IMG/VR virus record: IMGVR_UViG_3300031644_000008
Coordinates: 1 to 35,601 of that record
Length of the DNA: 35,601 nucleotides
Reading direction: 5' to 3' (one strand)
DNA from: a virus
Taxonomy: Duplodnaviria > Caudoviricetes
The translations under genes and the position numbers were made by a program. Positions within the stretch are counted from its first letter, which is position 1. Each line of letters starts with the position of its first letter. Below the pieces are notes generated by a model that searched no databases, was not told where the DNA came from, and saw only the letters and a list, made by a program, of their open reading frames with translations. Below are positions 1 through 35,601 of the stretch, piece by piece.

Positions 1-288
1 AAGATCTCTAAGATTGTAAGTGAATTAGCTTACAGCCTTGATCTTGACCCTGATGAGATCCTTAACGATCCAGAAGAAGCGGCAATGATGGCACAAATTA
101 TAGGAGCGCAAAATGTTGGACAAGCAAATGGCGGCGAAGCTGTCGGCCCTGACGAACAACAGGGAGCTATGGGAGGCCCTCAAGGAGCATCTCAACAACC
201 TCCGAACCTTGGAGCTACAGGCACTGGCGGTGGCAACATCGGAACTGGAACTGTACCGCAAGCAGGGGAGAGTGAGTTCTCTGGCTAA
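1..288 (+). CDS. Portal (head-tail connector) protein, C-terminal fragment (5' end outside window)
   Basis: Frame 1 is open from base 1 (KISKIVSELAYSLDLDPDEILNDPEEAAMM...) to TAA 286-288. An 'LDLDPD..LN' segment followed by a Gly/Gln/Pro low-complexity tail is typical of podovirus portal C-termini, and the gene lies upstream of scaffold and capsid genes. Confidence 0.7.
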   Translation, partial: KISKIVSELAYSLDLDPDEILNDPEEAAMMAQIIGAQNVGQANGGEAVGPDEQQGAMGGPQGASQQPPNLGATGTGGGNIGTGTVPQAGESEFSG

Positions 289-343
289 TTTGCTACAACT
301 GAAAGAACAAATACAAGAAGCCAAACAAAGAATTGAGGATTAA
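113..343 (+). CDS. Small helical hypothetical protein (76 aa) overlapping the portal 3' end
   Basis: AGGAG at 102-106, 6 nt before ATG 113. Amphipathic helical sequence (WEALKEHLNNL...LYRKQGRVSSLANLLQLKEQI). Stop lies 3 nt before the next ATG at 347. Confidence 0.7.
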   Translation: MLDKQMAAKLSALTNNRELWEALKEHLNNLRTLELQALAVATSELELYRKQGRVSSLANLLQLKEQIQEAKQRIED

Positions 344-346
344 GAA

Positions 347-1780
347 ATGCAAGAATCTATGGATGACAAACGCTACAGAATGCAACAAGAAAAAAGACAA
401 GGCAAGATGTATGGCGGTAGAGCAATGTATGCTGATGGTAAGGTAGTTAGAGTTGAAAACACTACAATTCAAGAGCTTGAAGAAGATCCTGAACAATTTA
501 TGTCGTCTAAAGATGCTGAAGAACATCAAGAAAGGCTAGACCAAGAAGAAATGGATCGGAAGTTAGAAGAAGCTAACAGAAGATTTAAAGAAAATCAAAC
601 ACAAGGGTTTATGTCTGGTGGCTCTATATTAAGTTCTCCTGAACGTGAAGAGTATGCGGGGGGCGGCATAATAAAATTAATTGTAGAGGCTGTAAAGAAA
701 AGCAAGAGTGTTAAAAAAGGAAAACCACCTAAAAGAGCAGAAATACAAACAGCTATTAATGATGTCAAAGATAATAATTTTGATAAACTTAACCAAATTT
801 TAAAAAACAATAAGTCTGAACAGCGGGATTTAAGCAAGTTTGAAAACTATGCTACTGGCGGTGGGGGCAAAGGCGATTTAGATGCTTTTGTAACAAGCGT
901 TTTAAAACCTGCAACTGAAAATCAAGAAAGAACTAAATCTTTAATACGAGCTACAAAAACTTCAAGAGATGATAAAGCTGTAACTGGAGTAGCAGGATTA
1001 GGAGCAGGAACATTATTAGGCGGTGCAGGGACTCTTGCAGTCATGTCAGACTCTGAAGAAGAAAGAATAAATCCTGAAGACTATCCTACCTATAAAAAAG
1101 ATAGTGATAGTGGAAAAGCTTTTAGAGAAGCTCAACGAAAAGCTAAAAAAGAAAAAGCAGAGTTTTTCGAATTTGAAGGTCGTGAGTATAATGTACGCGA
1201 AGCTAAAAATGTAGGTGGAAAACTAAAGTACGCTGAAGGCTCTATGCTCATGCCTCCTGAAATGGAAATGGAAGACGAGATGCCTGAAGACACATACGAC
1301 AACATCCCAGAAGATGAGAAAGAAGCGGCAGAAGCTTCACAGCTACCAGATGATGAGATGGAAGAAGACTACGTAGGCTATGTACTAGGCGAGTCTTTAG
1401 ATACAGAAGAACAAGAATATTTAATGGGCGTTCTAGAAGGTGATGAACGTCTAAGTGGCATCTTTGATAAGGTTATGGATGTTGCAGGAGAGTTCTCTGG
1501 CGAAGGCGAAGTAAGTGGCCTTGGCACTGGAGTATCAGATTCGATTCCCGCAAGGTTATCGGATGGTGAATTTGTTTTCACCAAAAAGGCTACCGATCAA
1601 ATGGGCGCTGATCAGCTACAAACTATGATGGACGAAGCTGAGAAAGCCTTTGATGGTGGTTATTTAATGAAGAAAGCATTTGGAGGTCTAACAAGCGAAG
1701 ACGATATGGATTCGTATGATAGTGAAGAAGAGGTTAAGAAACAAATGATCTCTGCTAACCAAATGCCAAGTATACGATAA
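347..1780 (+). CDS. Head-associated/virion protein of unknown function with repeated xxxGG tags and a C-terminal GTGxSDSIPARLSDGEFV domain
   Basis: 477-aa ORF between portal and scaffold, GAGG upstream. Acidic low-complexity linkers, a Gly-zipper segment (GVAGLGAGTLLGGAG) and the motif GTGVSDSIPARLSDGEFVFTKKAT. Confidence 0.75.
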   Translation: MQESMDDKRYRMQQEKRQGKMYGGRAMYADGKVVRVENTTIQELEEDPEQFMSSKDAEEHQERLDQEEMDRKLEEANRRFKENQTQGFMSGGSILSSPEREEYAGGGIIKLIVEAVKKSKSVKKGKPPKRAEIQTAINDVKDNNFDKLNQILKNNKSEQRDLSKFENYATGGGGKGDLDAFVTSVLKPATENQERTKSLIRATKTSRDDKAVTGVAGLGAGTLLGGAGTLAVMSDSEEERINPEDYPTYKKDSDSGKAFREAQRKAKKEKAEFFEFEGREYNVREAKNVGGKLKYAEGSMLMPPEMEMEDEMPEDTYDNIPEDEKEAAEASQLPDDEMEEDYVGYVLGESLDTEEQEYLMGVLEGDERLSGIFDKVMDVAGEFSGEGEVSGLGTGVSDSIPARLSDGEFVFTKKATDQMGADQLQTMMDEAEKAFDGGYLMKKAFGGLTSEDDMDSYDSEEEVKKQMISANQMPSIR

Positions 1781-1898
1781 AGCTACTTCAGTTCGCTGAA
1801 CCCTTTATTATTTTTTTACCTAGAGGCCACCTTGAAGTATCAAGACCCTATATTACAAACGCGAGTAATATAGCCACCTTGAAAGACTAGCAAGCCCC
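1777..1898 (+). promoter_or_regulatory. Structured cis-regulatory RNA candidate: three GCYAC-hairpin-CCC units plus a 9-bp hairpin, directly upstream of the scaffold RBS
   Basis: Stems TTCAG/CTGAA (1787-1800), CTTGA/TCAAG (1831-1844), CTTG/CAAG (1878-1894), each preceded by GCYAC and followed by (A)CCC. CTATATTAC/GTAATATAG at 1848-1873. Confidence 0.6.
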
Positions 1899-1916
1899 AA
1901 CAGGAGTGTGATCAAT

Positions 1917-2765
1917 ATGTCAACTGCAAACGAACAAATGGAAGAACCAACTGCGAATCCGTATAACTCTAAGAAGGCTTGGCACACGCCAGATGCTCCA
2001 AGTAGAGGTAAAGCAGATACGCTTTTCTTTGAAGAACCCTCACAGGCTACCCGCTCTGCGGCCCCTGAACAAGTAGAAGAAGCTCCCAAAGGAAATACAA
2101 ATTATAAAAAACGATACGATGACCTAAAGAAACACTACGATCAGAAGATAGCTGATTTTAAACAGAAAGAACTACAGCTTACAGCGATGGCACAAGAAAC
2201 GCAACCTGCGTATGCCCCGCCTAAGTCAACCGAAGATCTTGAAAGTTTTAGAGAGCAGTATCCTGATCTATATGAAACTGTAGAAACCGTTGCACACTTA
2301 CAAAGTGAACAGCAACTACAAGCTTTGAAAACTAAGATGTCTGTTCTTGAAGAACGAGAAGCAAACATCCAACGTAAAGAAGCGGAGACTACACTGCGTT
2401 CTCGACATCCTGATTTTGAGGATATACGAGGCGATGACAAGTTTCACGAATGGGCTAAGGAACAACCAGAAGCAATTCAAGGTTGGATCTATGAAAACCC
2501 AGACAATGTTTCATTAGCGATAAAAGCTATTGATCTTTATAAGATGGAAAATGGTATTAAGATTGGAAGTAAGCAGAAGACAAGAAAATCACAAGCCCCC
2601 AAATCTTCAGCGGCAGACATGGTATCTACGAGAACTACTCAAATAGATTCCAAAGAGCCTAAGATTTGGTCACAACGGGAAATCACTAAACTGTCTATGG
2701 CTCAATTCGACAAGTATGAAGCCGATATTGACCTAGCTATTATGGAAGGCAGGATAGTAGATTAA
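1917..2765 (+). CDS. Capsid scaffolding protein
   Basis: Directly upstream of the capsid gene. Acidic N-terminus, coiled coil (YKKRYDDLKKHYDQK), HPDF motif, C-terminal 'IDLAIMEGRIVD'. AGGAG at 1902-1906 favours ATG 1917 over GTG 1908. Confidence 0.75.
   Translation: MSTANEQMEEPTANPYNSKKAWHTPDAPSRGKADTLFFEEPSQATRSAAPEQVEEAPKGNTNYKKRYDDLKKHYDQKIADFKQKELQLTAMAQETQPAYAPPKSTEDLESFREQYPDLYETVETVAHLQSEQQLQALKTKMSVLEEREANIQRKEAETTLRSRHPDFEDIRGDDKFHEWAKEQPEAIQGWIYENPDNVSLAIKAIDLYKMENGIKIGSKQKTRKSQAPKSSAADMVSTRTTQIDSKEPKIWSQREITKLSMAQFDKYEADIDLAIMEGRIVD
2045..2065 (+). promoter_or_regulatory. Fourth GCYAC-hairpin-CCC unit inside the scaffold coding sequence
   Basis: GGCTAC-CCGC-TCT-GCGG-CCCC, with flanking CAGG/CCTG able to form a lower stem. 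Confidence 0.5.
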
Positions 2766-2796
2766 ACATTATTGTCTTTTTTTGGAGTAACATAAC

Positions 2797-3786
2797 ATGG
2801 CTTTTAACACATCAGACGCTCTATTTGAGCAAAGCACAGACACAAACGGTAACTTTGGTAACTCAGTTACTGGTCAAACTAACAGCTTCTTCCTACCCTC
2901 AGTCTTTTCTAAGAAGGTTCTTAACTTCTTCCGTAAGGCATCGGTAGCTGAAGCAATTACCAACACTGATTACAGTGGTGAAATCACAGGTTTCGGTGAC
3001 TCTGTAAAGATCATCAAAGAGCCAGTAATCACTGTAGCCGCTTATGAGCGTGGCGCTGACGTAGCTCAGACTAAGCTGACTGACATTGAAACTACTTTGA
3101 TCGTTGATATTGCTAACGCATTCAAGTTCAAAGTTGATGATATTGAAACAGCTATGTCTCACGTAAACTTTAAAGAAGTTGCATCTTCATCTGCCGCTTA
3201 CGCTTTGCGTGACGCATTTGACGCAGGTGTAATTGCTAAGATGTTTGCAGGTGTTTCAGCTTCAAGCCCTAACCACATCCTTGGTAGCGATAGTGCTACT
3301 GACCTAGCCGCAGGAACTCTTGACGGCACTGGTAACTTGGACATTGGTTTCGGTTCTAACGAGCATGATCCTTTGGATGTCATGGCACACATGGCGCGTC
3401 TTCTTGACGAGCAAAACATCCCAGAGGAAGGACGTTGGTTCTTGGCACCACCTAGCTTCTACGAGCAACTTGGACAATCTAGCTCTAAGTTAATGTCTGT
3501 AGACTTCAACGCCGGACAAGGTGGAATCCGCAATGGATTGGTATCTTCTGGTAAGCTACGTGGTTTTGATATGTACAAGTCTAACAACGTACCTGCTACT
3601 TCTAATGCCGCAGGTCAGATCCTTGCAGGACACATGAGTTCTACTGCAACGGCTCAGACCATTACAAGCACTGAGGTTCTTCGTGACCCAGATAGCTTTG
3701 GCGACATCTGTCGTGGTTTGCACGTTTATGGTGCTAAAGTTTTACGCCCTGACGCACTTGTTTCTGCGTTCTACGGTATCGACTAA
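2797..3786 (+). CDS. Major capsid protein (HK97 fold, P22-coat-like marine podovirus type)
   Basis: 329 aa, GGAG RBS, highly biased codons. Motifs FLPSVFSKKVLNFFRKASVAEAITNTDYSGEI..FGDSVKIIKEP and RDPDSFGDICRGLHVYGAKVLRPDAL. Confidence 0.9.
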   Translation: MAFNTSDALFEQSTDTNGNFGNSVTGQTNSFFLPSVFSKKVLNFFRKASVAEAITNTDYSGEITGFGDSVKIIKEPVITVAAYERGADVAQTKLTDIETTLIVDIANAFKFKVDDIETAMSHVNFKEVASSSAAYALRDAFDAGVIAKMFAGVSASSPNHILGSDSATDLAAGTLDGTGNLDIGFGSNEHDPLDVMAHMARLLDEQNIPEEGRWFLAPPSFYEQLGQSSSKLMSVDFNAGQGGIRNGLVSSGKLRGFDMYKSNNVPATSNAAGQILAGHMSSTATAQTITSTEVLRDPDSFGDICRGLHVYGAKVLRPDALVSAFYGID

Positions 3787-3801
3787 GTAAGCAATTAGAG
3801 A

Positions 3802-3828
3802 AGGGGGTGTAAAAGCCCCCTGATCTTT
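3802..3828 (+). terminator. Stem-loop after the capsid gene; weak intrinsic terminator or mRNA-stabilising hairpin
   Basis: AGGGGG-T / GTAAAA loop / G-CCCCCT, followed only by GATCTTT (short U tract). Confidence 0.5.
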
Positions 3829-3839
3829 AAGAGGTTATA

Positions 3840-4013
3840 ATGGCAATACTTGGAAGCAACACAAAGCCTGTGATGATACAAGGCAGAAGTAAAGGAAAGA
3901 TACTAGGCGATACAGGAAGTTGGTATAAGCCAGAGAACAAAAAGAAATACGAAGATAACTGGGATGCTATCTTTGGAAAGAAAGAAACTGAAACTAAATC
4001 AAAGGCGCAATAA
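3840..4013 (+). CDS. Small basic hypothetical protein (57 aa; not in the ORF track)
   Basis: GAGGT RBS, then MAILGSNTKPVMIQG...KKYEDNWDAIFGKKETETKSKAQ*. It fills the gap before 4017. Confidence 0.75.
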   Translation: MAILGSNTKPVMIQGRSKGKILGDTGSWYKPENKKKYEDNWDAIFGKKETETKSKAQ

Positions 4014-4016
4014 GAT

Positions 4017-4787
4017 ATGGCAACAACTTACCTTGAACTAACTAATGAACTTCTTCGTGAACTCAATGAAGTTGCCTTAACTGCATCAACCTTTTCAAGT
4101 GCGTTAGGCGTACAGCAACACGTTAAAGACTCAGTAAATAGAGCTTACTTTGATATTATAACTCAAGAACCTCAATGGCCTTTCTTATCTGTTGCAGAAA
4201 GTGGCACAGTAGATCCAATGTACGGAAACGTATTTGTTGAGACAGTTATAGGTCAGCGTTTCTTTGAGTTAAAACCTGCTAGTTCCAATATTACAACCGA
4301 CTACAGTTCAATAGATTGGGATAACTTTTATCTTACTACTGTAGGCGTATCTGGAGAATCTCCTCCGTACATAAGTCGCAACCTTAAATTCTTAACAACT
4401 GAAGAATGGAAAGACTTTCGCAGAATTGGAGAGAACCTAGACGATGCAGACACACAAAACTACGGTGTTCCTTCTGCCGTTATTAGAAGCCCAGACTCAC
4501 GTAAGTTTGGACTCAGCCCTATTCCCGATAAGGTATACCGCGTTTGGTTTTATGCGTGGAACCTTCCAACAAAACTAGTTGCTCATGGCGACACTCTAGT
4601 TTTCCCAGATTTGTATACTGGTGTTCTACAAGCTAGAGCTAGGTACTATATCTGGCAGTTCAAAGACAATCCACAGGCGGCGGCATTCGCATTAGATGAT
4701 TACAAAAAAGGATTACGCAGTATGCGTTCTAACCTTATTGAGCCTACGCCTACATATATTAAAGATGATCGGATGAGGTATGTTTAA
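4017..4787 (+). CDS. Tail tubular protein A / head-tail adaptor
   Basis: 256 aa after the capsid gene. N-terminal 'TYLELTNELLRELNEV' helix, W-P-F and P-I-P-D-K-x-Y motifs typical of podovirus adaptors. Confidence 0.7.
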   Translation: MATTYLELTNELLRELNEVALTASTFSSALGVQQHVKDSVNRAYFDIITQEPQWPFLSVAESGTVDPMYGNVFVETVIGQRFFELKPASSNITTDYSSIDWDNFYLTTVGVSGESPPYISRNLKFLTTEEWKDFRRIGENLDDADTQNYGVPSAVIRSPDSRKFGLSPIPDKVYRVWFYAWNLPTKLVAHGDTLVFPDLYTGVLQARARYYIWQFKDNPQAAAFALDDYKKGLRSMRSNLIEPTPTYIKDDRMRYV

Positions 4788-6388
4788 TGGCCGCTTCACA
4801 ACCCTTTGGTATCTCTTGTAGAGGCGGGTTAAACACCAACCTTAATCAGCTTGAAATGCTTGCTCAGCCCGGAGTTGCTACAGAGTTATTAAACTTTGAA
4901 GTGAATCCAGATGGCGGGTACAGACGTATAAATGGTTACTCAGCTTTTGGATCTAATCGACCTAATGGTGGTGAAACTGTATTAGGACTTAAAGTTTATG
5001 CAGACGGTGTAGTTGTTTGTAGCGGTACAGGTATTTTCTTTAGTGTTGATGGAGCAAGTTGGTTACAGTTAAACAAAGCAAGCGTAGCTAGTGGAGGAGA
5101 TAACTTCACAACCTTTAGTAACCGTAGCGTAGATGCAAGAACTGGACAAGCCCAAGTAACTTTTACAATCTTTGAAGGCAACAGCGACTACGGTCAGCTT
5201 ATAATCACTGATGGGATAAACAAGCCTTTCTTATTTAATATGACAGGCACTGGTGGCTTAGCTTCTCGCACATTCTTTGCAGAAGAAGTAACAGTAGATG
5301 GAACAACATCTCCTACAGTATGTGTTATTCACGACAGTCACTTAGTTGTTGCAGGATCACCAAGCGCAAAGAACACAATCTTTTATAGTAATCTTTTAGA
5401 TCCTAGTGATTTTTCTGGTTCTACAGGTGGAGCTATTGTACTTCCAGATCAAGTAGTAGGCATTAAAAGTTTTCGTAACGACTTAATGATTTTCTGCCGC
5501 AACAGTATTCACAAGCTTATAAATATAAATAGTTCTACTAATATTGCAATAGTTCCAGTAACACAAAACGTAGGTTGCCTTAGCTCTCATAGTATTCAGG
5601 AGATTGGTGGTGACTTAGTATTCCTTAGCCCAGATGGTATTCGTTCAGTAGCAGGTACAGCACGTATTGGTGACGTTGAATTAGGATCAGTAAGTAGGCA
5701 GATACAATCAGTAATAGCTACACTTGCAAACTCTGTAAACACCTTTACACTTACAAGCACAGTACTCCGCAGTAAGTCTCAGTATAGATTATTCTTTAGT
5801 CAGGTAGGAGGTGGATCATCTTCTGCACTAGGAATTATTGGAACTTTAACACCTAACGGTTTTGAGTGGTCTGAAACAAAAGGAATACAAGCAACAGGAT
5901 TAACATCAGGATTTAACAAAGACGGTGTAGAAAATACATTCCACGGAGATAATAAAGGTTATATTTACAACCACGATACAGGAAATGCTTTTTCTGACTC
6001 AGGAATAGCTTTTAATATTAGCGCAAAGTATACTACACCCAATTATGACTTTGGAGACATTGGAACTCGAAAAACTTTATACTACGTAAAAATATCTGTT
6101 TCCCCTGAAGGACAGATACTCCCATCTTTAAGACTTAGATACGACTACGAATCTTTAGATATTCCACAGCCTCCAATATATCCAGTAGAGGGTATTCCAA
6201 TTCCTTCGGCTTTTGGATCAGCAATATTTGCGGCGGCTACATTTGGTGGCAGTAAAGACCCAATGTTTAGACAGGCAGTAGAAGGCAGTGGACACGTAGC
6301 AAACTTTAGAATTACCAGTGATGACCAAAACGCACCCTATGCAATTAACGGCTTATACGTTGATTACGTCCCATCAGGCAGGAGATAA
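4787..6388 (+). CDS. Tail tubular protein B / nozzle (beta-propeller-type)
   Basis: 533 aa, TAATG-coupled to the adaptor. Beta-rich, with GGLN at the N-terminus and VGCLSSHSIQEIGGDLVFLSPDGIRS. Confidence 0.7.
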   Translation: MAASQPFGISCRGGLNTNLNQLEMLAQPGVATELLNFEVNPDGGYRRINGYSAFGSNRPNGGETVLGLKVYADGVVVCSGTGIFFSVDGASWLQLNKASVASGGDNFTTFSNRSVDARTGQAQVTFTIFEGNSDYGQLIITDGINKPFLFNMTGTGGLASRTFFAEEVTVDGTTSPTVCVIHDSHLVVAGSPSAKNTIFYSNLLDPSDFSGSTGGAIVLPDQVVGIKSFRNDLMIFCRNSIHKLININSSTNIAIVPVTQNVGCLSSHSIQEIGGDLVFLSPDGIRSVAGTARIGDVELGSVSRQIQSVIATLANSVNTFTLTSTVLRSKSQYRLFFSQVGGGSSSALGIIGTLTPNGFEWSETKGIQATGLTSGFNKDGVENTFHGDNKGYIYNHDTGNAFSDSGIAFNISAKYTTPNYDFGDIGTRKTLYYVKISVSPEGQILPSLRLRYDYESLDIPQPPIYPVEGIPIPSAFGSAIFAAATFGGSKDPMFRQAVEGSGHVANFRITSDDQNAPYAINGLYVDYVPSGRR

Positions 6389-6394
6389 CCAGAC

Positions 6395-9300
6395 ATGGCA
6401 GGAACAAGTTATACACGACAAAGCACACTTACAGATGGCGATACAATCACAGCCGCTCTTTTCAATGACGAATACAATAAACTTGTATCTGCGTTTGCAT
6501 ACACTACTACTGGCACTACCGGACACCAACACGATGGCGGTGCGGCTGAAGGTGGTAACATACATACAATTGGTGATCAGAACTTCTTAAACAAGATTGT
6601 AGTAGACAGTTCTAACAATCGTTGGGGAGTCTTTGTAGAGGTTGGTGGTTCAGCAGTCGAGCAGATTCGCATCCAAGATGGTGCAATCGTTCCTGTTACT
6701 GATAGTGATATAGATTTAGGTACAAGTTCTTTAGAGTTTAAAGACGGCTACTTTGATGGAACAATCCACGTAGACACCTTAGACGTAGACGCTAACGCAA
6801 CCATTGCAGGTACTCTTGGAGTAACAGGCAACACAACTGTTGGCGGCACACTAGGTATAACAGGCAATACAACTATCGGTGGAACTCTTGTAGTTACTGG
6901 TACTACAACGCTTAATGGCGGTACGCTTACTCTAGGTGACGCGGCAAGCGATAATGTTGTATTCGGTGCTGATGTAAACAGTAATATTATTCCTAATACT
7001 GACAGTGCATTTGACCTTGGAAGCTCTTCGCAGGAATGGAGAGACTTATATCTTGATGGTACTGCACACATAGATACACTAGATGTAGATGTAAACGCAA
7101 CCATTGCAGGTACTCTTGGCGTTACAGGTGTCTTGACTGCTTCTTCTTTAGATATTTCTGGTGACATTGATGTAGATGGAACTACTAACCTTGATGTTGT
7201 TGACATTGATGGTGCTGTAGATATGGCTTCTACGCTTGCTGTTGCAGGTATTGTAACCGCTAATGCAGGTGTAAAAGTAGACAACATTACAATAGACGGT
7301 ACTGAAATAGATTCAAGCGGTGCTTTAACACTAGACGTTGCAGGTAACATAACTCTGGATGCTGATGGCGGCACAGTTACTTTTGCAGACGCAGGTAGCT
7401 CACTAGGCACAATTACTTCTTCAGGCTACTCAGGCACAGCGGCTGTAGCTACAACAGTTACAATCACTGACAACGAAAACACAAACGAAAACAACGCTAT
7501 TGTCTTTACAGCGGGTGGTGACTTAGACGGCGGTAACTTAGGCTTAGAGTCTGATGGAGACTTATACTATAACCCAAGCACAAGCACACTAACTGTTCCT
7601 AATGTTTCAGTAAGCGGGACATTTACTACAGTTAACAGTGTGACTATGGATTCTAACAACGCTGTAATCTTTGAAGGCTCTACAGCCGATGCACACGAAA
7701 CAACTTTAACCTCTGTAGACGCTACAGCAGATCGGACTATTACATTGCCGAATGTTTCAGGTACAGTTCCTGTATTAGCTGTAGCAAGTAATACACAAAT
7801 TACTTCAACGCCCGAAGAGCTAAACGCACTAGATGGTATCACAGCAGTAGTAGGCGAACTGAATGCTCTTGACATTGGCAGTACAGCAGTAGGTACAGCA
7901 GTAGCTTCTAAGGCAGTAATCTTAGATAGTAACAAAGACTATACAGGCATACGGAACTTAACCATTACTGGAGAACTTGACGCGGCTACATTAGATGTGT
8001 CGGGTGCTATAGATGTTGCAGGAACCACTAACCTTGATGTCGTGGACATTGATGGTGCTGTAGATATCAGTGGTAACTTGAACATGAGTGGTAGTGGTCT
8101 TATTCGTACCACTGATGGTTCAGCCGCAAATCCCGGAATAAGAATTGGTGTTGATAACGACAATGGAATTTATCGTCCTTCAAACAACACGATTGGGTTT
8201 TCAACAGCCGGTACAGAGCGTATGCACATAGATGCCGCGGGTATAGACGTAACAGGCACAGTAACTGCTACAGGCACTTCAGTCTTTGCAAGTCTAGACA
8301 TCTCAGGCGATATAGACGTAGACGGCACAACTAACCTTGATGTAGTAGACATTGATGGTGCTGTTGATATGGCAAGCACTCTAGCGGTTGCAGGTGTTGT
8401 AACAGCCAACGCAGGTGTAGTAGTAGATAACATTACAATAGATGGTACCCAAATAGATTTATCAAGTGGTGATTTAACACTAGACGTAGCAGGATTGATT
8501 GTATTAGATGCGGGGAATCAAGGCGTTGTACAAATAAAAGATGATGGAACTGTTTATGGAACTTTATTTAAAAGTGGTAGCAATTTTTTTATAGAATCAA
8601 ATATTTCAGATGGAGATATATCTTTCAGAGGTAGTGACGGCGGCAGTAACGTCACAGCCCTCACCCTTGATATGTCAGCGGCAGGTGCGGCTACGTTTAA
8701 TGCGGCAATTAATGTAGGAGGAACAATTACTGGTGATGATGGTTTAACTATAGACGGTGGGGCAGGTAATGCTTTTCTTTCAGTAGGCTCTAACACAGGT
8801 TCATGGGTTTGGAAAAACTATCAAGATAGTCACAAGTTAGCACTAGAAGATTCTGATGGCACTGGAGAAGTTTTAAACTTTAGTACTTCAGGTGTGGCTT
8901 CGTTTAGTAACAATATAGTAACGTCTAGCGGCAAAGTAATTGTTGGAAGTACGTCAAGTGTTTTTACAAACTCTATTATCTCAGCAACAAGTTCTACAGG
9001 GCCAGTGGTAGGCGCACAAAGTACAGCCGCCGCTCACTACGCAGGTGGGTTCCACAATACTGCGTCAGGTGCTGTAGATTTAGTTGCTTTTTATACAGGT
9101 AGTGGAGCTTTAGCAGGTTCAATTGAAACTGGTTCAAGCGGTGAGTTTATTATTGAATCTTCTATATCTGATAAAGATTTAGTTTTTAAAGGCAACGATG
9201 GTGGTTCAGCAATCACAGCCCTTACCCTTGATATGTCAACAGGCGGCACAGCGTATTTTGGTGATGATGTTAGGCTTACTGATAACCATGCTATAAGGCT

Positions 9301-10246
9301 TGGTACTGATGGTGACATTGTTTTTTATCACGATAATTCTAATGGTTATCTTGAGAATGGCACTGGCAACCTAACACTAGACGTAACAGGAGTTATAGTA
9401 TTAGACGCTGATAATGCAGGAGTTATACAACTTAAAGATGGTGGCACACATTACGGTAGTTTCTTTACTTCTTCAGATGCGTTGAACATACAATCTAATG
9501 TTAATAACGGAGAAATGTTATTTAAAGGCGTTGATGGTGGTAGTGGCATTACAGCCCTAACTCTTGATATGTCAGCGGCAGGCGCGGCTACGTTTAATGC
9601 AGGAGTCTTTGCAGGTTCGGCATCATCTTTCCCTTCTATTAAAATCAATAACAATAGCTATATTGGTTCAGCAAACAACGCTACTGCAATACAGATTGCT
9701 ACCTCAGGTGCGGTTACTTTTAGTAGCGCTATTACAGCCTTAAGTGCTAGCACTAGTGTGGTTACTGCTTATTTAGCGAACAGCAATTCGTCAATTGCCA
9801 ACAGCGCATCATCAATTTTATACTTACAAACTTCAGGCGATGCGGCAATTCAAGATGGTTATAAAATGGTGACGTTTGCGGATTCAGATACCGTTCTAGG
9901 TAGTATATCCACAGCCGCTACATCTTCTAATGTTGCTTACAACACTTCTTCTGATGAGCGATTAAAAGAAAATATTGTAGATATGCCTTCTCAGCTTGCA
10001 AACATATTAAAAGTTCAACCGCGCCAATTTGATTGGAAGAAACACGGAAACACTTCTACAGGATTCATCGCTCAAGAACTCCACAAAACGTACCCAGAGG
10101 CGGTATCAGTCGGACTTGAAGACGAAAAGAAAAACCCTTGGTCGGTCGATTACGGAAGGCTTACTCCGTACATTATAAAAGCAATGCAAGAACAACAAAC
10201 CTTAATTGAATCACTAACCGCAAGAATAACCGCACTAGAGGAATAG
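6395..10246 (+). CDS. Long tail fibre with C-terminal intramolecular chaperone (peptidase S74-like) domain
   Basis: 1283 aa, Gly/Thr/Ser/Asp-rich beta repeats. N-terminal anchor (GHQHDG). SDERLKENI...GFIAQE...VDYGRL...coiled coil from about 9950. Confidence 0.9.
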   Translation: MAGTSYTRQSTLTDGDTITAALFNDEYNKLVSAFAYTTTGTTGHQHDGGAAEGGNIHTIGDQNFLNKIVVDSSNNRWGVFVEVGGSAVEQIRIQDGAIVPVTDSDIDLGTSSLEFKDGYFDGTIHVDTLDVDANATIAGTLGVTGNTTVGGTLGITGNTTIGGTLVVTGTTTLNGGTLTLGDAASDNVVFGADVNSNIIPNTDSAFDLGSSSQEWRDLYLDGTAHIDTLDVDVNATIAGTLGVTGVLTASSLDISGDIDVDGTTNLDVVDIDGAVDMASTLAVAGIVTANAGVKVDNITIDGTEIDSSGALTLDVAGNITLDADGGTVTFADAGSSLGTITSSGYSGTAAVATTVTITDNENTNENNAIVFTAGGDLDGGNLGLESDGDLYYNPSTSTLTVPNVSVSGTFTTVNSVTMDSNNAVIFEGSTADAHETTLTSVDATADRTITLPNVSGTVPVLAVASNTQITSTPEELNALDGITAVVGELNALDIGSTAVGTAVASKAVILDSNKDYTGIRNLTITGELDAATLDVSGAIDVAGTTNLDVVDIDGAVDISGNLNMSGSGLIRTTDGSAANPGIRIGVDNDNGIYRPSNNTIGFSTAGTERMHIDAAGIDVTGTVTATGTSVFASLDISGDIDVDGTTNLDVVDIDGAVDMASTLAVAGVVTANAGVVVDNITIDGTQIDLSSGDLTLDVAGLIVLDAGNQGVVQIKDDGTVYGTLFKSGSNFFIESNISDGDISFRGSDGGSNVTALTLDMSAAGAATFNAAINVGGTITGDDGLTIDGGAGNAFLSVGSNTGSWVWKNYQDSHKLALEDSDGTGEVLNFSTSGVASFSNNIVTSSGKVIVGSTSSVFTNSIISATSSTGPVVGAQSTAAAHYAGGFHNTASGAVDLVAFYTGSGALAGSIETGSSGEFIIESSISDKDLVFKGNDGGSAITALTLDMSTGGTAYFGDDVRLTDNHAIRLGTDGDIVFYHDNSNGYLENGTGNLTLDVTGVIVLDADNAGVIQLKDGGTHYGSFFTSSDALNIQSNVNNGEMLFKGVDGGSGITALTLDMSAAGAATFNAGVFAGSASSFPSIKINNNSYIGSANNATAIQIATSGAVTFSSAITALSASTSVVTAYLANSNSSIANSASSILYLQTSGDAAIQDGYKMVTFADSDTVLGSISTAATSSNVAYNTSSDERLKENIVDMPSQLANILKVQPRQFDWKKHGNTSTGFIAQELHKTYPEAVSVGLEDEKKNPWSVDYGRLTPYIIKAMQEQQTLIESLTARITALEE
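6713..9601 (+). repeat. Dispersed internal module duplications in the tail fibre
   Basis: Module C at 6713 and 7013 (26-bp identity at 6794-6819 and 7094-7119). Module A at 7145-7312 and 8291-8458, partial copy near 7990-8070. Module B (I-S---D-----G-DGGS--TALTLDMS) at about 8591, 9152 and 9488. Confidence 0.85.
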
Positions 10247-10250
10247 AAAC

Positions 10251-10595
10251 ATGGCTATAACAACAACTTGGAAAGTAAATGACATGACACACGTTGACGC
10301 AGATGGTGGCGTAATCAAGGCATATTGGACTTGCAATGCTTTGTCTGACACAACTCCTGCTTATTCAGCGGTAGAGGGCGGCAAGCTACTCTGTACTTAT
10401 GATGCTTCAGCGTCAGGCTATATTGCTTATGCATCGTTAACCGAAAATAACGTGCTTAATTGGATATATGACAGCCTAAAAGAAGGTAGCGAAACAGCGG
10501 CAGAAGCTAAAGCGCGTATTGAAGCTAACCGTACAGCAAGAGTGCAAAATCAAATTGATCGTGCAACAGCGCAAGCAACAGGAGTACCTTGGTAA
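10251..10595 (+). CDS. Tail-fibre-associated hypothetical protein
   Basis: 114 aa, GAGG RBS. Has 'YASLTENNVLNWI' and C-terminal 'GVPW', a pattern common downstream of phage fibres. Confidence 0.7.
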   Translation: MAITTTWKVNDMTHVDADGGVIKAYWTCNALSDTTPAYSAVEGGKLLCTYDASASGYIAYASLTENNVLNWIYDSLKEGSETAAEAKARIEANRTARVQNQIDRATAQATGVPW

Positions 10596-10756
10596 TGGGA
10601 TATTTATTAGACTTATACGTACTAGCAACATCTTTAGTTTCAGTAGCCTCAGTAATCTGCAACTATACCGAAACTCCTAAAGACGATATGTGGGTTGCTA
10701 AAGCCTACAAAGTTCTAGAGCAGTTTGCATTCTTAGGCAACAAAGCAAAGGATTGA
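10595..10756 (+). CDS. Small membrane protein, holin-like (53 aa; not in the ORF track)
   Basis: TAATG overlap, AGGAG upstream. MGYLLDLYVLATSLVSVASVICNYTETPKDD...AKD*: one hydrophobic helix followed by a TPKDD motif. Confidence 0.65.
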   Translation: MGYLLDLYVLATSLVSVASVICNYTETPKDDMWVAKAYKVLEQFAFLGNKAKD

Positions 10757-10760
10757 AATC

Positions 10761-10937
10761 ATGGAAGAAACAAAAGAAGGAATAGATATAGCGGCGGCAA
10801 GCACAGGAGTGTTAACTATGATTAGTTGGCTACCACCTATTGCTTCTTTGTTTACAATTGTATGGCTAGGCATTAGGATTTACGAATCAGAAACTGTTCA
10901 AAAGCTTATTAAAAAAGGTAGATTAAAAGATGAGTAA
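10761..10937 (+). CDS. Small membrane protein, putative holin (58 aa; not in the ORF track)
   Basis: AAGGA RBS. MEETKEGIDIAAASTGVLTMISWLPPIASLFTIVWLGIRIYESETVQKLIKKGRLKDE*: hydrophobic core and basic C-terminus. Confidence 0.65.
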   Translation: MEETKEGIDIAAASTGVLTMISWLPPIASLFTIVWLGIRIYESETVQKLIKKGRLKDE

Positions 10938-13900
10938 TAAAGAAAAAAAGAAAAACGCTAATAAGTCTTTAGAGGCTCTGAAACGTAAGCAATATGCTAG
11001 AGGCGGTAGAGGCGGTAGGTCTATGCCTAAGCCTCGTGATCTTTTTGATGATAGCGTTAAAGAGCCTAAGCCTAAGTTACAGCCTAAGCCTAAGCCACAG
11101 GTTCCTGCTCCTTATGATGACAGCAACCCGCCTAAACCTAAGCCTAAAAAAATTCCTAATCCTTCTGGGCCTATTGTAGCACCTCCAACAGATACAGTTA
11201 TTGTTGATCCTCCAACAAGCGGCGGGTCTAAAGTAAGTCCTGAAACTGTTGAGGGTGGTGGTGGTGGCTACAAAGAAAATACTGGAGTTGCAGGTGGTAT
11301 GGGCAATGGTTTTACAGGACTTACTCCTGCGCAGATAGCTCAGCTTGCTGACGACTACGGTAATCAAGGAGAGTATTTTGGCGCAGGCCAAGAAACAACA
11401 GCCGATACTGATCCTTCTGGTGGGCCGCAAGACGTATTAACTAATAACGACGATGACGATGACGATGACGATGATAGCGTCGATGACGATGATAGCGTCG
11501 ATAACGATGATAGCGTCGAGGACGATGATACTAGTGATGATAATATTGATGGTGTTATAGGTGTTACTAATACAGGCATTACAAAAGAAGCACCTACAAA
11601 AATTGTACAAGACGCGCCTGTAGCATCCTTAGTCCAAGCGACAACAGACACAATACTAAATGAAGATGGCACACTCCCCACAGGAACCGTAACAGGTGAT
11701 GATGACATTGAAAAGCTTAAAGACGCTACAGATGCAACATCAGGAGAGGTAGGAATACCAAAAGGATATTCTACTAAACCTAAAAAGGATAGGCTATACC
11801 GGACAGTTATGCCCGCAGACGGCAAGATATTTGTTTATGATAATGAAACAGGCGCACGTAGAGAAATAGATGACCCTAGAGCTTTAACAGCCGATCAAGG
11901 CAACGCAATTGAAGGTACTTTAACAGGCGAAGGGCAACAAGCAGAGCGTTATGACGCAACCACTACTGAAGGCAAAATGGACAAAACAGTAGCGGCTCAA
12001 TTTGAGGGCGACCTAACTAAAGTAGAAGCAGGTGAAGTAGATGTTACTGCACAAGCACCAGAAACTCAACGTGATGCCGCCGCTGAAGAAGCCGCATTAG
12101 GCACTGCCGCTGATAGACCAGAGTATAAAGATTATGCTACAGCCGCACAATCAGATAAGCGTTACGAAGTACTTCAAGCTACAGACCCTGTAGTAGCAGA
12201 TCGCATTGCTCAAACAATGTCTGAAAGAGAGCAAAAAGATCTTTTAGATATAGTATCTAAAGAAGGTGTTAATTTAGAAGATCTTCCTGAGTACGCGGTA
12301 ATAGAACGAACTACCGCTGTAGGCGAAGCTAAAAGCAGAAAAGCTTCTGAGATTGGAGATGTCCCTCCTGTTGATATGCAAGAGCGTCAAGGCATCACAG
12401 GCGAAGTTTCTAAAGGAAATGCTTCACAAATTGGTGGTATTCCAACAGCCCAAGCCGCAACAATGGATGCAGTAACAGGCCCTGCGCGTATGGTAGCCGC
12501 CGCAGACATGTTAGCAGTAGTTGCTAATGTGCCTAAAGAAGTTACAGCGGCACTTGTTGAAGACCCTGCAACTGTAATGGCTCAGATAGATTCTGGCGCA
12601 GACCCTAAAACTATTGCGGCTGTAGCGGCACTGCCTGTTGAAGCCTTAGTCTCTACACAGATGGAAGGCTTGTTAGCAGGTATGGAAGATGGCGAAACTC
12701 CTGCATGGGCTAGACCTGCTGTAGCGGCTTTAGAAGCTAAGATGGCTCAGAGAGGTTTAAGTACTTCTACTGTAGGCCGTGATGCGCTCTTTAATGCTAT
12801 TATCCAAAGTGCATTACCTATTGCACAGAGCAATGCTCAAGCACTACAGCAACGCGCACAGCAGAACCTAAGTAACGAACAACAAGCTAACATGTCTACT
12901 GCACAAAACACCATGCAAGTGCGTATGCAGAACCTTGCTAATTCACAGACCTCTGCATCTCAAACAGCTTCTATGGCTAATGAAATTAAAAAGCAAAAGA
13001 ACAGCTTTGAGCAACAAGCAGTAATGACTACTGCACAGCAAAAACAAGAGACAGATTTAACTAATGCACAGATGGCTCAGCAGAGAGCACAACAAGAATC
13101 TGCACAGAAACAACAGGCCGCTATATCTACTTTAGGTGCAGGAGTTCAAGCAGACTTAGCAAACTTGCAAGCTATGAATGCCGCACGTTCTCAAGACATG
13201 ACTGCCGATCAGCAATCAAAACTTGCTACATATAACGCTCAAGTTTCTAGGATTATGCGACAAGCCGATCTAGATCAAGACATGGAAAAAGCTAACATTT
13301 CTAATGAGCTTCAGCTTGAAATGAAAAATCTAACCGAACAGAATGCTACAGATAGAGCATCTATGTCGGCTGTTAATCAAGGACGTTTAGCAGACCTTAA
13401 TGTTCTTGTAGACTTTAAAAAGACTAATGCTAACCTTGCACAACAGATGGATCTTGCTAATCTAAACAACGATCAGCAAATGGAATTAGCTAACTTGTCT
13501 GAAGAAGCGGCAACAAACAGCGCAAACATGACTGAAGCTAGTAAAGTACAGCTTCAAAAACTTACTATCTATACAAACATGATGGCTAAGAATGAAGACT
13601 TGCGCCAAAATGCAGAAATGGCTCAGTTAAGCGCCTCTGAAAAAGTACAGTTAGCTAATCTTACTTTTGAAAACCAAGCTGATTCAGAAAGCATGAATGC
13701 TGAAAACGTAGCACAGCTTCAAATGTTTGAAAAGAAGATGGCGGCAGGACAGGTTAACGCACAGCTTGCACAGCAGATGGGACTTGCGAATCTTAGCAAC
13801 GAGCAAAGCGCCGCAATGTTTAATGCTCAAATGAACGCTAACTTTGACATGAGCAAAATGAGCAACGAGCAACAAATGGAAATGGCTAACAGTAAGTTTA

Positions 13901-14793
13901 TGCAGACTATGACGGCTACAAAGTTTAGTGCCGATCAACAAACAGCCCTTTCTAATGCTTCGCTACTAGCTCAAACAGATCTAGCTAATGCTGATGCAAG
14001 GACTCGTGCGTCTGTAGAGAATGCTAAAAACTTCTTGACTAAAGATATGGCTAACTTGAGCAACTCGCAACAAGCTATTGTAATGGATCAGCAAATAGCA
14101 CAACAGTCTTTGTTGTCTGATCAATCGGCACAGAACGCCGCAAAACAATTTGGTGCAACATCTCAAAATCAAATTGATCAGTTTATGATTAGTCAGTCTA
14201 ATAATATGATGCAGTTTAACACTTCTGCACAGAATGCTATGGAGTCTTTTAACGTCACTGAAGCTAATCGCACAGCGGCTATTGAAGCAGGAAACACTTT
14301 ACAAGCTGACTCTTTAACTGCACAACTTGAAGCAGATATATCTAAGTTTAATGCTTCGATTGACAATCAACGAGATACTTGGAATGCCGCTAATGCACAA
14401 GCAGTAGAGCAGTCTAATGTTTCTTGGAGAAGACAGGCCAATACCGCAGACACAGCCGCCGCTAACGCCGCTAATCAACAGAATGTTCAGAACGCTTATA
14501 ATATTTCTGCATTAGATCAGACTCAACTGTGGCAACAACTACGAGATGAAGCGGCTTATGTACGTCAAAGCTACGAAAATAACGAGCAACGAGAAGCGCA
14601 GTTAATTGCTACAGCTATTGGTAATGAAAGTGCCGCAGGTGAAGACGCAGGGACAACAACACGTTCTCTTATAAATATGATAAGTAATGCAGGTTTTGGT
14701 TCTGGAGTAGATTCTGTAGATTATAACAGTGGTGGTGGTAGTGGTTATACCGGAACTGGTAGTGGACAAAACAACGACGATCAAGAGAAGTAA
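10930..14793 (+). CDS. Large internal virion / ejection protein with long hendecad coiled coil
   Basis: 1287 aa. Disordered Pro/Lys- and Asp-rich N-terminus, then a Pro-free Q/N/A/M-rich 11-residue repeat region at 12823-14505. Lies in the block where podoviruses encode internal proteins. Confidence 0.7.
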   Translation: MSNKEKKKNANKSLEALKRKQYARGGRGGRSMPKPRDLFDDSVKEPKPKLQPKPKPQVPAPYDDSNPPKPKPKKIPNPSGPIVAPPTDTVIVDPPTSGGSKVSPETVEGGGGGYKENTGVAGGMGNGFTGLTPAQIAQLADDYGNQGEYFGAGQETTADTDPSGGPQDVLTNNDDDDDDDDDSVDDDDSVDNDDSVEDDDTSDDNIDGVIGVTNTGITKEAPTKIVQDAPVASLVQATTDTILNEDGTLPTGTVTGDDDIEKLKDATDATSGEVGIPKGYSTKPKKDRLYRTVMPADGKIFVYDNETGARREIDDPRALTADQGNAIEGTLTGEGQQAERYDATTTEGKMDKTVAAQFEGDLTKVEAGEVDVTAQAPETQRDAAAEEAALGTAADRPEYKDYATAAQSDKRYEVLQATDPVVADRIAQTMSEREQKDLLDIVSKEGVNLEDLPEYAVIERTTAVGEAKSRKASEIGDVPPVDMQERQGITGEVSKGNASQIGGIPTAQAATMDAVTGPARMVAAADMLAVVANVPKEVTAALVEDPATVMAQIDSGADPKTIAAVAALPVEALVSTQMEGLLAGMEDGETPAWARPAVAALEAKMAQRGLSTSTVGRDALFNAIIQSALPIAQSNAQALQQRAQQNLSNEQQANMSTAQNTMQVRMQNLANSQTSASQTASMANEIKKQKNSFEQQAVMTTAQQKQETDLTNAQMAQQRAQQESAQKQQAAISTLGAGVQADLANLQAMNAARSQDMTADQQSKLATYNAQVSRIMRQADLDQDMEKANISNELQLEMKNLTEQNATDRASMSAVNQGRLADLNVLVDFKKTNANLAQQMDLANLNNDQQMELANLSEEAATNSANMTEASKVQLQKLTIYTNMMAKNEDLRQNAEMAQLSASEKVQLANLTFENQADSESMNAENVAQLQMFEKKMAAGQVNAQLAQQMGLANLSNEQSAAMFNAQMNANFDMSKMSNEQQMEMANSKFMQTMTATKFSADQQTALSNASLLAQTDLANADARTRASVENAKNFLTKDMANLSNSQQAIVMDQQIAQQSLLSDQSAQNAAKQFGATSQNQIDQFMISQSNNMMQFNTSAQNAMESFNVTEANRTAAIEAGNTLQADSLTAQLEADISKFNASIDNQRDTWNAANAQAVEQSNVSWRRQANTADTAAANAANQQNVQNAYNISALDQTQLWQQLRDEAAYVRQSYENNEQREAQLIATAIGNESAAGEDAGTTTRSLINMISNAGFGSGVDSVDYNSGGGSGYTGTGSGQNNDDQEK
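11449..11538 (+). repeat. Coding micro/minisatellite for a poly-Asp tract
   Basis: (GACGAT)x4 at 11449-11472. 18-bp unit GACGATGATAGCGTCGAT x3 at 11467-11520, plus a degenerate fourth unit. Confidence 0.9.
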
Positions 14794-14819
14794 AACAAAT
14801 AATATAAAGGACAAAGCAA

Positions 14820-16052
14820 ATGGGATTTTTTAGTAAAATAGGCAGGGGTATTAAAAGCGCATTTAAAAAAATTGGCAAGGGCATTAAAAGCGCCTTTAAA
14901 AAGTTTGGCAAGTTTATGGGTAAGATTGGTATCTTGGGCCAAGTAGCTATGTTTTTTATTATGCCGTATGTTGGTGCGGCACTTGGAGGTGCGTTTACAG
15001 GCGCGGCAGGTGCATTAGCTACTAACACAGTTGGAGGTGCTTTAGGCGCAGTGGGTCAAACTGTAGGAAAAGTAATGCAGTTCGTAGGTAATACTGTAGG
15101 TAAAGCAGGCACAGTCTTTAACAATATAACTCAGGGCGTGACTGATACTCTTGGAAACTTTGCAAAAACTGCAAGTAACAATATGTTTGGTACTACGTTT
15201 GATGCCGCTTCAAATTTCTTTACAGGTGGAGACAGTGCGTTTAGTCGAAGTTTTGGCGCTGATTCTAAATTTCAGAACTTAACTACAGACTTTTCAAAAG
15301 TTACAAACGCTATAGATAAAACAGAAGAAAAGTTAAACACTAAGTCAGGTCAAAAAGCTATGGATCGAACAGTGGCTGAAAGTTACGGCAACGATGGCAT
15401 GGGTCTTGGTTCTGATTATGCTAAAGGCTATGACGATTTAATGGCTAGAGGAGAATCTAATTTTACAGCAAGTCTAGACCAAAATTATGTTCCAGACCCT
15501 GCGGCCTTTGTTGAAGGCATGGAGGTTAATCCTAATTTTAAACCGCCTATAATTGAAGCTCCTCCTTTAACAAACCCATCTTTACTTGGGCCTACTAGAA
15601 ATACAGGGCTTGCAGACACACTTAGAAATGTTGATCCTACAAGTGCTTTTACTGAAGCCGCAAATCAACCTGATCCAAGTTTCTTTGAACGACTAAGAAC
15701 AGGAATTAGTGAAGTACCTTCAAACATCTACAAAAAAGCAGGAGAGATAGTTGACGATCCATTAGGCTATGTTACAGAAGGGATGGAAGAAACATTTAAA
15801 AGCGGTGTTAAAACTAGAATAATGCAAGAAACAGGCATTCAAGCAAAGCCAGAATACAACGTACAGAACGTAAGTAATGTTGCATACGTTCCAAGCTTTG
15901 AAAGTTTTGGAGGTTCTCAACAACAGTATGGCGCTCCAGAGATTATGAACGCTCGTGCTTTTGAACAACAAGTAACTAACAGTCCTAGTCCTTATGGTTA
16001 CACCGCATTCCAGTACGGTAACTATATGGCTCAATTTGCTCAAACAGCTTAA
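14820..16052 (+). CDS. Putative internal virion / membrane-active ejection protein
   Basis: 410 aa, AAGGA RBS. Cationic amphipathic N-terminus, then a hydrophobic segment and Gly zipper (GAALGGAFTGAAGALA). Confidence 0.6.
   Translation: MGFFSKIGRGIKSAFKKIGKGIKSAFKKFGKFMGKIGILGQVAMFFIMPYVGAALGGAFTGAAGALATNTVGGALGAVGQTVGKVMQFVGNTVGKAGTVFNNITQGVTDTLGNFAKTASNNMFGTTFDAASNFFTGGDSAFSRSFGADSKFQNLTTDFSKVTNAIDKTEEKLNTKSGQKAMDRTVAESYGNDGMGLGSDYAKGYDDLMARGESNFTASLDQNYVPDPAAFVEGMEVNPNFKPPIIEAPPLTNPSLLGPTRNTGLADTLRNVDPTSAFTEAANQPDPSFFERLRTGISEVPSNIYKKAGEIVDDPLGYVTEGMEETFKSGVKTRIMQETGIQAKPEYNVQNVSNVAYVPSFESFGGSQQQYGAPEIMNARAFEQQVTNSPSPYGYTAFQYGNYMAQFAQTA
14835..14912 (+). repeat. 33-bp tandem coding repeat (KIGxGIKSAFK)
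   Basis: AAAATAGGCAGGGGTATTAAAAGCGCATTTAAA / AAAATTGGCAAGGGCATTAAAAGCGCCTTTAAA / AAGTTTGGCAAG. Confidence 0.85.
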
Positions 16053-16066
16053 AAGGTTTTAAAATT

Positions 16067-16690
16067 ATGGCAACAATAGAAGAAGAATACGCTAAACTTC
16101 GCACAAGTCCTAACCGTCCAATTCCCGGACAGTCTTTGACTAATGATCCCGAAAGCCCTGCGCCCTATGAACAAGCGCCAAAGTTTATCTCAGTGCATAA
16201 GGCTTCTGAATATTTGTGGGAGTCTTTTATTGAACCTAAAACTTATGTTAGTTTAATGCAAGCTGTAGATGACGGTGTTCCTATTATGAACATTGTTCAA
16301 ATTGTATTGTTTACTGAGTTTCAGGAAGGGGCTTGGAATCCTGATCTAATGTTGATGCTTGCAGAACCTGCGGCTTACATGATCATGGCTTTAGCAGAAC
16401 GTCTAGGTTTAGAGATGACTATATACACTGGCGATCTTGATGACGAAAATGACGAAGAAGATTTTGCAGGTACTAAAATAGAAGAAAGCCGTATTGAAAA
16501 GCTTATTAAAGATAGCAAGAATGGAAAAGTTCCTGAAGGCGTACTGACTGCGGAGATGCAACAGTCTTTAGAGTCTTTACCCGATGTAGACCTCGACAAG
16601 CCTAAAGCTGAGCCAAGCTTAATGGAAGCCCCCGCAGTAGAAGAAGAAGAGCAATCAAGTAGCCTTATGGCTAGACCAACAGGAGTTTAA
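16067..16690 (+). CDS. Hypothetical virion-associated protein (PIPGQSLT family)
   Basis: 207 aa, AAGGT RBS. RPIPGQSLT...PYEQAP...G.W.PDL motifs, acidic C-terminus. Confidence 0.65.
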   Translation: MATIEEEYAKLRTSPNRPIPGQSLTNDPESPAPYEQAPKFISVHKASEYLWESFIEPKTYVSLMQAVDDGVPIMNIVQIVLFTEFQEGAWNPDLMLMLAEPAAYMIMALAERLGLEMTIYTGDLDDENDEEDFAGTKIEESRIEKLIKDSKNGKVPEGVLTAEMQQSLESLPDVDLDKPKAEPSLMEAPAVEEEEQSSSLMARPTGV

Positions 16691-16694
16691 GAAC

Positions 16695-18179
16695 ATGGCT
16701 ATTAGAGATTTTGGTACGTCACTGCTTGCAAATGTCAGGGCGCGTAAAGACGCAGGACAAGCAGAGGCTCGTAAGTATGCAGACAAACAACAAAACAAAA
16801 CTATTTTTAAAACTCTTGCTTTACAAGCGGCGGGTTCAATAGGCAAAGAAATATTTGCAAGTATCAATGCAGGGACAGCCCAGAAGACGGAAGACTTTTT
16901 AGCTAGATCTGAACTTCAAAACAATAAAATTAAAGTAACTCAATTTGAAAAAGAACTAGGAGTTTCTATTACTGAAAGAAAAGCGGCTAAAGATAAAGAC
17001 ATAACTTTAACCAATTATTATGCTCAAGATTTTGCTGATAAACAATTAGCACAGGCTAGAATAGACGAACCTGAAAAATATCGAGCAGGTAATGATTCTT
17101 TTTGGAAAGCTTCTTTTATGAAACTTCCAGAAATACAAGCGCAAGCAAAAAAACGTGCGGAAAGAAACGAATTAATTTATGGTAGCGGTACTGAGTTTAC
17201 CGCGGGTCGTGCGTCAGGCAGGACATTAGAGACATTAGCTTCACGAGAATCTACATCTTTCCCGCGTACTATTATTCAGAGACTTTCTAAAAACGTATCG
17301 ACTGTGGATTCTTTTAATGATGCTATGGGCAGTCTTACGCAGGTTAAAATTGCTACCAAACTTTACGGTATAACTAAAGATAAATTAAAATTAGGTCGTG
17401 AAGTTGCGGCTGAAACTGGGGACATAGCGTTAGGCGTACAGGCGGCAACAGGTCTTAGGCTTGATGACGATAAACGAAAAGAAGTCTTAGCTAATATTGC
17501 AAAAGGCTATAAAACTGAGTATGCTCACACCTCTCAAATAGATGGTCAAGGATATCTACGTACTATACAAATAGCCAGTACACTAGACAACAAAGGTGAT
17601 GTAGTTGGAAGCCCTGTTATTACTTCAGAAATACTAGGGTCTAATGAAAAACCCGCTACTTACACAGAAGTTCTTTCTGCAATTGGTAAAACTAATACTG
17701 TTCATACAAACGTACTAACTCTGGTAGGAAGAGAAGGTTATAAAGATTTTTTAAGAGAGGCAACGAAAAAAGGACTCATGCCGGACACGATGGAAATAAA
17801 AGATCACGTTAAGCTAAATATTTTTGCAATGAATCCTAATAATTATACAAGCGCAAAAAACATTATTCAAGAATTAACCGAGGTAGAATCAGCGTTTATG
17901 ATAGCTTATCTTAAAGCTTCTCCTAATCTTATGCGCGATATTGATAATCCACAAAACCCTGAAATTCAAAAAACTTATAGTCAACTATTAAATGGATTGA
18001 CGCTTGTTTTAAGAGGGGCAAGAACCGCTCAAGTGAAAAACACTGAACCAACTCCTGATGACCCGAAAAAACCTTCTTGGGCGCCTTCAGATAGCACTTG
18101 GTCAAAGTCACGTAAAGGTTGGGTTTCTAATGAACCTAATGAAGACGGTGACTATGAAATGTATACGGAGTCAGATTAA
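16695..18179 (+). CDS. Putative internal virion protein
   Basis: 494 aa, AGGAG RBS, mostly helical. Call rests on position only. Confidence 0.55.
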   Translation: MAIRDFGTSLLANVRARKDAGQAEARKYADKQQNKTIFKTLALQAAGSIGKEIFASINAGTAQKTEDFLARSELQNNKIKVTQFEKELGVSITERKAAKDKDITLTNYYAQDFADKQLAQARIDEPEKYRAGNDSFWKASFMKLPEIQAQAKKRAERNELIYGSGTEFTAGRASGRTLETLASRESTSFPRTIIQRLSKNVSTVDSFNDAMGSLTQVKIATKLYGITKDKLKLGREVAAETGDIALGVQAATGLRLDDDKRKEVLANIAKGYKTEYAHTSQIDGQGYLRTIQIASTLDNKGDVVGSPVITSEILGSNEKPATYTEVLSAIGKTNTVHTNVLTLVGREGYKDFLREATKKGLMPDTMEIKDHVKLNIFAMNPNNYTSAKNIIQELTEVESAFMIAYLKASPNLMRDIDNPQNPEIQKTYSQLLNGLTLVLRGARTAQVKNTEPTPDDPKKPSWAPSDSTWSKSRKGWVSNEPNEDGDYEMYTESD

Positions 18180-21100
18180 ATGAAAGTAACCCCAATTGAA
18201 GGCAATCCATTCGAAACCGAAGACGATCTTTCTATAGGCTATAAAACTACTGTTATTGAAGGCAATCCGTTTGAAACCGAAGACGAGCTTTCTATAGGCT
18301 ATAAAACTACTGTTGTTGAAGGCAATCCGTTTGAAGATGCGGAAGTTTCTCAGCCTGAGTTTGGCCCTTTAAAAGAAAACTATAAAGGCATTGATGCTGA
18401 AGTAGAAGCTGTATTATCTAAAAAAGACGAAGTAGTTATAGAGGAAGAAAAACCAAGCAGGACTTACAGCGGAAAGTTTTTTGGAGACTTAGAAACGCCA
18501 CCAGAGAAACGTGCAGAAAATAGAGAAGGCTTAAAAGCTCTTGGAACAGATGTTCTAAAAGTATTTTATGGCATACCTCGCGGCGTTGTTGATCTAATGG
18601 CAAGTGGGGTTATGGAAAAACTTACTGGTCTAGACATGAGTAAGTTAGAGCCTAAAGAGCGTGAAGAGCTTGTAAATAAATTAACAGATATGGCTATAGA
18701 TATGACGGCCCCTGCTTTTTCCGCAGTTGATTGGAACAAACGTGTAATAAATCCAGAAACAGGTCAGATCGCACAACCCGAAACTGTAGCGGGTATGGGG
18801 TTACAGTTAGGAGCTTTTGTTTTTGCAACAGGTAAGGTAGCTAAAGTTGCTGAAATAGGCTATAAAGGAATCAAGCTTATACCTAGTGTAGTTCCTCAAT
18901 CAGCTAATTGGGCAAGAACTACTGTAGTAACTAAAGAAAAATCAGGTGAATATATAGCAACCAAGCTTATAGGAAAAGATAATTTAGCCAAAGGTTTAGC
19001 TATGCTTACTGGCGTTGAAGTAGCAACTCAAGTAATGATTGACCCTGATAATAATTTATTTAATTTTGTTGAAGATTCAATCTCTGAAGATACTGAAGGT
19101 GGAGTTGGTTTGATTAGAGACATGGGTGAATTTTTCTCTGCTGATAAAGATGATACTGAACTTACAAAGCGTTTAAAATTATCTTTTGAAAGTTTATCAA
19201 TAACAGCAGTATTTAAAATTGCTACAAATCCAAAGGCAGTTGGAAGATTTATAGTGGGTAAACACCCTTCTCAAATGTCTAAAGAAGAACAAATAGAAGC
19301 ACTAATGAAACAGTTAGACTACGAGCGACAGATATTAAACATGCTCGACCCTCAAAAATTAAAATTGGTTGAAGAGACTCCAGAAGGTTTAGCGCAGGTA
19401 GCTCGACAACGAGATTCTTTTTTGTCTAGAATGAATCAAAAGTTTTTAACTACTGAAGGATATTCTACACCATTAATGCATCACGCACAACAAAACGCTA
19501 AGTTTACACAGAAACAACTTGTACAAGATGCTCAAATTGTTGCAACTCATTTAGATCGCGCATTAAATAGCGCGGGAAATAATAAAGATTTAATTTCTAA
19601 AACAACTAGGTTATTAGAAACTGATCTTACTGACATAATAAACATGAAGCCTAATAAACAAGTTTCTGCCCTTGCTAAGAAGTATGATGTTCCTGAAGAT
19701 GTTGCAAGTGAAATTTTAAGTTTTCGTAAACTTCAAGACGGTCTAACAACTCGCGTTATAAACATGAAAGGATTTAGTGATGAGTCTAAAGCAACACTAA
19801 TCGCAAACCTTGGAAAATATATACGATCTACGTACCGCGCTTTTGAAGACAGCGGATACAAACCAACCTCTAAAGTTATGAAAGACGCTGAAGAATATTA
19901 TGTTGCTAAAATTCAAGCTAAAGCATTAAAAAGAGGGAAGACTGTATCAAACGCAAAAGCTCTTAAACAAGCTAAGATACAAATTGAAAAGAAACTTGGA
20001 AACAGTGACGAAGTTGTAGACTATGTAAATCAAATTAATAAAGTAGCTAAATTAAGAAAAAAGAAAGAACTCGATCCTGAAGTAAGGGCGCTATTAGGAG
20101 AGATTACCGACCCTAGTGAAAAAATTGTTTTATCTCTTGCAAAGCTTTCGCGTATAGCTGAAATGCAACAATACTATAATGTTGTAGATCAGTTATCAAA
20201 AGGAAAAAACGGATACATTCAATCAACAGAAAATGTAAATCGCGGATTAACTGTGCAAATTAAAGGCACTAATTCTATACTGGATAACAAGTGGACTACT
20301 CCTGAAATAGAGAAGGCTGTTTTAAATAAACAAAACACATTTGATACCCTGTCAGCAAAAAGTGCAAGCGGGACTGCATGGAGATTTTATGTAGGCGCAC
20401 AAGGTGTAGCACAATCTATGCAAACAGTATTTAATCATGTTACTCAAGCGCGTAACGCTGTTGGAAGCGCCTCGTTTCTTGTAGCTAACGGACATAACCC
20501 TTTGAGCATGGGAGGTTTAAAAGCTCTTGGTACTTTAGAGAATGAAATCTTGGGAGCGAGAGCAGGTCTTGGTCGTGTTACAGGACTATATAAAGTTGAC
20601 GAGAAAAAAAGTGCTTCGTATCTAGCAGAGATGCAAGGGTACGGAGTAATTGACTCAAGCGTCAAGTTAAATCAATTTCGAGACATGCTTTCTGATGGCT
20701 TTCAAGGTTCAGATAGTGTATCTAGAACAATAGGAGCAGGAAAATCTAAGGCTGTTAAATTTGCTACAAAGCTTGCTAAAAAACCTCAAGACGTTTATGG
20801 GGCCGTAGATGATTTTTCTAAAATAATTGCTTTTGAGTCAGAGCTTAAAACTTTACGCAAAGCTTTTCCTAATGAAACTGATGAACTGTTAAAACGAAGA
20901 TCTGCTAATTTAGTGCAAAAGACTATTCCCACCTATCAAAATATTTCTCCGGGATTTCAACAGGCGCGTAACATACCTTTAGGAAACTATATTTCTTTTC
21001 CAGTAGAGGTAGTACGTACAAGTCTAAACATTGTACAACAAGTGGCTAAAGAAATTGCTTCTGATAACCGTGTTATAAAAATGCGTGGTCTTCGAAGAGC

Positions 21101-22463
21101 CGCAGGTTTTGCTACAGCTAATATGGGATATGGGTATCTTGCAAAAAGCTCTTACGATCATTATAATATGGACGATCAAGAAGTAGAAGATCGCAGAGTT
21201 TTAAAGTCTAGTAAGTTTAGTTCAGCACACGATTTAATTTATTCTATGGATGATGAAGGTAACTACTTTACTACTAATACAGAATTTTTAAACTCATATT
21301 ATTATATGAAAGAACCTTTTGTAGCGGCATACGATAGGATTATTAGCGGTCAACTAAAAGGCGAAGAACTAGACGCTTATATGCTAGGGGCGGCAGGGAC
21401 ATACATAAAAACTTTAACAGATCCTTTTACAGCGGAGTCTATGGTCTTATCACCTTGGATTGATATGGCGACTGCCGCACTTTCTAAAGATAATGAAGAC
21501 AGACAAGGGCGGCAACTGTTTCCAGATAAAGATAGTAATGTTGATCACCTCCGAACTGTACTTACTGAAGGATTTAAACCATTAATTCCGGGATCTGTTA
21601 CTAATTTAATAAAATTAAAAGATGCTCTTAATGAAAAATCTAATAAGTGGTCTGGTCGTTTTCGTGATCCTGAGTACGCTAAACTAGAACAGTTTGGAAT
21701 TAAAAAGGAACCCTATCTTGCAGATGAGTATTTAAAGTGGGCGATTGAAGATTACAAGCTTCAGAATAATCAGAACAAAACAGATAGCGTGAATTTAGAA
21801 AGCACAGATGAAGAGATGACGCGAGACTTTTATAGAACAAATGCTGTTGAGTTTCAGTATCAACAAGATTTGTGGATTAAGGCTTCAGCATACGCTAGAA
21901 TAAAAACCCCTGAAGAAGCCTTTGAGCTTTTAATAAAAAATAAAATTTCTCCTGCTAAAGCGGGGAGTATTTTAGAGGGGCGGTTTGTACCCCTAGCTCC
22001 GCGTCACGATCCTACTGCCTATAGACTTGAAGCACTTGCTCGACAAACTCCTGAATTTATAGAAGGTTTTAACCAAGGAATAAACAAAGCTGAATTTGAG
22101 CAATGGAAAGCTTACGAGGAAATGGATCTTCTTACGTTAGGAAATTTAAAAAATTATAATTTTAGTGCGCCAGAAGGAAGTATAAAAGTTGATACCAACA
22201 ATTCTTTCTTAGAATCTAACGCGCCTTTAACACCTGAAGAGCGTGAAGAAGCAGGGCTAATGCCTAAAGCTACAGGAGGCGAAGTATCCACACCTGTGCC
22301 TAATGCGCCTATAGAACCTGACGAGCGTATAAATAAACTCACAGGCTTACCGTACAACGAAGGCGCAGGGACTGCGTACATGGACGCGGATGATCCTATG
22401 CGAGTGTTAAACATGGCCGCAGGTGGTAAAGTACTAAACAAACTAAAAGGAGGCTGTAGCTAA
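18180..22463 (+). CDS. Large internal virion protein (positional analogue of T7 gp16)
   Basis: 1427 aa, GGAG RBS at 18167-18170. Largest and last gene of the internal-protein block, with N-terminal 20-aa repeats and C-terminal KATGGEV and MAAGGKV tags. Confidence 0.65.
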   Translation: MKVTPIEGNPFETEDDLSIGYKTTVIEGNPFETEDELSIGYKTTVVEGNPFEDAEVSQPEFGPLKENYKGIDAEVEAVLSKKDEVVIEEEKPSRTYSGKFFGDLETPPEKRAENREGLKALGTDVLKVFYGIPRGVVDLMASGVMEKLTGLDMSKLEPKEREELVNKLTDMAIDMTAPAFSAVDWNKRVINPETGQIAQPETVAGMGLQLGAFVFATGKVAKVAEIGYKGIKLIPSVVPQSANWARTTVVTKEKSGEYIATKLIGKDNLAKGLAMLTGVEVATQVMIDPDNNLFNFVEDSISEDTEGGVGLIRDMGEFFSADKDDTELTKRLKLSFESLSITAVFKIATNPKAVGRFIVGKHPSQMSKEEQIEALMKQLDYERQILNMLDPQKLKLVEETPEGLAQVARQRDSFLSRMNQKFLTTEGYSTPLMHHAQQNAKFTQKQLVQDAQIVATHLDRALNSAGNNKDLISKTTRLLETDLTDIINMKPNKQVSALAKKYDVPEDVASEILSFRKLQDGLTTRVINMKGFSDESKATLIANLGKYIRSTYRAFEDSGYKPTSKVMKDAEEYYVAKIQAKALKRGKTVSNAKALKQAKIQIEKKLGNSDEVVDYVNQINKVAKLRKKKELDPEVRALLGEITDPSEKIVLSLAKLSRIAEMQQYYNVVDQLSKGKNGYIQSTENVNRGLTVQIKGTNSILDNKWTTPEIEKAVLNKQNTFDTLSAKSASGTAWRFYVGAQGVAQSMQTVFNHVTQARNAVGSASFLVANGHNPLSMGGLKALGTLENEILGARAGLGRVTGLYKVDEKKSASYLAEMQGYGVIDSSVKLNQFRDMLSDGFQGSDSVSRTIGAGKSKAVKFATKLAKKPQDVYGAVDDFSKIIAFESELKTLRKAFPNETDELLKRRSANLVQKTIPTYQNISPGFQQARNIPLGNYISFPVEVVRTSLNIVQQVAKEIASDNRVIKMRGLRRAAGFATANMGYGYLAKSSYDHYNMDDQEVEDRRVLKSSKFSSAHDLIYSMDDEGNYFTTNTEFLNSYYYMKEPFVAAYDRIISGQLKGEELDAYMLGAAGTYIKTLTDPFTAESMVLSPWIDMATAALSKDNEDRQGRQLFPDKDSNVDHLRTVLTEGFKPLIPGSVTNLIKLKDALNEKSNKWSGRFRDPEYAKLEQFGIKKEPYLADEYLKWAIEDYKLQNNQNKTDSVNLESTDEEMTRDFYRTNAVEFQYQQDLWIKASAYARIKTPEEAFELLIKNKISPAKAGSILEGRFVPLAPRHDPTAYRLEALARQTPEFIEGFNQGINKAEFEQWKAYEEMDLLTLGNLKNYNFSAPEGSIKVDTNNSFLESNAPLTPEEREEAGLMPKATGGEVSTPVPNAPIEPDERINKLTGLPYNEGAGTAYMDADDPMRVLNMAAGGKVLNKLKGGCS
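18195..18335 (+). repeat. 60-bp tandem coding repeat, about 2.3 copies (IEGNPFETEDxLSIGYKTTV)
   Basis: Near-identical units start at 18195, 18255 and 18315. Confidence 0.9.
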
Positions 22464-22813
22464 TGGCCGAACAATTTAAATACTTTAAACTCTCAGACTT
22501 TAACTGCCAAGAAACTGGCGAGAATGAAATGGATGTTGATTTCATACACGCTCTAGATCAACTCAGAGCGGCCTGTGGGTTTCCGTTTATTATTACAAGC
22601 GGCTACAGAAGTAAAGACCATAGTATAGAGAAGCGTAAATCAAAAGCAGGAACACATGCACATGGAATTGCCGCAGACATTAAAGTCTCTGGAGGCGCAC
22701 AGCGTTTAGCAATTGTTAAACATGCGTCAGCTTTGGGCATGAGCGTAGGTGTTGCTAAGTCCTTTGTTCACGTAGATGTTCGCAAAACCGAACCTATGTG
22801 TTGGTGCTACTAG
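22463..22813 (+). CDS. Endolysin, peptidase M15A family (Zn D-Ala-D-Ala peptidase fold)
   Basis: YFKLSDFNC, ITSGYRS, H-x6-D (HAHGIAAD) and FVHVD motifs. TAATG overlap with AGGAGG RBS. Confidence 0.85.
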   Translation: MAEQFKYFKLSDFNCQETGENEMDVDFIHALDQLRAACGFPFIITSGYRSKDHSIEKRKSKAGTHAHGIAADIKVSGGAQRLAIVKHASALGMSVGVAKSFVHVDVRKTEPMCWCY

Positions 22814-22815
22814 GG

Positions 22816-23538
22816 ATGAAACTAGTTGTTGCGCTTATCTTTATATTAGGATCGTCAGTTTTGTATGCACAAGAAGAGCCTATGGGAGATACTGACTCAG
22901 ACAACAACCAAGACGGATCGCTCAACACCAACACAGTGGGCAGTACTGTTAGTAGTAACAACAACAGTAAAGATGATAGCGTAACTAACACTTACAATGG
23001 CGCAGGCAGTTCTGGAGCTATGCCAGTAGGCTCAGCAATAGCCCCTAGCTACATGTCTAATGGCATGGAAACATGTTTGCAGGGATCAGGTGGTTCAATT
23101 CAAACAGGAATTATAGGTATAACTAAAGGCAGTTACGAATCAGATGTTGATTGTAATAGGCGTAGAGATGCTAAAGTTCTAAGCGATCTAGGAATGAAGG
23201 TAGCCGCTATTGCTAGGATGTGTGAAGACGTAAAGGTTTGGAGGTCTTTATTTATATCTGCAACGCCCTGTCCTGTTCTATCAGGCGGTAGATTAGTAGT
23301 AGGTAAAAGAGCTTTTCTTTTAATGAAGATGCAACCAAGCCTGTACATACCAGACTACGGTGAGGTTGGAGTTATTCGCAGAGCAACGTGGTCTAAGCTT
23401 GAACCGATAATAAAATATACAAAAACTCAAATATGGTACAACTCAATTTTAGGTATAGGAGCAGGGAATGAAAATGAAGACGAAGATAGTGGCTCTAGTG
23501 AGTCTGTTTCTGAGCAGTTCCGCAGTTCAAGCAAGTGA
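22816..23538 (+). CDS. Secreted/periplasmic Cys-containing hypothetical protein
   Basis: Start at ATG 22816 gives a signal peptide MKLVVALIFILGSSVLYA. Asn/Ser/Thr-rich linker, then a four-Cys domain (TC...DCNRRRDAKVL...LGMKVAAIARMC...TPCP). Confidence 0.7.
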   Translation: MKLVVALIFILGSSVLYAQEEPMGDTDSDNNQDGSLNTNTVGSTVSSNNNSKDDSVTNTYNGAGSSGAMPVGSAIAPSYMSNGMETCLQGSGGSIQTGIIGITKGSYESDVDCNRRRDAKVLSDLGMKVAAIARMCEDVKVWRSLFISATPCPVLSGGRLVVGKRAFLLMKMQPSLYIPDYGEVGVIRRATWSKLEPIIKYTKTQIWYNSILGIGAGNENEDEDSGSSESVSEQFRSSSK

Positions 23539-24328
23539 GTTAGATACTTTAATAGCAAGCAGTGCGGCTATTATAGATCAGATAAATACAGGCATCCTAA
23601 TGACAGGAGCCGCTATGGGCTATGCTAACACTGGCACAGGAATTAGTGACGGACAACTAGCAGGTACAGCGTACATAACAACAGAGCAAGTTAACGCTTA
23701 TAATCAAGCACTTGCAGGAATGGTAACTTACTTGCCCTATGGTTCTGCCCAAGATTATTTAGAAGAACAAGCCGCGGCAGAGCTTGACTTAATGGAAGCG
23801 GCTATAGAAGATTTTACAGCCGTAGTAGTAGACATGCTTGCAGTACAAGAAGTTGCTGAACTATCTGCTGAAGCATCAACTCCAGACGAAGAAGCCGCAG
23901 TGCAGGAATATGTTACTACAAATACAGATGCCCTCACGATAGATCAAGCTGATGCTGACATTTATAATTCTAGTTTAGATTCTATAGAAGGCCATGCTAA
24001 TGCCGCAGGAGCTTTTCTGGGCGTAGCCGCAAACCCAGACGCTGTGGCGTTTATGGATCAAGGAGCAATGGATAATAACACTCGTGTTGAAACAAACACC
24101 TTGAGCTATAGCGCGTCTACTCAGTCCGTAAGCCTTGCTTGGACTTCTGGAAACCCTGCTACTAGCATATACGTAAATGGCTCAGATGCGTTTAATATTA
24201 ACTTGTACGTTTCTCACCAAGACATTTTAACATCAGGAGCTACCAGTGAGCTTTATCTTACTGGCCCAACTTATTTAGGTTATGAGTGCTTTATGACTCA
24301 ACTAAACTGTGAGGAGACAGGAGGATGA
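23468..24328 (+). CDS. Secreted/periplasmic acidic helical hypothetical protein
   Basis: AGGAG at 23457-23461. Signal peptide MKMKTKIVALVSLFLSSSAVQA. The mature part has almost no basic residues and ends in CFMTQLNC. Confidence 0.7.
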   Translation: MKMKTKIVALVSLFLSSSAVQASELDTLIASSAAIIDQINTGILMTGAAMGYANTGTGISDGQLAGTAYITTEQVNAYNQALAGMVTYLPYGSAQDYLEEQAAAELDLMEAAIEDFTAVVVDMLAVQEVAELSAEASTPDEEAAVQEYVTTNTDALTIDQADADIYNSSLDSIEGHANAAGAFLGVAANPDAVAFMDQGAMDNNTRVETNTLSYSASTQSVSLAWTSGNPATSIYVNGSDAFNINLYVSHQDILTSGATSELYLTGPTYLGYECFMTQLNCEETGG

Positions 24329-24801
24329 GTTTAGCAGAAACAGAACTAACGATTGGCGGCACAAGCTTTAAAGGCGTTTATATCGCTATACTTCTTAGCC
24401 TTGCAACAACTCTAGGTGGTGGTGTATGGACAGCAAGCTCACTATACGGACGTTTAGAGGCTGTTGAGTCTGTGTCTATTCCAAGCATTGCTCCGCTAGA
24501 AGAAAGCCTACTGCTTATTAAACAAGAACTAAAAGACAATGATGTCTCACAGCTTCAAGGCAAGTTAGCAACACTAGGCGTTAACCTAATTACAATTATG
24601 GAACAACAAGAAAAGCTATTATTGATTGATGAAAATGTAGATAGTTTAGAGAAAGACATTGAGACTATGAAAGCTACTGTAGCTAAAGCAGAGTTAATGA
24701 CAGCTAACTTAAACAAGCTTGACGGTCAGCTAAAAACAATTAGCCGTGAAATAGAAGACTTGTGGAAAGGTATGGATTACCTGTCAAACCCTTTAAAATA
24801 G
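24325..24801 (+). CDS. Membrane-anchored coiled-coil protein (inner-spanin-like topology)
   Basis: ATGA overlap, AGGAG upstream. One N-terminal TM (VYIAILLSLATTLGGGVWTA) followed by heptad coiled coil. Confidence 0.6.
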   Translation: MSLAETELTIGGTSFKGVYIAILLSLATTLGGGVWTASSLYGRLEAVESVSIPSIAPLEESLLLIKQELKDNDVSQLQGKLATLGVNLITIMEQQEKLLLIDENVDSLEKDIETMKATVAKAELMTANLNKLDGQLKTISREIEDLWKGMDYLSNPLK

Positions 24802-24810
24802 GATAGAGAT

Positions 24811-25188
24811 ATGTTAGATAAACTGATAGGCCCAGTGACCGGACTGCTTGACAAGTTCATTGAAGATAAGGATCAGCGTAACGCCTTAGCTCACGAAATT
24901 GCTACGATGTCTGAGCGTCACGCCCAAGAGATTTCTAAAGGACAGTTAGAAGTAAACAAGGTTGAGGCGGCGCACAAGAGCTTGTTTGTTAGCGGATGGC
25001 GACCTGCTATTGGTTGGATCTGCGGATTTGCTTTAATGTATTCTACAATCTTAGCACCAATACTAGGCATTTGGTTTACTGTCCCTGCTGTAGATAGTTC
25101 ACTTCTTACAAGTGTACTGATGGGCATGTTGGGACTAGGTGCAATGAGAACTGTAGAGAAAACAAAATCAGTAGCGAGGGACAAGTAA
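24811..25188 (+). CDS. Holin, 3-TM (gene-transfer-agent holin-like) family
   Basis: LIGPVTGLLDKFIEDKD...EAAHKSLFVSGWRPAIGWIC...LMGMLGLGAMRTVEK signature. Confidence 0.8.
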   Translation: MLDKLIGPVTGLLDKFIEDKDQRNALAHEIATMSERHAQEISKGQLEVNKVEAAHKSLFVSGWRPAIGWICGFALMYSTILAPILGIWFTVPAVDSSLLTSVLMGMLGLGAMRTVEKTKSVARDK

Positions 25189-25370
25189 TGGCGGCAAAGA
25201 AAAAGTCAACAGTTAATGAGGCAGGTAATTATACCAATCCTACAATGCGTAAGAATTTATTTAATAAAATTAAAAGAGGAACTAAGGGCGGCAAAGCAGG
25301 ACAGTGGAGCGCACGAAAGGCTCAGATGCTTGCCAAACAATACAAAGAAGCAGGAGGAGGTTACAAATGA
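25188..25370 (+). CDS. Small basic protein (DUF5872-like N-terminal half)
   Basis: YTNPTMRK...KGGKAGQWSARKAQMLAKQYKEAGGGYK. TAATG overlap. Confidence 0.7.
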   Translation: MAAKKKSTVNEAGNYTNPTMRKNLFNKIKRGTKGGKAGQWSARKAQMLAKQYKEAGGGYK

Positions 25371-25534
25371 AAGGTGTTAAACATTATAAGAAAGACGGCA
25401 CAGAGCATAAAGGCTCTAGTCACAAGATGGCTGATGGTACTCTACACACTAATAAGTCTCACACCAAAACAAGTGTAAAGTTATTTCATTTAAAGGACTT
25501 GTCAGCTAAAGCAAAAGCTAAGGCGAAGAAGTAA
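25367..25534 (+). CDS. Small His/Lys-rich protein (55 aa)
   Basis: AGGAGGAGG RBS and ATGA overlap place the start at 25367 (MKGVKHYKKDGTEH...), not 25304. Confidence 0.7.
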   Translation: MKGVKHYKKDGTEHKGSSHKMADGTLHTNKSHTKTSVKLFHLKDLSAKAKAKAKK

Positions 25535-25776
25535 TGGCACTTGCAAAATCTCAGAAGTCTTTAAAGAAATGGACAGGGCAGAAGTGGACTACAAAGTCTG
25601 GAAAGCCTAGTGCTAAAACTGGCGAAAGGTATTTGCCTAAAGCGGCTATAAAGGCTTTGACACCTGCACAGTATGCGGCAACCACCAAGAAGAAGAAAGC
25701 TGACACCGCTAAGGGCAAACAACATAGCTCACAGCCTAAAAAGATTGCGGCCAAAACTAAAAAGTATAGGGTCTAG
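25534..25776 (+). CDS. Small basic protein (DUF5872-like C-terminal half)
   Basis: SQKSLKKWTGQKWTTKSGK...GERYLPKAAIKAL. TAATG overlap. Confidence 0.7.
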   Translation: MALAKSQKSLKKWTGQKWTTKSGKPSAKTGERYLPKAAIKALTPAQYAATTKKKKADTAKGKQHSSQPKKIAAKTKKYRV

Positions 25777-25778
25777 AT

Positions 25779-26033
25779 ATGGCAACTCCAAGAAAGGGCA
25801 AAGCCAAAGTAAAAATAACCGCTAGTGGAAAGAAGGTTAGCTATGGTCAAGCAGGAAAAGCAAAGGACGGTGGCTCTAGAGTTAGAACAGGTACATCGAA
25901 GGGAGATAGTTATTGCGCCAGAAGTTTAGGCATAAAGAAAGGACTATCTAAAAAGAAACAAAATGATCCGAACACCCCCAACAACTTGTCACGCAAGCGT
26001 TGGAAATGTTCGGGTGCTAAGTCAAAGAAATAA
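25779..26033 (+). CDS. Small basic hypothetical protein with SYCARS...WKC motif
   Basis: 84 aa, Lys/Gly-rich. KKVSYGQAG, SYCARSLG and DPNTPNNLSRKRWKC. Confidence 0.7.
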   Translation: MATPRKGKAKVKITASGKKVSYGQAGKAKDGGSRVRTGTSKGDSYCARSLGIKKGLSKKKQNDPNTPNNLSRKRWKCSGAKSKK

Positions 26034-26049
26034 CTTAAAGTGATTAACT

Positions 26050-26205
26050 ATGAAAAAGTTTTGGAAGCTGTGGGCCTTGAGTCTAGGCGAAAGAGTGGGG
26101 GACACAGATTCCGAAGCTGATAACGTAGCAATCATAAGAACAACCTTAGTTATAATTAATTTAATATGTTGTTTCTGCATAATGGGCAACATCTTTATGG
26201 GTTAA
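26050..26205 (+). CDS. Small membrane protein (51 aa; not in the ORF track)
   Basis: MKKFWKLWALSLGERVGDTDSEADNVAIIRTTLVIINLICCFCIMGNIFMG*, with a C-terminal TM. RBS is weak. Confidence 0.6.
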   Translation: MKKFWKLWALSLGERVGDTDSEADNVAIIRTTLVIINLICCFCIMGNIFMG

Positions 26206-26432
26206 CCCGCTCCATGATTCAAGGCATTTAGTTCATCTTCTAAATACTTGTGGAGCGGTTCTAGTTTTTGTTTCGTAAGTTGTACAATGTTTCTTATCAT
26301 TAACAATTCATCATCCTTGAACGCTAGATGAAGATCCTTTTCGGGGATGCCGCTCATTTCTGTAACGACATGCCCCCGATCATTCACCAGTATTCTAAAG
26401 CCTAAGATGTTGGCTTCTCTTTTGTTAGACAA
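26202..26432 (-). CDS. Hypothetical protein
   Basis: Probable TTG start at 26432 with GGAG 9 nt upstream, overlapping the RNR stop. The ORF track extends it to 26453. Confidence 0.65.
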   Translation of the reverse strand: MSNKREANILGFRILVNDRGHVVTEMSGIPEKDLHLAFKDDELLMIRNIVQLTKQKLEPLHKYLEDELNALNHGAG

Positions 26433-28302
26433 TTTCACACGCTCCACCCACACACGCTAACTCTTGAGAACCTGTGGTGTTATCCTCCATTTCAAAGTTT
26501 CCAAGGTCTTGCCAATCAACCCCCTTAGGCATGGACGCTAGAAGTTCTTTATATCTAGTAGCATCTATGTCTTCATACGGAGCTTGCTGATAAACATGGT
26601 CACTAACTGGCAACAAACTAATACCGCTACAAAGATCAAAGTTGTCCCATATCCACTGAGCTACTTGCAAGAACTCGCTGTCAGTATAGTATACAGTGAT
26701 GCTTGGTTTATGCTCACACCAGTGATTCTGATAAGCTTTCCAAAGTTCTAGCTGTTGCATAGCGCCTACTTCTTTTACTGTCACGCTACCTTTAGGCGCT
26801 TTCACAGGGAAGCTAAAGACAGATGAAGAGGGCGACATAACATCCTGCTCTACTGGGAATCCTTTGTCTTCCATAAAGACTGCAAGTGGATCTTTTTTGT
26901 CTGAGCGTACTCTTCTGACATAGTACTTAGAAAAACGAGGGTGAATACCAGAGGCACTATCAACAAGCTGAGATACAGTACCGCTTGGCTTAACAGCAGT
27001 AATAGCTGTAGACTGATTAATTCCAAGCTTCTTAGCCCATTCCTCATTAGTTTTAATAGCCACATTTTTTATTTCCTCTAGCCATTCGGCTGTCTTATCT
27101 GTAGATTTCCCAATGACGCTATGATCCATAATGCCTGTCATGCTCACACCAAGCAATGCTTCTTCTTCTGTGTTCTTCTTCCACACATTACGCAAGTAAC
27201 GGAAGTCAGTAAGCGTTGCTTGAAGAGTACCGATGATAGCCGCAATACGACATTTCTTTTTAAGACTTTCAAGGTTATCACTTGACCGGACAACGATCTC
27301 GCTAAGGTTGCAAAACTGGTTAGATCGTAAAATTATCTCCGAACAGGGATTTGTCCCGAAGTCCTGCTCTGCATCCCTACGTCCATTACGTGCGGCAATC
27401 TTCTGTGCCGCTACACGGCTAAAGATACCACGCTCACCTGCCTTACTCTCATACATAGTCTGCATCTCAGACAAGAAAGCGGAGAAGTCAGGCTTCTCTG
27501 TGTACGCTACGCTGTTGTTAGCCAATGCACGTTGACCTTCATGTCTCCACCAATCACCTGACTTAGCTTTAGCCATACGTTGATCTGAAAGATTAGATAG
27601 GCTAATGAGTGCTGATCGTCTAACACCACCTACGACTACGATGTCTGCAATCTTACACACAATGTCGTGACACTCAATGGAGGTTAGCTTACGTCCTGAT
27701 GCTTTCTGGAACACTATAATACAAAAGTTAAACAAGTCTACTAAAGGATCAGGGCCAGATGCTCGACCACCAAAGGTCTTTAGTCTCTCTCCTGCACCGC
27801 GCACTCGACTAACATCCCACTTAGGAATCTTACCTGCATAGAGCATAGCAATCAACTCGCGGAAGGCTGATGCCCAACCAATCTTGCTGTCGCTCACCAT
27901 GATAACGCTGTCAGTATCGTGGAAACTCTCAGCAACTTCTGGAAGCTTGTTGATAAAGTTACGCTCAACACTAAAGCCTACACCTGTACCACACATAAGA
28001 ACATACATCAACTCGTCAAAGGATCGCGGAGAATCAATGTGTAGGTAACTACAGTTGAATCCTGCTACGTTGTCTTTGTCCAGTGCTACACCTGCTGTCA
28101 TCATACATCGCATAGAGGGCATGACTTCTAGGTTAAAGATAGCGTCATACAACTCTTGTCCTTCCTTGACTGTAATCTGCTCACGATCTCTCCAGAACTG
28201 CACGTAGCGGAAGACTGTTTCTGCCCATGTTTCTCTACGGCTATGCTCTGGCATCCAACGTGCGTAGCGGCTCTTGTGTATAAACTGTTGATACTGATCC
28301 AT
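26425..28302 (-). CDS. nrdJ: Class II (adenosylcobalamin-dependent) ribonucleotide reductase, monomeric type
   Basis: FNCSY, GTGVGF, GGVRRSA, GTNPCSEI, FCNLSE, TAVKPSGT and C-terminal ACVGGAC. No nrdB-like gene adjacent. Start MDQYQQF at 28302 with AGGAG. Confidence 0.9.
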   Translation of the reverse strand: MDQYQQFIHKSRYARWMPEHSRRETWAETVFRYVQFWRDREQITVKEGQELYDAIFNLEVMPSMRCMMTAGVALDKDNVAGFNCSYLHIDSPRSFDELMYVLMCGTGVGFSVERNFINKLPEVAESFHDTDSVIMVSDSKIGWASAFRELIAMLYAGKIPKWDVSRVRGAGERLKTFGGRASGPDPLVDLFNFCIIVFQKASGRKLTSIECHDIVCKIADIVVVGGVRRSALISLSNLSDQRMAKAKSGDWWRHEGQRALANNSVAYTEKPDFSAFLSEMQTMYESKAGERGIFSRVAAQKIAARNGRRDAEQDFGTNPCSEIILRSNQFCNLSEIVVRSSDNLESLKKKCRIAAIIGTLQATLTDFRYLRNVWKKNTEEEALLGVSMTGIMDHSVIGKSTDKTAEWLEEIKNVAIKTNEEWAKKLGINQSTAITAVKPSGTVSQLVDSASGIHPRFSKYYVRRVRSDKKDPLAVFMEDKGFPVEQDVMSPSSSVFSFPVKAPKGSVTVKEVGAMQQLELWKAYQNHWCEHKPSITVYYTDSEFLQVAQWIWDNFDLCSGISLLPVSDHVYQQAPYEDIDATRYKELLASMPKGVDWQDLGNFEMEDNTTGSQELACVGGACEIV

Positions 28303-28718
28303 TAATTGTTCTCCTTGGTTACTTTGTCTGTTAATAATGCGAGATACCACATAGCTTTTTGTAAGTCTTCTACCTGCTTGCCTTTGTAATCATAGCGCCA
28401 AAGGTATTTCATACAGTTACCCTTGAGGTAGCCCTTGAAAGCTACCGAAGACATAGACTCTTCAATGGCTTCAATGCATTCTATATTACCAGTATTGTAA
28501 TGCTTTGGCTTGTTGACTACATCTTCAAGCGAAGGCTTCCTAGTTGCAAGATCCTTTAAAGCAGTTCGTATAGCTTCTTCGTGTCCATATTCATGTGCTT
28601 CTTTCATAGCCATATCAATGTAAGGCTGATTGTCTATTGTGCTTTTATCAATAGCAGGATGTTCTTTACGTACTCTATCCCAATCTGATGGTGTTGCGTC
28701 ATTTAATCGTCTGGTCAT
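28302..28718 (-). CDS. DUF3310 / T7 gp1.7-like nucleotide kinase domain protein
   Basis: VNKPKHY...IECIEAI...GYLKGNCMKYLWRY..KGK..EDLQKAMWYL. Confidence 0.8.
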   Translation of the reverse strand: MTRRLNDATPSDWDRVRKEHPAIDKSTIDNQPYIDMAMKEAHEYGHEEAIRTALKDLATRKPSLEDVVNKPKHYNTGNIECIEAIEESMSSVAFKGYLKGNCMKYLWRYDYKGKQVEDLQKAMWYLALLTDKVTKENN

Positions 28719-28857
28719 GTTCTATCTCTGTATAAAGGTTAATGGGGGGTTCTTTGCGCTTAGTATCTTTTAATTTAGAAGCAGAGTTAATCTTCTTAAA
28801 CTTCTTCTTCCTTAAAAACCTATCGCGCCTTTCGTCTTTACGGCTAATGTCAGTCAA
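28699..28857 (-). CDS. Small basic hypothetical protein (52 aa)
   Basis: TTG at 28857 preceded by GGGAGA, giving (M)TDISRKDERRDRFLRKKKFKK... It fills the gap between neighbours; the longer track ORF overlaps the endonuclease. Confidence 0.55.
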   Translation of the reverse strand: MTDISRKDERRDRFLRKKKFKKINSASKLKDTKRKEPPINLYTEIEHDQTIK

Positions 28858-29317
28858 AACTCTCCCTCTTCTTTGGGTTAATCCAACTATCAGGGATGCT
28901 CTCTTCGCTGAACCATCTAAAGTTGTTAGCACTTGCCCACTCACCGTGGCTTCTTTTAGTTCCATCCTTTCTACGTTTAGCCTGTGGCATTGGCGCACTT
29001 GGATTGGCAAAAAGAAACACTAGTTCAGTGTCTTCCGGCAACGCTTTACTTATCCATATATACTTACTGAACTCAGCATAGTCCCAGAACCTTCCTTTAG
29101 CTTCAAGTAAAATCTTCTTACCTTCAATATCTTTGATGAAGTCTGGGTGGTAGTTGTGGTCAATTGTATATGGAACCTTTTCTGTATGGAAGCTCCAGAC
29201 ATCTAGGATTCCTGTATGTAACTGATACTCCCAGTTAGAATCATACCCCTGCACAAGATCCTTTCCCACTGGGCGAACGGCTCTTGGTTTGCGGAAACCT
29301 TTCCTAACCTTTTTCAA
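28850..29317 (-). CDS. Endonuclease I-like Holliday junction resolvase (T7 gp3 family)
   Basis: YDSNWE...YHPDF...LLEAKGRF (PD-(D/E)XK), LVFLF and 'HGEWA..NNFRW...IP.SW'. TTG start. Confidence 0.8.
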   Translation of the reverse strand: MKKVRKGFRKPRAVRPVGKDLVQGYDSNWEYQLHTGILDVWSFHTEKVPYTIDHNYHPDFIKDIEGKKILLEAKGRFWDYAEFSKYIWISKALPEDTELVFLFANPSAPMPQAKRRKDGTKRSHGEWASANNFRWFSEESIPDSWINPKKRESFD

Positions 29318-29469
29318 TGGATGATTGCCTCTCTGCGTTCTAGCTCTGCTTCTATTAACATCTGTAGGTCGTAAAGAAAATCTTCTTCTATATCTATAAT
29401 AGAATTAGAAGACCCACCTGCATTGTATAAGTAACTTCCTGTAGCAATGATCATCTCTTCAATACTCAA
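29314..29469 (-). CDS. Small acidic hypothetical protein (51 aa; not in the ORF track)
   Basis: TTG at 29469 with GGAG RBS: (M)SIEEMIIATGSYLYN...EAELERREAIIH*. TTGA overlaps at both ends. Confidence 0.65.
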   Translation of the reverse strand: MSIEEMIIATGSYLYNAGGSSNSIIDIEEDFLYDLQMLIEAELERREAIIH

Positions 29470-29735
29470 TTGATCTCTCCAAGAGTAATACTTTCTATTT
29501 CACGTTTAGGGTTAGCTTTAAGCACTCGCAGTATCTTGTTGCCTATCCACTTAGGATGATAGGCGTTGCGGTGCATGGTACGGTGAGCCATAAAGTGTGT
29601 CTGCTCAGGCATATAGTTTGTATAGTTTTTAGTGTTTATCTTCTGGCCTTCTTCTTCAGTGACTAAAGTCTTAAACCACTCTACAAATATAGTACTTGAG
29701 TGCGCTCGTATTCGCTTAGCTTTCCTTCCGTTCAT
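29466..29735 (-). CDS. Hypothetical protein
   Basis: 89 aa, ATGA overlap, GAGG RBS, MNGRKAKRIR start. Confidence 0.7.
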   Translation of the reverse strand: MNGRKAKRIRAHSSTIFVEWFKTLVTEEEGQKINTKNYTNYMPEQTHFMAHRTMHRNAYHPKWIGNKILRVLKANPKREIESITLGEIN

Positions 29736-30586
29736 AGTAGTTCCTCTACTTTAGGTTCGACTACAACCTCTGTTAAGTATGTTAGTCCATTGGAGTATCT
29801 AAAGGTTCGTAGACCTTTACCATCATTAGAATCTGCATAACATTTGAACTTATACTTACACCAGTTACACCCCTTCGGTAGTTTCATGTTGCCCTTCTTA
29901 CCGTCAGGAACGGGAGTATAACACAATGCAGGTGGCGTGTCAAGCTCTAGTGCAGGTAAAAGAATACCAATAGATGATCGGATGTTAGGCTTGTCAAGAT
30001 CATCAGGCACGTACATGCACAACTCGCCGCTCTCTTTGTTCAACACCAAGAAGCCACCGTTCTCTGTACCCTCTGCCGCCTCATACCCTGCAAGCTGACC
30101 CAAGTAACCAAACGGATCATCCTGAGCTAAGCGTCCTTCCTTGAACTTGTTGAACGCAAAGCGAGAGGCTGTCTTAACATCGACTACTTCACCGTTGATC
30201 TTGCAATCCATGTGGCCTACGATGCCGTCAACTGTAACTTCTTTCTGCTCGTCTGTTACTTCGTGACCTGCCATGCGTACTAGCATCAACACAATCTCTT
30301 CAAGCAAGTGGCCGTATAGAAACTTAATCTGTGTTGGCCCATCAATACCGCCACGCCCTTGAGGGTCACGCTTCTCATACCACAACTGGCGTGAGGGCTT
30401 GCCTACGTTAGACATGCGTACAGTGAAGTTAGTATCTCGTTTGCGAGGAGTTGCCCAAGAACGTAGAGCCTCTGTCATACCTTGTACGGCTCTGTCTATG
30501 TCGGCATCAGTCAGAGGTAAAGGCTCACCCTCTGATAGTTTTTCTAAGTGACTATAGATGTCAGGTACTAAAGTATTAAGCTTCAT
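29732..30586 (-). CDS. PD-(D/E)XK exonuclease (Cas4/RecB-like family)
   Basis: FLYGHLLE, GHMD, VDVKTAS, QLAGY and C-terminal CNWC...C. Confidence 0.8.
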   Translation of the reverse strand: MKLNTLVPDIYSHLEKLSEGEPLPLTDADIDRAVQGMTEALRSWATPRKRDTNFTVRMSNVGKPSRQLWYEKRDPQGRGGIDGPTQIKFLYGHLLEEIVLMLVRMAGHEVTDEQKEVTVDGIVGHMDCKINGEVVDVKTASRFAFNKFKEGRLAQDDPFGYLGQLAGYEAAEGTENGGFLVLNKESGELCMYVPDDLDKPNIRSSIGILLPALELDTPPALCYTPVPDGKKGNMKLPKGCNWCKYKFKCYADSNDGKGLRTFRYSNGLTYLTEVVVEPKVEELL

Positions 30587-31043
30587 GCTGAACTTCCTTA
30601 ATAATAGTTTTTATTTTATTTAAAGGCGTGTTAAACCACTCTCCTTTATTCCCGCAACCAGTTGTTATAAGTTTATCATGTACTATTTTCTCTGTTGTTT
30701 TTCTATTATTAAAAAACTCAGCATATTCTAATTTAAAATCACGGAAGGGACTAGAGGTTTGATAAGTCCTGCATCTATCGTCTGCATCTATAGCCATCCC
30801 AACTTTGTACCAACCTTTCCATGCAGGATTAGATACCACATAGATATGACCGCGCTTTACCTTATCATATTTACCATAGACTGCTTGACCAATAGTTAAA
30901 GCTAGTCTTGCAAGTTTGTTTTTTCTATTTTTAATAGTGTCACAAGGGTTGCAAATATAATTATATTTTTTAACATTAGAGATATACCAGTTGTCTTCTG
31001 TTAAAAGTACGTCACAGTGGTTACAATTTTTAATGTGTTTCAC
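30576..31043 (-). CDS. GIY-YIG (T5orf172-like) endonuclease with N-terminal Zn finger; probable free-standing homing endonuclease
   Basis: CNHC...CNPC, GHIYVV...WYKVGMA..ADDRCRTYQTSSP...E...H...GEWF. GTG start. Visibly more AT-rich than its neighbours. Confidence 0.75.
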   Translation of the reverse strand: MKHIKNCNHCDVLLTEDNWYISNVKKYNYICNPCDTIKNRKNKLARLALTIGQAVYGKYDKVKRGHIYVVSNPAWKGWYKVGMAIDADDRCRTYQTSSPFRDFKLEYAEFFNNRKTTEKIVHDKLITTGCGNKGEWFNTPLNKIKTIIKEVQHEA

Positions 31044-32802
31044 TCCAGTTCTCCCCGACTTTATAGTCTCCGTCCAGTGGACAGTTTAGATTAAAGATAC
31101 ATCCCGCTTCTCTTATAGCTTGGACACCTAGCTTACCTACCTCTACTGCATCATCAAGGTGACACTCTATCTGCCATTCGTCATGTACGTTGGCTACAAA
31201 CTTAGCATCGTATCCATGATTAGTTATCTTCTGGTCTAAGATGATTAGTGCTTTCTTCATCACGATTGCTCCTGCTCCTTGCAACAAGGTATTCAAAGCG
31301 GCATGTTCTGAGCGAACAGTCAAGCGTCTACCATCTAGTCCTTTAACGAATCCGCTTGTAGCTTCTCTCTGTACTCTGTCCGTAAGAGTTTTAAATGATG
31401 GTAGGTTATCAAAGAACCGTTGTCTAAGTCCTTTACCACTTGCTCTACCTCTGTTAGCCACAGACCCAAGCTTTGCATCTCCGGCTCCGTACAGGAGGGC
31501 ATAGATGAAAGTTTTTGCCTGATTTCTTGACTCAAGTCCTGCAAGCTTTTGATTAGTGGTGTGTATGTCTCCATTAAGGATTTCATTTGTATAGCCCTCG
31601 TCATTTAAATAATGTGCTAACATTCTAAGCTCAAGCCCAGAAGCGTCGATCCCAACCAGACGATAGTTCTCTGGCACTGTCCAACAAGATCGGCAATCTT
31701 CGCCATACGGTGACGAACTACTAGGAATTTGAGCCATGTTAGGATGTGAATGAGTCATGCGCGATGTCACTGCACCATTAGGATTGACGTAACCATGTAC
31801 TCTTCCAGTAGTTTCATCAAGCTCCTTGATCCAACTCTTAGTTTGAGCCAAGCGTTTCTGTACCATCAGGTACTTAGCAATCAACAAAGCCTGTGGAATA
31901 CCTCTAACTTTATTTAGTGTTGCTTCGTCCACAATGGGCTGACCTGTAGGTGTATGCTTCTGCGGCTTCCAACCAAAACGAATTAGGTACTCACCAATCT
32001 GCTTACGCGAACCTAAGTTAAAAGGCGTTTCAGTTTTACGAGCAATGGGCTTACAGTCTATGTCCAACGATAGTCTCTCATGCTCCTCGTCAGAGAGGCG
32101 TGTCCCTTTACCATGCTGATCAGTAGCTGTCTTAGCTACGTGACCTAATGCTGTATACTTAGCTGTTAGTATCTGAGTAGTAACTACAGGACGGAACTCT
32201 TCCTGTACCTCTGCCTCTAGATCATGTAGCTTAGTTTCAAACATAGCCATCAAGCCCATAACTTTCTTAACATCTAACACAAACCCATTGGTACGTTGCT
32301 GATCTACAATCTTAGCTACTGCATGTTCTATCTGCACTGACTCAGGTGTGAAGCCACGGCTCTCAACCTTCAACGCTTCATATACTTTAGTATTAAGCAA
32401 CACATCGTTCTTGCAGTACTCTAGCATCTCAGGTGTGTACTCGTCCCAAGCATCTTCTTGCTGACCAAAGTCACCCTTGCGAAAGCCTAGACGATAGCCC
32501 CACCCTTCAAGTCCGTGGTTGCCTTCGCGTGTTGGCTTGAAGAGGCGTGACAGTACGAGTGTATCAACGATCTTCTTGTCAAACAGATCAACCCCTGCAA
32601 CCTTTTTAATAGCAGGGATGTCATAGCCTATCAAGTTGTGGCCTATTAGTTTAGTTGCAGAGGACAGCATAGCATAGCCCTCGTCTAGTTGTGTGTTGTC
32701 AAACGTGAACACATCTTTTGTGTCTACGTCCTGTGCCACGATACAATGTATCTTCGTGGGGTCTAAGCCGTCTGCTTCTATATCAAATACTAAGTTACTC
32801 AT
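31030..32802 (-). CDS. DNA polymerase family A (T7 gp5-like) with 3'-5' exonuclease
   Basis: ExoI FDIEAD, ExoII GHNLIGYDIP, ExoIII YCKND. Motif A DASGLELR, motif B RNQAKTFIYALLYG, motif C VHDE. Confidence 0.95.
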   Translation of the reverse strand: MSNLVFDIEADGLDPTKIHCIVAQDVDTKDVFTFDNTQLDEGYAMLSSATKLIGHNLIGYDIPAIKKVAGVDLFDKKIVDTLVLSRLFKPTREGNHGLEGWGYRLGFRKGDFGQQEDAWDEYTPEMLEYCKNDVLLNTKVYEALKVESRGFTPESVQIEHAVAKIVDQQRTNGFVLDVKKVMGLMAMFETKLHDLEAEVQEEFRPVVTTQILTAKYTALGHVAKTATDQHGKGTRLSDEEHERLSLDIDCKPIARKTETPFNLGSRKQIGEYLIRFGWKPQKHTPTGQPIVDEATLNKVRGIPQALLIAKYLMVQKRLAQTKSWIKELDETTGRVHGYVNPNGAVTSRMTHSHPNMAQIPSSSSPYGEDCRSCWTVPENYRLVGIDASGLELRMLAHYLNDEGYTNEILNGDIHTTNQKLAGLESRNQAKTFIYALLYGAGDAKLGSVANRGRASGKGLRQRFFDNLPSFKTLTDRVQREATSGFVKGLDGRRLTVRSEHAALNTLLQGAGAIVMKKALIILDQKITNHGYDAKFVANVHDEWQIECHLDDAVEVGKLGVQAIREAGCIFNLNCPLDGDYKVGENWSETH

Positions 32803-32814
32803 TTTCTTTTGCCT

Positions 32815-33345
32815 TTATGGTTTAAAGTTGTTGGACTTACTAAGATTGTCATGCCACGGAAGTATCTGTAAATTTGTTTCAACATGAAGACCGCTCACCA
32901 GTTTACCTCTAAGTGGTATAATATGATCGACATGCATGACTATTCCTGTTTCTTCCTGTAGTCGTTTAGCTTCCACGTAAAACTCAACAATCTTTTCGCG
33001 GTTAGCCCAAGCTACGGTACGTTTGATCTTGGCGGCCCTGCGCTCGACAGCGTATTCGTTGACCTTATCAAGGTTTGCCTTCCGCCACGCAAGAGAAGTA
33101 GCCCTGTGCCTTTCTTTGTTGGCTTCGTACCAAGCCTTGTTAGTGGCCGCCTTGACTTCTTTGTTGCGTTGCGCCGACTCCCTCTTTCTAAAATTAATAC
33201 GCTCTCTGTGCGCTTGGCGATATTCGAAACCTTTAAGCGATATACAGGCTCTACACTCAGATCGTAGGCCGCTTGGGGTGGCCCGCTTCTTAGAGAAACA
33301 CCCAAGCTCCTTAACCTCTCCGCACTTGGTACACTTCTTATTCAA
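32815..33345 (-). CDS. HNH endonuclease with N-terminal Zn ribbon; probable free-standing homing endonuclease
   Basis: CTKC...CRAC, then HVDHIIPLRGKLVSGLHVETNLQILPWHDNLSKSN. TTG start with GGAG. Confidence 0.85.
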   Translation of the reverse strand: MNKKCTKCGEVKELGCFSKKRATPSGLRSECRACISLKGFEYRQAHRERINFRKRESAQRNKEVKAATNKAWYEANKERHRATSLAWRKANLDKVNEYAVERRAAKIKRTVAWANREKIVEFYVEAKRLQEETGIVMHVDHIIPLRGKLVSGLHVETNLQILPWHDNLSKSNNFKP

Positions 33346-33514
33346 GAGGACTCCGTGAATCTTTCAGCATCTCGTCGTAATACTTTAGCAGAACATCATG
33401 TTCAATTGCAACTTTGATACCCTCAAGAGTGTAGTACGCCCATCTTATAACAGTTATAGGGCGAAAGAACTGGTTGTGTTTGTCTATCTCAAAGCCATTA
33501 AAGGTAGTAGTCAT
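33338..33514 (-). CDS. Small hypothetical protein (58 aa; not in the ORF track)
   Basis: ATGA overlap with the primase-helicase stop, GAGG RBS. MTTTFNGFEIDKHNQFFRP...WAYYT...SPLE*. Confidence 0.65.
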   Translation of the reverse strand: MTTTFNGFEIDKHNQFFRPITVIRWAYYTLEGIKVAIEHDVLLKYYDEMLKDSRSPLE

Positions 33515-35178
33515 ATTATTTCCTCTGCGAACTGCGATTCATCATAGTCATCAAGCTCTCTGAGCCGTCCTGTACTGTTATCATACAGCAACTGAGAAGC
33601 AATGCCAACATCTCCGGTGTACCTAGACTTCAACACCCTGACCTTTGTGGTCGATGCTTCTATCTGATCATCTGATTGTTGGTTACGCTCCAGTGCAATC
33701 ACACAGTCACTCAACTGAGCAATACTTTGTGACCCTCTGAGATGATTTAGTCCTGTCTCTATTCCGTTCTCATGCCCACGGTTGCCCTCTACTCTGCGGA
33801 GGTGTGACACTAGGATCATACCGCACCCTGTCTCCTCTACCATAGTACGCAATCGGTGCATGATCTGGTCAATAGCTTTACGCTCGTCGTTCTCAAGCGT
33901 AGACAGAACAAGCATGTGAAGGTGGTCAACTATAACCCACTTACAATCTAAACCAATGATCATGTAGCGTAGCTTACTAAAGATCTCTTCAAGGTTATTG
34001 ACACCGTGATGGGCGTGTACCCATACCCGACCTTTGTTCTCGCCCATAAAGACTTTGTTGAAGTAGCCATCCAGTTCTTCTTCACTGAACTCAGCCTTAA
34101 CACTATCAAGATGTAGCTTGGCGTTTGCTTCCACTGCCATGATACCTTCAGCAGTACGTGACCAACTCTCTTCAAGTGCTAACACACCTACGTTATCTTC
34201 TGTTTTATTTATCAACCAGTGTTCAATCTCTCTGGTCACAGAAGACTTACCTAGTCCTGTGCCGCCTGTAAGGGTCACAAGCTCACCTGCTCTCATGCCT
34301 TCTAGCTTCTTGTTGAGGCCATACCAAGGATAAGGTATAGCTGTTTTCTTTTCTGACCGTAGCTTCTGATATGCTTCAAGCTGTTCGGACATGTTCAGTA
34401 CACCAGAAGGTGTATAAAGTTTAGCGTCCCAAAAAGAACTGACGTACTCTGCGTGTCTACCCTTGCGTAACATATCGTTAGCATCTTTGTAGTCTACTGG
34501 CAGTGTCATTATCTTAGCTTTCTTGGGGGTGAGTAGCTTAGCCACAGCTATCGCGGCTTCCTTGCCCACCTTGTCGTTGTCAAAATTAATACAGATAGTC
34601 TCGAATGACTCAAGGTACTCAAGACTATTCTTAACATCACCCACTCCACCTGACGCACCTGATCTAATAGAAACGACAGGCCACTTACTCCCCATAAGTT
34701 CATAAGCGGCCATCGCATCACACTCACCTTCTACTAAAGTTATAAACTTACCACCTGCTTTAAACAGGTTCTCGCCAAACAATCCTACGTGCCTTGGGCT
34801 TGCTGTCCATTCAAAGTTCTTGTCCTGCTTACGAACTTTTGTTGCCGCGAACTCATGCCCATTGTAATAGGGGTAGTAGTGCTTGTCTATCTTCGTTCCG
34901 TTGGTTGTTGATTTAACACCGTACTTCTTCGCTGTTTCTAAACTTATCTTGCGGTCAGTCAATGCATTGTATGTAGCTGTTGAGTTGTGGTTCATTGTAC
35001 TGTCCTTGGGACACACATCAAATTCCGTTAAGGTGTCGAGTTGTTGCACTTCCGTTGTGCCGTAGTCTGGTAAATATGTACTGCAACTGAAGCACCACCC
35101 AGATCCATTAGCGTTAACTGAAACTGGGTCGCTCCCTCCACAAGCAGGACATGGTTGCTTATGTTTAACAAAAGGCAA
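33511..35178 (-). CDS. DNA primase-helicase (T7 gp4-like)
   Basis: Zn domain CPAC...CFSC, TOPRIM EGECD / FDND / KDAND, SF4 helicase GGTGLGKS, LEES, VDHL, VSHL, LRGS and KSR. TTG start with GGAG. Confidence 0.95.
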   Translation of the reverse strand: MPFVKHKQPCPACGGSDPVSVNANGSGWCFSCSTYLPDYGTTEVQQLDTLTEFDVCPKDSTMNHNSTATYNALTDRKISLETAKKYGVKSTTNGTKIDKHYYPYYNGHEFAATKVRKQDKNFEWTASPRHVGLFGENLFKAGGKFITLVEGECDAMAAYELMGSKWPVVSIRSGASGGVGDVKNSLEYLESFETICINFDNDKVGKEAAIAVAKLLTPKKAKIMTLPVDYKDANDMLRKGRHAEYVSSFWDAKLYTPSGVLNMSEQLEAYQKLRSEKKTAIPYPWYGLNKKLEGMRAGELVTLTGGTGLGKSSVTREIEHWLINKTEDNVGVLALEESWSRTAEGIMAVEANAKLHLDSVKAEFSEEELDGYFNKVFMGENKGRVWVHAHHGVNNLEEIFSKLRYMIIGLDCKWVIVDHLHMLVLSTLENDERKAIDQIMHRLRTMVEETGCGMILVSHLRRVEGNRGHENGIETGLNHLRGSQSIAQLSDCVIALERNQQSDDQIEASTTKVRVLKSRYTGDVGIASQLLYDNSTGRLRELDDYDESQFAEEII

Positions 35179-35183
35179 GAGCC

Positions 35184-35411
35184 TTACTCCTTAGTTGGTT
35201 CTACTTCCTCTGTAGCTAATGCCTCGTCCGTGAGGTGGTTAGTTTTAAGATCGTTGATCAGCGATAAACTAGCTGATTTCATAAGCCCGATCATTATCTG
35301 TGCTTCACGCATTCTAGTATCTGCTTCTACTAAGTGTGCTACGATTAAGTTACCCTCATCTGAGAGCAACTCTGTATCATAGTTAACTTCATCTACTGTG
35401 ACAATTCCCAT
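35184..35411 (-). CDS. Hypothetical protein
   Basis: 75 aa, GGAGG RBS, TAATG overlap with the SSB stop. Confidence 0.7.
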   Translation of the reverse strand: MGIVTVDEVNYDTELLSDEGNLIVAHLVEADTRMREAQIMIGLMKSASLSLINDLKTNHLTDEALATEEVEPTKE

Positions 35412-35601
35412 TACAGTTCGTCCTCCATTGCTGTCTCTACATAAGCGCCATCAAACTCAGCACCGTCTGGTGTCCCTACCTCTACTAAATCAAGAACCTG
35501 CATTGCTTGAAAGTCTAAGCCTTTGAACGAGCCATACTTATTAGTAACTTCCCACTCGTTGTATTGCACCTTCACTGCTGAGCCGTTGCCGACCTGTGCA
35601 T
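35411..35601 (-). CDS. Single-stranded DNA-binding protein (T7 gp2.5-like), C-terminal fragment
   Basis: Hand translation: AQVGNGSAVKVQYNEW...GLDFQAMQVLDLVEV...AMEDEL*. GNGS and Q-V--LVE motifs plus an acidic tail. 5' end outside window. Confidence 0.75.
   Translation of the reverse strand, partial: AQVGNGSAVKVQYNEWEVTNKYGSFKGLDFQAMQVLDLVEVGTPDGAEFDGAYVETAMEDEL

Follow-up and report, generated by a model that had tools for sequence, protein, structure and literature searches.

Translational operators are well established in phages, the MS2 coat operator and the T4 gene 32 and regA sites among them, and the locus presented here resembles these in having a structured mRNA site at an initiation region, where a protein is proposed to block ribosome binding, but differs in its multi-copy internal loop, its two-fold arrangement and the presence of a copy within the gene itself. 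A second point of reference is the scaffolding protein of P22 (gene 8), whose autoregulation was reportedly described in 1985 by Casjens and Adams and by Wyckoff and Casjens. The 1985 P22 papers appear in the reference lists of PMC5744158 and PMC5529062. According to bioRxiv 2022.12.13.520362, P22 scaffold exists as monomers and dimers, and its N terminus is implicated in autoregulation of translation. The literature searched yielded no defined RNA site for this self-regulation.

The stretch of DNA analysed here (the window, 35,601 nt) is an entire viral record and represents a podophage of marine origin whose replication genes are T7-like. Compared with pelagiphage HTVC115P, its capsid protein shows 62% identity, and with HMO-2011 45%, which places the phage within or near the HMO-2011-type group (described in the portion of PMC9038755 considered here). 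The gene directly preceding the capsid gene (Table 1) encodes a member of the unnamed family phrog_13678, which has no name in Pfam or PHROGs and counts 6816 relatives. Its predicted model (pLDDT 83.6) features a disordered acidic N-terminal tail, long helices and a helix-turn-helix at the C terminus, and named fold matches among viral models are mostly scaffolding proteins, albeit weak ones (E 0.02-0.9). Among named Atlas clusters the nearest, at 0.92, is PF09306, with 127 of 256 features shared; among 130 family members, only 3 touch a scaffolding PHROG and 0 are listed under PF09306. HHalign comparison with P22 gp8 (PF09306), using both the single sequence and a 20-sequence profile, gave a non-significant probability of 0.1-0.2%, no named scaffold matched the protein significantly in sequence, and sequence and fold searches of the PDB returned only coiled-coil noise. 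From gene position, predicted architecture and the weak fold and feature matches, we regard the protein as a likely capsid scaffold.

Parallels with P22 are several: in both phages the gene lies immediately upstream of the coat gene, the protein is elongated and helical, with an acidic disordered N-terminal tail of ~60 residues followed by a basic block (61-80) and with a helix-turn-helix at the C terminus, and post-transcriptional feedback is proposed. P22 differs, however, in the 13-nt gap between its portal and scaffold genes, and the defined, repeated and covarying RNA site belongs to the window phage and not to P22: no such loop is found from -300 to +400 of P22 gene 8, nor does P22 1-9000 yield a covariance-model match. 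The P22 precedent therefore holds by analogy only.

Table 1. Coordinates of the features discussed (window numbering)
Feature	Position	Strand	Details
Upstream ORF, 477 aa	347-1780	+	no assigned function; ORF list and annotation
Unit 1, local hairpin	1776-1809	+	loop CUAC 1783-1786 against CC 1801-1802
TAA stop of upstream ORF	1778-1780	+	within 5' arm of unit 1; from sequence
Leader, 136 nt	between ORF 347-1780 and ORF 1917-2765	+	
U-rich linker	1809-1817	+	not kept as terminator tail
CCU	1819-1821	+	able to pair with AGG 1902-1904 of the Shine-Dalgarno sequence; window subclade only
Nested rod	1825-1898	+	arms of units 2 and 3 paired crosswise
Rod base	GG 1825-1826 / CC 1897-1898	+	paired
Rod outer loop	CCAC 1827-1830 / CC 1895-1896	+	adjoins Shine-Dalgarno region
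Rod outer stem	CUUG 1831-1834 / CAAG 1891-1894	+	paired
Rod middle		+	irregular central segment between outer and inner stems
Rod inner stem	CAAG 1841-1844 / CUUG 1878-1881	+	paired
Rod inner loop	ACC 1845-1847 / CCAC 1874-1877	+	orientation opposite to outer loop
Rod cap, 9-bp hairpin	1848-1873	+	pair probability 0.999; length and sequence variable among relatives
Shine-Dalgarno AGGAG	1902-1906	+	from sequence
Likely capsid scaffolding protein gene, 282 aa	1917-2765	+	directly precedes capsid gene
Unit 4, local hairpin	2043-2067	+	codons 43-51; loop CUAC 2047-2050 / CC 2062-2063
Basic start of first helix, YKKRYDDLKKHYD	2103-2141	+	residues 63-75; candidate RNA-binding segment
Major capsid protein gene	2797-3786	+	phrog_267, PF25209

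A repeated internal loop around the start of the likely scaffold gene

The motif, four copies of which lie around the start of the gene, is a lopsided internal loop with the consensus G-CYAC-Y on its long strand and R-CC-C on its short one. A preliminary description of this DNA had listed four such units, and their sequences and positions prove exact: when the window is scanned in full with the strict pattern, the matches are those at 1777-1808, 1824-1849, 1873-1897 and 2043-2067 alone, all on the plus strand and none on the minus, and further clustered copies were not found anywhere in its 35.6 kb. Dinucleotide shuffles gave 0.26 matches per strand and three within 300 nt in 0 of 200 cases, a comparison that overstates significance since the pattern was built from the four units, so that conservation provides the stronger test. 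The expected conservation at homologous loci was indeed found: at least one loop is present in 83 of 83 distinct leaders of HMO-2011-type podophages, gathered by protein similarity alone, as against 4.3% of shuffles (170 nt available). Three scans started from the pattern itself, each with an estimated total of ~530-710 stored stretches. Among the matches listed, the likely scaffold family is preceded by the motif at 96 of 120 viral loci (the remaining 24 being single matches, mostly within unrelated coding sequence), at 84 of 120 retrieved with the compact-form pattern and, among metagenome loci whose ORF is readable, at 109 of 110.

The loop bases stay constant while the stems swap, which points to a surface that something recognises, and G-U pairs are functional on the sense strand only, which indicates that the element acts as RNA. 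Stems that vary but remain complementary around a kept loop had been claimed from the four units of this genome, and covariation among relatives agrees, with units 2 and 3 in the nested pairing described below. Together with the Rfam comparison (see below), these data identify the motif as a real, conserved and apparently unpublished cis-RNA element on the sense strand where a likely scaffold gene begins, much as first described.

Unit 1 folds as the local hairpin originally drawn. Across 34 distinct relatives (35 sequences given of 55 listed), double changes occur at 10 of its 11 pairs (0 of 500 shuffles), with G-C-Y-A-C and C-(C/A)-C constant; these rows had been selected for pairing, so that the figure of 98% paired is inflated and the evidence lies in the variety of pair types. 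Among 170 distinct upstream regions the unit occurs in 70. Of 55 relatives, 31 have the upstream gene's stop codon within the 5' arm of the unit, and in the other 24 the codon precedes that arm by 4-12 nt. A covariance model built on unit 1 matches units 1 and 4 as well as SAR11-phage leaders, but neither the rods nor the hairpins of CHOED and MQM1. The U-run said to follow unit 1 is present in the window, but of 56 contexts only 19 have a strong one (at least 7 T within 10 nt). As an intrinsic terminator unit 1 was set aside: the scanner makes no call, the basal stem is A-U-rich and the U-tract is not conserved. No sigma-70 promoter was found near the leader on the plus strand. The stretch is present in 18 RNA runs, and RNA contigs cover the leader-gene junction in 4 of the 4 runs examined, two of them beginning near 1780-1815 and two others running through unit 1; strand, ends and level are not readable from these contigs, which show presence in RNA libraries only.

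Unit 4, inside the gene, is likewise a local hairpin as proposed, and its loop is held at the level of codons. In a survey anchored on the peptide only (A-T-x(2-7)-[AT]-P, in 111 of 151 distinct N-termini), the Thr codon is ACC in 103 of 111 cases against a background of 9.4%, and the second Ala codon is GCC in 102 of 103 against a background of 9.8%. Exceptions comprise 7 cases with ACT and 7 in which Thr-ACC replaces Ala-GCC; the two co-occur in all six distinct examples printed, turning the closing pair from C-G to U-A. The inner stem is only 2 bp long in 45 of the 111.

The nested rod and the ribosome-binding site

Units 2 and 3 both use CUUG and CAAG, so that their arms could pair either locally, as the two separate hairpins originally drawn, or crosswise into a single nested rod, and both the fold and the covariation speak for the rod. 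In the window the nested inner stem reaches a pair probability of 0.98, as against 0.015 and 0.002 for the local stems, and the nested fold an energy of -16.9 kcal/mol, as against -2.8 to -12.4 for the local forms. As modelled, the outer stem is marginal, its pair probability being 0.41 at 37 °C and falling to 0.06 at 20 °C and 0.01 at 10 °C, because the arm at 1823-1833 can fold on itself.

Four-arm leaders were parsed by a rule neutral between the two pairings, which gave 108 distinct cases, 105 of them retained after exclusion of two mis-anchored ones (L071, L061) and of HTVC103P, which has two separate hairpins. In these 105, central-stem mismatches number 22 of 840 under local and 1 under nested pairing; 12 informative leaders favour the nested form and 0 the local one, the other 93 being uninformative. 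A rod alignment of 62 rows (61 of 90 listed loci, near-duplicates dropped by eye, plus the window) is 90.9% paired in the nested form with a covariation of 0.094, each attained in 0 of 500 shuffles. Local pairing was rejected, with 80.2% paired (476 of 500 shuffles as high) and a covariation of 0.056 (498 of 500). RNAalifold also picks the nested stems, with a bulge shifting the register at the invariant outer loop, and nested-compensating changes map to at least 5 separate branches of a quick tree of 86 proteins. In a set retrieved by three arms only, the fourth arm is present in 118 of 120, and of 80 distinct cases all 80 have a Watson-Crick flank pair under nested and 8 under local pairing, in both instances among the matches listed.

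The 9-bp hairpin taken to link units 2 and 3 exists, yet it caps the rod instead of joining two hairpins, and 104 of 105 leaders retain the second of its flank pairs. Similarly, the short strand AC assigned to unit 2 arises only from drawing the unit locally, since the nested fold gives ACC, that is, CC plus one A. On the 5' strand the two rod loops are spaced 14 nt apart in 86 of 105 leaders, which would amount to about one helical turn more than in the compact rod discussed below.

Unit 3 does precede the AGGAG sequence, as noted early on, though not in immediate adjacency, its end lying 4 nt upstream. In 105 of 105 leaders the Shine-Dalgarno core is found 3-9 nt past the outer loop, and the end of that loop lies 12-22 nt from the start codon. 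The footprint of an initiating ribosome spans these 12-22 nt before the start codon, and a protein bound at the outer loop would consequently overlap it. Some leaders could in addition pair the Shine-Dalgarno sequence itself: the probability for the CCU of the window is 0.64 at 37 °C and 0.11 at 20 °C, and CCU/AGG or UCC/GGA complementarity is found in the 29 leaders with an ACC-type short strand. Clamping the outer loop lowers the unpaired fraction of the Shine-Dalgarno sequence from 0.29 to 0.21 in the window subclade, but across the 105 leaders pairing of this sequence goes down in 17 and up in 17, and a refolding switch that sequesters it was accordingly rejected as not general. Since clamping does not generally bury the Shine-Dalgarno sequence, a steric block appears likelier than such a switch.

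Distribution and relation to described RNA motifs

Among the matches listed, a compact rod is present in 37 of 42 distinct HMO-2011-like leaders (HMO-2011, CRP-1 and relatives), 34 of which have a 5-bp helix between the loops, while HTVC103P and HTVC104P carry two separate hairpins in place of the rod. A script located the loop in the leaders of 10 of 12 annotated phages encoding the likely scaffold family protein, and in RHph_I3_11 it was found by eye; Slicky01 has the protein and lacks the motif in its leader. Carriers infect SAR11, SAR116, Roseobacter, Sinorhizobium, Vibrio and Aeromonas, with one further case in a spring-water genome, and none of 6 scaffold leaders taken from phages that use other scaffolds, P22 included, has the loop. 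The motif thus goes with one protein family in hosts from both the alpha- and the gammaproteobacteria, and a ligand encoded by the phage is favoured accordingly. Cellular genomes yielded one 26-residue match only, and a search of IMG/VR for CHOED relatives returned CHOED itself only. As a separate observation, TM27B shows one loose match before its capsid gene.

In its general build the motif resembles the predicted phage cis-RNAs of Rfam 15, Weinberg 2017 and Fremin 2023, with covarying structure upstream of one gene family. No Rfam family reaches the gathering threshold, in keeping with the first impression of novelty: Rfam 15 gives 0 matches in the window and in six cultured-phage loci, and two chance matches at 1700-2150 fall far below that threshold. 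The motif strings are absent from the searched supplements of Fremin 2023 (PMC10690425), a listing in its alignment archives, outside the search, being possible; the main text of Weinberg 2017 (PMC5737381) contains no term match, and a listing is possible in its supplement, likewise outside the search. No description of the motif was found in the literature searched, including the available portions of PMC7881722, PMC2441787, PMC3905863 and bioRxiv 2026.09.22.753630. What the present analysis adds is the two-fold, nested arrangement of the rod and the codon-level signal within the gene; the general kind of operator is already known.

A likeness to the C-loop had also been suggested. As defined in the part of PMC4551918 that covers it (IL_73276.5), the C-loop has three unpaired long-strand bases with C at position 2 (C-A-C/A), a U-A closing pair at positions 5-6, 0-2 bulged short-strand bases and crossing non-Watson-Crick pairs C2/A6 and C4/7. 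Measured against that definition, the window loop shares the asymmetry, the A-C ending the long strand, the two extra short-strand bases and the far closing G-C. It departs in having four (sometimes five) unpaired long-strand bases instead of three, U instead of C before the A-C (153 of 210 rod arms, 32 of 56 unit-1 contexts), and nearly invariant short-strand bases. The four unpaired bases of the 210 rod arms and 56 unit-1 contexts follow from the construction of the scan, although flank covariation agrees, and the CRP-1 loop has five. The closing pair is C-G in 210 of 210 rod arms and U-A in 42 of 56 unit-1 contexts, and the short strand has two bases in 181 of 210 rod arms, within the 0-2 of the C-loop, and three (ACC) in 29. 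The suggestion therefore stands for general resemblance and short-strand count and fails for base number and position 2.

Proposed translational control and its alternatives

In light of the observed loop, covarying stems, nested two-fold rod, Shine-Dalgarno and start distances and in-gene copy, we consider it somewhat probable on balance that the repeated loop is a translational operator through which the scaffold represses itself, its dimers binding paired loops and blocking the ribosome sterically. Dimers of scaffold not yet assembled would dock on the rod's two loops, whose opposite orientation suits a dimer, beside the ribosome-binding site, and would hinder ribosome loading by bulk, no RNA refolding being invoked; as coat protein draws scaffold into procapsids, the block would lift. 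Units 1 and 4 may serve as helper sites that raise local concentration or cooperativity and would be wiped by passing ribosomes. Protein binding, its assignment to the scaffold via the basic helix start, and the repressive effect are what we infer from this arrangement. The candidate segment falls within residues 61-80, the most basic block of the protein; R66 is invariant in 130 sequences at 27-92% identity, and K64 and K65 are 82-87% conserved.

Pure self-repression does not account for all observations, the absence of the motif from Slicky01 among them, nor does it account for the variants seen in capsid leaders. In the HMO-2011 clade, a variant closed by A occurs in 38 of 53 capsid leaders as against 3.4% of shuffles, 33 of the 38 lying 52-61 nt before the ATG; a G-only closing base gives 5 of 53 against 4% of shuffles, A having been allowed post hoc, after the data were seen. 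The phiM6 capsid leader has the variant too. These copies would fit binding of the loops by a different phage protein, be it free coat, portal, terminase or a late regulator, which would adjust scaffold synthesis and, in some clades, that of coat along with it, and the spread over many hosts suits any phage protein; on the other hand, capsid leaders of the window clade (~29 nt) have the motif in 0 of 92 cases, three cultured outgroup loci set aside, the 31-nt capsid-gene leader of the window itself lacks the loop, it is the copy at the scaffold ribosome-binding site that stays constant, and the window has no other clustered copies. We hold this alternative to be unlikely. Rather more speculative is an extension of scaffold self-repression, in which a two-fold symmetric RNA code would be read, in a bZIP-like manner, by a coiled-coil dimer of scaffold through its basic tips, so that free scaffold would shut its own ribosome-binding site and, in clades with a loop 50-60 nt before the capsid start, would act on coat synthesis from the same mRNA, as a direct sensor of the scaffold:coat ratio.

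Recognition of the loops by a host factor (an operator binder of the ribosomal-protein or synthetase-like kind), or direct sensing of an ion or small ligand, is improbable: the partial likeness to the rRNA C-loop of PMC4551918 and the C-rich repeated pockets, which might suit ligand sensing, would favour it, but the C-loop features failed, the motif is limited to one phage gene family, neither a conserved alternative fold nor a terminator that could act as expression platform was found, and Rfam offers no match. Still less probable is an assembly platform, in which scaffold gathered on its own polycistronic mRNA would seed procapsids with little effect on translation. Up to four sites, from the upstream stop through codon 51, and the capsid-leader copies far from the ribosome-binding site would suit such a role, yet the most constant copy abuts the Shine-Dalgarno sequence, which an assembly site would not need, and a direct precedent was not found in the literature searched. 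Least probable are terminator, processing, stability or DNA-level elements that need no translational regulator, since against the U-run after unit 1 in the window and the two RNA contigs starting nearby, a weak hint at most, stand the infrequency of strong U-runs (19 of 56), a stem not called as terminator, the two contigs that continue through unit 1, G-U pairs that work on the sense strand only, and invariant loop bases and a codon-level in-gene copy that would be left unexplained.

Scaffold self-regulation, the reading we favour, is directly testable, since the pairing is known, the candidate helix has an invariant arginine and carriers are in culture, two of them, Vibrio phage CHOED and Sinorhizobium phage phiM6, on easy hosts. 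If true, it would explain the balance of head proteins in an abundant marine phage group and add a small new RNA-protein module. At the other end of the protein, a complex prediction of residues 246-282 with the capsid protein gave a score of 0.13 and a mark of 0.32.

Loop and hairpin variants in related leaders

In the HMO-2011 clade, represented by locus L288 and its relatives, the spacer between the scaffold-like and capsid genes is ~240 nt long, and the capsid leader is long and structured, being closed by a version of the repeated asymmetric loop, A-TTAC-C / G-CC-T, that lies 52-61 nt 5' of the ATG. Across the leader alignment (A3), covering the window and equivalent positions, GACG, AACGCGA or CGAC is frequent in the loop of the hairpin capping the nested rod, with the sequence differing by subclade.

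Homologs of the scaffold-like protein

Pseudoalteromonas phage Slicky01 encodes a member of the scaffold-like protein family and the motif is absent from its 25-nt leader, making this phage a natural negative control. The homologs from Rhizobium phages are labelled 'topoisomerase II domain-containing', which is probably a misannotation. The Manatee Spring phage has its scaffold-like gene separated from the capsid gene by one for an HNH endonuclease.

Flanking features

Shortly 3' of the capsid stop codon stands a terminator-like, G+C-rich hairpin, for which the terminator scanner returned no call. The ORF directly upstream of the scaffold leader encodes an acidic product of 477 aa, varies widely in length among relatives and may specify an internal or ejection protein; residues 383-451 of its product match tape-measure PHROGs (E ~1e-7).

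Coordinates of the features discussed
Feature	Locus	Positions
ORF upstream of scaffold leader	window	347-1780 (+)
Capping hairpin	window	1848-1873
Hairpin after capsid gene	window	3802-3821
Slicky01 leader	L369	1385-1411
Rhizobium phage scaffold-like homolog	L370	1390-2184
Manatee Spring phage HNH endonuclease gene	L371	2378-2947
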